From Roseovarius sp. UBA6217 (GTDB lineage Bacteria > Pseudomonadota > Alphaproteobacteria > Rhodobacterales > Rhodobacteraceae): DNA of 64,000 nucleotides. Positions 1 to 64,000 of the stretch are shown piece by piece. The position numbers and the translations under genes are program-made. The notes under the pieces were generated by a model. It had not been told where the DNA came from. It ran no database searches and worked only from the letters and a program-made list of their open reading frames with translations. Location of the stretch: NCBI GenBank assembly GCA_002421985.1, contig DISF01000043.1, forward strand, positions 4,462 through 68,461, read 5' to 3'. Every line of letters starts with the position of its first letter. Positions within the stretch are counted from its first letter, which is position 1.

Positions 1-2
1 GC

Positions 3-389
3 GTGACCCGCGCCGAGGATGCCGCGGCGCTGGAAAAGGAGGGCGTCGATGCGATCTGGATATCCAATCACGCGGGCCGTCAGTTCGACGCCGCCCCCGC
101 CACCATAGAGGCGCTGCCCGGCGTGCGCGCGGCGACGCGCCTGCCGGTGATCCTTGATGGCGGGATCGAGGGCGGTCTTGATATCCTGCGCGCCGTGGCC
201 CTTGGCGCGGATTTCGTGATGATGGGGCGCGGCTGGCATTACGCGCTGGGCGCGCTGGGGGTCCGTGGCCCCGCCCATCTGGCCGATATCCTGGCCGAGG
301 ACCTCAAGGCCAATATGGGCCAGCTTGGCCTGCACCGGGTGACCGACGCGCCAAGCCGCCTGAGCGGCCTGCCCGTTTCATCTCCTTAA
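3..389 (+). CDS. FMN-dependent alpha-hydroxy acid oxidase / L-lactate dehydrogenase family, C-terminal part (5' end outside window)
   Basis: ISNHAGRQ, LDGGI and MMGRGW motifs typical of the glycolate oxidase/LldD family. Confidence 0.85.
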   Translation: MTRAEDAAALEKEGVDAIWISNHAGRQFDAAPATIEALPGVRAATRLPVILDGGIEGGLDILRAVALGADFVMMGRGWHYALGALGVRGPAHLADILAEDLKANMGQLGLHRVTDAPSRLSGLPVSSP

Positions 390-405
390 CGAAAGGAAAA
401 CCACC

Positions 406-834
406 ATGCCCACATTGACAGATATTCGCGGGATCGGCCCCGCCCTTGCCAAGGCGCTCGAAACCCTGGGGATCACCAGCCCCGACTTGCTGGCCCGCGC
501 CGATCCGTCGGCGCTGACCGCCCTGCGCGGCATCTCGCCGGGGCGCGCGCAGAGTTTCATCGCCGCCGCATCGGCGCTGAGCGCGTCCGAACCCGCCTCC
601 GCACCGGCACCTGCACCCGACCCCGCACCGGACCCCCAAGCGACACAGAACGGCGCCCCCGCCGAGACGGCGGGCGAGGCCAAGGCTGAAAAGACGAAAA
701 AGAAGAGCACGGCAAAGGCAGCCGCCAAGGACAAGGTCAAGGCGAAGAAAAAAGGCAAAGCCAAGGATAAAACCAAGGGCAAGGGAAAGGCCAAAGCCAC
801 GAAAAAGAAGAAAACCGCCAAATCCTCCGGGTGA
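406..834 (+). CDS. Helix-hairpin-helix domain protein with Pro/Ala linker and Lys-rich C-terminal tail
   Basis: N-terminal LTDIRGIGPALAKAL HhH motif and second GIS copy; GGAAA RBS-like sequence before ATG; tail made mostly of K/A/G. Confidence 0.75.
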   Translation: MPTLTDIRGIGPALAKALETLGITSPDLLARADPSALTALRGISPGRAQSFIAAASALSASEPASAPAPAPDPAPDPQATQNGAPAETAGEAKAEKTKKKSTAKAAAKDKVKAKKKGKAKDKTKGKGKAKATKKKKTAKSSG

Positions 835-865
835 GCGCCCGCGCCGGCCAGGCCTGCTCAGCCTG

Positions 866-889
866 CGGGGCGGGAATTTCCCCGCCCCG
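866..889 (+). terminator. GC-rich hairpin downstream of the HhH gene
   Basis: CGGGGCGGG-aatttc-CCCGCCCCG perfect 9-bp stem; no clear U-tract. Confidence 0.4.
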
Positions 890-985
890 GCGGAATGCTG
901 CATTGCGCAAACCTTTCGCAAATCTTACAAGATGCCAGCGCCGCAGCGCGGCAAAGGACCACAGACCATCGGGGGGAGAGCGCCC

Positions 986-3900
986 ATGGCCGAATTCCGG
1001 AAAATCCTCATCGCCAATCGCGGCGAGATCGCCATTCGCGTGATGCGCGCGGCCAATGAGCTGGGCAAGCGCACCGTCGCCGTATTTGCCGAAGAGGACA
1101 AGCTGTCGCTGCACCGCTTCAAGGCCGACGAGGCCTATCGCATCGGCGAGGGGCTGGGGCCGGTGGCGGCCTACCTGTCGATCGAGGAGATCATCCGCGT
1201 GGCGAGGCTTTCGGGCGCGGACGCGATCCATCCCGGTTATGGCTTGCTCAGCGAAAACCCCGATTTCGTCGATGCCTGCACGGCGGCGGGGATTACCTTC
1301 ATCGGCCCCAAGGCGGAAACCATGCGCGCGCTTGGCGACAAGGCCAGCGCGCGGCGCGTGGCCATCGAGGCGGGCGTGCCGGTCATCCCCGCCACCGAGG
1401 TGCTGGGCGACGACATGGACAAGGTCCGCGCCGAGGCCGAGGCGGTGGGCTATCCACTGATGCTCAAGGCAAGCTGGGGCGGCGGCGGGCGCGGGATGCG
1501 CCCTATCCTTGATCCGTCAGAGCTGACGGAAAAGGTGCTGGAGGGCCGCCGCGAGGCCGAGGCCGCATTCGGCAATGGCGAGGGTTATCTGGAAAAGATG
1601 ATCGAGCGCGCGCGCCATGTCGAGGTCCAGATCCTCGGCGACAGCCACGGCAACATGTATCACCTGTTTGAGCGCGATTGCTCGGTGCAGCGCCGCAATC
1701 AAAAGGTCGTCGAGCGCGCCCCCGCCCCCTATCTTTCGGAGGCGCAGCGCGAGGAAATCTGCGAGCTTGGTTACCGCATCTGCAAGCATGTGAATTACGA
1801 ATGCGCCGGCACCGTCGAGTTCCTGATGGATATGGACAGCGGCAAGTTCTACTTCATCGAGGTCAACCCCCGCGTGCAGGTCGAACACACCGTGACCGAG
1901 GAGGTCACCGGCATCGACATCGTGCAGGCGCAGATCAGGATCGCCGAGGGCAAGACCCTGGCAGAGGCCACCGGCAAGGCCAGCCAATCCGACATCACGC
2001 TGAACGGTCACGCGCTGCAAACGCGGATCACCACCGAGGATCCGCTGAATAATTTCATCCCCGATTACGGCCGCATCACCGCCTATCGCAGCGCCACCGG
2101 CATGGGCATTCGCCTTGACGGCGGCACCGCCTATTCGGGCGGCGTCATCACGCGCTATTATGACAGCCTGCTGACCAAGGTCACCGCCCACGCCCAGACG
2201 CCTGAGGCCGCGATTGCCCGGATGGACCGCGCCCTGCGCGAGTTCCGCATTCGCGGGGTGTCAACCAATATCGCCTTTGTCGAGAACCTGCTCAAGCACC
2301 CGACATTCCTCAACAACCAGTATACCACCAAGTTCATCGACACGACGCCCGAGTTGTTCAAGTTCTCCAGGCGGCGCGACCGGGGCACCAAGGTGCTGAC
2401 CTATATCGCCGACATCACCGTGAACGGCCACCCCGAGACGGTGGGCCGCGCGAAACCGGCGGATGTGAAGCCGCCGCGCCCGCCCCGGTCGCTGGCCGAT
2501 CCGGCCCCCGGCACCAAGACGCTGCTGGAGGCGCAAGGCGCCAGGGCCGTGGCCGACTGGATGCTGGCGCAAAACCGCCTGCTTGTGACCGACACCACCA
2601 TGCGCGACGGGCATCAATCGCTTCTGGCCACGCGGATGCGCTCGATCGACATGATCCGCGTGGCCCCCGCCTATGCCGCCAACCTGCCGGGCCTTTTCAG
2701 CGTGGAATGCTGGGGCGGGGCGACGTTCGATGTGGCCTATCGGTTCTTGCAGGAATGCCCGTGGCAGCGCCTGCGCGATCTGCGCGCCGCCATGCCCAAC
2801 CTGCTGACGCAGATGCTTTTGCGCGCCTCCAACGGCGTGGGCTATACCAACTACCCCGACAACGTGGTGCAGGAATTCGTGCGTCAGGCCGCCGAGACGG
2901 GCGTCGATGTGTTTCGCGTGTTCGACAGCCTCAACTGGGTCGAGAACATGCGCGTCGCGATGGATGCGGTGATCGACACTGGCAAGATCTGCGAGGGCAC
3001 GATCTGCTATACCGGCGATATCCTTGACCCCGACCGCGCCAAGTATGACCTGAAATATTACGTTGGCATGGCGCGTGACTTGCAGGCGGCGGGCGCGCAT
3101 GTCCTGGGCCTCAAGGACATGGCAGGGCTGTTGAAACCGGCCTCGGCCAGCGTTCTGGTCAAGGCCTTGAAAGAAGAATTGGATATCCCCGTCCATTTCC
3201 ACACCCATGACACCAGCGGCATTGCCGGGGCCACCATCCTTGCCGCCGCTGAGGCAGGCGTTGATGCGGTCGATGCCGCGATGGATGCCTTCTCGGGCGG
3301 CACCTCGCAGCCCTGCCTTGGCTCTATCGTTTCCGCCCTGCGCCACACGCCGCGCGACACGGGCCTGCCCATCGAGCGTATCCGCGAGATTTCCAACTAC
3401 TGGGAACATGTGCGCGCGCAATATGTGGCGTTTGAATCGGGCCTTCAGGCCCCCGCCTCCGAGGTCTATCTGCACGAGATGCCCGGCGGGCAGTTCACCA
3501 ACCTCAAGGCGCAGGCGCGCGCTCTTGGCCTGGAGGAAAAATGGCCCGAGGTGGCGCGCACCTATGCGGATGTGAACCAGATGTTCGGCGATATCGTCAA
3601 GGTCACGCCATCGTCCAAGGTGGTGGGCGACATGGCGCTGATGATGGTGAGCCAGGGCCTCAGCCGCGCCGATGTCGAAGACCCGGCGCGCGACGTGGCC
3701 TTTCCCGATAGCGTGATCGACATGATGCGCGGCAACCTTGGCCAGCCGCCGGGCGGCTTTCCCGAGGGGATCGTGAAAAAGGTGCTCAAGGATGAGCAGC
3801 CCAATACCGAGCGCCCCGGCCTGCACCTGGCCCCCGTCGATATCGAGGCCACGCAGCGCGATGTGGTGGCCCAGCTTGACGGCAAGGAGATCGACCGCGA

Positions 3901-4423
3901 GGATCTGAACGGATACCTGATGTATCCCAAGGTCTTTCTCGATTACATGGGCCGTCACCGCCAATATGGCCCGGTGCGCACCCTGCCCACGCGCACCTTC
4001 TTTTACGGGATGGAACCGGGCGAGGAAATCAGCGTCGAGATCGACCCCGGCAAGATCCTTGAAATCCGCCTGCAAACCCTGGGCGAGACCAGTGAGGACG
4101 GCGAGGTCAAGGTGTTCTTCGAGCTCAACGGCCAGCCCCGCGTGATCCGCGTCCCGAACCGTCTGGTGAAATCCACCGCCGCCAGCCGCCCCAAGGCCGA
4201 GCCGGGCAACCCTGGCCATATCGGCGCGCCCATGCCCGGCGTGGTGGCCAGCGTCGCGGTGCAGGCAGGCCAAAGCGTCAAGACCGGCGACATGCTGCTG
4301 ACCATCGAGGCGATGAAGATGGAAACAGGCATCCATGCCGAGCGCGATGCGGTGGTCCGGGCTGTGCATGTCACACCGGGCGGGCAGATCGACGCCAAGG
4401 ATCTGCTTGTAGAGCTGGAGTAG
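986..4423 (+). CDS. pyc: Pyruvate carboxylase
   Basis: Biotin carboxylase (ANRGEIA, GGGGRGMR), carboxyltransferase (RDGHQSL, HFHTHDT) and biotin-attachment EAMKM motifs; GGGAGAG RBS before ATG 986. Confidence 0.97.
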   Translation: MAEFRKILIANRGEIAIRVMRAANELGKRTVAVFAEEDKLSLHRFKADEAYRIGEGLGPVAAYLSIEEIIRVARLSGADAIHPGYGLLSENPDFVDACTAAGITFIGPKAETMRALGDKASARRVAIEAGVPVIPATEVLGDDMDKVRAEAEAVGYPLMLKASWGGGGRGMRPILDPSELTEKVLEGRREAEAAFGNGEGYLEKMIERARHVEVQILGDSHGNMYHLFERDCSVQRRNQKVVERAPAPYLSEAQREEICELGYRICKHVNYECAGTVEFLMDMDSGKFYFIEVNPRVQVEHTVTEEVTGIDIVQAQIRIAEGKTLAEATGKASQSDITLNGHALQTRITTEDPLNNFIPDYGRITAYRSATGMGIRLDGGTAYSGGVITRYYDSLLTKVTAHAQTPEAAIARMDRALREFRIRGVSTNIAFVENLLKHPTFLNNQYTTKFIDTTPELFKFSRRRDRGTKVLTYIADITVNGHPETVGRAKPADVKPPRPPRSLADPAPGTKTLLEAQGARAVADWMLAQNRLLVTDTTMRDGHQSLLATRMRSIDMIRVAPAYAANLPGLFSVECWGGATFDVAYRFLQECPWQRLRDLRAAMPNLLTQMLLRASNGVGYTNYPDNVVQEFVRQAAETGVDVFRVFDSLNWVENMRVAMDAVIDTGKICEGTICYTGDILDPDRAKYDLKYYVGMARDLQAAGAHVLGLKDMAGLLKPASASVLVKALKEELDIPVHFHTHDTSGIAGATILAAAEAGVDAVDAAMDAFSGGTSQPCLGSIVSALRHTPRDTGLPIERIREISNYWEHVRAQYVAFESGLQAPASEVYLHEMPGGQFTNLKAQARALGLEEKWPEVARTYADVNQMFGDIVKVTPSSKVVGDMALMMVSQGLSRADVEDPARDVAFPDSVIDMMRGNLGQPPGGFPEGIVKKVLKDEQPNTERPGLHLAPVDIEATQRDVVAQLDGKEIDREDLNGYLMYPKVFLDYMGRHRQYGPVRTLPTRTFFYGMEPGEEISVEIDPGKILEIRLQTLGETSEDGEVKVFFELNGQPRVIRVPNRLVKSTAASRPKAEPGNPGHIGAPMPGVVASVAVQAGQSVKTGDMLLTIEAMKMETGIHAERDAVVRAVHVTPGGQIDAKDLLVELE

Positions 4424-4432
4424 CGGCACCCC

Positions 4433-4499
4433 GTCATCCTCCGGCCTGACCGGTAATCTCCCGAAGGCCAGAGACCCCCGGATCGCGTCCGAGGGTGAC
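4433..4499. repeat. Degenerate REP-like palindromic element (GTCATCCTC...GAGGGTGAC)
   Basis: Terminal 9-mers are reverse complements with one G-T mismatch; resembles GTCATCCYC/GAGGATGAC palindromes recalled from alphaproteobacteria. Confidence 0.5.
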
Positions 4500-4507
4500 A
4501 GGGCACG

Positions 4508-4690
4508 CGGGGCGCGGCGGGCGGCAGTCCGGTTGCGATCTTCAAAAGCCCCTGCCGACAGATGCCGTTGGCCTTGGGCCATCAGGATCCGAGCCTCTCC
4601 ATCGACGAGCCGGGGGCTTGCGGGCTTTTGCTGCCGGGCGATACCGGCGTGATCGTCCACAGCGTCGATTTCACCCCGCCCCCGACCGGC
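4508..4690 (+). pseudogene. 3' remnant of a CpdA/Icc-like metallophosphoesterase
   Basis: Frame reads PVAIFKSPCRQMPLALGHQDPSLSIDEPGACGLLLPGDTGVIVHSVDF, like the C-terminus of roseobacter cyclic-nucleotide phosphodiesterases; metal-binding N-terminal region absent. Confidence 0.5.
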
Positions 4691-4788
4691 GCCGCGATTT
4701 GTCCCCGAGCGTGGCCCCGTAAAACACCGGGTTTGCGACCGGCCCCGCCCGCATCCGAAATTTCTCTCGCCTCGGGGCGATTTTCCTC

Positions 4789-4817
4789 TTGCAGCCCGCG
4801 CCGTGGCTTTGTATCTC
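4789..4817 (+). promoter_or_regulatory. Sigma70-type promoter for tRNA-Gly
   Basis: TTGCAG-17 nt-TATCTC, 17 nt upstream of the tRNA 5' end. Confidence 0.55.
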
Positions 4818-4834
4818 CCGCCTCACCCAAGGAC

Positions 4835-4909
4835 GCGGGCGTAGCTCAGGGGTAGAGCATTACCTTGCCAAGGTAAGGGTCGAGAGTTCGAATCTCTTCG
4901 CCCGCTCCA
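4835..4909 (+). tRNA. tRNA-Gly (anticodon GCC)
   Basis: Cloverleaf GCGGGCG/CGCCCGC acceptor, TTACC-TTGCCAA-GGTAA anticodon arm, TTCGAAT T-loop, encoded CCA. Confidence 0.97.
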
Positions 4910-4957
4910 ATTTACACTGGCCTTGTCGAATGATGGCGCAGTGAAACCGGGTGAACG

Positions 4958-4987
4958 AGAGGGCCGCAATCGCGGCCCTTTTCGTTT
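4958..4987 (+). terminator. Rho-independent terminator after tRNA-Gly
   Basis: AGGGCCGC-aatc-GCGGCCCT followed by TTTCGTTT. Confidence 0.75.
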
Positions 4988-5026
4988 GCGTGGCCCCTTG
5001 CGGGGCCATCCGGCAGACCTGACGGA

Positions 5027-6232
5027 TCAGATGCGCTTGGCCGCAGGCAGGCGCAGCAAGAGCGGGCCGTAGATCACCGCAAACCCGCCAAAACCCGCGA
5101 TCCACCCCAGCCCCGCCACCATATGCAGCGGCCCGGACAGCGCAGGCCAGACCCCGGCCGCGACGCGTGCCAGCACCGCCACCACCAGCGCCAGATAGAT
5201 CGCGACCGTGCCCGGCCCCGCCGTCAGCACCTGCCCGGTATGGCCCAGCGTCGCCCGCGTCATCACCGCCAGCGTCATCAGCCCGATCGCGCCCGCCATC
5301 CACAGATGCTGCGCCCCCGCCATGCCAAACGTCCCCGGCACAAGGATTTCCACCGCCAGCGCCAGCGCCCCCAGCGGAACAAAGCCATAGCCCGCGTGCA
5401 GCACCGTGACCAGCGGCTCGGCTCCTGTCCGGTGCCCCGCCCAGCGCGCCAGCCGAATCACGTGCAGCACGCCCGCCAGCGCCAGCGCCACGCCGGTCAG
5501 CACCGAAGACGGGACCGCAACCCAGAGCGCCAGCGCCAGAAGCAATGCCAGCAGCGCCACCTTGTCGAACCCCTGCATCGGCGGCGCGGGCAAGACCTTG
5601 CCGCGCCGTTTCACAAGCCAGTTGCGGGTGAAGGACGGCACCACCCGCCCGCCGATCACCGCGATCATCATGACGCCTGCGCCAAGGCCCAGCCGCAGCC
5701 CGACCCCTTGCGCGGCGTAATCGCCCCGTGCTGCCTCCCAGTGGAACAGCGCGTTGCCGAGGATGAGCGCGCCCAGCATCGCCAGCACGATCAGGTTGCG
5801 CCAGTTCCGGCCCGCGATGATCTCGCGCGCGAGGGCGGCGGCAAAGACCACCGGAAAGGCCAGATCGACCACGGCGACCACACCCGCAGGCAACCCGCCC
5901 GAGACCGCGACCACCACGCGCCCGGCCAGCCACAGACAGGCCAGCCCGCCCAGCCGCCAGCCGACAATGGGCAGCCGCCCCGTCCAGTTCGGCACCGCCG
6001 TCAGCAGGAACCCCGCCACCACCGCGCCCAGATAGCCAAACAGGAATTCATGCGCGTGCCAGCTTGCCGGATCAAACGCCGATGCCAGGCCCGCCCCCCC
6101 CGACAGCATCGCCAGCCACAGCCCCATCGCCAGCGCCGCCCAGACCGCCGCGCCGAAAAAGAACGGACGGAACCCGAAGCTCAGGATCGCCGGGCCGGTC
6201 CAGGCGCGCATCTTTTCCGAGGTTGTGCTCAT
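5027..6232 (-). CDS. nnrS: NnrS family membrane protein (nitrosative stress)
   Basis: GFRPFF, WHAHE.LFG, GFLLTAVPNWTG and MTRATLGHTG motifs; about 12 hydrophobic segments. Confidence 0.92.
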   Translation of the reverse strand: MSTTSEKMRAWTGPAILSFGFRPFFFGAAVWAALAMGLWLAMLSGGAGLASAFDPASWHAHEFLFGYLGAVVAGFLLTAVPNWTGRLPIVGWRLGGLACLWLAGRVVVAVSGGLPAGVVAVVDLAFPVVFAAALAREIIAGRNWRNLIVLAMLGALILGNALFHWEAARGDYAAQGVGLRLGLGAGVMMIAVIGGRVVPSFTRNWLVKRRGKVLPAPPMQGFDKVALLALLLALALWVAVPSSVLTGVALALAGVLHVIRLARWAGHRTGAEPLVTVLHAGYGFVPLGALALAVEILVPGTFGMAGAQHLWMAGAIGLMTLAVMTRATLGHTGQVLTAGPGTVAIYLALVVAVLARVAAGVWPALSGPLHMVAGLGWIAGFGGFAVIYGPLLLRLPAAKRI

Positions 6233-6253
6233 GATCGGTGTTCCTTTGCCCTC

Positions 6254-7168
6254 TCAGGCCGTCGCCGCCCGCGCGATCCGGCGATAGCCGGCCGTGCCAT
6301 GATAGAATCCGTTGCTGAACTCCGTGCCCTCGCAGAGCGCGGCAAGGCGCGCATCGCCCTCGGTCACCGATGACAGCCGCCCCTCCAGCAGGTCGCGGAA
6401 AACCTCCGCCACCGCCACCATGTCCACCACCTGCGGCATGAGCCGCAGATGGGTCACCCCGTCGGCCACAAGGCGGGGGGTTTCGGGCAGCAGATCGACA
6501 TAGCTCTCGGATTGGGTCTGGATGCCGTTCACCCGCAGGATCGGCGCATCGTCGCGGGTGCGCAGCGGCATCCCGTCGGGATCACTCTCGCAGACGAACT
6601 GGCAGTTATCCTTGGTCCGCCCATGGGCGCGGGCGTGGTAACAGCGCGCCGAGACGGCGAGCGACGCGCGCCCGAACACCTGCACCTCGACCCCCAGCCC
6701 CAGGTCGCGCGCCGCAGCGGCGGCAATGGCAATCGCCTCGCCCGGCAATTCGGCGGGCAGGCAGATATGGGTGGCCCCCTGCCCCGCCATCCAGGCAATC
6801 GTCGCCTCGTTATAGGCATTCATGAACGGGCCGATACGGTGCGGGCGGGACCCGCGCGCATAAAGCCCCGCCGCGTTGTTGATCTCGATCTCGGGCGCGT
6901 CCATCGCCGCCAGATCGGCGGTCGCCTTGCGCTCGCGCCTGAGCATCACCTCCGCGAGCGTCGAGACGATCACCCGCTTGCCCGCGCGTTCCAGCCGCGC
7001 GATGGTCTGCGGCAGGTCGGGTTCGTGAAAGGGCGCGCGCTTGGAGCAGATCACCTCGCCAAGATAGACCTCGTCCACCGGGGCCTCGTCGGCGATGCGG
7101 GCATAGAAATCGCGGCGCGTCTCGGCAGACCAGTGACAGGCGATCGGCCCCAGCGTCAGTTTCGTCAT
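6254..7168 (-). CDS. ubiV: U32 family protein UbiV, O2-independent ubiquinone biosynthesis
   Basis: LTLGP..W, YLGEVICSKR, SARCYHAR and DNCQFVC Fe-S cysteines; follows ubiU. Confidence 0.88.
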   Translation of the reverse strand: MTKLTLGPIACHWSAETRRDFYARIADEAPVDEVYLGEVICSKRAPFHEPDLPQTIARLERAGKRVIVSTLAEVMLRRERKATADLAAMDAPEIEINNAAGLYARGSRPHRIGPFMNAYNEATIAWMAGQGATHICLPAELPGEAIAIAAAAARDLGLGVEVQVFGRASLAVSARCYHARAHGRTKDNCQFVCESDPDGMPLRTRDDAPILRVNGIQTQSESYVDLLPETPRLVADGVTHLRLMPQVVDMVAVAEVFRDLLEGRLSSVTEGDARLAALCEGTEFSNGFYHGTAGYRRIARAATA

Positions 7169-7173
7169 TGTAA

Positions 7174-8172
7174 TCACCGCCATTTCTTGGTCTCGAACGC
7201 GCCCTGCGTCTGTTTCTGCCCCTCGGTCAGCGCGACCAGATCGGCGATATTGGCCTCGCGCCCCGCGCGGATATCATCGACCGCCTGCCGGAACGCCCGG
7301 ACCACGCCCCGCACATAGGACTTCGACCGCTGCCGCCCCTCGATCTTGAAGGCATGAACGCCCGCCTCGATCAACTCGGGCAGCAGGCGCGACAGGTTGA
7401 GGCTCACCGGTTCCTCGAAGGCGTAATAGCCCTCGGGCCGGTGCGGCGCGGTGTAGCGGCCCTTGCAGATCGTGGGATAGCCCGCCTTCTCCTCCGGGCC
7501 GAAACAGTCGATGGTAAATCCCGCCAGCCGCGACGACATCGAGCCATCGGCGTGGCGGGCATAGTCCACCTGCTCGGCGGGCGAACAGACACCATCCATA
7601 TTGGTGGACTGGCCGGTGAGGTAATTCGTCAGGCTGCACCGCCCCTCGACCATCAGGCCGTGATTGCCAAAGATGAAGGTCTCGATCTCGCAGGGAATCT
7701 CGCCCCGGATCTGGCGGATTTCGGGGATCGTCAGGATGCGCGGCAGCACCACGCGCTTCACCCCGAAGCTCTCGCAATAATAGCGGATCGCCTCGGGCGA
7801 GGAGGCGGCGGCCTGCACCGACAGGTGCAGGCGCATCTGCGGATGGGTGCGCGCGATGTAATCGGCCACCCCCATATCGGCCACGATAAAGGCATCGACC
7901 CCCAGCCGCGCGCCGGTATCGGCGGCGTGGCGCCACAGATCCACCTTGCCCGCGGGCGGATAGGTGTTGAGCGCCAAGAGCACCTTGGTGGCGCGCGCAT
8001 GGGCATAGGCCACCGCCTCGGCCAGCTCATCGGGGGTGAAATTCAGCCCCGGAAAATTGCGCGCATTGGTGGCATCCTGAAAGCCGCAATAAACGGCATC
8101 GGCCCCGGCATCGACGGCGGTGCGCAGGGCGGCGGGCGTGCCCGCAGGGCAGATCAGTTCGGCAAGGCTCAT
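7174..8172 (-). CDS. ubiU: U32 family protein UbiU, O2-independent ubiquinone biosynthesis
   Basis: ELICPAG, TNARNFPGLNF, EGRCSL, GVCSP, YPTICKGR, FKIEGRQRS motifs. Confidence 0.9.
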   Translation of the reverse strand: MSLAELICPAGTPAALRTAVDAGADAVYCGFQDATNARNFPGLNFTPDELAEAVAYAHARATKVLLALNTYPPAGKVDLWRHAADTGARLGVDAFIVADMGVADYIARTHPQMRLHLSVQAAASSPEAIRYYCESFGVKRVVLPRILTIPEIRQIRGEIPCEIETFIFGNHGLMVEGRCSLTNYLTGQSTNMDGVCSPAEQVDYARHADGSMSSRLAGFTIDCFGPEEKAGYPTICKGRYTAPHRPEGYYAFEEPVSLNLSRLLPELIEAGVHAFKIEGRQRSKSYVRGVVRAFRQAVDDIRAGREANIADLVALTEGQKQTQGAFETKKWR

Positions 8173-8696
8173 GCGGTTTTCCGTTCGTAATCATGGCTAT
8201 AGGCGCGCCGGAGCCGCGCAAGCACCGCCCGGCCCGGCACCCCGAACATGGCGGCGGCTTCCTCGGCGATGGAGCCGTCAACATCATCAAGCGCGTTGCG
8301 CAGGCGCACCACCGCCTCGGTGTCGCCGCTTACCTCCAGATCGCGCGAAAAGAACGCGGCATCGCCGTCTTCCTCGGAATCCATCAACTCCAGCAGCAGC
8401 AGGAACCGCCCCCGGATCACCGCCCCCGCGCGCGGCGCAGCATCGCGCGGCACGGCGCGAAAGATGAGCGCGGCAGGGTCGGGCCGCAGGTGCAGCGCAA
8501 AAGGCAGATCGACCGGGTCGATCAGGAAATCGGTGCGCTGATGCGGCCCCAGCCGCGCGAAAAGCTGCGGATGGCGCGCCGCGATCCGGCGCACCGTGCG
8601 CGACAGAAGCGGCTGAACCACGCCGCAGGCCAGCCGCGCAATCACGCCGCTGCCGGGCACTCGGATCGGGGGGGCGGTATCGGTGCCGGGGGTCAT
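8169..8696 (-). CDS. ubiT: SCP2 lipid-carrier domain protein UbiT
   Basis: DGDAAFFSRDLEVSGDTEAVVRLRNALD matches UbiT/YhbT core; overlaps ubiU start by 4 nt. Confidence 0.85.
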   Translation of the reverse strand: MTPGTDTAPPIRVPGSGVIARLACGVVQPLLSRTVRRIAARHPQLFARLGPHQRTDFLIDPVDLPFALHLRPDPAALIFRAVPRDAAPRAGAVIRGRFLLLLELMDSEEDGDAAFFSRDLEVSGDTEAVVRLRNALDDVDGSIAEEAAAMFGVPGRAVLARLRRAYSHDYERKTA

Positions 8697-9379
8697 GGCG
8701 CTTGGGTCCTTTCTGCGGGCACGCCATCCTCGGTCACGATCAGATCAAGCGGGATGTCATGCGGTTGCGGGTAGATCGTGGGGAGCTGCGCGGCGGTCAG
8801 CGCAATGCCAATGGCCAGCGGGCGCGGGGCGCACGCGGCCAGCGTGCGATCGAAATACCCCCCGCCCCAGCCCAGCCGATAGCAATCGGCACTCCACCCA
8901 AGGCAGGGGGCCAGCGTGATATCGGGGGCCAAGGCGTCGGCCTCGGGCGGCGGCACCGGGATATTCCAGTCGCCGCGCTGCATCTTTGTCTCTGGCGTCC
9001 AGCGGCGAAACACCAGCGGTGCGGCGCGCCTCTCGACCACCGGAAGGGCGATGGTCACACCGGCGCGGTGCAGCGCCTTGAGCATGGCGCGCAGGTCCGG
9101 CTCGCCCTTGATCGGCCAATAACCCGCCAGCACCACACCCGGCCCGATGCCCCGCGCGTCGAGCACGCGCGACAGGTGTCGCCCGATCCGCGCGGATACC
9201 TCCGCCCGCCCGGCCTGCCCCAGCGCATCGCGCAATCCGGCCAGCCGCAACCGCTCTGCCCGGCGCCAGCGCGCCACGTCGCGCGCCTGAACCGGGTCGG
9301 TGCCCAAGGGGTCGAAATAGGCCGGGTCCACCTCGGCGGCCATGCAGGGCGGCGAGGCATATGTGCGGTGCCCGCTCAT
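8693..9379 (-). CDS. 5-formyltetrahydrofolate cyclo-ligase family protein with N-terminal extension
   Basis: YWPIKGEPD, LGWGGGYFDRTLA, PQPHDIPLD motifs; 4-nt overlap with ubiT. Confidence 0.88.
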   Translation of the reverse strand: MSGHRTYASPPCMAAEVDPAYFDPLGTDPVQARDVARWRRAERLRLAGLRDALGQAGRAEVSARIGRHLSRVLDARGIGPGVVLAGYWPIKGEPDLRAMLKALHRAGVTIALPVVERRAAPLVFRRWTPETKMQRGDWNIPVPPPEADALAPDITLAPCLGWSADCYRLGWGGGYFDRTLAACAPRPLAIGIALTAAQLPTIYPQPHDIPLDLIVTEDGVPAERTQAP

Positions 9380-9496
9380 GGCCAGAGCCCGGCGGCGGCA
9401 CGCCCCGCCCCGTGGCCCGCTGCGTGCCTGCACGGCGCTGCGGTGCTGCCCTCGACGGTCATGCCCGGCCCTTTCCCCTTGCGACTCATCCCACCG

Positions 9497-9512
9497 GAAC
9501 GAAAAATCGTTC
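9497..9512. promoter_or_regulatory. Perfect inverted repeat GAACGA-AAAA-TCGTTC in the divergent promoter region (putative operator)
   Basis: 6-bp arms exact reverse complements. Confidence 0.4.
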
Positions 9513-9534
9513 GGTTTGCACGCTATTCCGTTTA

Positions 9535-9557
9535 TATGCGCATTGCAAATACCAGAT
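9535..9557. promoter_or_regulatory. Putative NsrR-type operator
   Basis: Core GCATTgcAAATAC matches the core of the enterobacterial NsrR site AAGATGCATTTnAAATACATCTT; flanks do not match. Confidence 0.35.
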
Positions 9558-9570
9558 CAGGATCGCGACC

Positions 9571-9984
9571 ATGCGCCTCACCTCCTTCACCGATTACGGG
9601 CTGCGCGTGCTGATGCGCCTGGCGGGCGCGCCCGACCGCGCCTTTACCACCGCCGCGCTTGCCGCCGAATTCCGCGTGTCGCGCAACCACCTGGCCAAGG
9701 TGGTCTCGGCCCTCGCCGCGGCGGGCATTCTGGATACACGGCGCGGCGGCGGCGGCGGTGCGATGCTGGCGGTGCAGCCCGAGGATATCCGGCTGGGTGA
9801 TGTGGTGGCGATGCTCGAGGCCGATCAGGCGCTGGTGGAATGTTTCGCGAGTGGCGGCAATGCCTGCACCATGATGCCACAGTGCCGCCTCAAGACCCGG
9901 CTGGCGCAAGCCCAAGCCGCCTTTATCCGCGATCTCAACCAAAGCACGCTCGCCGATTGCGTCTATCGCCCCGATCCCGCCTGA
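9571..9984 (+). CDS. nsrR: Rrf2 family regulator, NsrR-like (NO-sensing Fe-S)
   Basis: MRLTSFTDYGLRVL N-terminus, SRNHLAKVV HTH, C-x7-C-x5-C triad. Confidence 0.75.
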   Translation: MRLTSFTDYGLRVLMRLAGAPDRAFTTAALAAEFRVSRNHLAKVVSALAAAGILDTRRGGGGGAMLAVQPEDIRLGDVVAMLEADQALVECFASGGNACTMMPQCRLKTRLAQAQAAFIRDLNQSTLADCVYRPDPA

Positions 9985-10059
9985 GCGGGCACCCACGTTC
10001 CCCCCTTTCGCGCAGGCAGCGCCCGCAGTATAGAACCCGCAGCCAACAGCGGAGGCCCC

Positions 10060-10647
10060 ATGCGCAACGCCACCATCACCCGCAAGACCGCCGAGACCGA
10101 TATCAGCGTCGACATCGCGCTGGACGGCACCGGCAGCTATGACAACCGCACCGGCGTGGGGTTTTTCGATCACATGCTCGATCAACTGGCGCGCCATTCG
10201 CTGATCGACATGGTGGTGCGCTGCGCGGGCGATCTGCATATCGACGATCACCACACGGTCGAGGATGTGGGCATCGCGCTCGGTCAGGCGCTGGCGCAGG
10301 CGCTTGGCGACAAGCGCGGCATCCGCCGCTACGGGGCCTGCCTCTTGCCGATGGATGATGCTCTGGTGCGCGCCGCGCTCGATCTGTCGGGGCGGCCTTA
10401 TCTGGTGTGGAACCTGGCCCTGCCCACCGACAAGATCGGCACGTTCGATTGCGAGCTGGTGCGCGAGTTCTTTCAGGCTTTCAGCACCCATGGCGGCATC
10501 ACGCTCCATGTCGAGGCGCTGGCGGGGATCAACAGCCACCATATCGCCGAGGCCGCGTTCAAGGCCGTGGCGCGCGCCCTGCGCGAGGCGGTGGAGCACG
10601 ATCCGCGCAAATCCGATGCGATCCCCTCCACCAAGGGAAGCCTGTAA
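10060..10647 (+). CDS. hisB: Imidazoleglycerol-phosphate dehydratase
   Basis: DDHHTVED and NSHHIAEA signatures. Confidence 0.97.
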
Positions 10648-10650
10648 CCC

Positions 10651-11289
10651 ATGACCACCGTCATCGTCGATTACGAGAGCGGCAACCTGCACTCGGCCGA
10701 GAAGGCGTTTCAGCGCATGGCCACCGAGACCGGCGCAGGCGCGGTGATCGTGAGCGCCGATCCCGACACGATCGCCCGTGCGAGCCGCATCGTGCTTCCG
10801 GGCGACGGGGCCTTTCCCGCCTGCCGTGCCGCGCTTTTTGACCATCGCGGCGTCTATGAGGCCATCGAGGAGGCGGTGCGCCACCATGCCCGCCCGTTCC
10901 TTGGAATCTGCATCGGGATGCAGATGCTGGCCACGCGCGGGATGGAATACGAGGATACACCCGGTTTCGACTGGATCGCCGGCACGGTGGCGCATATCAC
11001 CCCCGCTGATCCGGCGCTCAAGGTGCCGCATATGGGATGGAACGATCTGGTGATCGACCATGCCCACCCGGTGCTCGACGGGATTTCAACCGGCGATCAC
11101 GCCTATTTCGTGCATTCCTATCATTTCGAGGTGGCCGACCCCGCGCATCGCCTTGCGCATGTCGATTATGGCGGCGACATCACTGCGATTGTCGGGCGCG
11201 ACACGGTGCTGGGCACCCAGTTCCACCCCGAGAAAAGCCAGGCCACCGGCCTGCGCCTCATCGCCAATTTCCTGGCGTGGCGGCCCTGA
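10651..11289 (+). CDS. hisH: Imidazole glycerol phosphate synthase, glutaminase subunit
   Basis: GICIGMQ, VPHMGWN, QFHPEKS. Confidence 0.97.
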   Translation: MTTVIVDYESGNLHSAEKAFQRMATETGAGAVIVSADPDTIARASRIVLPGDGAFPACRAALFDHRGVYEAIEEAVRHHARPFLGICIGMQMLATRGMEYEDTPGFDWIAGTVAHITPADPALKVPHMGWNDLVIDHAHPVLDGISTGDHAYFVHSYHFEVADPAHRLAHVDYGGDITAIVGRDTVLGTQFHPEKSQATGLRLIANFLAWRP

Positions 11290-11292
11290 CGG

Positions 11293-11566
11293 CTATTTCA
11301 CCCGCTGCCAGGTGCCGTCATCGCGGCAGATGCCCAGCACGCAGCCGCTGACCTTGAGCGTGTCGCCATTGAGTTGCAGCCTGGAATTACAGGTCTTGCC
11401 GCGATCCGGGCTGTAGACCTTGCCCTTGCAGGCCCCGCCGCCGGTGGGCACCGTCTCGGAGATGATGTTGCGCCCCGATAGTCTCGCTCGTGATCTCCTG
11501 ACCGGCGGAATTGCAGGATTTGACCGGCTTGCCGCAGATCGTGGTGCCGTGCGGACAAATCAAGCC
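11293..11566 (-). pseudogene. DUF2147 family pseudogene (5'-truncated, frameshifted)
   Basis: ICGKPVKSCNSAGQEITSETIG continues after a +1 shift at the G4 run (11473-11476) as GRNIISETV...KVYSPDRGKT.NSRLQLNGDTLKVSGCVLGICRDDGTWQRVK-stop; no start or signal peptide. Confidence 0.7.
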
Positions 11567-11641
11567 TGACGTGGGGTCGCGTTGCAAATCCCGCGCCGCC
11601 CCGGCATAAGCGCGCCACACAACCCCCGAAAGGCCTTGCCG

Positions 11642-12361
11642 ATGATCCTCTATCCCGCGATTGACCTCAAGGATGGCCGCGCCGTGCGCCTGTTGCGCGG
11701 CGATATGGAAAAGGCCACCGTCTTCAACGAAGACCCGGCGGCGCAGGCGGCAGAATTCGTGGCGGCGGGCTGCGAATGGCTGCACCTCGTCGATCTCAAC
11801 GGGGCCTTCGCCGGGGCACCGGTCAATGCCGCCCCGGTCGAGGCGATCCTAGCCGCCACCCGCGTGCCCGCGCAGCTTGGCGGCGGCATCCGCGACATGG
11901 CCACCATCGAGGGCTGGCTTGCCAAGGGGCTGGCGCGCGTGATCCTTGGCACGGTGGCGGTGGAGAACCCGGCGCTGGTGCGCGAGGCGGCGCGCGCCTT
12001 TCCGGGGCAGGTGGCGGTGGGCATCGACGCGCGCGGCGGGCGCGTGGCCACCAAGGGCTGGGCCGAGGAGACGGATGTGAATGCCACCGATCTGGCGCGG
12101 TCCTTTGAGGATGCGGGCGTGGCGGCGATCATCTATACCGACATCAACCGCGACGGCGCCATGCAGGGCCCGAATGTCGAGGCCACGGCAGCGCTGGCGC
12201 GGGCGGTGGCGATCCCGGTCATCGCTTCGGGCGGCGTGTCGTCGCTCGAGGATCTCATCGCGCTGCGCGATACCGGCGTCATCGCGGGCGCGATCTCGGG
12301 TCGCGCGCTCTATGACGGCGCGCTTGACCTGCACGCGGCGCTTGCCGTGCTGGCAGGCTGA
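11642..12361 (+). CDS. hisA: ProFAR isomerase
   Basis: [32 protein letters not shown]. Confidence 0.97.
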
Positions 12362-12369
12362 ACGCCGCG

Positions 12370-12657
12370 ATGCGCAGCGCCTTCAAATTCTGCGTCATCC
12401 TGATCGGCATTGGCCTCTTGCCCGTCTTTTCAGTAGCGAGCGCCGCGATGATCGCCAACGCCGCAGGCTGCACGCTTCATGAAGGATCGGTCAACCCCTG
12501 CGTGATCGCCGGTATCGACTGGGGCACCGCTCTCTACATGATGGGGGTTCTCGGCTGGCTCATGCTCCTGTCGCTTCCGCTTGCCGCGATCGGCGGTATC
12601 GGCCTGATCGCGACTGCCCTGATCGCCGCAACCCGCTGGCTGCGTGCCCGCCGCTGA
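12370..12657 (+). CDS. Small membrane protein (2 TM, periplasmic Cys pair)
   Basis: Two hydrophobic segments flanking GCTLHEGSVNPC; follows hisA by 8 nt. Confidence 0.6.
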   Translation: MRSAFKFCVILIGIGLLPVFSVASAAMIANAAGCTLHEGSVNPCVIAGIDWGTALYMMGVLGWLMLLSLPLAAIGGIGLIATALIAATRWLRARR

Positions 12658-12661
12658 GCGA

Positions 12662-13111
12662 CTACTCGGCCGCGGCAGCGGTGAGTTTGCCAAGCGCGCC
12701 CGCCATCATCTTGAGATACGGCGCATCATCGGAAATCTTCAGGTCGTCGAACATGTCTTCGGGGTCCTGATAGGCGATCCAGACCTGCCCCTCGGCATCC
12801 TCATATACCAGCACGCGCAGCGGCAGAAAGAGGCCCGCGCGCGGATCGTCCTGCATCGCCGCCGTGCCCATCTTCGGATTGCCGAAGATCAGCAGTTGCG
12901 ATGGCGCAAGCGCCATATCCACGCTCGCCGCGCCTGCGGCATGATCGACACGGGCAAACACCGTGGCCCCCGCCCCGTTCACAGCCGCCTCGAGCCGGTC
13001 CATGGTGGCGGGCACATCGGCCCCGGCGCGGAGCTTGATGATGTCGTCATCGCCCGCAACTGCGGGCAAGGCCGCCAGTGTGATCGCCAACGCGCTCAGA
13101 AATCGTCTCAT
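12662..13111 (-). CDS. DUF302 domain secreted protein
   Basis: Sec signal, VFARVDHAAGA, LLIFGNPKMGT, GLFLPLRVLVYED. Confidence 0.85.
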   Translation of the reverse strand: MRRFLSALAITLAALPAVAGDDDIIKLRAGADVPATMDRLEAAVNGAGATVFARVDHAAGAASVDMALAPSQLLIFGNPKMGTAAMQDDPRAGLFLPLRVLVYEDAEGQVWIAYQDPEDMFDDLKISDDAPYLKMMAGALGKLTAAAAE

Positions 13112-13215
13112 GAAACCCTCCGTCAATGATCGATGCGAATCTGCATTGCATCCTCTGGCATCCTGACGGATTTGCCCATAGAAACCGCAACACAGTCACC
13201 AAACCCGGCGAACCC

Positions 13216-13980
13216 ATGCTCAAGACCCGTATCATCCCCTGCCTCGACGTGGCCGACGGGCGCGTGGTCAAGGGCGTCAACTTTGTCGATCTGCGCGACG
13301 CGGGCGATCCGGTGGATGCCGCGCGCGCCTATGACGCGGCAGGGGCGGACGAGCTGTGTTTTCTGGACATCCACGCCACGCATGAAAATCGCGGCACCAT
13401 GTTCGACGTGGTGCGCCGCACCGCCGAAGCCTGTTACATCCCGTTGACCGTGGGAGGCGGGGTGCGCACCCCCGAGGACGTGCGCGCGCTGCTCTTGGCG
13501 GGGGCCGACAAGGTCAGCTTCAACTCGGCGGCGGTGGCCGACCCGGATGTTGTGGCCCGCGCCGCCGACCGTTTCGGCAGCCAATGCATCGTGGTGGCCA
13601 TCGACGCCAAGACGGTTGCCCCCGGCAAATGGGAGATTTTCACCCACGGGGGCCGCAAACCCACCGGCATCGACGCGGTGGAATTTGCGCGGCTGGTCGC
13701 GGCAAAAGGCGCGGGTGAAATCCTGCTCACCTCGATGGACCGCGACGGCACGCGCGCGGGATTCAACATCCAGCTGACCCGCGCCATCGCCGATGCGGTG
13801 GATATTCCGGTGATTGCATCGGGCGGCGTCGGCACGCTCGATCATCTGGTGGAGGGCGTGACCGAGGGCCACGCCTCTGCCGTTCTCGCCGCCTCGATCT
13901 TTCATTTCGGCACCTACACCATTGCCGAGGCCAAGGCCCATATGGCCGCCGCAGGTATCCCCATGAGGCTGGCAGCATGA
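13216..13980 (+). CDS. hisF: Imidazole glycerol phosphate synthase, cyclase subunit
   Basis: [30 protein letters not shown]. Confidence 0.97.
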
Positions 13981-14291
13981 CGCTCGACGATCTCGCCCGC
14001 ACGATTCAAACCCGCGCCAGCGCCGACCCCGAGGCAAGCTGGACCGCCAAGCTTCTGGCGAAAGGCCCCGAGAAATGCGCCGAGAAATTCGGCGAAGAGG
14101 CCGTTGAGGCCATCATCGAAGCGGTGAAGGGCGACCGCGCGCGCCTGACCTGCGAGGCGGCGGACGTGCTCTTTCACCTGCTCGTCATGCTGCAATCGCG
14201 CGGGGTGCCGCTCTCTGACGTGATGGCCGAGCTTGCCCGTCGTCAGGGCATCTCGGGGCTTGCCGAAAAATCTTCCCGCTCAAAGGACTGA
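13977..14291 (+). CDS. hisE: Phosphoribosyl-ATP diphosphatase
   Basis: [16 protein letters not shown]; ATGA overlap with hisF. Confidence 0.95.
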
Positions 14292-14294
14292 TCC

Positions 14295-14585
14295 ATGATT
14301 CGCCATATCGTGTTCTTTTCCGCCGCCAACCCCGAGGACGTGGATCGCATCCGCGAGGGGCTGATGATGCTGGCGCAAATTCCCCATGCGCGCCATTTCG
14401 AGGTGGGGCGCAACCTGCAAAGCGACACGATCAGCGGCACCCGCGTTGATCTGGTGGTTTATGCCGAGTTCGAGGACGAGGCCGCGCTTGCCGCCTACAA
14501 GGCGCATCCCGTCTATGCCGAGTGCACCGCCCTTGTGCGCCCGCAGCGCGAGTTGCGCATCGCCGCCGATTTCAAGGCGGGCTGA
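14295..14585 (+). CDS. Dabb (stress-responsive A/B barrel) family protein
   Basis: MIRHIVFF, YKAHPVY, AADF. Confidence 0.8.
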   Translation: MIRHIVFFSAANPEDVDRIREGLMMLAQIPHARHFEVGRNLQSDTISGTRVDLVVYAEFEDEAALAAYKAHPVYAECTALVRPQRELRIAADFKAG

Positions 14586-14677
14586 GGGGCGTCGCGCTTC
14601 TGAAATGATATTTGCGGGGGGCCCGGAGCGGACGTTCAGGGCTTGGGGGGCGACGACAACGAACGGGGGCTGATACT

Positions 14678-14842
14678 GTGCCACGGCCAGCGCGCGCACT
14701 CGATCTGCCCGCGCGGGACGTGATCACGGCGCGCGCGCGCGGCGCGAGACCCTATGTGCTGGCACCGTTGCGCAGCGGCGCGGGGCTTGACCGGGTGATC
14801 CGCTTCATCGCGGATGAGGGCGGCGTGCCCCTGCGCCCCTGA
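14678..14842 (+). pseudogene. 3' remnant of urease accessory GTPase UreG
   Basis: LDL.ARD..TARARGARPYVLAPLRSGAGLDRVIRFIADEGG resembles the UreG C-terminus; P-loop and CPH region absent. Confidence 0.5.
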
Positions 14843-14910
14843 TCCATGCCGCTTGAACACCGCGCGCGATTGCGACATCGTTGCGGCAAGAACCCGAGGC
14901 AGGGAGCGCC

Positions 14911-15870
14911 ATGAGCGGATTACTGGCCCTTTTGGATGACGTGGCGGCGATTGCCAAACTGGCGGCGGCACAGCTCGATGATGTCGCGGCGCAGGCCGGC
15001 AAGGCGGGATCCAAGGCCGTCGGCGTGGTCATCGACGATGCCGCCGTGACGCCGAAATACGTCACCGGCCTGCCTGCGGCGCGTGAATTGCCCATCGTGT
15101 GGAAGATCGCGCGGGCATCGTTTTTCAGCAAGCTGGTGATCCTGCTTCCGGTGGCACTCTTGTTGCAGGCGTTCCTGCCGTGGCTGCTCACGCCGCTTCT
15201 GATGATCGGCGGGGCATATCTGTGTTTCGAGGGGGCCGAGAAGGTCTGGCACCTGATCGTGCCGCACAAGGATCACGGGCCGCAGCAGGCGGAAACGCTG
15301 AGCGCGGCGCATCTGGAAGAGCAGCGCGTGAAAGGCGCGATCAAGACCGATTTCATTCTCTCCGCCGAGATCATGACGATTTCTCTGGCGCAGATCGACA
15401 TCGGCAATGTCTGGATTCAGGCGCTGGCGCTGGCGGCGGTGGCGATCGGGATCACGACGCTGGTCTATGGCGCGGTGGCGCTGCTGGTAAAGGCCGATGA
15501 TCTGGGGATTTTCCTGAGCATGACGGGCCGACTTGCCCCGACACGCGCGCTTGGGCGCGCCATCGTGCGGTCCATGCCCGGCGTGATGGGGGTGATCGCC
15601 ACCATCGGCACCGTGGCGATGCTCTGGGTCGGGGGCAGCATCCTCGTGCACGGGCTGCACGATCTGGGCTGGCACCTGCCCTATGAGCAGATCAAACAGG
15701 TGGCGACCCTTGCCGCCGCGCAGGCGGGCGCGGCCAATGGCCTGGTGACATGGGCCGTGACCGCCGGGCTTGACGGTATTGTCGGGCTGGCCGCCGGGCT
15801 GGCCCTGATCCCGTTCGTGACCCGCGCGATCATCCCTGGCCTGTCCTGGCTCTTTCCCGAGAAACCCTGA
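14911..15870 (+). CDS. DUF808 (YedI-like) inner membrane protein
   Basis: LLALLDDVA, GVVIDDAAVTP, AYLCFEGAEK, TDFILSAEIM, AMLWVGG. Confidence 0.9.
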   Translation: MSGLLALLDDVAAIAKLAAAQLDDVAAQAGKAGSKAVGVVIDDAAVTPKYVTGLPAARELPIVWKIARASFFSKLVILLPVALLLQAFLPWLLTPLLMIGGAYLCFEGAEKVWHLIVPHKDHGPQQAETLSAAHLEEQRVKGAIKTDFILSAEIMTISLAQIDIGNVWIQALALAAVAIGITTLVYGAVALLVKADDLGIFLSMTGRLAPTRALGRAIVRSMPGVMGVIATIGTVAMLWVGGSILVHGLHDLGWHLPYEQIKQVATLAAAQAGAANGLVTWAVTAGLDGIVGLAAGLALIPFVTRAIIPGLSWLFPEKP

Positions 15871-15916
15871 TATCGCGCGCGCCGCCCCTGTCCGCAGGGT
15901 GACGGGCTGACCTGCC

Positions 15917-16330
15917 TCACCCCCGCTCTTCCTGCGGCTTATGCGGCCGGACGGCCAGATCTTCGAGGATCGGGCAATCGGGGCGGTGATCGCCCGCACA
16001 GCTCTCGACAAGGTGCCCAAGCGTGGCGCGCATCGCCTTCAGCTCGGCAATCTTGGCATCGACAAGCTCCAGATGGCCCTGGGCGATCCGTTTGACATCG
16101 GCGCTGGCGCGGTTCCTGTCCTCGTAAAGCGCCAGAAGCGTGCGGCACTCCTCGATCGAGAAGCCCAGAGAGCGCGCGCGCCCGATGAAGCCGAGCTTGT
16201 GCACCTCGCCTTCGCCAAAGCGGCGATAGCCGTTGGTGTCGCGCCGCGGGGTTATCAGGCCGATCTCCTCGTAATAGCGGATGGTCTTGGCGGGCAGGCC
16301 GGTCAACGCGGCGACATCTCCGATATTCAT
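15917..16330 (-). CDS. cueR: Cu(I)-responsive MerR family regulator
   Basis: MNIGDVA..TGL.AKTIRYYE, C-terminal CAGDHRPDCPIL. Confidence 0.93.
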   Translation of the reverse strand: MNIGDVAALTGLPAKTIRYYEEIGLITPRRDTNGYRRFGEGEVHKLGFIGRARSLGFSIEECRTLLALYEDRNRASADVKRIAQGHLELVDAKIAELKAMRATLGHLVESCAGDHRPDCPILEDLAVRPHKPQEERG

Positions 16331-16340
16331 CGGCGCGCTC

Positions 16341-18854
<2,514 letters not shown>

Positions 18855-18888
18855 GAGTGCGGCCCTTCCGTCTTGCGGGGTTTTCTCT

Positions 18889-18919
18889 TACCTAAGGGTT
18901 CCTCCAACTGGAAGGTCAA
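18889..18919 (-). promoter_or_regulatory. MerR-type copA promoter with CueR operator
   Basis: Minus strand TTGACC-19 nt-TAGGTA overlapping ACCTTCC-N7-GGAACCC (CueR consensus ACCTTCC-N7-GGAAGGT). Confidence 0.8.
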
Positions 18920-18986
18920 GATAACACGAGAAGTGATTTCCACCATGCGTTTCGCCTTTGGCCCCCCTGGCCCGGCAACCCGGCGA

Positions 18987-19022
18987 CGTGATTCGTCACG
19001 AAAACGATCCCCCGGATCGTTT
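18987..19022. repeat. Two adjacent short inverted repeats
   Basis: CGTGA-ttcg-TCACG and AAACGATCC-ccc-GGATCGTTT. Confidence 0.5.
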
Positions 19023-19055
19023 CGTTTCCCTGCGCCCTATCGCAGATCGCGCGCC

Positions 19056-19895
19056 TCAGACCCTTACGCCGCGACGCCCCGCCAGATCGGTGAAGAACTG
19101 CCACGCCACCCGGCCCGAGCGCGCGCCGCGTGTGGCCTGCCACTCGATCGCCTCGGCGCGCAAGGTTGCATCGTCGATCTCGACCCCGTAAGCATCGCAA
19201 TAGCCCCGGATCATCGCGAGATAGGCATCCTGATCGCAGGCATGGAACCCGAGCCAGAGGCCAAACCGGTCCGAGAGCGACACCTTTTCCTCGACCGCCT
19301 CGGAGGGGTTGATCGAGGTCGATCGCTCGTTCTCGATCATGTCGCGGGGCATCAGGTGGCGGCGGTTTGAGGTGGCGTAGAACAGCACATTCTCGGGTCG
19401 TCCCTCGATCCCGCCATCGAGCACGGCCTTCAATGACTTGTAGTGCTCGTCATCATGGCCAAAGCTCAGATCGTCGCAATAGAGCACGAACCGGGCCTCC
19501 TGCCCGCGCAAGAGGTTGAGCAACCGGCCCACCGAGGGCAGATCCTCGCGCTGCAATTCCACGATCTTGAGGGCCATGCCGCGTGCCAGAACTTCGGCGT
19601 GCACCGCCTTGACAAGGCTGGATTTTCCCATCCCCCGCGCGCCCCAGAGAAGCGCGTTGTTGGCGGGCAGGCCGCGGGCGAACTGCACTGTATTGGCCAG
19701 AAGCGTGTCGCGCGCGCGGTCGATCCCCACCAAAAGCGCCATATCCACGCGGCTCACATCCGCCACCGGCTCCAGCCGGTCCGGCGCGACATGCCAGACA
19801 AAGGCATCGGCGGCGTCGAAATCGGGCGCGGTCAGCGGCGCGGGGGCCATCCGCTCCAGCGCGGCGGCGATGCGATCAAGCGGATCGGCCATCAT
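19056..19895 (-). CDS. DUF815 family AAA+ ATPase
   Basis: Walker A GARGMGKSS, LYCDDLSF, YATSNRRHL, SLSDRFGL. Confidence 0.92.
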   Translation of the reverse strand: MMADPLDRIAAALERMAPAPLTAPDFDAADAFVWHVAPDRLEPVADVSRVDMALLVGIDRARDTLLANTVQFARGLPANNALLWGARGMGKSSLVKAVHAEVLARGMALKIVELQREDLPSVGRLLNLLRGQEARFVLYCDDLSFGHDDEHYKSLKAVLDGGIEGRPENVLFYATSNRRHLMPRDMIENERSTSINPSEAVEEKVSLSDRFGLWLGFHACDQDAYLAMIRGYCDAYGVEIDDATLRAEAIEWQATRGARSGRVAWQFFTDLAGRRGVRV

Positions 19896-20801
19896 TCAGG
19901 TCTTGTCCTTGTCATCGTCCAGATCCTCGTCCTCATCGAACCACAGCCCCTGTGCGCGCAGCTCTGCCTCGCGCTTGCGCTCGACGCGCGAGACAAGCTG
20001 AATCGACACCTCATAAAGCCCGTAGACCACCACGAAAAGGATAAGCTGGGTGATGACATCGGGGGGCGTCACCAGCGCGGCCAGCACGAGGATGCCCACC
20101 ACCGCGTATTTGCGCACCGATTTGAGGCCACCCGCGCTCACCAGCCCGGCCTTGCCCATCAGTGTGAGCAGCACCGGCAACTGAAAGCACAGACCAAAGG
20201 CCATGATGAATTTCAGCGTGATATCAAGGCTTTCGTTGACCTTGCCGAAAAAGGTTATGCGAATGCCCTCGCTGGCGTCGGGCACCGCTGGCACAGCCTC
20301 CGAGCCGACAAGCCCGCCCATAAGATCGGCGATGATCGAGGGCACATCGGCAAATCCGAGGAAAAACGCCATCGCCAGCGGTGTCACCACGAAATGCGCA
20401 AACGACGCGCCCAAAAGGAACATCACCGGAGAGGCGATCAAAAACGGCAGGAACGCGTTCTTTTCCTGTTTATAGAGACCAGGCGCCACAAAGCGCCACA
20501 TCTGGAAGCCGATCACCGGGAAAGCCAGCGCAAAGCCGAACACCATCGAGATGCGAAACAGCGTGAACAGGTATTCCTGCGGGCTGGTATATTGCATCGT
20601 GGGCGACGGGTCGCCGAGTTCGCGCAATGTGGCCTCGATCGGGCCAAGCAGGAATTGCAGGATCGGCTCGGCCACGGTAAAGGCCAGCACGATGCCGACG
20701 GCAAAGGCCATGACCGACCGGATGAGCCGCGTGCGCAGCTCGGCCAGATGCTCGATCAGCGGCGCGGCGCTGTCTTCAAGCTCGTCATCGCCGCTGCTCA
20801 T
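19896..20801 (-). CDS. tatC: Twin-arginine translocase subunit TatC
   Basis: [33 protein letters not shown]. Confidence 0.97.
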
Positions 20802-21268
20802 GCCTTGTCCCCGGTGGTGGTGTCAGCGGGGGCCGTGGCGTCCTGTTGCGCGGTCGCAGCGGGTTTCGCCTCGGCGGCCGTCCTCGCCTCGGCCTCGGCC
20901 TTGAGGCGGGCATTGGCCATCTCGGTGGTTTTCTCGCGGATCTTGTCGGCGGCGGCCTGCCGCTCGGGATCGAGCGGCGGGCGGGTCGCGCCCTCAATGT
21001 CGCGGGTCACGTCATCGGTGGTCTTCTTCAGCTCGTTCATCGCCGTTTTCATCGGGTTGGACGCGGATTTGAACGTTTTCTGAATGTCGCTCACGCCGGA
21101 TTGGTCGGCGGCGTCATTCATCGCGCGGCTGAATTCGCGCGCCATGCCCTTGGCCTTGCCGACAAACCGGCCCACCGTCCGAAACATGCCGGGCAGATCC
21201 TTGGGGCCGACGACGATCAACGCCACGATCCCGATGAGCAAAAGCTCTGTCCAGCCGAGATCGAACAT
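20798..21268 (-). CDS. tatB: Twin-arginine translocase subunit TatB
   Basis: [26 protein letters not shown]. Confidence 0.96.
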
Positions 21269-21275
21269 GGAGGTG

Positions 21276-21494
21276 TCAGACCTTGTCTTTTTCGTCCGCG
21301 GGCGTCACGTCGCGCGCGGTCTCGTCTGCCTTGGTGTCCCCAAGCTCCTTGTTGCCCTCGGCGACGCCCTTCTTGAACGAGGTAATGCCCTTGCCGACCT
21401 CTCCCATCAGCGAGGAAATCTTGCCGCGCCCAAAAAGCACGAGCACCACCACGGCGATGAGCAAAAGGCCGGGAAGGCCGATATTGTTGAGCAT
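21276..21494 (-). CDS. tatA: Twin-arginine translocase subunit TatA
   Basis: [26 protein letters not shown]. Confidence 0.96.
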
Positions 21495-21608
21495 CTTTCT
21501 TCTCCCTGGCTCGGGGGGTGTGCCCCGAAACGATCATCTGCCTTATCTAGACATTCACTGACGCCTATGAAAGCACCAATCCGCCCCCGCCGCCACGAAT
21601 CGCCGCGT

Positions 21609-22736
21609 TCAATCGCCGCCCTGCGCCTCGGCGCGGCTCTTGCCCGACACGTTCAGCGCCAGCGTGGCGGCCATGAACGGATCGAGATCGCCGTCGAGCA
21701 CGCCCTTGGTGTCGCTGGTCTCATAGCCGGTGCGCAGATCCTTGACCATCTGGTAGGGCTGCAACACGTAAGAGCGGATCTGATTGCCCCAGCCGGCATC
21801 GCCCTTGGCGTCATGGGCCTCGTTGATGGCGGCGTTGCGGCGGTCCAGTTCCATCTGGTAGAGGCGCGATTTCAACGCCTTCATGGCGATGTCGCGGTTC
21901 TGGTGCTGCGATTTCTGGCTGCTGGTCGTGACCACGCCGGTGGGGATATGGGTGATGCGCACCGCCGAATCAGTGGTGTTGACATGCTGCCCGCCCGCGC
22001 CGGACGAGCGGTAGGTGTCGATGCGGATATCCGAGGGATTGATCTCGATCTCGATATTGTCATCCACCACCGGATAGACCCAGACCGAGGAAAAGGACGT
22101 GTGCCTTTTGGCCGCCGAATCAAAGGGTGAAATCCGCACGAGGCGATGCACGCCCGATTCGGACTTGAGCCAGCCATAGGCGTTGTGCCCGGAAATCTTG
22201 TAGGCCACCGATTTGATACCGGCCTCTTCGCCGGGTGATTCCGATTGCAATTCCACCGTATAGCCGCGCTTTTCGGCCCAGCGCACATACATCCGCGCCA
22301 GCATCGACGCCCAGTCGCAGCTCTCGGTGCCGCCGGCACCGGCGTTGATTTCAAGGAAGGTGTCATTGGCATCGGCCTCGCCATCAAGCAGCGCCTCAAG
22401 CTCCTTGGCGGCGGCGGTCTTGGCCAGCGCACGCAGCGCCTGCTCGGCCTCGGTCACGATCTCGGTATCGCCCTCGGCCTCGCCCATCTCGATCAACTCA
22501 AGCTGATCGCGCAAGTCCTGCTGGATGGAATCATGCGTGCCCAGCGCATCCACCAGCGCCTGCCGCTCGCGCATGAGCTTTTGTGCCGCCGCCGGATCGT
22601 CCCAGAGCGTCGGATCCTCGACGCGGGCGTTGAATTCCTCGAGCCGGTGGCGCGCGGTCTCCCATCCCATCCGCTGGCGCAACAGGTCCAGCGATTTCTC
22701 GATTTCGGTCACGAGGGTCTGGGTTTCGGCGCGCAT
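21609..22736 (-). CDS. prfB: Peptide chain release factor 2 (single uninterrupted frame)
   Basis: GAGGTES, SPF stop-codon recognition motif, [13 protein letters not shown]. Confidence 0.96.
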
Positions 22737-22889
22737 GTCACTCTTTCCAAGGCTTTGAATGCGCCTGATAGCCCAGCACGCCGCGCTGAACAAGATCGAG
22801 CGCGCACTCCCGGCCCGGCGGCGCGACTTGCGATCCGGGCGGCAAGGATTACGTTGACGGGTGACCAATTCCCCAAAAGAGGCCCGCGC

Positions 22890-24311
22890 ATGACCCTGCA
22901 CCTGCCGTTCGACAACAGCTATGCGCGCCTGCCCGACCGGTTCTATACCCGCCAGGCTGCCGCGCCGGTGCGCGCGCCGCGCCTGATCGCGTGGAACGAC
23001 GCGCTGGCCGATGAGCTTGGTATCACCGGCGGGGATGAGGCGGTGCGCGCGCGGATATTTTCCGGCAACGAGGTGCCAGAGGGTGCCGCGCCGCTGGCGC
23101 AGGTCTATGCCGGGCATCAGTTCGGCGGCTTCTCGCCACAGCTTGGCGACGGGCGGGCGCTGCTTCTGGGCGAGGTGGTGGACAGCAAAGGCCAGCGCCG
23201 CGATATCCAGCTCAAGGGCTCTGGCCCCACGCCTTATTCGCGTATGGGCGACGGGCGCGCCTGGCTTGGCCCGGTGCTGCGCGAATATGTGATGTCGGAG
23301 GCGATGCACGGGCTTGGCATCCCCACCACCCGCGCGCTTGCCGCCGTTGAGACCGGCGAGCCGGTCTGGCGCGAGGCGGGCGCGCGGCCCGGTGCGGTGC
23401 TGACGCGGGTGGCGGCCAGCCATATCCGCGTCGGCACATTCCAGTATTTCGCCGCGCGCCGCGATCTCGACGGGCTGCGCGCGCTCTATGGATATACCGT
23501 GGCGCGGCATTATCCGCATGTGGAGACGCCCGCGCAGTTGCTGTCAGAGGTGATCGACCGGCAGGCGCGGCTTGTGGCGCAATGGCTCTCGGTCGGGTTC
23601 ATCCACGGGGTGATGAACACCGACAACACCGCCATATCGGGCGAGACGATAGATTACGGCCCCTGCGCCTTTATGGATACCTATCACCCGGTGACGGTCT
23701 ATAGCTCGATCGACGCGCAGGGCCGCTATGCCTATGACAATCAGGCGCGGGTGATCGTGTGGAACATGGCGCAACTGGCCACCGCGCTGGTGCCGCTCAT
23801 GCCCGACAGCGACGCGGCGGTCGAGGAATTCACCGCGCTTGTCCACGCCATGCCCGAGCGGATCGAGACCGCGCGGCGGCGGGCATTCTGCGCCAAGATC
23901 GGCATCGCCGAGGCCGGGCCGGAGGAGGCCGCGCTGGTCGATGACCTGCTGGCGCGCATGGCCGGGGGGCGGGCGGATTTCACCAACACCTTCCGCGCGC
24001 TGGCCACGGGGCGCGCGCGCGATGAGTTCCTCGACCCGGCGGCTTTTGACGCGTGGGAAGAGGGCTGGCGCGCGCGGATTGCCCGCGAACGCGATCCGCA
24101 GGCGGTGATGCGCGCGGCCAACCCCGCGATCATCCCGCGCAACCACCGGATGGAGCAGATGATCGAGGCGGCAGTGGAGGGCGACCTCACCCCGTTCGAG
24201 CGCCTTCTTGATGTTCTGGCGCGTCCCTTTGACGACCAGCCCGAGGCCGAAGACCTGCGCCGCCCCCCTGCCCCGTCCGAAGTGGTGCGCGCCACGTTCT
24301 GCGGGACGTGA
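22890..24311 (+). CDS. selO: SelO/YdiU family protein adenylyltransferase
   Basis: [40 protein letters not shown]-terminal TFCGT. Confidence 0.93.
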
Positions 24312-24369
24312 ACGCCTGCAAGAGCGCGCGCCTTCATCCGACGAGATGCCGATTAATATCGTGTAAATA

Positions 24370-24453
24370 TGGTGCGGGTGGTCGGACTCGAACCGACACT
24401 CCTTGCGGAAAGGGTGTTTGAGACCCTCGCGTCTACCATTCCGCCACACCCGC
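24370..24453 (-). tRNA. tRNA-Leu (anticodon CAA)
   Basis: Minus strand GCGGGTG acceptor, AGGGT-CTCAAAC-ACCCT anticodon arm, long variable arm, TTCGAGT T-loop, CCA. Confidence 0.93.
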
Positions 24454-24573
24454 GCCTGACCTGTCTCTAGCCGAGCGCGCGGCGCGCGTCCAGAGGGCGC
24501 GTGCGCGTCGAAAACGCTTGACCGCGATGGGGGTCCATGCTGTTTCGCGCCATCATCTAGCCGGGGATTGCCG

Positions 24574-25152
24574 ATGCTGCGCGCGCTTTACGACTGGACC
24601 ATCCGCATGGCCGATCATCCACGCGCGCTTTGGGTGCTGGCCGTCATCGCCTTCGCCGAAAGCTCGGTTTTCCCGATCCCGCCCGATGTGCTGATGATCC
24701 CGATGATCCTCGCGCGGCCCTCAAAGGCCTGGCTTATCGCCGGGGTGGCGCTGGTCTCGTCGGTGTTGGGCGGGATGCTGGGGTATGCCATCGGTGCCTT
24801 TGCCTATGAGAGCATCGGCCAGCCGATCCTTGCCGCGCTGGGCAAGGGCGATGCGATGGCCGCCTTCAACACCCGCTTCAACGATTTCGGCTTCTGGGCG
24901 GTGCTGACGGCGGGGGTCACGCCCTTTCCCTACAAGGTCATCACCATCATGTCGGGCTGGACGGGGATGCCGATTGGCACCTTCGTTGCCACCTCGATTC
25001 TCGCGCGGGCGTTGCGATTCTTTCTCGTGGCTTGGCTGCTGTGGAAATTCGGTGCGCCGATTCGCGATTTCATCGAGCGGCGGCTTGGCCTGCTGACCAT
25101 CGTTTTCGTCGTGCTGCTGTTTGGCGGCTTTTATCTGACAAGATATCTGTGA
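24574..25152 (+). CDS. YqaA family (DedA/VTT domain) membrane protein
   Basis: AFAESSVFPIPPD, AGVTPFPYKV, RALRFF. Confidence 0.9.
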   Translation: MLRALYDWTIRMADHPRALWVLAVIAFAESSVFPIPPDVLMIPMILARPSKAWLIAGVALVSSVLGGMLGYAIGAFAYESIGQPILAALGKGDAMAAFNTRFNDFGFWAVLTAGVTPFPYKVITIMSGWTGMPIGTFVATSILARALRFFLVAWLLWKFGAPIRDFIERRLGLLTIVFVVLLFGGFYLTRYL

Positions 25153-25156
25153 TCGC

Positions 25157-25618
25157 ATGACCCGGCAAAAGACGCTCATCATGCTTGCCGCCGCAGGCTC
25201 TGCCGCGCTGCTGCTGGGGGCTTTTGCCTTTCAGCACCTGGGCGGCATGGCCCCGTGCAAGCTCTGCCTCTGGCAGCGCTGGCCGCATGGTGTGGCCATT
25301 GGCGCAGGCGCGCTTGCCTTCGTGGCCTGGCCCGCGCTCATGGCGCTGCTGGGGGCGGGGGCGGCGCTCGTGACCGCCGGGATCGGTTTCTATCATACCG
25401 GCGTCGAGCGCGGCTGGTGGCAGGGGCCATCGGGGTGCAGCGGCAGCCCCATCGGCGGGATGAGCGCCGAAGACCTGCTCGATCAGATCATGGCCGCGCC
25501 GCTGGTGCGCTGCGACGAGGTGCCGTGGGAAATGTGGGGCCTGTCGATGGCAAGCTGGAACATGCTGGCCTCGCTTGGCCTTGCGCTGCTGTGGATCATG
25601 GCGCTGCGCGCGCGGTGA
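25157..25618 (+). CDS. dsbB: Disulfide bond formation protein DsbB family
   Basis: PCKLCLWQR, second Cys pair GCSG/RCDE, 4 TM. Confidence 0.85.
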   Translation: MTRQKTLIMLAAAGSAALLLGAFAFQHLGGMAPCKLCLWQRWPHGVAIGAGALAFVAWPALMALLGAGAALVTAGIGFYHTGVERGWWQGPSGCSGSPIGGMSAEDLLDQIMAAPLVRCDEVPWEMWGLSMASWNMLASLGLALLWIMALRAR

Positions 25619-25639
25619 TCCGGGCGGCCCCATGAGAGA

Positions 25640-25665
25640 GGCCGCGCCCCTTTCGGAACGCGGCC
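25640..25665. terminator. Hairpin between convergent dsbB and ndk
   Basis: GGCCGCG...CGCGGCC 7-bp stem. Confidence 0.35.
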
Positions 25666-25688
25666 CCGCAACATAGCCCTGTGACGGC

Positions 25689-26111
25689 TCAGCCGACCAG
25701 TTCGAGACCCGAGAAGAAATAGGCGATTTCCGCCGCCGCCGTCTCGGGCGCGTCCGAGCCGTGAACCGAGTTTTCGCCGACGGATTCGGCAAATTCCGCG
25801 CGGATCGTGCCGGGGGCGGCGTCTGCGGGGTTGGTCGCGCCCATCACTTCGCGGTTCCTCGCAATCGCGCCCTCGCCTTCGAGCACCTGCACCACCACCG
25901 GCGCGCTGGCCATGAACTCGCACAGCTCGCCATAGAACGGGCGCTCCTTGTGGACGGCATAGAAAGTGCCTGCCTGCGCCAGGGTCATCTGGATGCGCTT
26001 TTGCGCGATGATGCGAAGCCCGGCATCCTCGAACTTGGCGTTGATCTTGCCGGTGAGGTTGCGCCTTGTGGCGTCGGGTTTGATAATGCTCAGCGTGCGT
26101 TCCACAGCCAT
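25689..26111 (-). CDS. ndk: Nucleoside diphosphate kinase
   Basis: [18 protein letters not shown]. Confidence 0.98.
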
Positions 26112-26244
26112 TTAAGCCTCTTCATATCAGGGTGATACCGCCGGGAACGGCCCCGCACGGCGTGATTGCGGCCCCGATAGCATGGTGCCCCGGCGTTGAA
26201 AAGCCGCGATTGACGCCGCCCCCCGCTTGGGGCATCCCCCCCCC

Positions 26245-28092
26245 ATGTTAAGCATCGACGATATCACCTATGCCATCGCGGGCCACCGCCTGTTCGAGAA
26301 CGCCTCTGCCCTCATCCCCGAGGGCCACAAGGTGGGGATCGTCGGGCGCAATGGCACCGGCAAGACCACGCTCTTTCGCCTCATCCGGGGCGAATTGTCG
26401 CTTGAGGGCGGGCGCATCTCGCTGCCTGCGCGCGCGCGCATCGGCGGCGTCGCGCAAGAGGTGCCGGGAAGCGATGTGTCGCTGCTCGATACTGTCTTGA
26501 GCTTTGACACGGAACGCACTGATCTGCTTGAGAAATCCACAACCGAGACCGATGGCACCCGGATTGCCGAGATCCAGACGCGCCTTGCCGATATCGACGC
26601 ATGGAGCGCCGAGGCGCGCGCCAGCGCCATCCTCAAGGGGCTGGGCTTTACCGACGAGGAGCAGGCCATGCCCTGCTCGGCCTTCTCGGGCGGCTGGCGG
26701 ATGCGGGTGGCGCTGGCGGGGGTGCTCTTTGCCGCGCCGGACCTTCTGTTGCTCGACGAGCCGACCAACTATCTCGATCTCGAGGGCGCGCTGTGGCTCG
26801 AGACCTATCTCGCGCGCTATCCGCATACGGTGCTGATCATCAGCCATGATCGGGGGCTTCTCAACCGCGCGGTCGGCGCGATCCTGCACCTGGAGGATCG
26901 CAAACTCACGCTTTATCAAGGCGGCTATGACAAGTTTGCCGAGACCCGCGCCGCCCGCCTCGCCGCCGCACAGTCGCAGGCGAAAAAGCAGGAGCAACGC
27001 CGCGCGCATCTGCAATCCTACGTGGACCGCTTCCGCTACAAGGCCGACAAGGCGCGCCAGGCGCAGGCGCGGATCAAGGCGCTGGCGCGGATGCAGCCCA
27101 TCTCGGCCCCGCAAGAGGCGGCACTGCGGCGGTTCACCTTTCCCGCGCCGGAGGAGTTGTCGCCGCCCATCCTGCGGCTGGAGGGGGCGGCCGTGGGCTA
27201 TGACGGTGCGGCCGTCCTCCGCCGGCTTGACCTGCGCATAGATCAGGATGACCGGATCGCGCTTCTGGGCCGTAATGGCGAGGGAAAATCAACCCTTTCC
27301 AAGCTGTTGGCTGGCAAACTTGATGTTCTTGAGGGCCGCGTCACCAAGGCCGCCAAGCTGCGCGTGGGCTATTTCGCGCAGCATCAGGTGGACGAGTTGC
27401 ATATCGACGAAACCCCGCTCGATCACATCCGGCGGATGCGCCCGACCGAGACGCCGCCGCGCCTGCGCGCGCGGCTTGCGGGCTTTGGGATCGGCCCGCA
27501 ACAGGCTGAAACCACGGTGAAAAACCTGTCCGGCGGGCAAAAAGCGCGGCTGTCGCTGATGCTGGCCACGGTGGATGCGCCGCATATGCTCATCCTCGAC
27601 GAGCCGACCAACCACCTCGATATCGAGAGCCGCGAGGCGCTGGTGGAGGCGCTGACCGCCTATACCGGCGCGATCATCCTGGTGAGCCATGACATGCACC
27701 TGCTGAGCCTCGTCGCAGACCGGCTCTGGCTGGTCAAGGATGGCACGGTGACGCCCTATGACGGCGATCTGGAGAGCTATCGCGCGCTGCTCCTGAAACC
27801 TGCGGATAACATGAAGAAGGCCCCGCAAAAGCCTGCAAAGAAAGCGAAAACATATTCCCGCGACGAGATCGCCAAGCTGCGCCAGGAGGTCCGCACCTGC
27901 GAGGCACGGGTGGACAAGCTGATGGCGATGGAAGGCAAGGTCGCCGCCAAGCTGGCCGACCCGGATGTCTATGAAGACCCCGGCACCCTCGCGACATGGC
28001 AGCGCAAATATGCCGAGATCGAGGACGGCATCATCCGCGCCGAGACGCTCTGGGAAGAGGCCCTTGCGCGGCTGGAAAAGGCCGGGGGCTGA
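26245..28092 (+). CDS. ABC-F family ATPase (YheS/Uup-like)
   Basis: Two Walker A (GRNGTGKT, GRNGEGKS), FSGGWRMR/LSGGQK, LDEPTN twice, no TM segments. Confidence 0.93.
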   Translation: MLSIDDITYAIAGHRLFENASALIPEGHKVGIVGRNGTGKTTLFRLIRGELSLEGGRISLPARARIGGVAQEVPGSDVSLLDTVLSFDTERTDLLEKSTTETDGTRIAEIQTRLADIDAWSAEARASAILKGLGFTDEEQAMPCSAFSGGWRMRVALAGVLFAAPDLLLLDEPTNYLDLEGALWLETYLARYPHTVLIISHDRGLLNRAVGAILHLEDRKLTLYQGGYDKFAETRAARLAAAQSQAKKQEQRRAHLQSYVDRFRYKADKARQAQARIKALARMQPISAPQEAALRRFTFPAPEELSPPILRLEGAAVGYDGAAVLRRLDLRIDQDDRIALLGRNGEGKSTLSKLLAGKLDVLEGRVTKAAKLRVGYFAQHQVDELHIDETPLDHIRRMRPTETPPRLRARLAGFGIGPQQAETTVKNLSGGQKARLSLMLATVDAPHMLILDEPTNHLDIESREALVEALTAYTGAIILVSHDMHLLSLVADRLWLVKDGTVTPYDGDLESYRALLLKPADNMKKAPQKPAKKAKTYSRDEIAKLRQEVRTCEARVDKLMAMEGKVAAKLADPDVYEDPGTLATWQRKYAEIEDGIIRAETLWEEALARLEKAGG

Positions 28093-28232
28093 GCCGCGCG
28101 CGGCAACAGCACGCCCCTCCCGACCACGGTGCCGCAGGCCGCATCCGGTCCGTTAGCGCCACCACGATTGCGCGCCCCGCGCCGCTCGCCTAAGAGGGCG
28201 GAAACCATCAGGGACACGAGGGAATCCGAGCC

Positions 28233-29126
28233 ATGTCAAAGGCCGCGCAGAAAGAGAAAATCGCCACCGGTGCGGGCTTCATCGCCGCGCTCGATCAGTC
28301 CGGCGGCTCGACCCCCAAGGCGCTGCGCCTCTACGGTATCACCGAGGATCAATACGCCTCCGAGGCCGAGATGTTCGATCTTGTCCACGCGATGCGCGCG
28401 CGCATCGCGCAGGCCCCGGCCTTTAGCGGTGACAAGGTGATCGGCGCGATCCTCTTCGAGATGACGATGGATCGCGAGATCGCGGGGATGCCCTCGGCGC
28501 GCTACCTGTGGCAGGAACGCGGGGTGGTGCCCTTTCTCAAGGTCGACAAGGGGCTGGCAGACCCCAAAAACGGCGTGCGCCTGATGAAGCCGATGCCCGA
28601 TCTCGACGCGCTTTTGAGCCGCGCCACCGAGGCGGGAATTTTCGGCACCAAGATGCGCTCGGTCATCGACGCCGCCAACCCGGCGGGGATCGCGGCCAAC
28701 GTGGCGCAGCAATTCGAGCTGGGCCGCCAGATCCTTGGCCACGGCCTCGTGCCGATCATCGAGCCGGAGGTGACCATTTCCATCGCCGACAAGGCCGCAG
28801 CAGAGGATATGCTTCTGGCCAGCCTCAAGACCCATCTCGACAGCTTGCCCGAGGGCCAGGAGGTGATGCTCAAGCTCACCCTGCCCGAGGTGGCCAATCT
28901 CTATGCGCCGCTGGTGGATCACCCCCGCGTGCTGCGCGTTGTGGCGCTCTCGGGCGGCTATAGCCGTGAAGAGGCCAACGCCCGGCTGGCGCAGAATCGC
29001 GGCGTGATCGCCAGCTTTTCACGCGCGCTGACCGAGGGGCTTTCGGCCCAGCAGTCGGATGCCGAGTTCAACGCAACGCTCGCCGCCGCCATCGACAGCA
29101 TCCGCGCGGCCTCGGTCGCGGGCTGA
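28233..29126 (+). CDS. Fructose-bisphosphate aldolase class I (bacterial type)
   Basis: [40 protein letters not shown]. Confidence 0.92.
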
Positions 29127-29129
29127 GCC

Positions 29130-29375
29130 TCACCCCCCCTGCAAACGCTTCAAGAGCACCACCTCGCTGTCGGGCGTAATCGGCGTGAACCAGCTATCGT
29201 TGTAGATGCGCCCGTCGATCGAGACCGAGACGCCGCGCGACAATTCGGGCCGCAATCCGGGGTGGTCGCGCGCCAGACCGTCGAGCAACTCGCGCAGGGT
29301 GGTGGCCTCCACCGCCACCTCGCGCGCGCCGCCTGCCAGATCGGCAAGCGACCCCCAGAGCAGCACCTTGACCAT
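29130..29375 (-). CDS. MoaD/ThiS-like ubiquitin-fold sulfur carrier
   Basis: 81 aa, ends in GG, last gene of the Mo-hydroxylase operon. Confidence 0.8.
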   Translation of the reverse strand: MVKVLLWGSLADLAGGAREVAVEATTLRELLDGLARDHPGLRPELSRGVSVSIDGRIYNDSWFTPITPDSEVVLLKRLQGG

Positions 29376-31621
29376 CAGCCCCCCGCTTGGATCGCCGCCA
29401 GCACGCGCGGCGGCGACATCGGCAATTGCACCATCCGCACCCCCGCCGCCGCCGACACCGCATTGGCCACCGCCGCGAGCGGCGGCACGATCGAGGTCTC
29501 GCCCACCCCGCGCACGCCGTAGGGGTGGCCGGGATTGGGAATCTCCAGAATGACCGTGTCGATCATCGGCAGGTCAGAGGCCACCGGGATGCGGTAATCG
29601 AGGAAGCCCGCGTTTTGCAGGATACCATCCTCGCCATAGATATATTCCTCGTTGAGCGCCCAGCCGATCCCCTGCGCGGCACCGCCCTGAAACTGCCCTT
29701 CGACATAAGAGGGATGCACCGCCTTGCCGGCATCCTGAAACACCGTGTAGCGCAGGATTTTCGTGGCCCCGGTCTCGGGGTCCACCTCGACATCGGCCAT
29801 ATGGGTGGCAAAACTCACCCCCGCCCCCTGAGCGGTCACCTCGTGGTGGCCTGCAATCGGCCCGCCGGTCTTGCTGGCCACGGCGGCGATCTCCTTGATG
29901 GTCATGGGCGGGAATTTCCCGGCATTGGGGCCAGCGGGGCGCGCGGCCCCGTCTTCCCAGTCCACGGCCTCCTCGTCGATGCCCCAGATCTTTGCCGCGC
30001 GGCGGCACATCTCGCGCTTGGCGGATCGCGCCGCCTCGATCGTGGCCAGCCCCACCGCGAATGTCACGCGAGAGCCATGCGTCACCTCGTTCTGCCCCAG
30101 CGACCCGGTATCGGCAATCACCGTGCGCACCTGATCATAGGGGATGCCCAGTTCCTCGGCGGCCATCATCGTCATCGAGGCGCGCGAGCCGCCGATATCG
30201 GGGTTGCCCTCGGAGACCGTGACCGTGCCGTCAGGCGTGATGTTGAGCGAGACGCAGGTATCGCCGCCGAAATTGAACCAGAAGCCGCAGGCGACCCCCC
30301 GGCCCTGATGCTTGCCAAGGGGTGCGGTCCAGTGCGGATGCGCTTTTGCGGCCTCCAGCGTGGCCTTGAGGCCTATCGCCGGATAGGTCGGCCCGTAAGA
30401 GGATTTCGTGCCCTTATCCGCGGCGTTCATCAGACGCACCGCCAGCGGATCAAGGCCAAAGCCCCGGGCCAGCTCGTCAATCGCGCTTTCAATCGCAAAG
30501 GCCGCCATCGGCGCGCCGGGGGCGCGATAGGCCGCCGCCTTTGGGCGGTTCGTCACCACATCCCAGCCCACGGTCTTGACGTTTTCCAGATCATAGGGCG
30601 CAAAGCCCGACATCGCCCCCATATTCACCGGCGAGCCGGGCCAGGCCCCGCCCTGATAGCGCAATTCGGCAAAACCGGCTGTGATGCGGCCCTCCTTCGT
30701 CATGCCGATCTTGACATCAATCGAGGTCGAGGCGGTCGGCCCCGTGGCGCGCAGCACTTCCGAGCGGCTCATCACCATCTTGACCGGGCGACCCGATTTG
30801 CGGGCCAGCATCAACGCCACCGGCTCAAGGAACACGGTCGTCTTGCCGCCGAACCCGCCACCGATTTCGCTGGCCGTCACCCGCAATTGCCCCTGCTCCA
30901 GCCCCAGAATGGCGGCGCAGGTGTTGCGCACCATGTAATGCCCCTGCGTGCAGACCCAGAGATCGCCCTGCCCGTCCGCGCCCATTGTCGCAAGGCAGGC
31001 ATGGGGTTCGATATAGCCCTGATGGGTCGCTGCCGTGCGGTAGGTGCGCTCGAGCACACGGTCGGCCTTCGCCAGCCCGGCCTCGATATCGCCATGCCCG
31101 AATTCCGCCCGCGCGATCACGTTTTGGGACATGCCCGGCGGCACCGTCTCCTCTTGCCGCCCCTCGTGGAGCACCGGCGCATCGGGCTTCATGGCCTCGT
31201 CCACATCCGTCACATGCGGCAGAACCTCATAGTCCACCTCGATGAGCCTCAGCGCCTGCCGCGCCACGGCGGGCGAAATGGCGGCCACGGCGGCAATGGC
31301 GTGGCCATCGTAAAGCGCCTTCTCGCCCGCCATGCAGTTCTCCATGATAACGGCGACATGATCGGGCACGGTGCCGAAATCGGCGCGCGTGACCACCGCC
31401 TTGACGCCGGCAAGGGCCTCGGCCTTTGACGTGTCAATCCGCTTGATCCGCGCATGGGCATGAGGCGAGCGCAGGATACGCCCCGTGAGCATCCCCGGCG
31501 CTACCATATCGGCCCCGAAACGCGCGCGCCCCGTTACCTTGTCGATGCCGTCGGGCCGGTCGGGGCGCGTGCCCACCACCTTGAAGACACGGGGTTTCTT
31601 GCTGTCATCAAGCGCCATCAC
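29375..31621 (-). CDS. Xanthine oxidase family molybdenum hydroxylase, large (Moco) subunit
   Basis: GGGFGGK, AYRAPG, EGQFQGG, GVRGVGE. Confidence 0.92.
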   Translation of the reverse strand: MMALDDSKKPRVFKVVGTRPDRPDGIDKVTGRARFGADMVAPGMLTGRILRSPHAHARIKRIDTSKAEALAGVKAVVTRADFGTVPDHVAVIMENCMAGEKALYDGHAIAAVAAISPAVARQALRLIEVDYEVLPHVTDVDEAMKPDAPVLHEGRQEETVPPGMSQNVIARAEFGHGDIEAGLAKADRVLERTYRTAATHQGYIEPHACLATMGADGQGDLWVCTQGHYMVRNTCAAILGLEQGQLRVTASEIGGGFGGKTTVFLEPVALMLARKSGRPVKMVMSRSEVLRATGPTASTSIDVKIGMTKEGRITAGFAELRYQGGAWPGSPVNMGAMSGFAPYDLENVKTVGWDVVTNRPKAAAYRAPGAPMAAFAIESAIDELARGFGLDPLAVRLMNAADKGTKSSYGPTYPAIGLKATLEAAKAHPHWTAPLGKHQGRGVACGFWFNFGGDTCVSLNITPDGTVTVSEGNPDIGGSRASMTMMAAEELGIPYDQVRTVIADTGSLGQNEVTHGSRVTFAVGLATIEAARSAKREMCRRAAKIWGIDEEAVDWEDGAARPAGPNAGKFPPMTIKEIAAVASKTGGPIAGHHEVTAQGAGVSFATHMADVEVDPETGATKILRYTVFQDAGKAVHPSYVEGQFQGGAAQGIGWALNEEYIYGEDGILQNAGFLDYRIPVASDLPMIDTVILEIPNPGHPYGVRGVGETSIVPPLAAVANAVSAAAGVRMVQLPMSPPRVLAAIQAGG

Positions 31622-32097
31622 GATGCCCTCCGCATGTCCGCCGCCGTGTCCAGCACGGCGCGGATGATCTTGTCATAACCGGTGCAGCGGCAGAGGTTGC
31701 CCGCCAGCCAATAGCGCACCTCTTCCTCGCTTGGATCGGGGTTGCGCTCCAGCAGCGATTTCGCCGCCACGAGGATACCGGGCGTGCAGATGCCGCATTG
31801 CAGCGCCGCCATCTCGATGAATTTCTTCTGGAGCGGGTGGAGCTGGTCGCCCGCGGCCATGCCCTCGATGGTGGTGATCTCGCACCCCTCGGCCTCGGCC
31901 CCGAGCATCAGGCAGGAGCAGACAAGCCGCCCGTCCACCGTCACCGAACAGGCCCCGCAATCGCCGGTGCCGCAACCCTCCTTGGTGCCCGTGAGGCCCA
32001 GCTCGTCGCGCAGCACATCCAGAAGCGTCGCCTCGGCCTCGCAGAGGAATTCGGTCGCGTCGCCGTTGATTTTCGTCGTCACATGTATCCGGCTCAT
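31618..32097 (-). CDS. Molybdenum hydroxylase small 2x[2Fe-2S] subunit
   Basis: CGTGDCGAC, QCGICTPG, NLCRCTGY. Confidence 0.95.
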   Translation of the reverse strand: MSRIHVTTKINGDATEFLCEAEATLLDVLRDELGLTGTKEGCGTGDCGACSVTVDGRLVCSCLMLGAEAEGCEITTIEGMAAGDQLHPLQKKFIEMAALQCGICTPGILVAAKSLLERNPDPSEEEVRYWLAGNLCRCTGYDKIIRAVLDTAADMRRAS

Positions 32098-32957
32098 GCC
32101 TGTTCTCCTTTCGCGCGCGCCCCGGCGATCACCGCCGCGCGGCGCGCCAATACGCCCGCCACATGGCGGCGGAAGGCGACCGTGCCGCGCTTGTCATCTA
32201 TCGGTGTCGCGGCCTTTGAACAGGCCGCCGCCAGATCAGAGAGCGCCGCCTCGTCAAGCGCGCGGCCCATGATCGCCTCTGCCGCCGCATCAACGAGAAT
32301 GACCTTCGGCCCGACCGCGCCAAGCGCCACCCGCGCCGCCGTCACCCGGCCCTCCTCGTCAAGGCTGAGCGAGACGCCGCAGCCCACCACCGCGATATCC
32401 ATCTCGGTGCGCGGGATGAAGCGCAGATAGGCATCGCCCGAGCGCGGCGCCTTCGCGGGCAGAAGGATCGAGGCGATGAACTCGCCCCGCGCGAGCGCGG
32501 TCTTGCCCGGCCCTTTGGGCACGTCGATCACCGCCAGATCGCGCGTGCCCTCGGGCCCCACGATCCGCGCCACCGCCCCGGCGGCGACCATCGCAGGCAC
32601 CGAATCGGCCGCCGGAGAGGCGTTGCAGAGGTTCCCCGCCAGAGTGGCGCGCCCCTGCACCTGCGTCGATCCGATAAGCCCCGCCGCCTCGACCACGCCG
32701 GGCCAGTCGGCGCGCAACCCCTCATGTTCGCCTATCTCGGCACCCGAGACGGCGGCCCCGATGCGCCAGCCGCCCGCCTCTGGCGCAATCTCGCGCATTC
32801 CTTTGATGCGCTTGATATCCACGATCAGGTCCGGCTCGATCATCTCCGACCGCAGCCTGACCAAGAGGTCGGTGCCCCCCGCCAGCACATGCGCGCCCGG
32901 CGCGCCCGCCAAGGTGGCAACCGCGTCTTCCACGCTCGATGGTGCCTCGTATCGCAT
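32094..32957 (-). CDS. Molybdenum hydroxylase medium FAD-binding subunit
   Basis: AGGTDL, ATLAGNLCNASPAAD, PIDDKRGT. Confidence 0.93.
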   Translation of the reverse strand: MRYEAPSSVEDAVATLAGAPGAHVLAGGTDLLVRLRSEMIEPDLIVDIKRIKGMREIAPEAGGWRIGAAVSGAEIGEHEGLRADWPGVVEAAGLIGSTQVQGRATLAGNLCNASPAADSVPAMVAAGAVARIVGPEGTRDLAVIDVPKGPGKTALARGEFIASILLPAKAPRSGDAYLRFIPRTEMDIAVVGCGVSLSLDEEGRVTAARVALGAVGPKVILVDAAAEAIMGRALDEAALSDLAAACSKAATPIDDKRGTVAFRRHVAGVLARRAAVIAGARAKGEQA

Positions 32958-33259
32958 GGCTCGATCCTTTCGCTCTGCCTGGGTCGGGGGCGGTGGTGCC
33001 CCCCCTGATAGGACCGACTATCGTGCAAACCGCGCGCGGGTGCAAACGGGTTCCCGCTGCGCCTGCCCGGTCGATCTCTTGCGCCAGAAGGACCAGCCCC
33101 GCGCCGTCGTCCCGCGCCGTCGGGCGCAGCGGGGCGGCGGTCTTGAAGCGGTGATGCGGCTCCGCCCGAGCATTGCCGAGCTGTGCCACATATCATCCAG
33201 TGCAACCGCTGCGACAACGGGATAACGTTGGTGGCCTGTTGCGGACGATGTCATCTTGG

Positions 33260-33303
33260 CCCCGCGCGGCTCAGCGCATCCTATCGACAGTCCCCAAAAG
33301 GCC
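33260..33303 (-). repeat. Interspersed repeat core, copy immediately after ribD stop
   Basis: Minus strand ggcct-N11-tcgataggatgcgctgagccgcgcgg; 24/26 nt identical to 41665-41690. Confidence 0.65.
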
Positions 33304-33314
33304 CCGCCACATCA

Positions 33315-34412
33315 TCACCCCGCCCGCGCCCAGCGGTGCATCACGTCGCCGCCAACGGCCCGCGTCTCGATGAGGTCGAACCGCGCGGCCTCGTCGAGCC
33401 GCGACAGGCCCAGCGCGCCCAGACCCGGCAGCCCCTCGGCCCCGATGGCAAGCCCGGCGGTAAAGCCCACAAGCTCGTCCACCAGCCCCGCCCCCACGAG
33501 CGAGGCCGCGAGCGCGCCGCCGCCCTCGCAAAAGACCCGCGTCAGCCCCGCCGCGCCCAGCGCGCGCAGCATCGCGCCCGCATCCACCTGCCCCGCCACC
33601 ACCGCGCAGGGCAAGAGCCGCGCGCCAAGGCCGCGCCACGCCTCGACAAGCGCCCGATCAGGCCCGTCACCGTGGCAGAGCCAGAGCGGCACCTCGCGCG
33701 CGCTGCGTGCAAGCTGCGACATCAGCGGCAGATCGAGCCTGCGCGACACCACCACGCGCACCGGCTGGCGCGCCACGCCCATGCCGCGCACGGTCAGCAT
33801 CGGATCATCGGCGCGCGCCGTGCCCGCGCCCACCATCACCGCGTCATGGCGCGCGCGCATGGCATGGACCGTGCGCCGCGCCTCCGGCCCGGTGATCCAC
33901 TGGCTATGCCCCGAGGCGGTGGCGATGCGACCGTCGAAACTCGACGCGAGTTTCAGCGTGACAAAGGGCCGGCCCAGCTCGTTGCGCATGAGAAACCCGG
34001 CGTGATCGCGGGCCGCCTCATCGGCCAGAACACCGGTCGTGACCGCGATGCCCGCCGCGCGCAGCATCTCGAAACCGCGCCCCGAGACGCGCGGATCGGT
34101 ATCGTCGAACGGGGCCACGACCCGCGCCACCCCCGCCGCGATCAACGCCTCGGCACAGGGCGGCGTGGCACCGTGATGCGCGCAAGGCTCGAGCGTGACA
34201 TAGGCGGTCGCCCCGCGCGCCAGCGCCCCGGCCTGCGCCAGCGCCTGTGGCTCGGCATGGGGCCGCCCGCCGGGGGCGGTGCAGCCGCGCCCGACGATGC
34301 GCCCGCCCTGCACGATGACACAGCCCACTGCGGGGTTGGGCGCGCATTGCCCCATGCCCCGCCGCCCAAGCGACAGCGCCAACGCCATGAAACGGCGGTC
34401 GGCCCCGGTCAT
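33315..34412 (-). CDS. ribD: Riboflavin biosynthesis bifunctional deaminase/reductase
   Basis: PNPAVG, HAE, TLEPCAH..TPPC, SFDGRIA, VFCEGG. Confidence 0.96.
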   Translation of the reverse strand: MTGADRRFMALALSLGRRGMGQCAPNPAVGCVIVQGGRIVGRGCTAPGGRPHAEPQALAQAGALARGATAYVTLEPCAHHGATPPCAEALIAAGVARVVAPFDDTDPRVSGRGFEMLRAAGIAVTTGVLADEAARDHAGFLMRNELGRPFVTLKLASSFDGRIATASGHSQWITGPEARRTVHAMRARHDAVMVGAGTARADDPMLTVRGMGVARQPVRVVVSRRLDLPLMSQLARSAREVPLWLCHGDGPDRALVEAWRGLGARLLPCAVVAGQVDAGAMLRALGAAGLTRVFCEGGGALAASLVGAGLVDELVGFTAGLAIGAEGLPGLGALGLSRLDEAARFDLIETRAVGGDVMHRWARAG

Positions 34413-34416
34413 GCGC

Positions 34417-34890
34417 TCAATCTTGCGCCGCCGCGCGCTCGTCGGGGCGCAGCTCGCTTACGAAGCGGTCGAAATCGTCGGCTTCCTGGAAATTCTTGTA
34501 GACGCTGGCAAAGCGGACATAGGCCACGGTGTCGATTCGGGCGAGCGTCTCCATCACGATCTCGCCGATCACCTTGGAGGGGATATCGGTATCGCCCATG
34601 CTTTCAAGCCTGCGCACGATGCCGGAAATCATCTGCTCCACGCGCTCGGGGTCGATGGGGCGTTTCTGCATGGCGATGCGGATCGAGCGTTCAAGCTTGT
34701 CACGGTCGAACTCCTCGCGCCGCCCGTTGGTCTTGATCACCACCAGATCGCGCAACTGCACCCGCTCATAGGTGGTGAACCGCCCGCCACAGTCAGGACA
34801 GAACCGCCGCCTGCGGATCGAGACATGCTCTTCTGCCGGGCGTGAATCCTTGACCTGTGTGTCGATATTTCCGCAAAACGGGCAGCGCAT
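34417..34890 (-). CDS. nrdR: Transcriptional repressor NrdR
   Basis: [41 protein letters not shown]. Confidence 0.97.
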
Positions 34891-35022
34891 CCCCCGTCCC
34901 CCTTTTTGTCTCTGCCTCTCGGATGGTGGGTCTGACGCCCGGTTATCCACAGGCACTATAGGACAGCCTCAAGGTTTTGGGTAGGGGGCATTTGCCGCCC
35001 CCCAGATCAAGGGGGCACGCGC

Positions 35023-35562
35023 CTATTTGCACCCGCGCAGCGGGGCCAGGAGCGCGCGCCACAGGCCGTGCCGCCCCGGCTCCGGGTGCCGCGGCTGCGG
35101 CGCGCGATGCCGATCGTCGTGAAAGAGCGGGGCCAGGATCGCCTCGCTCAGCACCCAGCGCCCGCAGCGCCCCTCCTGCCGGTCGGCGCGCTGATAGCCA
35201 AGCCAACGCTCGAGCGTCGCCCCGCAGGTGATCCGCGCGGCGGGCAGCGGCAGATAAAAGCCGCTGTTGATGCGCAGGCAGATATTGTCGAGATGCCGCG
35301 CGACGGGGCGATAGTTCTCGGGCACATGCGGCTTGGGCAGATAGTTGAACCGCTCCGGCGCGCCGTTGAAGAACACGCCAAGTGCGGCGGCAAGATCGAG
35401 ATCGCGGCGCGCCATGACCCGCCCCAGCCCCGCGCAGGGAGCCTCTGACCAGTCGAGCGCATCGAGCGCCTTGGCCAGCGCCTCGCCCGAGAGGGGATCG
35501 AGCGCGCGCCCGTCTGTCCGCGAGCCGCCATGCCTTGGGCGCGCCGAATCCGATGTTGCCAT
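35023..35562 (-). CDS. Hypothetical protein (possible DUF4274-like segment)
   Basis: GGATAG before ATG, GC3-rich codons; DLDLAAALGVFF..AP.RFNY segment loosely DUF4274-like. Confidence 0.6.
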   Translation of the reverse strand: MATSDSARPRHGGSRTDGRALDPLSGEALAKALDALDWSEAPCAGLGRVMARRDLDLAAALGVFFNGAPERFNYLPKPHVPENYRPVARHLDNICLRINSGFYLPLPAARITCGATLERWLGYQRADRQEGRCGRWVLSEAILAPLFHDDRHRAPQPRHPEPGRHGLWRALLAPLRGCK

Positions 35563-35731
35563 GTCGCGCTATCCTTGAGGGGGGAATGTCTTGGCGCAGG
35601 ATCGTGCCCCAAGACGCATTTTCTGAGGAGCAATCATGGCAACGTTGCGGCACGGGCACAGGGCGGCGGCGCGTGGCGCAGGGGCCGATTTTCCGCTTTG
35701 GCCCGGCGATGCGGGCCGGTATGGTCACCTC

Positions 35732-36178
35732 ATGTGGCCCCGCATCCTCACCGCGCTTTCCGCGCCCAAACCCGCCCCCCTGCCCGAGCCGGACGAGCGT
35801 TTGGCGCTTGGGGCGCTGATGGTGCGCGTCGCCAAATCCGACCACGATTACGCCTTGGCCGAGATACAGCGCATCGACCGGCTGCTTGCGGCGCTCAACG
35901 GCATCGGCCCGGTCGCGGCGGCACGGATGCGCGCGGATTGCGAGCGGCTTGAACGCGCGGCCCCCGATACCGAGCTTTTTGGCCATATGATCCGCGACCG
36001 CGTGCGCATCGACGCGCGCCTCGCCGCGCTCGAGGCGCTTTGGGAGGTGGTGCTGTCGGATGGCGATTGTGCGGCAGAAGAAATCGCCGTGCTTGACGCC
36101 GCCCGCGAAGCGATGGGCCTGAGCGAGAGCGACAGCGCGGCGGCGCGTGCGCTCGCCGAAACCCGAGGCCAGGGTTAA
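35732..36178 (+). CDS. TerB-like (tellurite resistance/DjlA N-terminal fold) protein
   Basis: ALGALMVRVAKSD.DYA..EI.RID, LEALWEVVLSDG. Confidence 0.82.
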   Translation: MWPRILTALSAPKPAPLPEPDERLALGALMVRVAKSDHDYALAEIQRIDRLLAALNGIGPVAAARMRADCERLERAAPDTELFGHMIRDRVRIDARLAALEALWEVVLSDGDCAAEEIAVLDAAREAMGLSESDSAAARALAETRGQG

Positions 36179-36399
36179 CCAAACCGCCACGATACCGTCC
36201 CGCGAATCAGGGTCTGCGTGGCAGCGCCGCCGCGTATTTCGCGCAATGCTGCGACAATTCCCCGTCTTGGGCGCCACAACCCCCGGCACGCGCATCGCGA
36301 CACCGCGCCCCGTCATAAAGCGCGACACAGGGTTTGCGCATTCCAGACACAAGGTTGCACAGTCCCGGAGCGCCGGTTTGAGCGCGGCTTGAACGCCCC

Positions 36400-37320
36400 T
36401 CAAACGTTGCCTGCGCAGGGCCACGCCTCGAACGGGCGCAGGCTTTCGCGGAACGTGTCGATGAATTCCAGCGTCAGAAGCGACGGCGCACCATGCACCG
36501 GGCGCACCAGCGCCAGACGGTGTGGCACCTCGGGCACGAAAGGGCGATGGATCAGGCCGCGCGCGGCATAGCCCTCGGCATCAAGCGCGCTCACCACCGA
36601 CAGGCCCGCGCCGCGCAGCACCAGCTCGCAGGCGGCGGTGAACTGGCGGATCTCGATGACTGGCGTCATCGTGACCCCGGCCCCAAGGAACGCCTCTTCG
36701 AGCGCGCGAAAGAACGCGCTGTCGCGCCTTGTGTGGATCATCCGCTCGCCCACCAGATCGGCGGGGCCAAGCACCTCGCGCGCGGCAAGCGGATGGCCGG
36801 GCGGCAGGATGCAGACGCTGCGCATCGGCACGATCTCGGCCTCGACCGCCGGATGCCCCTCGAACCCGTCGGTGATGCCGCAATGAAACTGTTCGCCGAC
36901 GATCCACTCAAGGATGCGCTCGGGGCGGTCCGGCTCTACCGTGAGCGTCACGTCGGGCCGGTCCGCCAGGAACCGCGCCAGCACGCCGGGCAGGTGCGAT
37001 GTGGCAAAGCCGGGCAGGCAGGCGATGCGCAGATGCCCGGCCTTGCGGTCATTGAGGCTGCGGCTCAACTCTCCGATCCGGTCGAGCGTTTCCAGCACAC
37101 GGTGGATATCTGGAAGCAGGAAGCGCGCCTCCTGCGTCGGCACCAGCCGCCCGTCGCGCCGGTCCAGCAGTGCAAGCCCCGTCTCCGCTGCAAGATCGGC
37201 CAGCAGGCGGCTGACTGCGGGTTGCGAGATGCCAAGCGCCTCGGCGGCGCGCGTCATCGAGCCGGTGGCGGCGACACGTTCAAGCGCTTCAAGCTGGCGC
37301 AGGCGCAGGCGGGCGGACAT
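36400..37320 (-). CDS. LysR family transcriptional regulator
   Basis: LRQLEAL...GSMTRAAEAL.ISQPAVSR HTH; divergent from ugpB. Confidence 0.93.
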   Translation of the reverse strand: MSARLRLRQLEALERVAATGSMTRAAEALGISQPAVSRLLADLAAETGLALLDRRDGRLVPTQEARFLLPDIHRVLETLDRIGELSRSLNDRKAGHLRIACLPGFATSHLPGVLARFLADRPDVTLTVEPDRPERILEWIVGEQFHCGITDGFEGHPAVEAEIVPMRSVCILPPGHPLAAREVLGPADLVGERMIHTRRDSAFFRALEEAFLGAGVTMTPVIEIRQFTAACELVLRGAGLSVVSALDAEGYAARGLIHRPFVPEVPHRLALVRPVHGAPSLLTLEFIDTFRESLRPFEAWPCAGNV

Positions 37321-37373
37321 GGGCAACTCCGGCAGGGATGACCTGGGATCAAGGTGGCAGGATGTTTATGACA

Positions 37374-37388
37374 ATAATATGATATTAT
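37374..37388. promoter_or_regulatory. LysR-type recognition site (T-N11-A dyad)
   Basis: Perfect ATAATAT-G-ATATTAT; T37375-N11-A37387 in an AT-rich patch between lysR and ugpB. Confidence 0.65.
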
Positions 37389-37506
37389 GTTAACACGTCT
37401 ATTTGCGCGGTTGTATTATGTCAATTTCCGTGTAGCGTAGGTCTCGCGTGATCGCCGTGGCCGACCGGGGATGTCCGGCCGCGCTCGTCTTATGAGAGAG
37501 GATACG

Positions 37507-38814
37507 ATGCAGAAAACGGCATTTGGCGCGCTTCTGGCCGCCACCACAGCGCTGTCGCCGCTCGCCGCGATGGCTCAGACCGAAATCCAGTTCTGGCACG
37601 CCTTCACCGGGCGGCTTGGAGAGCTTGTGGCCGAGCAGGTGGCCAGTTTCAACGAGAGCCAGGGCGATTACACCGTCACCGCCACCCACAAGGGCAATTA
37701 TTCCGAGACGCTCAACGCCGGGATCGCCGCCTTTCGCGCGGGCGAGCAGCCGCATATCCTGATGGTGTTCGAGGTGGGCACCGCCACGATGATGGGCGCG
37801 AAGGGCGCGATCAGGCCGGTCTACGAGGTCATGGCGGGGGCCGAATTCGATCCCGACGCCTATATCGGCGCGGTGAAGGGTTATTATACCACCACCGACG
37901 GGCAGATGCTGTCGCTGCCGTTCAACTCCTCCACCCCGGTTCTGTGGGTCAACCGCGACGCGCTTGAGGGCGCGGGCATCGACCCCGATACCGACCTTTC
38001 GACGTGGCAGAATGTCGATGCGGTTCTGGATCAACTGGCCGAGGCCGGGCATTCCTGCCCGCTGACCACCGCCTGGCAAAGCTGGATTCACCTCGAAAAC
38101 CTCTCGGCCTATCACGACGTGCCCTTTGCCACCAAAGACAACGGCTTTGCCGGGCTTGATACCGAGCTTGTCTTCAACGGCCCGGTGCAGGTGCAGCACA
38201 TCGCCGCGATGGGGGAATGGGCGAAAGAGGGCAAATTCATCTATGCCGGCCGCCGCAACGAGGCCGGGGCCAATTTCCGCGGCGGCGATTGCGCGCTCTT
38301 CACCGAAAGCTCTGCGGGTTATGCGGGCATCAAGACCGAGGCGCAGTTCGATTTCGATGTGCGCCCCCTGCCCTATTGGGACGGCGTCGAGGGCGCGCCG
38401 CTGAACACCATCATCGGCGGGGCCTCGCTCTGGGTGATGGAGGGGCATGACCCGGCGGAATACGAGGCGGCGGCGGCCTTCCTCAACTTCCTGTCCTCGC
38501 CCGAAATTCAGGCCAAGTGGCATCAGGACACCGGCTATCTGCCGATCACCATCGCGGCCGGCGAGCTGACCCGCGAGCAGGGCTTCTACGACGCCAATCC
38601 AGGCACCGATGTGGCGGTGAAGCAGATGACCGCGAACGCCCCCACGGCCAATTCCAAGGGGTTGCGGCTTGGCTCTTTCGACCAGATCCGCGGCATCATC
38701 GACGAAGAGCTTGAGGCGGTCTGGTCCGGCGACAAGGACGCGCAGGCGGCGCTCGACTCGGCTGTGACGCGCGGCAACCAGCTTCTGCGCCGGTTCGAGC
38801 GCGCCAGCAACTAA
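37507..38814 (+). CDS. ugpB: sn-glycerol-3-phosphate ABC transporter substrate-binding protein
   Basis: EIQFWHA, KGNY.ET, FEVGTATMM, PFNSSTP, AWQSWIHLEN, IIGGASLW. Confidence 0.9.
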   Translation: MQKTAFGALLAATTALSPLAAMAQTEIQFWHAFTGRLGELVAEQVASFNESQGDYTVTATHKGNYSETLNAGIAAFRAGEQPHILMVFEVGTATMMGAKGAIRPVYEVMAGAEFDPDAYIGAVKGYYTTTDGQMLSLPFNSSTPVLWVNRDALEGAGIDPDTDLSTWQNVDAVLDQLAEAGHSCPLTTAWQSWIHLENLSAYHDVPFATKDNGFAGLDTELVFNGPVQVQHIAAMGEWAKEGKFIYAGRRNEAGANFRGGDCALFTESSAGYAGIKTEAQFDFDVRPLPYWDGVEGAPLNTIIGGASLWVMEGHDPAEYEAAAAFLNFLSSPEIQAKWHQDTGYLPITIAAGELTREQGFYDANPGTDVAVKQMTANAPTANSKGLRLGSFDQIRGIIDEELEAVWSGDKDAQAALDSAVTRGNQLLRRFERASN

Positions 38815-38822
38815 AGGCACAT

Positions 38823-38842
38823 GGGGGCGGGCAACCGCCCCC
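38823..38842 (+). other. Intercistronic GNRA-loop hairpin between ugpB and ugpA
   Basis: GGGGGCGG-GCAA-CCGCCCCC perfect 8-bp stem. Confidence 0.6.
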
Positions 38843-38853
38843 CGGTCCCCCCC

Positions 38854-39735
38854 ATGGAAAAACGTGTCACCTTCAAGGGTTGGCTTCTGCCGCTCTGCCT
38901 GATCGCGCCGCAGGTGGTCATCTCTGCGGTGTTCTTCTTCTATCCCGCCGGTCAGGCGGTGTGGCAATCGCTGTTCATCCCCGACCCGTTCGGCCTCAAA
39001 TCGCAATTCGTGGGGCTGGAGAATTTCGAATACCTGCTGGGCGATCCCTATTACCGCGCCTCTTTCGCCACCACCGCGATCTTTTCCACGCTGGTGACGC
39101 TGGCGGCGATGATCCCGGCGCTGTTTCTCGCGGTGATGGCCGACCGGCTGGTAAAATCGGCGGGCGTCTACCGCACGCTGCTCATCTGGCCCTATGCGGT
39201 GGCCCCTGCGGTTGCGGGGGTGCTGTGGCTTTTCATGTTCAACACGCGGGTGGGCGTGGTGGCGTGGTATCTGGGGCAGTTGGGCTATGACTGGAACCAT
39301 GTCCTCAATGAGAGAGAGGCGATGGGCCTTGTCGTCGTCGCCTCTGCATGGGGGCGGATCAGCTACAATTTCCTGTTCTTCTTCGCCGCCCTTCAGGCCG
39401 TGCCCCGCTCGATCATCGAGGCGGCGGCGATCGACGGCGCGCGGTTCTGGCGGCGGTTCTTCACCATCGTGCTGCCTCTATTGTCGCCGACCACGTTCTT
39501 TTTGCTGGTGGTCAACATCGTCTATGCGTTCTTCGAGACCTTCGGCGTGATCCACACCATCACCAGCGGCGGGCCGCAACAGGCCACGACGATCCTCGTC
39601 TACAAGGTCTATTCCGACGGGTTCGTGGGGCAGGATCTCGGCTCAAGTGCCGCGCAATCGGTGATCCTTCTGGTGGTCGTGGGGCTGCTCACCGTGCTGC
39701 AATTCAAGTATATCGAGAAACGGGTGCATTACTGA
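38854..39735 (+). CDS. ugpA: G3P ABC transporter permease
   Basis: [20 protein letters not shown] (EAA loop), LLSPTTFFL. Confidence 0.9.
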
Positions 39736-40592
39736 TGGCGCGCCAGGTCACAGGCATGGTCGAGCGGCACGGGATGGGCCTCTGGCTCACCCATCTAGTG
39801 ATGATCGCGGGGGTTCTGGTGATCTTCTTCCCGATCTGGCTGGCCTTTGTCGCCTCGACCGTCACGCAACCCGAGATCGTGCGCCCGCCAATGCCGGTCT
39901 GGCCCGGCGACCGGTTTGTGGAAAACTACACGGCGGCGCTTTTCTCGGGCGTGAACGTGCCGGTGCTGGTGATGCTGGGCAACTCGCTCATCATGGCGGT
40001 GGGGATCGCGGTGGGCAAGATCATCATCTCGCTGCTATCGGCCTTTGCCATCGTCTATTTCCGCTTTCCGGCGCGCAACCTGTTCTTCTGGCTGATCTTT
40101 CTCACGCTGATGCTGCCCGTCGAGGTGCGCATCGTGCCCACCTACGAGGTGATCGCGGGGTTCAGGATGCTCAACAGCTATTCGGGGCTCATTTTTCCGC
40201 TCATTGCCTCGGCCACGGCCACGTTCCTATTCCGGCAATTCTTTCTCACCGTGCCGGATGAATTGGCCGAGGCCGCACGCGTGGATGGCGCAGGGCCGAT
40301 GCGGTTCTTCTGGGATATCCTCTTGCCGATGAGCCGCACCAATATTGCCGCGCTCTTCGTGATCCTGTTCATCTATGGCTGGAATCAATATCTCTGGCCG
40401 CTTCTGATCACCACCGACCCGTCGATGAACACCATCGTGATGGGGCTGAAGCAGATGTTCCCGTCGGGCGACGATGTGGCCGACTGGCCGGTCATCATGG
40501 CCACCTCGATCCTTGCGATGATCCCGCCGGTGGTGGTGGTCATCTCGATGCAGAAACTTTTCATCCGCGGCCTCGTGGACAGCGAGAAATAG
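39735..40592 (+). CDS. ugpE: G3P ABC transporter permease
   Basis: [40 protein letters not shown]; TGATG coupling. Confidence 0.9.
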
Positions 40593-40597
40593 GCGAT

Positions 40598-41644
40598 ATG
40601 GCAACCGTAACCCTCGACAACATCCGCAAGAGCTTTGGCACCGACGAGGTCATCAAGGGCGTCTCGCTCGACGTGGCGGATGGCGAATTCATCGTCATCG
40701 TCGGCCCTTCGGGCTGTGGCAAATCCACCCTTCTGCGCATGGTCGCGGGGCTGGAGACGATCACGGCAGGCGAATTGCGCATAGGCGGCACCCGCGCCAA
40801 CGAGCGCGAGCCGATGGACCGCGACATCGCCATGGTGTTCCAGAATTACGCGCTCTACCCGCATATGAGTGTGGCGCAGAACATGGGCTATGGGCTGCGG
40901 ATCAAGGGCCTGCCCAAGGCGGAGGTCGCCGCCAAGGTGCGCGCTGCGGCAGAGCTTTTGCAACTGTCGGAGCTGCTGGAGCGCAAGCCCCGGCAGCTTT
41001 CGGGCGGGCAGCGGCAGCGCGTCGCCATGGGCCGCGCCATCGTGCGTGAACCCAAGGTGTTTCTCTTTGACGAGCCGCTATCGAATCTCGATGCCAAGCT
41101 GCGCGTGCAGATGCGACTTGAGATTCGCGAGTTGCAGGCCAAGCTGGGGATCACCGCGCTTTACGTGACCCACGATCAGGTCGAGGCGATGACCATGGCC
41201 GACCGGATGATCGTGATGAATGAAGGCCGCGCCGAACAGATCGGCACGCCTCTGGATGTCTACGAGCGCCCCGCGAGCCTTTTTGCCGCGCAGTTCATCG
41301 GCAGCCCGTCGATGAACGTGATCGAGGCCGAGGGGCGCGAGGACGGGATGCATGTCGGGGATATGCTGCTGCCCAACCCGACCGGCGCGCGCGGCCCGGT
41401 CATGCTCGGGCTGCGCCCCGAGCATCTTGTGCCCGCGCCCGACGGCCCGCTTGCTTTGCGGGTCTTGCTGGCAGAGCCATTGGGAGCCAATACGCTCTTG
41501 CATGGAATGCTTGCGGGCGGCCAGAACTTTACCGCAAGCCTGCCCGGCGTGCACACCACTGGCGGGGCCGAGGTGCTGCACCTGGGCATTGCACCGGAGA
41601 AGATGCACGTTTTTGACAAGCAAACCGGGCGGCGGCTGGGGTGA
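40598..41644 (+). CDS. ugpC: G3P ABC transporter ATP-binding protein
   Basis: [30 protein letters not shown]. Confidence 0.9.
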
Positions 41645-41648
41645 TCGT

Positions 41649-41850
41649 GGTCTGTTATTATCATTCGACATGATGCGCTGAGCCGCGCGGTGCCCGACCG
41701 CGGGTGGGCGCTGCAACGGTTGTGGAATGCGTTTTATGGTGCCGAATACTTGAGCGATTGTGCGGATTGCACCGTAGCAAAAGCGCCCGCCCGTCCGGGC
41801 GGTCGGGCGCTCGCGCGGCGGTGCCTGCGGCACATTGATTCCGCGCGGGG
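41649..41850 (+). repeat. Interspersed repeat, full copy 1 (core + 138-bp inverted-repeat-bounded unit + short hairpin)
   Basis: 41682-41701 is the reverse complement of 41799-41819 (1 indel, 1 mismatch); 41729-41819 matches 49203-49293 at 86/91 nt. Confidence 0.85.
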
Positions 41851-41878
41851 AAGGATTGCGAACGCCCCCCCGCCCCGC

Positions 41879-42274
41879 CTATGCGCCCGTCTCACCCTCT
41901 GCCTCGGCCTCGATCCGGGCGCGCTCGGCATCGCTTTCATAGCTGGCCCAGGGCCGCGCGCCGCCGGTGGGCGGCAGGTCTTCGGGCTTGTGGAGCAGGT
42001 GCAGATGCGTCTTGGCAATGAAATGCCCGGTAATCGGCGCGGTGAGGAACAGAAACAACGTGATCATCAACTCGTGAAACGAAAACTGCCCGACGATGAA
42101 ATAGAAATACAGCATCGACGCGATCAGCGCGCCGCCCACCCCCAGCGTGGTCGCCTTGGTGGGCGCGTGCAGCCGCATCATCGGATCGGGCAGCTTGATA
42201 AGGCCAAAAGAGCCGACCAGCCCGAACACGCCGCTGATGACAAGACAGGCGGAAATCGCGATCTCGGCAAGCAT
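41879..42274 (-). CDS. phaG: Pha/Mrp antiporter subunit G
   Basis: RLHAPTKATTLG, FLTAPI. Confidence 0.92.
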   Translation of the reverse strand: MLAEIAISACLVISGVFGLVGSFGLIKLPDPMMRLHAPTKATTLGVGGALIASMLYFYFIVGQFSFHELMITLFLFLTAPITGHFIAKTHLHLLHKPEDLPPTGGARPWASYESDAERARIEAEAEGETGA

Positions 42275-42285
42275 GGCAGCGCCCC

Positions 42286-42555
42286 CTATTCGATGATGTC
42301 GCCGCGCAACAGAAAGCGCGTGTAGGATACGGTTGAGATAAAGCCGGTCATGGCGATAATCATCGACGCCTCGAAATACATCGTGGTGCCCTTGAGGATA
42401 CCGAAGAGCGCCAGAAGCGCGATAGCATTGATGACCATCGTATCCAGCGCAAGGATGCGGTCGCCCAGGCTTGGCGCCCATATAACCCGGTAGGCATTCA
42501 TCAAAAGCCCCAGCCCGAAACAGGCAAAGGCAAAGCTGAGCGCGGCCCCGATCAT
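42286..42555 (-). CDS. phaF: Pha/Mrp antiporter subunit F
   Basis: PSLGDRILALDT, GFISTV. Confidence 0.92.
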   Translation of the reverse strand: MIGAALSFAFACFGLGLLMNAYRVIWAPSLGDRILALDTMVINAIALLALFGILKGTTMYFEASMIIAMTGFISTVSYTRFLLRGDIIE

Positions 42556-43043
42556 TCGAATATCTCCTTCAGCCGGGCCTCGTAGCGGGCCTTGATCTCG
42601 TCGCGCACGGCGTCGGGGTCGGGCGCGTCGAGGCAATGAACCAGAAGGCTACGCCCGTCGGCGCTCACATCGCTCGACACGGTGCCGGGCGTCATGGTGA
42701 TCGTGCCCGCCAGAACCGTGATCGCCTCTGGCGTGCGCAGATCGAGCGGGATGGCAATCCAGGCGGGATGCGTGTTGGCGTTGGATTTGAACAGGATCAC
42801 CCAGGCGACCTGCACATTGGCCACGCAGATATCCCACAGCACCACAAGCACGTATTCGACGATCCGCGGCCAGCTTCGCAGCTTGGGCCGGTTGGGCCAG
42901 TAGGGCGAGGTGATGAGCGGGATGATCACCCCGAGAATGGCACCAAGCACGAGGTTGCCCACCGTCACCTTGTTGACCAGCATCTGCCAGACCACGATCA
43001 GCAAGAGCGTCAAAAGCGGATGGGGAAGGATCTTGTGCAGCAT
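42552..43043 (-). CDS. phaE: Pha/Mrp antiporter subunit E
   Basis: DICVAN, ITMTPGTVS, LLVHCLD. Confidence 0.92.
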   Translation of the reverse strand: MLHKILPHPLLTLLLIVVWQMLVNKVTVGNLVLGAILGVIIPLITSPYWPNRPKLRSWPRIVEYVLVVLWDICVANVQVAWVILFKSNANTHPAWIAIPLDLRTPEAITVLAGTITMTPGTVSSDVSADGRSLLVHCLDAPDPDAVRDEIKARYEARLKEIFE

Positions 43044-43057
43044 GTCGTGTCCCTCCC

Positions 43058-44560
43058 TCAACCCTGCCCCAAAACGGCGGCGATATAGGCGGCGGGCGCG
43101 TGCATCTGCGCCGCCGTCGCCTCAAGATAGCGCATCACCGGCCCGGCAAGAACCGCGAGCATCCCCACCCCGGCAAGCAGTGCGAAACACGCCACCAGCG
43201 GCAGCGCCGGTTGCGGCGCGGGGGAGGAGTCTGCCCCGTCAAGCTTCCAGAACACCACACTGCCCGCCTGCGCAAATCCCAGCACCGCCACCAGCGAGGT
43301 GGCCAGCACCGCGCCCCAGATGAGCCAGACATCCGCCATCTCGCGCGTGGCGTCCAGCACCAGAAGCTTGCCGACAAAGCCCGAGAGCGGCGGCAGCCCG
43401 GCGGTGGCGATAGCCGCGCCGAACCACAGTGCCGCCAGCATCCCGTGCTGTGCCATGCGCGGCCCCGGCACCAACGCGCCACCCAGCGCCCCGCGCCGCG
43501 CGCGCACCAGATCGACCACGAGGAACAGAAGTGCCCCTGCCAGGGTCGAGTGGATGGTGTAATAAAGCGCCGCCGCCGTGCTCTGCGGCGTGAACACCGC
43601 CACCGCGATCAGCAGCGTGCCCATCGAGCCGATGGCGGCAAAGGCCGCCAGCCGCCCAAGCCTCTTCGCGCCCAGAATGCCGATCATCCCCACCGCCAGC
43701 GTCGCGAGCGCGCCAAAAAGCAGCACTTCGTCGATCAGGTCGGCGGTGACATCCAGATCGGGGCCGAAAATCAGCGTGTAGAACCGCAAGATCGCATAGG
43801 CCCCGATCTTTGTCATGATGGCAAAGAGCGCTGCCACCGGTGCCGGGGCCTCGGCATAGGTGTTGGGCAGCCAGAAATGCAGCGGCAACAGCGCCGCCTT
43901 GACCGCAAAGACCAGAAACAAAAGCATCGCGCCCACCCGCAGAAGCGCGCTGTCCTCCACCGGTATCTCGGCGGCGCGCACCGCCAGATCGGCCATGTTG
44001 AGCGTGCCCGTCACCGCATAGATGGTGCCCAGCGCGAACAGGAACAGGGTCGAACCAAGCAGGTTGTAGATGACATATTGCACCCCCGCCTTGAGCCTGC
44101 GCGCGCCCCCCGCATGGATCATCAGCCCGTAAGAGGCGATGAGCAGAACCTCGAAGAACACAAAGAGGTTGAACGCGTCGCCGGTGAGGAACGCGCCGCA
44201 GATTCCCATGAGCTGAAACTGCCACAGCGCGTGGAAATTGCGCCCCCGCTGATCCCAGCCGGTGCCGATTGCGTAAAGCAGCACCACGAGCGCCAGCACC
44301 GCCGTGAGCAGCACCATCAGCGCCGACAGCCGGTCGAGCACCAGCACGATCCCGAAAGGTGCGGGCCAGTTGCCCAGCTCATAGACGGTGATGCCGCCGC
44401 CCGCCGCCTCGGCCAGCAGTCCCAGCGCCACCGCCACAAGCGCCACGCAGCCCGCCACCGAGAACACCCGCTGCAACGCCGCGTGATAGCGCATCGCAAG
44501 GGTCATGATCGCCGCCAGCACTGCGGGCAGCACAACCGGCACGATGATCCAGTGGCTCAT
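43058..44560 (-). CDS. phaD: Pha/Mrp antiporter subunit D
   Basis: DAFNLFVFFEV, KAALLPLHFWLP, TKIGAY, GLPPLSGF.GK. Confidence 0.94.
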   Translation of the reverse strand: MSHWIIVPVVLPAVLAAIMTLAMRYHAALQRVFSVAGCVALVAVALGLLAEAAGGGITVYELGNWPAPFGIVLVLDRLSALMVLLTAVLALVVLLYAIGTGWDQRGRNFHALWQFQLMGICGAFLTGDAFNLFVFFEVLLIASYGLMIHAGGARRLKAGVQYVIYNLLGSTLFLFALGTIYAVTGTLNMADLAVRAAEIPVEDSALLRVGAMLLFLVFAVKAALLPLHFWLPNTYAEAPAPVAALFAIMTKIGAYAILRFYTLIFGPDLDVTADLIDEVLLFGALATLAVGMIGILGAKRLGRLAAFAAIGSMGTLLIAVAVFTPQSTAAALYYTIHSTLAGALLFLVVDLVRARRGALGGALVPGPRMAQHGMLAALWFGAAIATAGLPPLSGFVGKLLVLDATREMADVWLIWGAVLATSLVAVLGFAQAGSVVFWKLDGADSSPAPQPALPLVACFALLAGVGMLAVLAGPVMRYLEATAAQMHAPAAYIAAVLGQG

Positions 44561-44907
44561 GCCCCGCCCTCCGCGCCGCTATCATCGGGCGGCAGGCACA
44601 CATCATCGTCGCCCGCCGACAGATACGCCCCGAGCGCCAGCATCACCGCCACCGCCGTCATCCCGAAGGAGATCACGATCGCAGTCAGCACCAGCGCCTG
44701 CGGCAGCGGATCGGTATAGCTCTCGACCCCCTTTCTCAGGATCGGCGGCATGTCCACCGCCAGCCGCCCGGTGATGAACAGAAAGAGGTTGACCGCATAG
44801 GTCAGCAGCGACAGACCGACGATCACCGGGAATGTCCTGAGCCGCAGCACGAGGTAAATCCCCGCAGCCGTCAGCAGGCCGATGGCCGATGCCATGAGCG
44901 CTTCCAT
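44557..44907 (-). CDS. phaC: Pha/Mrp antiporter subunit C
   Basis: DPLPQALVLTAIVISF. Confidence 0.94.
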   Translation of the reverse strand: MEALMASAIGLLTAAGIYLVLRLRTFPVIVGLSLLTYAVNLFLFITGRLAVDMPPILRKGVESYTDPLPQALVLTAIVISFGMTAVAVMLALGAYLSAGDDDVCLPPDDSGAEGGA

Positions 44908-44908
44908 G

Positions 44909-47788
44909 TCAGACCCCTCCCCCGGCTTGATCGTTCTCGCGCGCCGGGTCCACATCCATCGGGTGGATGTTGACCGTCCCGCCCGCGCGCCGCGCCATGC
45001 TCGACAGGCTTTGCAGCGCGAGCATGACCGCGCCCACCACCGTCAGGAACACGCCGATATCAAAGGCGATGGCCGTGGCCCACTCGAATTCCTCGATCGG
45101 CGGAAAATGCAGATAGCCGTAATCCGAGGTCAGGAACGGCCGCCCCGCCAGCCATGCCCCGCCCCCCGTCACCGCCGCGATCAGCACGCCAAGCCCGATG
45201 GTGGCGTGATAGGTCACCCGTTGGCGCGCCTCCGCCCAGGCATAGCCCGAGGCCATGTATTGCATCACAAAGGCGATGGCCACGATCAGCCCGGCGATGA
45301 ACCCGCCCCCCGGCTCGTTATGGCCGCGCAAGAAGATATAGGCCCCCACCATCAGCGCAATGGGCATCATCACGCGGGTGGCCACCACCATCATGAGCGG
45401 GTGACGGTCGCCCGCCTGCCCCTCGGGGTTGGTATCCGGGTCCAGCCGCGAGAGCCTGCGCCCCCCCTCGCCGCGCAGCACCGTATCGGTCAGGGCGAAT
45501 ATCACCAGCGCCGCGATCCCCAGCACGATGATTTCGCCGAACGTGTCAAAGCCCCGGAAATCCACCAGGATCACGTTGACCACATTGGTGCCGCCGCCGC
45601 CCTTGTAGGCATTGGCGAGGTGAAAGGCCGAGATGCTGTCAAAGGCGAAATCGCGCACCATGATGGCATAGCTCAGCCCAGCCACCGCCGCACCACCGCC
45701 AAGCGCGATCACCCCATCGCGCAGCCGCCTGCCCGCGCTGCTTTCGGCGGGCGTCTCGCGCGGCAGGAAATTGAGCGCGAGCAACAGCAGGATGATCGTC
45801 ACCACCTCCACCGATATCTGCGTCAGCGCCAGATCGGGGGCCGAGAAATAGACGAATGCCAGCGACACCATCAATCCCGCGATCCCCAGCAGCACCAGCG
45901 CCGTGAACCGCGCCCGGTGATAGACCACCAGAAGCACCGTGGCCACCGCCAGCAGCACCCAGCCCACCGCCGGGATCAGCGCCACCGGCAGCGGCGCGCG
46001 CGAGGGCGGTGCCATCCCGCCCGCGCTCCACGCCATCCAGCCCAGCACCGGCACCACCACCGCAAAGACGGCGGCGTTGCGCATCAGGCTGCCATCATGC
46101 ACCCCGTCGGTGAGCATTGTCGCCCACCGCGTCGCCGCCCGCGTCACCGCGTCGAACATGCGCTTTGCCTCGGGGCGCGGCGTGGCGTTCCACATGCCCG
46201 TCAGGGGCGCGTGCCCCGCCAGCAGCAGCGCGCCGCCCGCCACCGCGATCACCGACATCCAGAAGGCGGGCACCAGCCCGTGCCAGTGATAGATCTTCAC
46301 ATATGGCTCTGCCCCCGTCACCGCCTGCGCCGCCACCCGCACCAGATCGCCGGCAAAGGTCATCGGCATCACCCCGATCAACACTACCAGCACGGTCAGA
46401 AACGCAGGGGCCGCCCACATGCCGAAACCGGGATCATGCGGCTCGGCCGGGTAGTCGCTGCGCTTGGGGCCAAGGAACACATGCGCGATATAGCGAAACG
46501 AATAGGCGACCGAGAAAAGCGCGCCCAGCGTCGCCACCGCCCCCATCAGCCAGGCGGGCCCGAACCACTGTGTATGCGCCACCTCCTCCAGCATCATTTC
46601 CTTGGACAGGAACCCGTTCAGTGGCGGAATGCCCGCCATCGACAGCGCCGCAATCGTGGCAATGGTGAAGGTGATCGGCATCAGATGCCGCAAGCCCCCC
46701 AACCGCTTGATATCACGGGTATGCGCCTCGTGATCTACAATACCGGCGGTCATGAAGAGTGCGGCCTTGAAGGTCGCGTGATTGATGATGTGGAACACCG
46801 CCACCACTGCCGCCGCCTTGGTGCCAAGCCCCAGAAGCATGGTGATGAGGCCCAGATGCGAGACCGTCGAGAAGGCCAGCAGCGCCTTGAGATCATCCTT
46901 GAACAGCGCGATCTTGGCCGCCATCACCATGGTGATCAGGCCCGTCGTCGCCACGATCCAGAACCATTCGGGCGTGCCCGCCAGCACCGGCCACATCCGC
47001 GCCATGAGAAACAGCCCCGCCTTCACCATCGTGGCCGAATGCAGATAGGCCGAGACGGGCGTGGGCGCGGCCATCGCGTGCGGCAGCCAGAAGTGGAACG
47101 GGAACTGCGCCGATTTGGTGAAACAGCCCAAAAGAATCAGAATCAGGGCGGGCAGATAGAGCGGGCTTGCCTGAATCGCGTCCTTCTGTGTCAGGATCAC
47201 GCTCAGGTCATAGCTTCCGGCGATGTTGCCCAGGATGAGCATCCCCGCGATCATCGCAAGCCCGCCCATGCCCGTCACCGTCAGGGCCATCCGCGCGCCC
47301 TGACGGCCCTCGGGAAGGTGCTTCCAATAGCCGATGAGCAGGAAGGACGAGAGCGATGTCAGCTCCCAGAACACCAGCAAAAGCAGGATGTTGTCCGACA
47401 GGACAATCCCCACCATCGCGCCCTGGAACAAGAGCAGATAGGTGTAGAACTGCCCCATCGGATCCTCTCGCGACAGATAAAACCGCGCGTAGAGGATAAT
47501 CAGAAGGCCAATGCCAAGAATCATCCCGGCAAACAGCAGCCCCAGCCCGTCGAGCATGAAATTGACGTTGAGGCCCAGCGATGGCAGCCATTCGATGTGA
47601 TAGGTCAGCACCTCGCCGCGCATCACGGACGGCACGCATAGCAGCAAGAGTGTCAGCGCAAGGATCGTGGCCGAGGCGGTAAAGGCGGCGCAGGTATTGC
47701 GCCCGGCCTGAATCATAAGCCCCGGCAGCAGCGCGCCCAGAAACGGCAGCGCCGCGATGATCGGCAAGAACACTGCGGCGGTTTGCAT
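44909..47788 (-). CDS. phaA: Pha/Mrp antiporter fused subunit A/B
   Basis: WELTSLSSFLLI, KSAQFPFHFWLP, NVVNVILVDFRGFDT, GHNEPGGGF; 959 aa group-2 fusion. Confidence 0.94.
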   Translation of the reverse strand: MQTAAVFLPIIAALPFLGALLPGLMIQAGRNTCAAFTASATILALTLLLLCVPSVMRGEVLTYHIEWLPSLGLNVNFMLDGLGLLFAGMILGIGLLIILYARFYLSREDPMGQFYTYLLLFQGAMVGIVLSDNILLLLVFWELTSLSSFLLIGYWKHLPEGRQGARMALTVTGMGGLAMIAGMLILGNIAGSYDLSVILTQKDAIQASPLYLPALILILLGCFTKSAQFPFHFWLPHAMAAPTPVSAYLHSATMVKAGLFLMARMWPVLAGTPEWFWIVATTGLITMVMAAKIALFKDDLKALLAFSTVSHLGLITMLLGLGTKAAAVVAVFHIINHATFKAALFMTAGIVDHEAHTRDIKRLGGLRHLMPITFTIATIAALSMAGIPPLNGFLSKEMMLEEVAHTQWFGPAWLMGAVATLGALFSVAYSFRYIAHVFLGPKRSDYPAEPHDPGFGMWAAPAFLTVLVVLIGVMPMTFAGDLVRVAAQAVTGAEPYVKIYHWHGLVPAFWMSVIAVAGGALLLAGHAPLTGMWNATPRPEAKRMFDAVTRAATRWATMLTDGVHDGSLMRNAAVFAVVVPVLGWMAWSAGGMAPPSRAPLPVALIPAVGWVLLAVATVLLVVYHRARFTALVLLGIAGLMVSLAFVYFSAPDLALTQISVEVVTIILLLLALNFLPRETPAESSAGRRLRDGVIALGGGAAVAGLSYAIMVRDFAFDSISAFHLANAYKGGGGTNVVNVILVDFRGFDTFGEIIVLGIAALVIFALTDTVLRGEGGRRLSRLDPDTNPEGQAGDRHPLMMVVATRVMMPIALMVGAYIFLRGHNEPGGGFIAGLIVAIAFVMQYMASGYAWAEARQRVTYHATIGLGVLIAAVTGGGAWLAGRPFLTSDYGYLHFPPIEEFEWATAIAFDIGVFLTVVGAVMLALQSLSSMARRAGGTVNIHPMDVDPARENDQAGGGV

Positions 47789-47963
47789 CCCGGCCTGCCC
47801 CCCTGTCCCGGTCCCGTGGTCCGCTCCTCATGCCGCGACCGGATAACCGGCGCGGGTCGGACCCTCTTGTGTTGTCACGGCAATATAGGGATGCCCCCGC
47901 CCGCAACAAGTCGATTCCGACATCGCATCAGGCAGAAACGATGCGAGCGCCGGGGCCGCACGC

Positions 47964-48446
47964 TCAGATCCGGCCGTCGAACGCGTCGAGCACGGCGCGA
48001 TAGACCGCACGCTTGAACGGCACGATATGCGCCAGCAACTGCTCCGGCGGCAGCCAGCGCCATTCGGAAAATTCAGGATGCTCGGTGGCGATGTTCACAT
48101 CCCCGTCCTGCCCGAGAAACCGCATCAGCACCCATTTCTGCTCTTGCCCGCGATAGCGCCCCTTCCAGATGCGCGGCACAAGATCAACGGGCAAGTCATA
48201 GGTCAGCCAGTCCGGCGTTTCCGCCTCTATGCGCACCTTGTCAGAGGTCACGCCGGTCTCTTCCCACAATTCGCGCAGCGCCGCCTCGGTCACACTCTCG
48301 CCCTTGTCGATGCCCCCCTGCGGCATCTGCCAGGCGGGCGCGTCAGTGTCGATGCGCTGCCCGACGAACACATCGCCCGCCGGATTGGCAAGCATCACAC
48401 CGACGCAGCGGCGATAGGGCAGGCGGGCGATCTCTTCGGGGGTCAT
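47964..48446 (-). CDS. rppH: RNA pyrophosphohydrolase
   Basis: [10 protein letters not shown]....[23 protein letters not shown]. Confidence 0.93.
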
Positions 48447-48591
48447 GGCGGTCCTTTCTCCTGACGGCTGAACGCAAACTGCGGCGCGTCCCGGCAGAGG
48501 TCAAGGCGCGGGAGACGCCTCGACGCGGCGAGCCTTGTCTTCCCCCGGCTGATCGCGGGGGCCGACGGCGTGGCGGTCTCGGTGCTGCGGC

Positions 48592-49038
48592 TCAGGGGCT
48601 GACGAGCCGCTCCAGCGGATCGTAGCCCATGCCCCGCGCAAAAAAGGCCACGTCGCGCAGGCTGTCGGGCTTGACGCGCAGCGCCGCCATCTCGGCTTGC
48701 GTCACCCAGCGGCGGCGGCTCACCACGCCCTCGGGGTCGCGCCAGTCGCCGCACAGCGCGCCGCTGACGACGCGGGCGCGAAAGAACACCTCCACCTGGT
48801 GAAATCCCGCCTCGGGCGCGTGGAACTCGTTGACAAGGCAGGGCGCGCCCACCGCGATCACCAGCCCGGTTTCCTCATAGACCTCGCGCATCAGGTTTTC
48901 GGGCAGCGAGGCATGGGCCTCGACCCCGCCACCGGGCGCGCACCACAGCGTGCTGTCGGCTCTGGCAAAGGCATTGACCAGGAGCAGCCGCGCGTCCTCG
49001 ACGATCACGGCGCGCACGGCAAGGCGGGGGGCGGGCAT
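48592..49038 (-). CDS. NUDIX hydrolase
   Basis: PGGGVE.....ENLMREVYEETG Nudix box. Confidence 0.88.
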   Translation of the reverse strand: MPAPRLAVRAVIVEDARLLLVNAFARADSTLWCAPGGGVEAHASLPENLMREVYEETGLVIAVGAPCLVNEFHAPEAGFHQVEVFFRARVVSGALCGDWRDPEGVVSRRRWVTQAEMAALRVKPDSLRDVAFFARGMGYDPLERLVSP

Positions 49039-49118
49039 GGGGCGGCTCCGGGCTGCATGGGGGCGCAATCGCGCTTGGCCTACCTTCCACGCGGCTGCGA
49101 GCGGTGCAAGCCCCCTGA

Positions 49119-49375
49119 CCAACCAGCCCGACCCGTCGCCGATGACGTGCAGAGCCGCGCGAGTGCCCGACCGCGGGTGGGCGCGGCATCGGTTGTGGGC
49201 TGGCGTTTTATGGTGCCAAATACTTTGACGATTGTGCGGATTGCACCGTTGCAAAAGCGCCCGCCCGTCCGGGCGGTCGGGCGCTCGCGCGGCGGCGCGC
49301 AAGCGCGCCTTGTTCCGCGCGGGGGACAGGAAGGCGACGGTCCGCTTCGGGCTGCACTGCCAACCAGCCCGACCC
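49119..49375 (+). repeat. Interspersed repeat, full copy 2, enclosed by 16-bp direct repeats
   Basis: 21-bp inverted repeats 49154-49174 / 49273-49293 (1 mismatch); CCAACCAGCCCGACCC at 49119-49134 and 49360-49375. Confidence 0.85.
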
Positions 49376-49464
49376 ACTGCCCCCCCAAGCGAGGGGTTGA
49401 CCCCGCGCGCCGGGTTGCCGACATGATGCCCGCAAACGCCGCGCCATAATCAAGGAGAGGCTTG

Positions 49465-50043
49465 ATGCCCGATCCCGCCCCCGCCGCTCTGGCCTTTCTG
49501 CAAACCCGCCGGTCGCGCCCGGCCAAGACCCTTGGCCTGCCGGTGCCCGACCGCGCCGCGCTGCGCCCGCTGCTCGAGATCGCCCTGCGCTGTCCCGATC
49601 ACGGCAAGCTCGAGCCGTGGCGCCTCGTGGTGCTGGAACGCGCCGCGCTGCTGCGCCTTGCCGGGCTGGTCGAGGGCTGTGGCGCGCGGCTCGGCAAGAC
49701 CGGGGCCGAGATCGACAAGCAGCGCGCGCAATTCGCCGAGGCGCATCTCGCCGTGGCGGTGATCGCCTCGCCCCGGCCCTCCGACAAGGTGCCCGCGATA
49801 GAGCAGGCCGATTCCGCCGCCTGCGTGGCCTACGGGCTGCTGATGGCGGCGCTGGCGGCGGGTTGGGGGGCCAACTGGCTCACCGGCTGGGCGGCCCATG
49901 ATGCGGGCTTTGCGCAAGAGGCGCTTGGCCTCGCGGGCCACGAGCGGATCGTGGGCTTTGTCCATATCGGCGAGGAAACCGCCACGCCGCCCGAACGCCC
50001 GCGCCCCGACACCGACGCGCGCACCACATGGATGGACGCATGA
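49465..50043 (+). CDS. Nitroreductase family protein (YdjA-like)
   Basis: RRSRP, PDHGKLEPWR, NWLTGW, IVGFVHIG. Confidence 0.9.
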   Translation: MPDPAPAALAFLQTRRSRPAKTLGLPVPDRAALRPLLEIALRCPDHGKLEPWRLVVLERAALLRLAGLVEGCGARLGKTGAEIDKQRAQFAEAHLAVAVIASPRPSDKVPAIEQADSAACVAYGLLMAALAAGWGANWLTGWAAHDAGFAQEALGLAGHERIVGFVHIGEETATPPERPRPDTDARTTWMDA

Positions 50044-50744
50044 TTTTCGCGGCCTTTCTCAAGACCCTCGGCCAATTGGGCGACCCGCGCTTTCGCCGGG
50101 TGCTGCTGCTTGGTATCGGGCTGACGCTGGCGCTTCTGGTGGTGGCCTATGGTGCCGTTATGTGGCTTGTGCAGGCGACGGTGGGCGATACCACCGTTCT
50201 GCCGCTCATCGGCGAGGTGACATGGCTGGGCGACCTGCTGAGCGGGGCCTCGCTTTTCCTGATGGTGGTGCTGTCGGTGTTCCTGATGGTGCCGGTGGCC
50301 TCGGCGATCACGTCGCTGTTTCTCGACGATGTGGCGCAGGCGGTCGAGGATCGCCACTACCCCGGCTTGGCCCCGGTGGCGGGCACGGGCTTTGGCGAGG
50401 CGCTCAAGGACACGGTGAATTTCCTCGGAGTCATCGTGGTGGCCAACATGCTGGCGCTCATCCTCTACGCGATCTTCACGCCATTCGCGCTTTTCATCTT
50501 CTGGGGGTTGAACGGTTATTTGCTGGGGATGGAATATTTCACCCTCGCCGCGATGCGCCGCGAGGGGCGCGCCGCCGCGCATCGGCTGCGCAAGAAGAAC
50601 CGCCTTACGATCTGGGCCGCCGGGGTGCTGATGGCGATGCCGCTTTCGGTGCCGCTGCTGAACCTGCTCATTCCGATCCTTGGCGCGGCCACCTTCACCC
50701 ATATCTACCATACTATCCGGCGGAGGGCGGGCCCATCCGGTTGA
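50040..50744 (+). CDS. EI24/CysZ-like membrane protein
   Basis: SLFLDDVAQAVE.RHYP, NGYLLG.EYF, P.LNLL.P..GAATFTH. Confidence 0.85.
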   Translation: MIFAAFLKTLGQLGDPRFRRVLLLGIGLTLALLVVAYGAVMWLVQATVGDTTVLPLIGEVTWLGDLLSGASLFLMVVLSVFLMVPVASAITSLFLDDVAQAVEDRHYPGLAPVAGTGFGEALKDTVNFLGVIVVANMLALILYAIFTPFALFIFWGLNGYLLGMEYFTLAAMRREGRAAAHRLRKKNRLTIWAAGVLMAMPLSVPLLNLLIPILGAATFTHIYHTIRRRAGPSG

Positions 50745-50994
50745 ACATGTCGATATCGCGCACTGAGATCATCCCCGACACGATCACATAGGCGCACACC
50801 GCCCATATGACGAAGGCGATGCCGGTGGTGATCCACGCCTTTGTCTTCAGGTGATGATGCGCGGGCGATCCCGCATGGGTGCCGGGCACGATGTGGCCCA
50901 GATCGCCCTGTGTCTGGATTCGCACGGGTAGCACCACGAAAAAGGTCAGGAACCAGATCACCACATAGAGCACGATGGCCGAGGTGATCCCCAT
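50713..50994 (-). CDS. DUF1467 family membrane protein
   Basis: MGITSAIVLYVVIW, TQGD.G..VPGTH.GSP. Confidence 0.85.
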   Translation of the reverse strand: MGITSAIVLYVVIWFLTFFVVLPVRIQTQGDLGHIVPGTHAGSPAHHHLKTKAWITTGIAFVIWAVCAYVIVSGMISVRDIDMFNRMGPPSAG

Positions 50995-51398
50995 CAGACC
51001 TGCTCCAGCTCGGTCAGGGTGCCGTTCATGTCTTTGGGATGCAAAAACAGGACCGGCTTGCCATGCGCGCCGATCTTTGGCTCGCCATTCCCCAGCACGC
51101 GCAGACCGCTTGCCTTCAGCTTGTCGCGCGCGGCAAGGATATCCTCGACCTCGTAGCAGACATGGTGAATCCCGCCCGAGGGGTTCTTTTCCAGAAAGCC
51201 CTTGATCGGGCTGTCCTCGCCCAAGGGGTAAAGCAGTTCGATCTTGGTGTTGGGCAACTCGATGAACACGACCGTGACGCCGTGATCTGGCTCATCCTGC
51301 GGCGCGCCGACCCTGGCCCCCAGCGCATCGCGATATTGCGCGGCGGCGGCCTCGAGATCGGGCACGGCGATGGCGACATGGTTGAGACGTCCGATCAT
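50994..51398 (-). CDS. mce: Methylmalonyl-CoA epimerase
   Basis: LNHVAIAVPDL, KIELLYP, GGIHHVCYEV, FLHPKD. Confidence 0.95.
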   Translation of the reverse strand: MIGRLNHVAIAVPDLEAAAAQYRDALGARVGAPQDEPDHGVTVVFIELPNTKIELLYPLGEDSPIKGFLEKNPSGGIHHVCYEVEDILAARDKLKASGLRVLGNGEPKIGAHGKPVLFLHPKDMNGTLTELEQV

Positions 51399-51481
51399 GG
51401 GGTTCTCCTTTTCTGGCATGGTGGCGGTGTTATGGCGGCGACAGGCGCGCGAGGCAAGCGGCTGCGCCGCCGCAGCCGCCC

Positions 51482-51497
51482 GTTAACCGCGCATTCA
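51482..51497 (-). promoter_or_regulatory. CtrA-like binding site
   Basis: Minus strand TGAA-N7-TTAAC versus consensus TTAA-N7-TTAAC (1 mismatch). Confidence 0.4.
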
Positions 51498-51548
51498 TCA
51501 ATGACGGGCCATGCTTTGGGCCTGAGCAAGCCAGAAGGGATCACCGTC

Positions 51549-52253
51549 ATGCGCGATCACGACACCCTCGCCCCCCGGCCCGCCGCGCGGGGCTGCGCGC
51601 GCCCGCTGCCGGGCATGACCGTCCTCGTGGTCGAGGACAGCCGTTTCGCCTGCGAGGCGCTGCGCCTAATGTGCCTGCGCAGCGGGGCGCGCATCCGCCG
51701 CGCCGACAGCCTTGGCGCGGCGCGGCGGCACCTTTCGGTCTATCGTCCCTCGGTGATTCTCGTGGATGTCGGGCTGCCCGATGGCTCGGGGCTGGATCTG
51801 ATTGCCACGCTCGCGCAGGCGCGGCCGCGCATCGGCGTGATCCTCGCGATGAGCGGCACCCAAGGTGCGGCCTCTGCGGCGCAGGCGGCGGGGGCGGACG
51901 GGTTTCTTGCCAAGCCGCTGGACAGTCTTGGCCTCTTTCAGTCCGAAATCCTGCGCCACCTGCCGCCCGATCACGGCCCGCGCGGCCCGCGCGTGATCCC
52001 GTTTGAGAGCATCACGCCCGACCCGCTCGCCTATCGCGACGATCTCGACCACATGCGCGACCTGCTCGCCGATACCCCCGACGGCGCGGCGCTGGCCTAT
52101 GCCGCGCAGTTCCTCTCGGGCGTGGCGCGCGACGCGGGCGACAGCGCCCTTGCGCGCGCGGCCGACGGGCTGGCAGGGCCCGGCGCGGGGGCCTGCCTTG
52201 CCCATGTCATCGGCCTCATAGATCACCGCCTCGCAGAGCGCGCCGTGCTCTGA
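51549..52253 (+). CDS. Response regulator receiver protein with helical C-terminal domain
   Basis: VLVVEDS, VILVDVGLPDGSG, ILAMSG, FLAKP; no DNA-binding output domain recognised. Confidence 0.85.
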   Translation: MRDHDTLAPRPAARGCARPLPGMTVLVVEDSRFACEALRLMCLRSGARIRRADSLGAARRHLSVYRPSVILVDVGLPDGSGLDLIATLAQARPRIGVILAMSGTQGAASAAQAAGADGFLAKPLDSLGLFQSEILRHLPPDHGPRGPRVIPFESITPDPLAYRDDLDHMRDLLADTPDGAALAYAAQFLSGVARDAGDSALARAADGLAGPGAGACLAHVIGLIDHRLAERAVL

Positions 52254-52304
52254 TATTGCGGCGTCAGGGGGCGGCTGGGGGGAATGCCGCCATTCGCTTC
52301 CTGC

Positions 52305-52348
52305 CACCGCGCGGCTCATCGCATCACATCGACTATTCGCTCAAGACC
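52305..52348 (-). repeat. Interspersed repeat core, copy downstream of FG-GAP gene
   Basis: Ungapped 32/44 match to 41649-41692 (25/28 in the 3' part). Confidence 0.65.
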
Positions 52349-52413
52349 AACTCACACCCCACAAACACAGCCCCGCGACCACGCCCGGCAAAGCATCGCA
52401 ACCCAACCCCGCC

Positions 52414-53109
52414 TCAGCGGCAGGCCAGCGCGTCGTCGAGCGTCTCGGGGCCGGAATAGTCGCCGATCACAACGCTGACCGCCTCGCCGCCGCGATACCG
52501 CGTTGCAACCACGTGCTGCCAGCCGCGCGCGGCGGTGATGATCTCGGGGGTCTCGCCGCAGGCCCGGATGCCGCCGGGGATGACATCCCAGCCGATCTTG
52601 TGGTTGGTCAGCCCCGGCACATCCGCCACATGCCCGAGCGCACCATCGCGGAACCGCCATATCCGCAACATCTGGTTAAGGTGTGGGCGGTCGATATAGG
52701 CGATTTCCACATGCCCGTCCCCGTCCAGATCGGCCGCCCCGACCAGCGCGAGCCAGCGGTTGCGCGTGCCGATATGGGGGGTCGCCGCGATGCGCCCCTC
52801 GGGGCCGTAGACGGCAAGCCGCGCGCCCTGCGTCAGGCTCGATTCCACCACGATGACCTCGGCCGCGCCATCGCCGTCGAGATCGGCCAGACGCGGGGCG
52901 ATATCCTCGAAGACGAGGCTCTCGGGCAAGGTGATCCGCCGCGTCGTGCCATCGTCGAGCCCAAGCACCAGCGCGCCCCATTCGCCCCCCGCGCCCAGCA
53001 CCCGGTGGCCGTAGCGGTCTGTCGGATCGGCATAGCGCGCCGCCACCACCGCCTCTGCCACCACCATGCCCGGCCAGAGCAGCGCGGCAAGGATCAGCGC
53101 CGCGCGCAT
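52414..53109 (-). CDS. Secreted FG-GAP/VCBS repeat protein
   Basis: Sec signal; DLDGDGAAEVI and DLDGDGHVEIA Ca-binding-type repeats. Confidence 0.8.
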   Translation of the reverse strand: MRAALILAALLWPGMVVAEAVVAARYADPTDRYGHRVLGAGGEWGALVLGLDDGTTRRITLPESLVFEDIAPRLADLDGDGAAEVIVVESSLTQGARLAVYGPEGRIAATPHIGTRNRWLALVGAADLDGDGHVEIAYIDRPHLNQMLRIWRFRDGALGHVADVPGLTNHKIGWDVIPGGIRACGETPEIITAARGWQHVVATRYRGGEAVSVVIGDYSGPETLDDALACR

Positions 53110-53113
53110 CGGC

Positions 53114-53476
<363 letters not shown>

Positions 53477-53549
53477 CTAGTCACCCCCCCTGCCCGAGGC
53501 CAGCCCCATTTGCGCCGCGCGGCGAAAAGTCTTGTCGCCGCGCGCATAT

Positions 53550-53564
53550 GTTCTATCTTTGTTC
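53550..53564 (+). promoter_or_regulatory. Alphaproteobacterial LexA (SOS) box
   Basis: Exact GTTC-N7-GTTC (gttc tatcttt gttc) ending 2 nt before ATG 53567. Confidence 0.8.
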
Positions 53565-53566
53565 TC

Positions 53567-53941
53567 ATGACGCACCCCCTGCCCCGCCCGCCCTCGGCCC
53601 TCATCGCCGCCCGCCTGCCCGAGGTGCCGCCGGGGCGGCGCGTGGCGGTGGCGGGGCTGGTGATCGTGCGGCAGCGCCCCGGCACGGCGCGCGGGGTGGT
53701 GTTTCTCACGCTCGAGGACGAAACCGGGGTCGTCAATGTCATCGTCTGGCGCACCCTGTTCGAGCGGTATCGCCGCGCGGTGATCGCCGGGCGGCTCTTG
53801 CGCGTCACGGGCCGGGTAGAGCGGCAGGCCGGGGTGATCCATGTCGTGGCCGAGGAAATCGAGGATATCTCGCCCCTGCTCGACCGGCTGGCCGATGCCG
53901 ATGCCGAGGCCCCGCTTCCCCCGCGCGCGCAAACCGGCTAA
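53567..53941 (+). CDS. Stand-alone OB-fold protein homologous to the DnaE2 C-terminal domain
   Basis: VAGLVIVRQRPGTARGVVFLTLEDETGVVNVIVW...VIHVVAEEIEDIS resembles the C-family polymerase OB fold; 124 aa. Confidence 0.8.
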   Translation: MTHPLPRPPSALIAARLPEVPPGRRVAVAGLVIVRQRPGTARGVVFLTLEDETGVVNVIVWRTLFERYRRAVIAGRLLRVTGRVERQAGVIHVVAEEIEDISPLLDRLADADAEAPLPPRAQTG

Positions 53942-54083
53942 AGCAATTCCAGAAAAAGTTGATAGACTTTTTCGGTTCGGAATTGCGCCCCCTCAGGCAT
54001 TCAGAGCGTTTTGGTGTTTCAACGAAAAACCAAAATGCTCTAGGGTCGCTTCGACAGTCACCACCCGGATCGCCCCACCGCCC

Positions 54084-54593
54084 ATGCCCCGCCGCCCTGT
54101 CACCGCCCTCGGCCTCGCGCTCGCGCTCGCCGCCTGTCAGCCCCTGCCCGGCACGCCCACGCCCCCCCCCGGCCTTGCCGAGGCCCCGCCCGGTGCGCCT
54201 CCCGGCACCTGCTGGGGCAAGCAGGTCTCGCCCGCCGTGATCGAAACCGTCACCGAACAGGTGCAGAGCGCCCCCGCCGTGACCGATGCCGGGGGCCGCG
54301 TGCTGGTGCCCGCGCGCTACGCCACCGAGATCCGGCAAGTCATCGTCGAGGAACGCCGCGTGCGCTGGATCGAAACCCCCTGCCCGCAGATGCAGACCCC
54401 CGATTTCATCGCCTCGCTGCAACGCGCGCTGATCGCGCGGGAGCTTCATACCGGGCCGGTGACGGGGCAGATGGATGCGCGCACCCGCAGGGCCGTGCGG
54501 CAATTTCAATCCGCGCGCGGCCTCGACAGCGATATCCTCGCGCTCGACACCGCCCGCGATCTGGGGCTGGTGGCGGTGCCAAGGTCCGGCTGA
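54084..54593 (+). CDS. Lipoprotein with C-terminal peptidoglycan-binding domain
   Basis: Lipobox LAAC; LQRAL..R....G.VTG.MD..TR.AV..FQ PG-binding motif. Confidence 0.8.
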   Translation: MPRRPVTALGLALALAACQPLPGTPTPPPGLAEAPPGAPPGTCWGKQVSPAVIETVTEQVQSAPAVTDAGGRVLVPARYATEIRQVIVEERRVRWIETPCPQMQTPDFIASLQRALIARELHTGPVTGQMDARTRRAVRQFQSARGLDSDILALDTARDLGLVAVPRSG

Positions 54594-54684
54594 ACCACGG
54601 GCACGGGGCTGCTGCGCGGCAGGCGACATTGCGGCCAATGCAGGCCAGTGCCCCCGGCCCCACGCCCCGCACAATCACCTGCCG

Positions 54685-55272
54685 TCAGCCAATCTCGGTC
54701 CGCCCCCGCCGATCCACCCGCAGCGCCGCATAAAGCACATGCGTGCGCCAGCGCCCGTTGATCTGAAGATAGCTCTGCGCCACGCCCTCATATTTGAAGC
54801 CGCATTTCTCCAACAGCCCGCGCGAGGCCGCGTTCTCGGGCAGGCAGGCGGCCTCGATCCTGCTCAGGTCAAGCCGCTCGAACGCGTGATGCACCACGCC
54901 CGCGATGGCCTCGCCCATATAGCCCTGCCGCGCGTGAGCGGCCCCGATCCAATAACCGAGATTACCCACCTGCGCCGGCCCGCGCCGGATATTGTCCAGC
55001 GTGATCGCCCCCAAAAGCGCGCCATCCTCGCGCCGGATCAGAAACAGCGGCAGCGCGCTGCCGCCCGCAATCGCCCGCTGCGCCCACCATACCCGGTTGC
55101 TGAACGCCTTGCGCGACAGGTGATCGGGGGCCCAGGCGGGCTCCCACGGGGTCAGGAAGGCGGCGCTCTCGGCGCGCAGCGTGCTCCAGGGACGAAAATC
55201 CGCCATCACCGGCTGGCGCAGGGTCAGACGCTCGGTCTCGATCCTGACGGGCCGACGCGGCAGGAACAGCAT
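54685..55272 (-). CDS. RimJ/RimL-like GNAT acetyltransferase
   Basis: LGYWIG, GYMGEA, ACLPEN.ASRGLLEKCGF, INGRWRTH. Confidence 0.9.
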   Translation of the reverse strand: MLFLPRRPVRIETERLTLRQPVMADFRPWSTLRAESAAFLTPWEPAWAPDHLSRKAFSNRVWWAQRAIAGGSALPLFLIRREDGALLGAITLDNIRRGPAQVGNLGYWIGAAHARQGYMGEAIAGVVHHAFERLDLSRIEAACLPENAASRGLLEKCGFKYEGVAQSYLQINGRWRTHVLYAALRVDRRGRTEIG

Positions 55273-56534
55273 CAGGCCGCGCGCCTCGCATCGAGGCTGG
55301 CAAGATCCGGCGCGCCCGAAACCGGCCCGTAAAGCGCCAGCGCCGCCGGTGCCTGCGCCACCGTGGTCTCGGCCACCCGCCGCACATCCCCAAGCTCTAC
55401 CGCGTCGATCCGCTCGACCACCTCGGCCAGATCGGGCACCCGGCCCCAGATCTGCAACATCCGCGCCAGCCGCTCGGCCCGGTTCGAGGGGCTTTCCAGC
55501 CCCATCAGCAGCCCGGCCTTCATCTGCGCACGCGCGCGCTCGACCTCCACGATGCTCATGTCATCGGCGGCGCGCTTCATCTCGTCGATGGTGACATGCG
55601 CCAGCTCTGCGGTCGCATCGCCCGAGGTGCCCGCATAGATCGTCATCATGCCGGTATCGGCATAGGCCCCGGCCTGCGCGAAGATCGTATAGCAAAGCCC
55701 CCGCCGCTCGCGCACCTCCTGAAACAGCCGCGACGACATCGACCCGCCAAGCGCCGTGGCATAGATCTGCGCCGCGTGAATATCGGCATGGGCGTAATCC
55801 GGCCCCTCGAAGGCCAGCGCGAAATGCGCCTGCTCCAGCGCCTTTTCGCGCCGCACCTCGCCACCCGCAAAACGCGCGCGCGGGGCCTCGGCCACGGGAG
55901 CGGGGGCCATGTCGCCGAACATATCCTCGGCCATGCGCACCAGCACATCGTGATCCACCGCCCCCGCCGCCGCCAGAACCATCTGGCCAGGCCGGTAATG
56001 GCGGTCCACGAACCCCTCAAGATCGGGCCGGGCAAAGCCGCGCACCCGCTCCTCCGGCCCCAGGATGGTGCGCCCCAGCGGGTGATCGGGATAGGCGCGC
56101 TCCTGCAACCAGTCGAAAATGATGTCGTCGGGCGTATCGAGCGCTTGCCCGATCTCTTGCAGGATCACGCCGCGCTCCACCTCGATCTCGCGGGCGTCAA
56201 AGGCGGGGTTGCGCAGGATATCGGCCAGCACATCGGTGGCCAGCCCCACATCATCCTTGAGGACGCGCGCGTAATAGGCCGTGACCTCGCGGCTCGTATA
56301 AGCGTTGATATAGCCGCCCACATTCTCGATCGCCTCGGCAATCTCCAACGCAGAGCGCCGCGCCGTGCCCTTGAACGCCATATGTTCAAGGAAATGCGCG
56401 ATGCCGTTCTGCGCCTCATCCTCGTGGCGGGCACCGGCCAGCACCCAGACGCCGACAGCCGCCGATTGCAGGCCCGGCATGGCCTCCGACACGATGCGAA
56501 ATCCGTTTGAAAGGGTGGTCAGGTTGACACTCAA
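55272..56534 (-). CDS. M16 family zinc peptidase (TTG start)
   Basis: HFLEH inverted zinc motif, INAYTSRE, GGSMSSRLFQEVRERRGL. Confidence 0.93.
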   Translation of the reverse strand: MSVNLTTLSNGFRIVSEAMPGLQSAAVGVWVLAGARHEDEAQNGIAHFLEHMAFKGTARRSALEIAEAIENVGGYINAYTSREVTAYYARVLKDDVGLATDVLADILRNPAFDAREIEVERGVILQEIGQALDTPDDIIFDWLQERAYPDHPLGRTILGPEERVRGFARPDLEGFVDRHYRPGQMVLAAAGAVDHDVLVRMAEDMFGDMAPAPVAEAPRARFAGGEVRREKALEQAHFALAFEGPDYAHADIHAAQIYATALGGSMSSRLFQEVRERRGLCYTIFAQAGAYADTGMMTIYAGTSGDATAELAHVTIDEMKRAADDMSIVEVERARAQMKAGLLMGLESPSNRAERLARMLQIWGRVPDLAEVVERIDAVELGDVRRVAETTVAQAPAALALYGPVSGAPDLASLDARRAA

Positions 56535-57919
56535 TTGGTGATCCGTTCCTTGATAAGGCTCTCGATGGCGCTCAGGTCATTGGCGACCCGCGTCACGCGC
56601 TCTTTGCGGTCATACAGGTCCGCCATGCGCGCGGGCAAGGGGGGGTGAACACCGCTTGCCTCCTCCACCGCCGCCGGAAATTTCGCCGGATGCGCGGTGG
56701 CCAGCGTGATCATCGGCACGCCGGGCACGCGTTGCGCCCCGGCCACATGCACGCCGACGGCGGAATGCGGGCACAGCAACTCGCCACTCGCGGCCAGCGT
56801 CGCGCGGATCGCGGCGCGGGTCTCGTCCTCATCCGCGCGCCCCGAATCAAACACCTCGCGCAGGGCCTGCAACGCGCCCTGGCTCACGGTGAATCCGCCC
56901 GCCTTCAGCTCCTCCATCACCTGCGCCACCGCGCGCCCGTCCTGCCCATAGGCATAAAAGAGCGCCCGCTCGAAATTCGAGGACACCTGGATATCCATCG
57001 ACGGGCTGATCGTCGGGGCCACCCCGTCGGGGCGATAGGTGCCCGTGCTCAGGCAGCGGTGCAGGATGTCGTTGCGGTTGGTCGCCACCACCAGCCTCTC
57101 GATCGGCAGCCCCATCCGGCGCGCGATATACCCCGCGAAAATGTCGCCGAAATTGCCCGTGGGCACGGTGAAACTCACCTTTCGATCCGGCGCGCCAAGG
57201 CTCACCGCAGCGGTGAAATAATACACCACCTGCGCCAGCACCCGCGCCCAGTTGATCGAGTTCACCCCCGCCAGCCGCACCTCGTCGCGGAAGGCGAAAT
57301 CGTTGAACATGTCCTTCACGCGCGCCTGCGCATCGTCGAAATGACCGTCAATCGCCAGCGCATGAACATTGGCCTCAACCGGCGTGGTCATCTGCCGCCG
57401 CTGCACCTCGGACACGCGGCCATGCGGATAGAGGATGAACACATCCACCGCCTCCAGCCCCCGAAACGCCTCGATCGCCGCCGAGCCGGTATCGCCGCTC
57501 GTCGCGCCGACGATGCACACCCGCCGCCCCGAGCGTTTGAGAGACGCCTCGAACATCTGCCCGATGAGCTGCATGGCGAAATCCTTGAACGCCAGCGTCG
57601 GCCCGTGGAATAGCTCGAGCAGGAAATGCCCCGGCGCCAACTGCTTGAGCGGGGCCCGCGCGGCATGGCCGAACCCCGCATAGGCCCGCGCGATGATGCC
57701 GCGAAATTCATCCTCGGTGAACGCGCCGCCAAGATAGGGCCACATCACCCGGAACGCGGCCTCCTCATAGCTCACCCCCTCCAGCGCGCGGATATCATCG
57801 GCGCTCATCTGCGGGATGCTCTCGGGCAGATAGAGCCCGCCATCGCGCGCCAGCCCCGTCAGCATCGCCTCCTCGAATCCCAGAACGGGGGCCTGCCCCC
57901 GCGTCGAGATATACCTCAT
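56531..57919 (-). CDS. thrC: Threonine synthase
   Basis: MRYISTRG, FHGPTLAFKD, ATSGDTG, NSINWAR, VPTGNFG, TAHPAKF. Confidence 0.97.
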   Translation of the reverse strand: MRYISTRGQAPVLGFEEAMLTGLARDGGLYLPESIPQMSADDIRALEGVSYEEAAFRVMWPYLGGAFTEDEFRGIIARAYAGFGHAARAPLKQLAPGHFLLELFHGPTLAFKDFAMQLIGQMFEASLKRSGRRVCIVGATSGDTGSAAIEAFRGLEAVDVFILYPHGRVSEVQRRQMTTPVEANVHALAIDGHFDDAQARVKDMFNDFAFRDEVRLAGVNSINWARVLAQVVYYFTAAVSLGAPDRKVSFTVPTGNFGDIFAGYIARRMGLPIERLVVATNRNDILHRCLSTGTYRPDGVAPTISPSMDIQVSSNFERALFYAYGQDGRAVAQVMEELKAGGFTVSQGALQALREVFDSGRADEDETRAAIRATLAASGELLCPHSAVGVHVAGAQRVPGVPMITLATAHPAKFPAAVEEASGVHPPLPARMADLYDRKERVTRVANDLSAIESLIKERITN

Positions 57920-58599
57920 GTTCCTGCCCCTTTCGCGGCGCGCCGCTGCCGCCAGATGAAAGCCCCGGTCATCGCCGCCCATATTGCGGCCAGCGAAAAC
58001 CATGTGATCGCGTAACTCAGGTGATCGTTCGGGATGTGGCCCGTGTCCACCGGCAACGGTGTCACCCCCGCCTCGGGCGGCGACACCTGCCGCGCCACGA
58101 TCAAGAGCGGCTCGGTGCCCAACTCCGCGGCCATCTGCGCGATATCGCGCGCGAACCACATGTTGCCCGCAACATCGTTTTCCGGGGTCGAGCTCAGCCT
58201 GTCATCGGGCCAGTGCAGGTTGCCACGCACCGTCACCTCACCCTCGGGCTGCGGGATCGCGTCCGCGACCGCGACAAACCCCCGGTCCAGCAGCACGCGT
58301 CGCCCGCCCGTCTCGAGCGCGGAGACAAGCCGGTATCCCGGCCCCACCTGCTTGCGGCTCACCAGCACCCGCAACGCGCGCCCCCCGATCCGGCCGGTGG
58401 CCGCAACCGGCAAGTAACGATCCGCCCCCGGCGCCACCGCTTCGGGCAGGGCCACCGGCTCTGCCGCGATCCGGGCCTCGATATCGGCGAGCACGCCTTC
58501 TTTCCAGGCCAGCCGCTCAATCTGCCAGCGGCCCAACCCGACAAGCACCGCCACACCGGCGATGCCAAAGATCAACGGCACTAGAACGCGCTTTTTCAT
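57916..58599 (-). CDS. SURF1 family cytochrome oxidase assembly protein
   Basis: LG.WQ.ERLAWK, VLLDRGFV, NDHLSYAITWF. Confidence 0.93.
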   Translation of the reverse strand: MKKRVLVPLIFGIAGVAVLVGLGRWQIERLAWKEGVLADIEARIAAEPVALPEAVAPGADRYLPVAATGRIGGRALRVLVSRKQVGPGYRLVSALETGGRRVLLDRGFVAVADAIPQPEGEVTVRGNLHWPDDRLSSTPENDVAGNMWFARDIAQMAAELGTEPLLIVARQVSPPEAGVTPLPVDTGHIPNDHLSYAITWFSLAAIWAAMTGAFIWRQRRAAKGAGT

Positions 58600-58619
58600 G
58601 ATCCGCCTTCAAACGGAAA

Positions 58620-58644
58620 ATGCGGGGAAGGAAAACCCCCGCAT
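58620..58644 (-). terminator. Intrinsic terminator after ctaE
   Basis: ATGCGGGG/CCCCGCAT 8-bp stem followed on the minus strand by TTTCC. Confidence 0.6.
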
Positions 58645-58693
58645 CTTCATCTTGCCAAAAATACTCAATGTCGGGTGAGGCTCACACCAGCGA

Positions 58694-59494
58694 TCAGCCA
58701 CCCCAGACGTAGACGGCCGCAAAGAGAAACAGCCAGACCACGTCGACAAAGTGCCAATACCACGCCGCCGCCTCGAACCCGACATGCTGCTCTGGCGTGA
58801 AATGGCCCTTCAGCGTGCGCATCAGGCAAACGAACAGGAAGATCGTCCCGATCACCACATGCGCGCCGTGAAAGCCGGTGGCCATGAAGAAATTCGCCCC
58901 GTAGATATTGCCCGAAAAACCAAAGCCCGCATGGCTGTATTCATAGGCCTGGAACACGGTAAAGATCGCGCCCAGAGCAATCGCGAGGGTCAGGCCCCAT
59001 TTCATGTCCTGCCGGTTGTTCTCATGGACCAGCGCGTGATGCGCCCAGGTGGCCGCGCAGCCCGAACAGAGCAGGATCAGCGTGTTGATGAGCGGCAGGT
59101 GCCACGGGTCAAACGTCTCGATCCCCGCAGGCGGCCATACCCCGTCAACCATCGGAGAGTTTTCGCCCATCGGATACATGGCGTGCTTGAAAAAGCTCCA
59201 GAACCAGGCGGCGAAAAACATCACCTCGGACATGATGAACATGATAAAGCCGTAACGCAGCCCGATCCGCACCACCGGGGTATGATCGCCGGTCTGCCCC
59301 TCATGGACGACATCCGACCACCAGCCGAACATCACGTAAAGCACGCCGATCACCCCGGCGAGGAACATCCACGGCCCCTTGTCGTGAAAGAACAGCACCG
59401 CCCCGAACAGCATGACAAACCCCGCCAGCGCGCCCAGAAGCGGCCAGAGGGAGGGGGGCAGGATGTGGTAATCGTGGTTCTTGGTATGTGCCAT
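58694..59494 (-). CDS. ctaE: Cytochrome c oxidase aa3 subunit III
   Basis: [35 protein letters not shown]. Confidence 0.97.
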
Positions 59495-59519
59495 TTTGGT
59501 CTTTTCCCTCGTCGCAGGC

Positions 59520-60101
59520 TCAGTTCAGCGTTTTGCCGGTTTTTGCGACCGGCGCAAGGGCCGCGTGGCTCTCGGGCAGGTCAATTTCGTGGAACGTATA
59601 GGACAGCGTGATCGTGTGGACATATTGCCCCTCGCGGTCATCCACGATCGCGGGATCGACATAGAATGTCACCGGCATCTGCACCCGCTCGCCGGGTTGC
59701 AGCACCTGTTCGGTGAAGCAAAAACAGTCGATCTTGGTAAAAAAGCTACCGGCCTCGTAGGGCACGACGTTATAATTGGCGCGCCCTGCCACGGGCCGGT
59801 CGGTGGGGTTGTAGGCCTCGTAAAACGCAAGCCCCGTCTCGCCGATGCGGATCTCCATCTGCCGCGCAACGGGCTTGAACTCCCACGGCATCCCGCGATC
59901 GCGGGATGCGTCGAAGCGCACAGTGATGGTCTGGTCGAGCACCTTGTCGCTGCCCGCCTCGGCCACCCCGGTCACGCCGCCGAACCCCGTGACCCGGCAG
60001 AACCAGTCATAGAACGGGACCGACGCCCATGCCAGCCCGCCCATGAGCACCACCACGCCGACAAGCTGCACCAGGGTTCTGGTTTTCGGATCGAGTGCCA
60101 T
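59520..60101 (-). CDS. ctaG: Cytochrome c oxidase copper chaperone CtaG/Cox11
   Basis: [19 protein letters not shown]. Confidence 0.96.
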
Positions 60102-60283
60102 CAGTTCCCCTTCCCTTGCGGTGCCTGCTGCCCTTGCGGCGTGCGCACCGCGAAGCCCTCGTTCGTGACCTTGGCGATGGTAAGGCCAAAGACCAGCGCC
60201 ACGAATCCCGCCAGCACAAGGCCAAGCCCCAGATTGCGCCCGAACCGCCGCTTGTGCAGCTCATGTTCCTCACGAAAGCTCAT
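60101..60283 (-). CDS. Small single-TM protein between ctaB and ctaG
   Basis: [29 protein letters not shown]; overlaps both neighbours. Confidence 0.7.
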
Positions 60284-61227
60284 GCCCAGCCCGCCAGTCC
60301 CAATCCGCGCAGCGCCGCCTCGGCCAGAATGGCGGTGAAATGAGCGAACAGATACCACAGCGACAGCCGGAAGGCGCGCCGTTCCACCCGGTAATTATCG
60401 GCTTCGGCCATGGCCTCGTCGCGCCGCCAGATCGCCACCGCGTCGCGCAGGAAGAGCGCGTTGAACACCACCGCAACAGCGAGGTAAACCGGCCCGCCGA
60501 TCCCGGTAAACGCCGCACCCACAGCCATCACAGCAAGAATCACCGTGTAGGCGAGGATATGCACCCGCGTCGCGCGCTGCCCATGGGTCACGGTCAGCAT
60601 CGGCACGCCCGCATTGTCATAATCGCCCCGCATGACCAGCGCCAGCGCCCAGAAATGCGGCGGCGTCCACATGAAAATGAGCGCGAACATCAACACCGAT
60701 TCAATGCTCACCGTGCCCGTCGCCGCCGCCCAGCCGATCATCGGCGGAAACGCCCCCGCCGCGCCGCCGATGACGATATTCTGCGGCGTCCAGCGTTTCA
60801 GGCCAATGGTGTAGATCACCACGTAGAAAAAGATGGTGAAGGCGAGGAGCGCGGCGGCCAGCGCATTGGTGGCCAGCCACAGCATCACCACCGACATCAC
60901 CGCCAGCGTGACCCCGAAGGCAAACGCCTCGTCGCGCGTCACCCGGCCGGAGGGGATCGGCCGCTTGCGCGTCCGCTTCATCAACGCGTCGATATCGGAT
61001 TCCCACCACATGTTGAGCGCGCCCGAGGCCCCGCCCCCCACAGCGATGAAGAGGATCGCCGCAAGCCCCACCACCGGATGCACCGCCACCGGCGCCGCCA
61101 GAAGGCCCACCAGCGCCGTGAACACCACAAGCGTCATGACACGCGGCTTGAGCAGCGCAAAGAAATCGCCAAACCCCGCCTCGCCGGGTTGCGTGGTGCT
61201 GGCACTGTGAAGGCTTGCGTCGCTCAT
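60280..61227 (-). CDS. ctaB: Protoheme IX farnesyltransferase (heme o synthase)
   Basis: [31 protein letters not shown]. Confidence 0.96.
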
Positions 61228-61296
61228 GGTGATAAGGCTCTTTGGTTCGTCGTTTCAGGGCCGCCAGGGGGCCGGGGCGCGCCCGGCCCGGCGCAC

Positions 61297-62184
61297 TCAG
61301 TCAGCAGCGGCGACCTGCACCCCGCCCGAAAGGGTGGACGGATCGCCCGCATATTCCTCGATCGCACCTTCAAGCCATGCGGCATAGTCCGCCTCGCTCA
61401 CCACCTTGACGGTGATCGGCATATAGGCATGGGCCTGCCCGCACAACTCCGAGCACTGGCCGAAATAGATGCCTTCCTTCTCGGCCTTGAACCAAAGCTG
61501 CGCCAGACGCCCCGGCACCGCGTCCTGCTTTACACCAAAGGCCGGGATCGTCCAGCTATGGATCACGTCCGCGCCGGTCACGGTCATCACCACGACCTTG
61601 TTGACCGGCACGACCACGGCGGTATCCGTGGCCAGCAGGAATTCGTCGCGGCTATAGCCCGCGTCGACAAGTTGCGCCTCCACCTCGGGCGTCAAGCGAT
61701 TGTCGCCCCCCGTCGCGGGCGCGCCGATCATGTAACTGTCGAACCCGAAATCGTGATCGGTGTATTCATAGCCCCAATACCACTGATAGCCGGTCACCTT
61801 GATGTTGATCTCGCCCTCGGGGATCTCCTGCTGCTTGAACAGGATCGGCAGCGAATTCGCACCGATGAACACAAGGATCAGGATCGGCACGATGGTCCAG
61901 GCAATCTCGACCGGCGTGTTATGGGTGAATTTCGCAGGCGTCGGATTGGCGCGCCGGTTGTAGCGCACGATTACATAGACAAGCAGCGCCGTCACAAACA
62001 GCGTGATCGCGATGATGATAACGTTGATCGCCCCGTCAAGCCATTGCAAATCGCGGGCAAGCTCGGTTCCGGCGGGCTGAAACCCGGTTTTGCCCGCGAC
62101 GGGCGCACCCACAAGCTCTTGCGCACGCGCAGGAAGGGCGAGGATGGCGGCCATGACGGCCATGAGGCTGGGGGTAAATCGCAT
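61297..62184 (-). CDS. ctaC: Cytochrome c oxidase aa3 subunit II
   Basis: [16 protein letters not shown], CuA site [12 protein letters not shown]. Confidence 0.97.
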
Positions 62185-62325
62185 TTGGCACCCTGGTCGG
62201 TTGAGCGGTTTCGGTTGAAGCGGTTCACGCCCTTGCCCCGCCCCTGCGGGCCGGGCTACAGCGGAAGGCCGTTGTCTTGATCTACTCTAAAACCATATTC
62301 TGACAGAGACGACAAGAAAGAGCAT

Positions 62326-62341
62326 TGCGGCAAACGGACGC
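62326..62341. promoter_or_regulatory. Putative RegA/PrrA site
   Basis: TGCGGC-aaacg-GACGC fits YGCGG(C/G)-Nx-G(T/A)C(G/A)(C/A). Confidence 0.45.
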
Positions 62342-62346
62342 TTTTT

Positions 62347-62360
62347 TTGATACAGATCAA
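62347..62360. promoter_or_regulatory. FNR/FnrL box
   Basis: Perfect TTGAT-acag-ATCAA between divergent ctaC and tldD. Confidence 0.8.
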
Positions 62361-62404
62361 GCTGCGCCCATCCGCCGCACAGACCCCATACAGGACAAAA
62401 CCCC

Positions 62405-63826
62405 ATGAGCGATACCCGATTCCGCCCGTTTGACACGCTGATCGACCGCGACACGGCGCTGCGGCATTTGCGCGCGGCCACCCTTGGGGCAGATGATGGC
62501 GAACTGTTTCTCGAGCGCCGCCGCGCCGAGGCGCTGAGCTTTGATGACGGGCGGCTTCGCGCCGCCTCCTATGACGCGTCCGAGGGGTTCGGCCTGCGCG
62601 CCGTGCAGGGCGAGGTGACGGGCTACGCCCATTCCTCCGAGGTGACCGAGGCGGCGCTGAAACGCGCGGTCGAGACCGCGCGCCTTGCCGTGGGCGCGGG
62701 CGGTGCCACGCTCGCCGCTGGCCCTGCCCCCACCAACCGCCACCTCTATACCGACGAGGATCCCATCGCCGGGGCCGCCTTCCCGGTCAAGATCGAGACA
62801 TTGCGCGAGATCGACGCCTTCGCGCGCGCGCTCGATCCGCGGGTGGTGCAGGTCACCGCCTCGCTTGCCGCCTCATTGCAGGAGGTGGTGATCCTGCGCC
62901 CCGACGGTCAGGAATTGCGCGACACCCGCCCGATGACCCGGCTCAATGTCGCCGTCATCGTCGAAGAGAACGGCCGCCGCGAACAGGGCAGCGCCGGGGG
63001 CGGCGGGCGCGTGGGCCTCACCGGCCTCATCGACCCCGCCGACTGGCAGGCCAAGACCCGCGAGGCGCTGCGCGTGGCGCTGGTGAACCTTTCCGCCGAG
63101 GACGCGCCCGCCGGCATGATGGATGTGGTGCTTGGCCCCGGCTGGCCCGGCATCCTCCTGCACGAGGCCATCGGCCACGGGCTCGAGGGTGATTTCAACC
63201 GCAAGGGAAGCTCCGCCTTCGCCGGTCTGATGGGCCAACGCATCGCAGCCCCCGGCGTCACCGTTCTGGATGACGGCACCATCCCCGACCGGCGCGGCTC
63301 GCTCACCTTTGATGACGAAGGCACGCCCTCGGCGCGCAACGTGCTGATCGAGGACGGCATCCTTGTGGGCTTCATGCAGGACCGCCAGAACGCCCGCCTG
63401 ATGGGCGTGGCCCCCACCGGCAACGGCCGCCGGGAAAGCTATGCCCACGCCCCCATGCCGCGCATGACCAACACCTATATGCTGGGCGGCGACGCGCGCC
63501 CCGGCGATCTGGTGGCAGAGCTGAAGGACGGCATCTACGCCGTGGGGTTCGGCGGCGGGCAGGTCGACATCACCAATGGCAAATTCGTCTTCTCCTGCAC
63601 CGAGGCCTACCGTGTGAAGAACGGCAAGGTGGGTGCCCCGGTCAAAGGTGCCACCCTCATCGGCGACGGCGCCACCGCCCTCAAGCGCATCCGGGGGCTC
63701 GCCAACGACATGGCGCTTGATCCGGGCATGGGCAATTGCGGCAAACAGGGCCAATGGGTGCCCGTGGGCGTGGGCCAGCCCACGGTTCTGATCGGCGGGC
63801 TGACGGTGGGAGGATCGGCGGTGTAG
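62405..63826 (+). CDS. tldD: Metalloprotease TldD
   Basis: HEAIGHGLEGD, NGRRESYAH.PMPRMTNTYM, CGKQGQWVPVGVGQPT. Confidence 0.96.
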   Translation: MSDTRFRPFDTLIDRDTALRHLRAATLGADDGELFLERRRAEALSFDDGRLRAASYDASEGFGLRAVQGEVTGYAHSSEVTEAALKRAVETARLAVGAGGATLAAGPAPTNRHLYTDEDPIAGAAFPVKIETLREIDAFARALDPRVVQVTASLAASLQEVVILRPDGQELRDTRPMTRLNVAVIVEENGRREQGSAGGGGRVGLTGLIDPADWQAKTREALRVALVNLSAEDAPAGMMDVVLGPGWPGILLHEAIGHGLEGDFNRKGSSAFAGLMGQRIAAPGVTVLDDGTIPDRRGSLTFDDEGTPSARNVLIEDGILVGFMQDRQNARLMGVAPTGNGRRESYAHAPMPRMTNTYMLGGDARPGDLVAELKDGIYAVGFGGGQVDITNGKFVFSCTEAYRVKNGKVGAPVKGATLIGDGATALKRIRGLANDMALDPGMGNCGKQGQWVPVGVGQPTVLIGGLTVGGSAV

Positions 63827-64000
63827 GGGGGCGGTTCCTGCAAGTAGGGAAATTTAGACACATCTCCCCCTGCCTCTTAAATCAATTGCTCAAAAGTCAC
63901 GTGCGCTTAAGGGAGTTAGCGCACTATGATTCAGTCGTTTTTCTGGTCGAACAAGCGGGCGATGAAATGCCAAACGGCACTCGCCAACAAGCTCCCGAGA

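Follow-up and report, generated by a model that had tools for sequence, protein, structure and literature searches.

Within the window, which is the whole 64,000-nt stretch of DNA that was analysed, the spacer between ugpC (stop codon 41642-41644) and mnhG (stop codon 41879, minus strand) is wholly occupied by two repeats, one nested in the other. The inner repeat is a structured unit of ~165 nt that occurs twice in the window, at 41682-41847 (copy 1) and 49154-49321 (copy 2). The outer one is a separate carrier repeat of ~70 nt, GGCCTG...CCGCGCGG...CAGGCC, with inverted ends (GGCCTG...CAGGCC) and CCGCGCGG as its centre, and in both copies the unit was placed exactly at this centre. At copy 1 the left half of the carrier starts 5 nt past the stop codon of ugpC. 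The window derives from a Roseovarius-like organism of oil-field and hydrocarbon metagenomes; its UgpC protein shares 95% identity with a JGI metagenome protein and 84-87% with UgpC of Roseovarius species.

The unit and the carrier repeat

The unit is built, in this order, of a short element X, a left arm, a variable centre of ~70 nt, a right arm, X′, a short hairpin, TTGATT and X again, X standing for CCGCGC(G) and X′ for its complement (CGCGCGG, the end of the right arm). All features are listed in Table 1. In the tail of copy 1, CCGCGCG repeats 41683-41689 in direct orientation and has its complement at the end of the right arm. An alignment of 36 copies from many genomes showed that the unit is asymmetric and longer than 138 nt, and that its right arm carries a bulge of 5-6 nt. 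The arms, which read GCCGCGCG(A)G[T/G/C]GCCCGACCG..., were the conserved and highly repeated portion of the unit, and each of them is a small imperfect palindrome. The original prediction had described a 138-bp unit bounded by inverted arms, a second copy at 49154-49293 and, just outside, a short hairpin of differing sequence followed by TTG(A)TTCCGCGCGGGG, and all three were found. The arm pattern GCGGTCGGGCRC(N)CGCGCGGC matched at 41682-41701 (minus), 41799-41819 (plus), 49154-49174 (minus) and 49273-49293 (plus), four matches in the window when shuffles gave an expectation of 0.00; copies 1 and 2 shared a 96-nt block with 94% identity and were 87.5% identical across 184 nt; and the outside hairpin with its TTG(A)TTCCGCGCGGGG was present in both. 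The ATG in the central motif TTTATGG was considered for coding potential and rejected, since both frame and length varied among the aligned copies. Readings of the centre as a sigma-54, IHF, CtrA or DnaA-box site were dropped by eye because of unsuitable spacing or conservation.

Table 1. Coordinates of the unit, the carrier repeat and the copy-2 block in the window
Feature	Position	Strand	Sequence or remark
Carrier left half at copy 1	41649-41682	+	GGTCTG...ATGATGCGCTGAG; joined-flank nhmmer profile, flank alignment
Copy 1 left arm	41682-41711	+	GCCGCGCG-GTGCCCGACCG-CGGGTGGGCGC
Copy 1, left member of terminal direct repeat	41683-41689	+	first CCGCGCG
Copy 1 centre (apical)	41712-41782	+	conserved motifs in alignments
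Copy 1 centre motifs	41733-41739 (TTTATGG)		TTTATGG; GCCAAATAC-like; GCAAAAGC adjoining right arm
Copy 1 right arm	41783-41819	+	GCGCCCGCCCG, bulge TCCGGG (41794-41799), CGGTCGGGCGC, T, CGCGCGGC
Copy 1 short 3′ hairpin	41820-41834	+	GGTGCC-TGC-GGCAC(A)
Copy 1 tail	41835-41847	+	TTGATT and terminal CCGCGCG
Carrier right half at copy 1, degenerate	41848-41875	+	GGGGAAGGATTGCGAACGCC...
Copy-2 block, 262 nt	49118-49379	+	carrier, unit and extra sequence; absent in L114
16-nt direct repeat, first	49119-49134	+	CCAACCAGCCCGACCC; left edge of copy-2 block
Copy 2 of unit	49154-49321	+	164.4 bits (covariance model)
Copy 2 left arm	49154-49184	+	
Copy 2 right arm	49257-49293	+	
Copy 2 short hairpin	49294-49309	+	GGCGCGC-AA-GCGCGCC
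Copy 2 tail	49310-49321	+	TTGTT-CCGCGCG
16-nt direct repeat, second	49360-49375	+	CCAACCAGCCCGACCC; near right edge of copy-2 block
Unit-free carrier 1	about 33233-33303	-	GGCCT...GATGCGCTGAG-CCGCGCGG-GGCCAAG...CAGGCC
Unit-free carrier 2	about 52282-52348	-	E 1.8e-07 (profile); more degenerate

Four copies had originally been counted in the window, two of them truncated copies on the minus strand that matched the left flank of copy 1. The flank similarity was confirmed at 33258-33303 and 52290-52348 (30 nt at 90% and 43 nt at 77% identity), but the sites have to be read differently. The joined-flank profile finds the uninterrupted form at both of them, and they are therefore complete carriers with none of the 138-nt unit and not truncations, so that the unit and a different repeat are each present twice in the window. 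No uninterrupted carrier was found with this profile elsewhere in the window than at 33226-33305 and 52281-52350. The first of the two, which matched model positions 8-89 with an E value of 3.8e-08, lies between convergent genes, one of which is ribD (33315-34412, minus strand), and at ≥85% identity occurred once in the source metagenomes. The notion that the carrier is itself a strong palindrome was rejected, as the copy at 33.2 kb folded weakly (z -1 to -1.9) and the copy at 52.3 kb not significantly.

Carrier halves (left GGCCTGGAG..CGTTCGATATGATGCGATGAG, right GGGGCAGGAGGCGAATGGCAGC..CAGGCC) flanked most units in the collected loci, and units with no recognisable carrier were found, for example, at L060, L028, L076, L107 and among the plasmid copies. 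No consistent duplication flanking the carrier was visible in the flank alignment; the only possible 7-nt target duplication was at copy 2. The carrier is an older repeat than the unit, and the unit often sits exactly at its CCGCGCGG centre.

Fold and compensatory changes

Each copy in the window folds into a single long hairpin. As RNA, copy 1 folded with -104.2 kcal/mol (z -2.96) and copy 2 with -119.1 kcal/mol (z -4.31), and the 138-nt core folded as single-stranded DNA gave z scores of -5.2 on the plus and -3.0 on the minus strand. The right arm alone folds on itself, with -17.6 kcal/mol as single-stranded DNA. For copy 1 the fold of the plus strand was more stable than that of the minus strand (-104 compared to -88 kcal/mol), owing to two fixed T.G positions. 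Among the 36 aligned copies, the arms paired over 30 positions with 95.9% of the cells paired, and changes on both sides were found at 11 pairs in 46 cells, a result matched by 0 of 500 shuffles. The short 3′ hairpin showed compensatory double changes in three of five counted pairs (26 cells, 36 copies) and at least nine stem sequences occurred in the family, which agrees with the earlier suggestion that the structure of this hairpin is conserved. A hairpin presenting TTTATG was rejected, because 62.8% of the cells were paired, which is not more than in shuffles; the motif is kept as a sequence and not as a structure.

X′ can also pair with the 3′ X in an alternative helix around the short hairpin, and this helix was 98% paired. 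In three copies from Pseudosulfitobacter these three elements had each changed at one position, in step with one another (X to C(A)GGGC, X′ to GCCCGG and the 3′ X to CCGGGC), which is thin evidence from one lineage. The same arm end pairs in Phaeobacter with a downstream CCGGGCAG, which is followed by TTTCC.

The covariation demonstrated that the fold matters. It did not separate selection at the RNA level from selection at the DNA level, because a DNA palindrome required for mobility would give the same signal. The covariation analysis proposed with the original prediction thus returned a strong signal, but as a means of telling an RNA structure from a DNA structure it was not discriminating. 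The ratio of G.T to A.C mismatches was also tried as a test for selection on RNA. There were 58 G.T compared to 14 A.C mismatches overall, but 16 compared to 14 once the two fixed T.G columns were removed, and the count was uninformative.

Copy number, spread and turnover

A scan for the arm pattern in one genome per species gave at least ~45 family loci among the 113 matches listed, from the genera Roseovarius, Seohaeicola, Actibacterium, Sediminimonas and Salinihabitans; the rest of the matches listed were chance occurrences in other G+C-rich phyla. Within Roseovarius, the unit was carried by MBR-78 (at least nine loci), MBR-6, tolerans, 217, nitratireducens, ramblicola, A-2, autotrophicus and MAGs. 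The copies scored 115-177 bits on the plus strand and 20-40 bits on the reverse strand with the covariance model. In a plasmid collection the same type of arm was found on plasmids of seven further genera, as long forms in Pseudosulfitobacter, as short forms of ~85 nt (arms and a small loop) in Leisingera, Phaeobacter and Tritonibacter, and at the level of a match only in Sulfitobacter, Ruegeria and Paroceanicella, with up to five copies in some plasmid records. A phage collection gave no match to the unit. Compared to the unique flank, the depth in two source metagenomes was ~40x for the left arm, ~70x for the right arm and ~7x for the centre.

There are tens of copies per genome, and the further genomic copies that the original prediction called for exist in many genera. 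This copy number and spread support its assignment of the repeat to an interspersed, structured and non-coding family of the BIME, MITE or REP kind. A search of Rfam at gathering thresholds found only two tRNAs in the window; at E ≤ 10 the best match in 41600-41900 was to an unrelated snoRNA with 26.8 bits, compared to a threshold of 62, so no Rfam family accounts for the element at either setting. A literature search yielded no description of a repeat like it for Roseovarius, Rhodobacteraceae or the roseobacters. The unit is a previously undescribed palindromic intergenic repeat family of Roseobacteraceae and belongs to a familiar class.

Several variant forms were present. Short forms with no centre were found at L092 (78 nt) and L042 (128 nt), and solo 3′ modules or right halves at L098, L064 and L107. 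Foreign mini-palindromes of ~48 or ~30 nt were inserted at fixed points of the right arm at L016, L063, L065 and L010. Subfamilies with a wholly different arm sequence, in which the stems were fully compensated, were represented by L013:225-394 and L114:11085-11258. The centre was the least conserved and most often deleted part of the unit.

Based on gene calls made with a crude GC3 heuristic, 38 of the 39 examined copies were located between predicted genes, the exception being copy 2 in the window, which was flagged inside a long ORF. The 22 sites that could be scored on both sides were divided into 12 convergent, two divergent, five co-directional in sense and three co-directional in antisense orientation. 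This is the usual pattern of REP and MITE sequences, with 3′ ends tolerated, promoter regions excluded and no strand preference. Two exceptions were a copy that in three species precedes a cimA-like gene by 7-8 nt and a copy within the rfbCBDA operon of Phaeobacter.

A comparison of empty and filled sites, as had been suggested from the start, was possible at copy 2. In L114, a relative with ~92% identity over 12 kb, the site was empty (L114:20019-20090), and the block of carrier, unit and extra sequence is missing there. The block is bordered by CCCCCTG and CCCACTG, and the empty site has one CCCCCTG. The 16-nt direct repeat at the edges of the block gave two matches compared to 0.10 expected. 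Direct repeats could just as well result from a deletion of the unit that lay between them, and the direction, insertion or loss, is therefore proven only for the whole copy-2 block.

At the ugpC-mnhG site, two relatives with ~88% identity had the carrier alone, inverted in one and decayed in the other, and L114, the closest relative, had the carrier together with a unit that belongs to another subfamily and whose centre was only 52% identical. Copy 1 of the window and a copy from an unrelated locus in Roseovarius sp. MBR-78, by contrast, shared 92% identity. MBR-78 and R. tolerans have an orthologous convergent site at which the whole composite was inverted in one compared to the other and the centres were 55% identical. 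Two species shared a 91% identical copy at the cimA site, consistent with vertical descent, and in the third species the copy resembled the other copies of its own genome when judged by eye, outside the identity matrix. Since the sites of relatives are empty, carrier-only or filled by another subfamily, the element turns over. At fixed sites there is gain or loss, replacement and inversion, and lineages of the element are common to different species.

Mobility, transcription and relation to known repeats

In the flank alignment CCGCGC was constant on both sides of the unit in all copies. The ends of the unit form a direct repeat of CCGCGC, and the ends inside this repeat are not inverted. The left CCGCGCG need not be flanking sequence because it is also part of the conserved stem. 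The hairpin lies 6 nt from the 3′ end of the unit, with CCGCGC at the left flank and at the 3′ end, a layout that would suit an IS200/IS605-derived element (PATE). DDE-type cut-and-paste is disfavoured by the asymmetric ends, which have no terminal inverted repeats, and by the lack of variable duplications. Judged from the sequence, the end features would fit a hairpin-recognising Y1 chemistry (RAYT, IS200/IS605-type) or a site-specific IS110-type chemistry. No part of the unit is better conserved or more often repeated than the arms, both of them small palindromes, and an enzyme acting in trans probably recognises them.

No recurrent gene flanked the copies, and the ORF families that did recur were orthologous neighbours. 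The ORFs between paired copies encoded a cyclase, a DUF1523 protein, an adenine deaminase and an aminotransferase, which are housekeeping proteins, and neither a transposase nor a recombinase was found among the neighbouring genes. When E. coli RayT was used in a tblastn search against the window and the collected loci (1.0 Mb), nothing better than E = 1.1 was obtained. The earlier observation of no cognate transposase nearby thus held among the neighbouring genes and for RayT. The orientation of the copies relative to the local GC skew, a noisy proxy taken from 8-kb flanks, was positive for 18 and negative for 22 copies (p = 0.64), and this lack of bias in a noisy proxy does not favour insertion into single-stranded DNA of the lagging strand.

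Taken as a whole, the best explanation, to which we give a probability of roughly 0.6, is that the unit is a non-autonomous mobile palindrome of the REP/REPIN/BIME type, specific to Roseobacteraceae, moved by an enzyme that acts in trans, and with a possible side role as a terminator. Gain, loss and replacement of copies take place at the 3′ ends of genes. A single gene located elsewhere in the genome would probably encode an enzyme that acts in trans and recognises the arms, likely in the form of folded single strands; a RAYT-like Y1 transposase is the best guess for this enzyme, and insertion would be directed to CCGCGC. Read from either of two convergent genes, the element would form a very stable hairpin and may serve as a two-way terminator or as a stabiliser of 3′ ends; UUUUGC comes after the right-arm hairpin on the minus strand and UUGAUU after the short hairpin on the plus strand. 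Such a role would help the element to persist.

The same hairpins could instead be the reason for its existence, if the element was selected by the host as a bidirectional intrinsic terminator and 3′-UTR stabiliser and spread by recombination with no dedicated transposase; we consider this unlikely. It would account for the preference for convergent and 3′-end sites, for the avoidance of divergent regions and for the ugpC-mnhG spacer being filled from end to end. On the minus strand of copy 1, the right-arm hairpin is followed by CTTTTGCT (CTTTTGC) and passed a terminator scan, and GCAAAAGCGCC, which places UUUUGC after the minus-strand hairpin, is conserved. On the plus strand the pairing of the short hairpin before UUGAUU has been kept through the many compensatory changes described above, and in the short form from Phaeobacter TTTCC comes after a terminal hairpin. 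However, the U-tracts are short, the plus strand (short hairpin, then TTGATT) failed the scan, and so did the minus strand of copy 2, where CTTTTGCA has one T too few. Termination would also be harmful for the copy inside rfbCBDA and for the copy 7-8 nt before a start codon, and the constancy of the CCGCGC junctions, the turnover of subfamilies at fixed sites and the nested insertions are unexplained by function alone. Metatranscriptomes of the source sample gave no coverage of the element. A groundwater metatranscriptome had contigs that contain it, which speaks for this reading, but this signal was shallow and unstranded and may be DNA carry-over. The element, whose U-tracts are weak, may act as a two-way terminator or a stabiliser of mRNA 3′ ends.

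The preferred reading of a mobile palindrome leaves room for a more specific idea on the choice of target, namely that the X, X′ and X triplet is a built-in guide-target device that chooses and cuts the CCGCGC insertion site in the middle of another palindrome by pairing within its own folded strand. We regard this as doubtful. If true, an HUH or other recombinase acting in trans would supply only the chemistry, and the element would be a programmable, enzyme-less hairpin transposon in which two mutually exclusive folds represent the donor and target states.

A classical MITE, that is, an internally deleted derivative of a DDE-type IS moved by cut-and-paste through terminal inverted repeats with target-site duplications, is very unlikely. 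The inverted ends of the carrier, GGCCTG...CAGGCC, and the position of the copy-2 block between CCCCCTG and CCCACTG when the empty site has a single CCCCCTG would agree with it. However, the ends of the unit are not inverted (5′ AGTGCCC..., 3′ ...CCTTGATT), the unit is bounded always by the same CCGCGC and not by variable duplications, the carrier has no consistent flanking duplication, and no related IS was found near the copies or between paired copies.

The alternative of a structured RNA is unsupported, with no Rfam match and no usable RNA coverage. In its specific form, in which the copies are genes for trans-acting sRNAs or another structured non-coding RNA transcribed from the plus strand, we give it an equally small chance as the MITE. 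The strong covariation of the stem, the far higher covariance model scores of the plus strand, the two conserved T.G positions that make the plus-strand fold more stable and the conserved sequence motifs in the centre are all compatible with such genes. Against them, a scan of both window copies found no sigma-70-like promoter, Rfam gave no match even at E ≤ 10, the orientation to the neighbouring genes is unbiased with antisense included, and sporadic G.T and A.C mismatches are equally common. The centre with its motifs is what is least conserved and most often lost, and copies are freely truncated, inverted and replaced.

IS110/IS1111 elements are known to insert in the centres of palindromic repeats. 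A stand-alone derivative of an RNA-guided insertion system that retains the guide RNA gene and the recombination core and has lost its enzyme gene (either an omega-RNA end of the IS200/IS605 type or an IS110/IS1111 element with its bridge or seek RNA) has next to no chance of being correct, since the size of ~170 nt, the long hairpin with internal loops, the site-specific placement at the centre of another palindromic repeat, the constant short core common to both junctions and the ends that co-vary with an internal complementary segment are offset by the lack of a DEDD or TnpB gene near the copies, of any complementarity longer than 5 nt, as judged by eye, of the centre to the flanking carrier and of a match to Rfam or another RNA family, and by the dispensability in short forms of the centre that would presumably hold the guide.

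Among known repeats, canonical REP sequences begin with a conserved GT[AG]G tetranucleotide beside the palindrome; this head is absent from the arms of the unit, as the alignments showed no conserved GTAG or GTGG at either arm. REP and REPIN elements, which are mobilised by RAYT (Y1 HUH) transposases in Pseudomonas and E. coli, resemble the unit in having two short inverted imperfect palindromes that form one long hairpin (PMC3116915, PMC3337134). Both are extragenic and occur in tens per genome, their arms are more conserved than the spacer, they have no transposase inside the element, and the family persists across related species. Compared to REP and REPIN, the unit has a ~70-nt spacer with conserved motifs and an extra asymmetric 3′ module (hairpin, TTGATT and CCGCGC), it is nested in a second repeat, and a candidate RAYT gene was not found in 1.0 Mb.

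BIMEs in E. coli and RIMEs in rhizobia are mosaics of palindromic units and linkers at operon ends that are associated with bound proteins and with the stability of transcripts. The unit shares with them the mosaic of parts in a fixed order and the long and short variants, but it has no sequence relation to them, consists of a single pair of arms and not of arrays, and has Roseobacteraceae as hosts. ERIC or IRU sequences of enterobacteria are imperfect palindromes of ~70-130 nt in transcribed intergenic regions, with long forms that have insertions of ~70 nt at one specific internal site and short forms that arose by deletion. This insertion pattern parallels that of the carrier and the unit, whereas there is no sequence relation to ERIC and here it is the inserted piece that is repeated more often and conserved better.

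Terminal inverted repeats of 26 nt and a duplication of TA characterise the Correia elements (NEMIS) of Neisseria, and they and other MITEs alter neighbouring transcription through terminators, promoters or RNase III sites. Correia elements and other bacterial MITEs are, like the unit, small, structured and non-autonomous, but the unit has neither the 26-nt terminal inverted repeats nor the TA duplication. The ends of IS200/IS605 elements and PATEs are asymmetric, with subterminal hairpins and neither terminal inverted repeats nor a variable duplication. They abut a constant short target that resembles their own 3′ end, as the unit may do, and share with it an internal segment beside the 3′ hairpin that is complementary to the target. 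In contrast to IS200/IS605, the sequence of the 3′ hairpin of the unit varies within one genome, there is no GC-skew bias, and TnpA was not found. At the sequence level the unit falls outside the definitions of REP/REPIN, BIME/RIME and ERIC, but it works like them.

Roseobacters are among the most studied marine bacteria, and we nonetheless found neither an Rfam entry nor a description in the literature for this repeat family. The unit is not a new kind of system; it is a modest curiosity and a useful annotation. The nesting of one palindrome in another and the subfamilies that share an architecture but differ in sequence make it a tractable case for DNA recognition and movement of the REP-like kind. 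Gains, losses and replacements at fixed sites constitute a marker for strain typing, and the family flags candidate terminators between convergent genes. A defined model removes spurious ORF calls, and a Phaeobacter copy carries such a spurious annotation as 'hypothetical protein'. The family also explains assembly breaks, because contigs L041, L050-L052 and L089 end within copies.

Nested palindromes in the unit and a mini-ORF in its carrier

In several genomes, the right arm of the unit, the 3′ half of its long stem, carried two more mini-palindromes inserted at fixed points. The larger was about 48 nt long (GTCACGCCGGAGGCGTGCCGAT...GCGCACCTTTGGTGCGAC) and the smaller about 30 nt (GTCATGCCGGAGGCATGCCTTCGGCATGAC). 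With these mini-palindromes inside the right arm, the nesting reaches a third level. In the carrier, the separate repeat of about 70 nt that surrounds both copies of the unit in the window, the left half often read ATGATGCG(C/A)TGA immediately 5′ of CCGCGCG, which forms a three-codon mini-ORF (M-M-R-stop) that may be a chance occurrence.

Coordinates of features in the window and in loci (L) from other genomes
Feature	Location	Strand	Remark
Unit with right-arm mini-palindromes	L063:1761-1981
Unit with right-arm mini-palindromes	L065:3724-3967
Unit with right-arm mini-palindromes	L010:7549-7747
Unit with right-arm mini-palindromes, upstream of cimA/leuA-like gene	L016:6324-6539
Unit upstream of cimA/leuA-like gene	L110:999-1173
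Unit upstream of cimA/leuA-like gene	L074:864-1035
Unit upstream of cimA/leuA-like gene	L045:7882-8000
Carrier mini-ORF	window 41670-41681		also at many loci
Carrier mini-ORF	window 33268-33279	-
Carrier mini-ORF	window 52311-52322	-
16-nt direct repeat	window 49119-49134		exact; brackets copy-2 block
16-nt direct repeat	window 49360-49375		exact; brackets copy-2 block
tRNA gene	window 4835-4906	+	Rfam match
tRNA gene	window 24373-24453	-	Rfam match

The copy-2 site and an adjoining indel

The direct repeat bracketing the copy-2 block, CCAACCAGCCCGACCC, consisted of 5 nt of flank plus the initial 11 nt at the left end of the carrier, and it was missing from the empty site of L114, a relative with about 92% identity. 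An indel directly adjoins this site: between rppH and the next gene, L114 has a segment of about 1.65 kb with genes for a GST and an EamA transporter (L114:17892-19538), in place of which the window has about 110 nt (48458-48567).

Neighboring genes, annotation and assembly

Four genomes shared one copy of the unit at the same position, 5′ of a cimA/leuA-like gene (LYLYDTTLRDGQQ). The terminal CCGCGCGGGG of the element lay 7-8 nt upstream of the ATG of this gene in L074 and L016 and could serve there as its putative ribosome-binding site. On the Phaeobacter inhibens plasmid pP66_f, an annotated 61-aa 'hypothetical protein' between rfbB and rfbD starts within the repeat (L129:1268-1453) and is probably a spurious call due to the element. 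Many draft contigs started or ended within a copy of the unit, including those at the locus ends of L041, L050, L051, L052, L054, L089 and L100. Assemblies of Roseovarius genomes and MAGs thus commonly break at this repeat.

Other features of the window

Over the window, Rfam gave no matches besides the two tRNA genes. At 672-716 and 777-821 there are direct repeats with many AAG/AAA codons (GGCAAGG..AAAAAGAAGA), and these look like a lysine-rich repeat within a coding region. A 60-nt direct repeat with 82% identity, its copies 201 nt apart (18577-18636 and 18778-18837), probably represents either a duplication within a single gene or a pair of paralogous domains in it.

Follow-up and report, generated by a model that had tools for sequence, protein, structure and literature searches.

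A stand-alone OB-fold gene of marine Rhodobacterales, probably LexA-controlled and leaderless, with homology to the C-terminus of the error-prone polymerase DnaE2

We analysed a 64-kb stretch of Roseovarius DNA (referred to throughout as the window) within which a short open reading frame (ORF) coding for a 124-amino-acid OB-fold protein lies in housekeeping surroundings (Table 1). The first-pass annotation had described a pair of promoter-like hexamers upstream of this ORF, the second of them inside an exact GTTC-N7-GTTC box and followed after 7 nt by the ATG, and the sequence bears this out in every detail. TTGTCG and TATCTT are separated by a 16-nt spacer, the operator has its 3′ edge 2 nt short of the ATG of the OB gene, and the 7 nt (tgttctc) between the -10 and the ATG leave no room for a Shine-Dalgarno sequence. 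GTTC-N7-GTTC is found a single time on the two strands of the window; shuffled sequences give a chance expectation of 1.07 copies, so that the count as such is not significant. A generic sigma-70 scan did not call the OB-gene promoter (score 8/12), and because nothing is called there it is conservation that has to carry the case for this promoter.

Downstream of the ORF an AT-rich segment (45 % GC in comparison with 66 % window-wide) is predicted to fold into two strong hairpins (-46.8 kcal/mol, z -4.8). No T-tract terminator was called in this segment and it had no match in Rfam; the hairpins may act as a terminator or be part of a repeat, and they are linked to the OB gene only tentatively. 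Over the locus as a whole Rfam returned zero matches at gathering or E-value thresholds. Searching all 64 kb of the window with tblastn we found no DnaE2 core, ImuA or ImuB encoded elsewhere, in agreement with the earlier observation that neither a polymerase core nor imuA or imuB is nearby.

Table 1 Features of the OB-fold locus in the window and of the imu/OB region in L054
Feature	Position	Strand	Basis or remark
-35-like hexamer TTGTCG	53532-53537	+	Read from sequence; TTGCGA is the family consensus
Direct repeat GTTC-N7-GTTC (GTTCTATCTTTGTTC), predicted LexA operator	53550-53564	+	Sequence and conservation
-10 hexamer TATCTT	53554-53559	+	Inside the operator spacer
CDS, stand-alone OB-fold protein, 124 aa	53567-53941 including stop	+	ORF; TAA at 53939-53941
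OB-fold domain, aa 26-101	53642-53869	+	PF01336, NF004225; homologous to the C-terminal OB of DnaE2/Pol III alpha
Invariant basic loop RQRPGTA(R/K)G, aa 35-43	53669-53695	+	Invariant columns, alignment A1
Two strong hairpins, AT-rich 3′ segment	53943-53986 and 54003-54041 (53943-54041)	+	RNA fold
2Fe-2S ferredoxin gene, divergent neighbour	53114-53437	-	
FG-GAP repeat protein gene			Neighbour in the window
Lipoprotein gene with peptidoglycan-binding domain	Start probably 54084		Downstream of the OB gene
GNAT acetyltransferase gene			Neighbour in the window
M16 peptidase gene			Neighbour in the window
L054, LexA box	3548		Upstream of imuB
L054, imuB	3586-5259		
L054, dnaE2ΔOB	5753-8821		Product ends ...LRAHPVALLRHVLTPQPVSK
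L054, lipoprotein gene		opposite	Single gene between dnaE2ΔOB and the second box
L054, LexA box	9959		Upstream of the OB ORF
L054, OB ORF	End 10456		

The product had been described from the letters alone as an OB fold resembling the C-terminus of DnaE2 with nothing else attached, and profile searches give the same picture. Pfam finds PF01336 alone (residues 26-101, E 3e-13), and the NCBIfam model of the error-prone polymerase, NF004225, is matched at its positions 944-1040 of 1047 (E 7e-34) with a score of 117 bits, which is far under the family cut-off of 939 because the protein is the size of a fragment. In neither Pfam nor NCBIfam is there a trace in the 124 residues of a PHP domain or of a polymerase core with its catalytic PDxDxD motif, and for want of this core an identity as DnaE2 was rejected. 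Alignment with the DnaE2 proteins P0271, P0386 and P0443 places the domain with the C-terminal OB domains of the DnaE2 type, and it is 55-69 % identical to the corresponding domains of Rhodobacterales DnaE2. Every one of the 120 closest database proteins is 112-169 amino acids in length, and the only label these carry in RefSeq is ‘OB-fold nucleic acid binding domain-containing protein’. A wider search of a representative library retrieved mainly metagenomic fragments of the DnaE2 C-terminus, which makes the length distribution of that set uninformative.

AlphaFold2 models the protein with confidence (pLDDT 85.9, pTM 0.78) as an OB barrel of five strands flanked by helices, for which Foldseek returned the nucleic-acid-binding OB folds of AspRS, LysRS, RPA, Stn1 and ExoVII. 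A profile search of PDB sequences matched the OB domain of the E. coli Pol III alpha subunit (residues 985-1079), and the RQRPGTA(R/K)G loop aligns with loop 1003-1013 of alpha.

Scanning one genome per species we collected 80 loci. Two of these, L069 from Rhodovulum and L077 from Thermohalobaculum, are full-length dnaE2 genes, while the remaining 78 consist of short stand-alone ORFs distributed over more than 30 genera of Rhodobacterales, including Roseovarius, Mameliella, Shimia, Ruegeria and Roseivivax as well as Salipiger, Leisingera, Sulfitobacter, Primorskyibacter and Pseudooceanicola. The divergent arrangement of ferredoxin and OB genes is kept in 72 of the 80 loci and the gene downstream of OB in 56. 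An exact GTTC-N7-GTTC lies within 200 nt upstream of 76 of the 78 stand-alone ORFs, the chance of finding one on a given strand of a random 230-nt stretch being approximately 0.4 %. The two exceptions are L001, the closest relative of the window gene (90 % identity), in which the box reads GTTC-N7-GTTT, and L046, which is truncated by the end of its contig.

Aligned on the box, the stand-alone loci yield the consensus cTTGCg-N16-ATGTTCTATaTTTGTTCtCATG. Across the 78 loci the commonest form of the -35 is TTGCGN, 16 nt upstream of the -10, and the -10 position is most often occupied by TATATT (19 loci), TATCTT (14) or TATTTT (10). An in-frame start codon follows 1-6 nt past the box in 71-73 of the 78 loci, at a distance of exactly 2 nt in 57 of them, and the 71 starts located 1-5 nt past the box comprise 69 ATG and 2 GTG codons. 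Several loci have an in-frame stop codon further upstream, leaving the box-adjacent ATG as the sole possible start. Since the -10 ends 7 nt before the ATG, with no space for a ribosome binding site, and ATG is used near-exclusively, the arrangement carries the signature of a leaderless mRNA in the window and in 71 of the 78 loci. The mRNA of the OB gene is therefore probably leaderless, as had been suggested for the window, with a predicted transcription start site that coincides with the A of the ATG or adjoins it; the conserved geometry of box and start over some 78 loci extends that suggestion to the family.

The coding sequences are likewise under constraint. Nei-Gojobori estimates over the core give a median dN/dS of 0.24 (2384 pairs), values between the window gene and its nearest relatives range from 0.17 to 0.30, and 48 columns of alignment A1 are invariant. 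The marks of a pseudogene, namely relaxed selection, broken frames and patchy conservation, were not found, and the ORFs are intact in 78 loci. Protein lengths, synteny and purifying selection hence dispose of the possibility, named in the first-pass annotation among those that would overturn it, that relatives show the ORF to be no more than the 3′ end of a disrupted dnaE2. The same applies to the idea that the ORF is the degenerating 3′ part of an imuA-imuB-dnaE2 operon since deleted, its frame and old operator kept by chance. This would be in keeping with homology confined to the ~100 C-terminal residues of DnaE2 and with locus L078, where an imuA-like ORF stands directly before the OB gene. 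This explanation is already contradicted by intact ORFs in so many genera at so low a dN/dS, by the invariant columns and by the conserved geometry of promoter, operator and ATG, and the synteny of OB loci is unrelated to that of imu loci; we attach next to no credence to it. Judged by sequence comparison, the OB ORF is a functional gene that marine Rhodobacterales (Roseobacter group) have inherited vertically.

The genes imuB and dnaE2 are canonical members of the SOS cassette. In related genomes (loci L054, L077, L083-L086 and L098-L100) a 15-mer of the same type in the opposite orientation (GAAC), e.g. GAACATATATAGAAC, abuts the starts of imuB and dnaE2. Together with the published assignment of GTTC-N7-GTTC as the LexA motif of Alphaproteobacteria (PMC3323433), these boxes uphold the identification of the repeat in the window as a LexA site. 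The OB gene has the sequence-level attributes of an alphaproteobacterial SOS gene, and we infer that it is under LexA control. As the box falls within the 129-nt intergenic region common to both divergent genes, it could conceivably serve the ferredoxin gene, in which case the OB gene would not be damage-regulated. It lies 113 nt from the ferredoxin start, yet it overlaps the -10 of the OB gene and comes to within 2 nt of its ATG, and it accompanies the OB gene in L054, L075 and L078, where the ferredoxin neighbour is absent. Because the box stays with OB in those loci, the OB gene and not the ferredoxin gene is its predicted target, and regulation of ferredoxin instead is very improbable.

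LexA bound to an operator covering the -10 would block RNA polymerase, and upon DNA damage RecA-stimulated cleavage of LexA would free the promoter. Transcription would then begin on the AUG or right beside it, and the mRNA would be leaderless. Amongst the available RNA data, runs X38-X41 behave like DNA, and run X48 contributes one 196-nt contig, possibly RNA, across the promoter in a relative, which is too thin to interpret at a depth of 3. On the conservation described above, the locus very probably contains a real leaderless gene that is controlled by a LexA box and derived from DnaE2.

To place the protein relative to DnaE2 we assembled, by searches with the core of the L077 DnaE2 and with a Ruegeria DnaE2, a set of 235 DnaE2 proteins of full size. 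The OB domain is absent from 21 of these. All OB-less forms retain the catalytic PDIDVDF motif and nearly all end at most ~15 residues past the conserved LRAHPxAxLR; with the motif kept and the end point shared, these 21 proteins are not fragments. The N-terminus of the window protein, MTHPLP..RPPSALIAAR, aligns with AHPLALLREQLSGCRPPSHAATR of the full-length Thermohalobaculum DnaE2 (MTHPLP..RPPSAL with AHPLALLREQLSGCRPPS of a full-length DnaE2), and the stand-alone protein therefore begins where the OB-less polymerases end. A neighbour-joining tree of DnaE2 cores distributes the OB-less forms over at least two clusters in which they are mixed with OB-bearing forms, and this scatter suggests that the OB domain was lost repeatedly from DnaE2. 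When the OB domains are treated in the same way, the 78 stand-alone OBs, including those of L054 and L078, all make up one group, with a bootstrap value of only 35 % on 118 columns. Comparison shows, at the level of sequence, that the stand-alone OB family arose by fission of dnaE2 at the linker between the (HhH)2 and OB domains.

The two differ at the extreme C-terminus. The DnaE2 motif HPREQAKRLFPSRDFH is missing from the window protein, which ends ...LPPRAQTG, and the large ferredoxin-linked clade to which it belongs ends ...QTG without the DnaE2 tail. The deep members L054, L065, L075, L078 and L080 retain a partial tail, RHPREQAKxLF. With its tail missing, the window protein may have diverged in function. 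In the simplest history, an old fission beside the imu operon would have been followed by the gain of an operator and a leaderless promoter by the OB gene, by its relocation beside the ferredoxin gene and by loss of the DnaE2 tail, with independent splits occurring later in one OB-less sub-clade. An origin in situ, the OB gene arising as an imu operon next to the ferredoxin gene was deleted, was considered and rejected: the full-length dnaE2 loci L069 and L077 do not have the ferredoxin-linked synteny, and for that reason relocation after fission fits better.

A number of related genomes encode both parts. L054 is a closed chromosome of 4.05 Mb (OY769916.1) on which imuB and an OB-less dnaE2 (dnaE2ΔOB) are followed, past one lipoprotein gene, by a box and an OB ORF that retains part of the DnaE2 tail (Table 1). 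In the metagenome-assembled genome JBCBOR01, dnaE2ΔOB is located on the largest contig (L083), where imuB and dnaE2 are each preceded by a box, and a ferredoxin-linked OB gene on contig 223 (L053), which is only 570 nt long. In L086, L099 and L100 we identified ORFs for OB plus tail 0.5-2.5 kb downstream of dnaE2ΔOB that had been missed by gene callers; in L100 a NUDIX gene stands between dnaE2ΔOB and the downstream OB ORF, and stop and start codons overlap. These three split ORFs contain the full DnaE2 tail and cluster with the cis OBs of the Thermohalobaculum/Limibaculum DnaE2 clade. On this evidence a split, two-gene DnaE2 is predicted in relatives of the window organism: on the L054 chromosome, in the JBCBOR01 assembly, and in L086, L099 and L100. 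L078 has an imuA-like ORF (9278..9961) directly upstream of the box and OB gene. Across the family imu genes lie 10 kb or less from OB in only 2 of the 78 loci. When DnaE2 proteins, OB-less or full-length, were matched by assembly to stand-alone OBs, JBCBOR01 was the sole match; P0305, P0302, P0291, P0492 and P0066 have no assembly in common with stand-alone OB loci, and the pair PIV79977 and PIV75935 from the CG17 MAG is only suggestive of joint occurrence.

Of the three functions put forward in the first-pass annotation (a damage-induced ssDNA-binding protein, one half of a split DnaE2 acting in trans and a competitive modulator of the ImuABC mutasome), the split DnaE2 is the best supported by these comparisons. 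It holds for relatives such as L054 and JBCBOR01 and is consistent with the matching ends of the OB-less polymerases; in the genome of the window itself a split may exist. A search with the L077 core found no Roseovarius protein in the OB-less DnaE2 clade. Full-length DnaE2 is present in Roseovarius (R. mucosus, R. pacificus, R. albus, R. aestuarii and R. litorisediminis) and in species of Ruegeria, Shimia, Sulfitobacter and Ponticoccus. It is often plasmid-borne, and Ponticoccus alexandrii carries the series SRAP-imuA-imuB-dnaE2 on a conjugative plasmid. In Mameliella alba isolates a dnaE2-like core and the OB locus are found on different contigs, in a comparison made with L069 as reference at an identity cut-off of 80 %, below which cis-OBs of other types fall. 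The window derives from hydrocarbon and oil-facility metagenomes, and dnaE2-like contigs occur there near its own depth (~10x in X3; 6-9x in X1), a weak hint as to the DnaE2 of its organism. Given the Roseovarius species with full-length DnaE2, simple complementation cannot explain the retention of the OB gene everywhere, and the module may have a role beyond complementing OB-less DnaE2.

Clues to what an OB domain of this type could do come from E. coli. The isolated OB domain of Pol III alpha binds ssDNA, and in the DNA-bound holoenzyme loop 1003-1013 and helix 1035-1043 of the alpha OB contact the sliding clamp; the loop includes R1004, K1009 and R1010, and the R1004S/K1009S/R1010S mutant is poor in DNA synthesis (PMC4703070). 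AlphaFold models of the mutasome place the contacts of ImuB on the PHP and (HhH)2 domains of DnaE2 and not on its OB (PMC12926913), from which it follows that an OB-less core can still join ImuB and that a free OB is unlikely to compete for that interface. The OB protein would accordingly supply the OB ‘tail’ of a C-family polymerase in trans at damaged templates, with ssDNA binding and/or clamp contact passing through the invariant basic loop. Its partners would be DnaE2 cores that have no OB of their own, and a wider role may exist, as the gene persists in genera with full-length DnaE2.

Our main reading, to which we assign a probability of roughly 0.6, is of a LexA-repressed, leaderless OB module that was fissioned from DnaE2 and probably acts in trans with the mutasome. 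Taken separately, the proposition that the protein works in trans with a DnaE2 core stands about evenly balanced. A bolder version, which we offer tentatively and would not wager on, makes the module a previously unrecognised, separately encoded, SOS-induced fourth Imu component that would dock non-covalently on DnaE2 cores and/or the beta clamp and would have enabled repeated loss of the OB domain from DnaE2. Such a component may serve more than one C-family polymerase, and the gene would then persist where DnaE2 is full length or absent.

The persistence of the gene alongside full-length and often plasmid-borne DnaE2 is equally what would be expected of an autonomous SOS factor that acts independently of DnaE2, its DnaE2 ancestry being merely historical; one form of this would bind ssDNA gaps or the beta clamp, slowing Pol III or promoting polymerase switching. 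The loss of the DnaE2 tail from the ferredoxin-linked clade, the scarcity of neighbouring imu genes and the alignment of the invariant loop with the loop by which E. coli alpha touches the clamp all speak in its favour. Against it, the members that branch deeply lie next to imuB-dnaE2ΔOB or imuA, OB-less DnaE2 recurs within Rhodobacterales, and the protein has no acidic tip of the SSB type, PF00436 scoring under threshold. We regard both the autonomous factor and the specific form just given as rather unlikely, though they deserve some weight. The competitive modulator has lost ground. It would be a decoy OB that titrates a partner of full-length DnaE2, an idea compatible with regulation identical to that of the imu genes and with occurrence in the same genera as full-length DnaE2. 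The modelled ImuB-DnaE2 interfaces avoid the OB, and intact OB-less cores beside an OB gene favour complementation over inhibition, so that a decoy of this kind seems decidedly improbable.

About one third of bacteria owe their damage-induced mutagenesis to the ImuA-ImuB-DnaE2 mutasome. We know of no established role for the OB domain of DnaE2, and the role of the Pol III alpha OB, as ssDNA sensor or as clamp contact, is debated. A separately regulated OB beside intact OB-less polymerases amounts to a natural genetic dissection that leaves the polymerase untouched. The gene also adds a predicted new conserved member to the alphaproteobacterial SOS regulon and offers a clean example of a putative leaderless promoter with an embedded operator. 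Many annotations of Rhodobacterales DnaE2 need fixing, since ‘error-prone DNA polymerase’ appears on 120-amino-acid proteins and OB ORFs are left uncalled.

Amongst small OB-fold proteins the obvious comparison is with SSB, whose gene is a common member of the SOS regulon in Alphaproteobacteria. The window protein resembles SSB in size and fold; however, it scores 14.1 bits with PF00436 (cut-off 26), has no acidic tip at its C-terminus (...ADADAEAPLPPRAQTG) and has an ancestry of the PF01336 type, and an identity as SSB was rejected on the sub-threshold score and the missing tip. With DnaE2 (ImuC) it shares OB homology and regulation by a LexA box as in the imuA-imuB-dnaE2 cassette, but it has no PHP domain, core, (HhH)2 or C-terminal tail and is encoded at an unrelated locus from its own predicted leaderless promoter. 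The OB of E. coli Pol III alpha (PDB 5FKU/5FKV/5FKW, ~960-1071) agrees with it in fold and in its place within the architecture of C-family polymerases, with remote sequence similarity (profile E 0.001); unlike alpha, the window protein has no tau-binding domain and its OB is a separate polypeptide.

Division of a C-family polymerase between two genes is familiar from cyanobacterial DnaE, in which the core is split and the halves are rejoined by trans-splicing inteins. The window protein shares the two-gene arrangement and differs in having no intein, its N-terminus consisting of 5-25 variable residues followed by WPRPPS, and any association with a core would be non-covalent. Our literature searches found no report of a stand-alone DnaE2 OB or of a split DnaE2. 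The text of PMC12926913 contains no OB-less or split DnaE2, and ‘OB domain’ or ‘OB-fold’ does not occur in it beyond a figure label. The same paper provides the closest conceptual precedent, the DnaE2X systems in which ImuB is split into iPolY and a stand-alone ImuB-C that are thought to reassemble (PMC12926913, Nucleic Acids Res 2026); there it is ImuB that is divided, here DnaE2, and the stand-alone OB has the look of a detached component of the bacterial mutagenesis machinery that has not been described before.

The dnaE2 gene has its own predicted LexA box at six loci, distinct from that of imuB, lying in GAAC orientation and ending 0-3 nt 5′ of the start codon. These include the full-length dnaE2 of Thermohalobaculum (L077), three loci with a dnaE2 lacking its OB domain (L083, L086 and L099) and two further loci (L084 and L098). 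The dnaE2 of these genomes also looks to be under separate SOS control and leaderless. Downstream of the truncated dnaE2 of L086, L099 and L100 we identified ORFs encoding the OB domain and tail, which are DnaE2 C-terminal pieces missing from the recorded gene calls. L100 has the gene order OB-less dnaE2, NUDIX gene, OB ORF, in which stop and start codons overlap. In L099 a GTTC-N7-GTTC box is found at 9348. Four of the OB-less loci carry a gene for a large (591-717 aa) pentapeptide-repeat protein between imuB and dnaE2, which may be an extra accessory gene of the OB-less mutasome variant.

Positions of features in the window and in loci from related genomes
Feature	Locus	Position	Remark
Hairpin	Window	53943-53986	Directly after OB gene stop codon
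Hairpin	Window	54003-54041	In the same segment
cccnTTTGCGAcc	Window	53505-53520	~21 nt upstream of -35 TTGCGAC
dnaE2 box	L077	6911-6925	GAAC orientation
dnaE2 box	L083	9983-9997	GAAC orientation
dnaE2 box	L084	7985-7999	GAAC orientation
dnaE2 box	L086	7986-8000	GAAC orientation
dnaE2 box	L098	4983-4997	GAAC orientation
dnaE2 box	L099	4984-4998	GAAC orientation
OB+tail ORF	L086	13377-13943	
OB+tail ORF	L099	9394-9870	
OB+tail ORF	L100	5761-6210	
Pentapeptide-repeat gene	L083	8009-9784	
Pentapeptide-repeat gene	L086	5787-7940	
Pentapeptide-repeat gene	L099	2661-4793	
Pentapeptide-repeat gene	L100	371-2155	
SOS-response-associated peptidase-imuA-imuB-dnaE2 (full-length)	L101	946-6976	Ponticoccus alexandrii plasmid p-SCP2

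Within the ferredoxin-OB intergenic region a second motif, cccnTTTGCGAcc, is conserved at the equivalent position in L002, L004, L005, L009, L025, L031, L032, L035, L040, L044, L064 and other loci, and forms with the -35 a TTGCGAC direct repeat present in 27 of the 78 stand-alone OB loci. The motif may serve as promoter of the ferredoxin gene or as the site for a second regulator. RNA folding predicted two strong hairpins 3′ of the OB gene (-46.8 kcal/mol, z -4.8) in a segment, 53943-54041, of 45 % GC, which had no Rfam match and no further copies within the window or the relatives' loci. A 37-nt piece of it (53951-53987) reached ~10 times the depth of its flanks in two metagenomes, an excess such as a short dispersed repeat would give.

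Database names of family members of 120-130 aa (P0079, P0498, P0500, P0032 and P0036) differ by source, being given as 'Error-prone DNA polymerase', 'DNA polymerase III alpha subunit', 'DNA-directed RNA polymerase' and 'single-strand DNA-binding protein'; such names are over-annotation of a protein that is only domain-sized. The OB ORF of Mameliella alba (L007, 9995-10663) lacks the usual stop codon and continues in frame to 222 aa, an extension that is either genuine or an assembly error. The full-length cassette of L101 adjoins an IS5 transposase and is carried by a conjugative plasmid of 132 kb, which would fit with full-length cassettes having spread horizontally between roseobacters.
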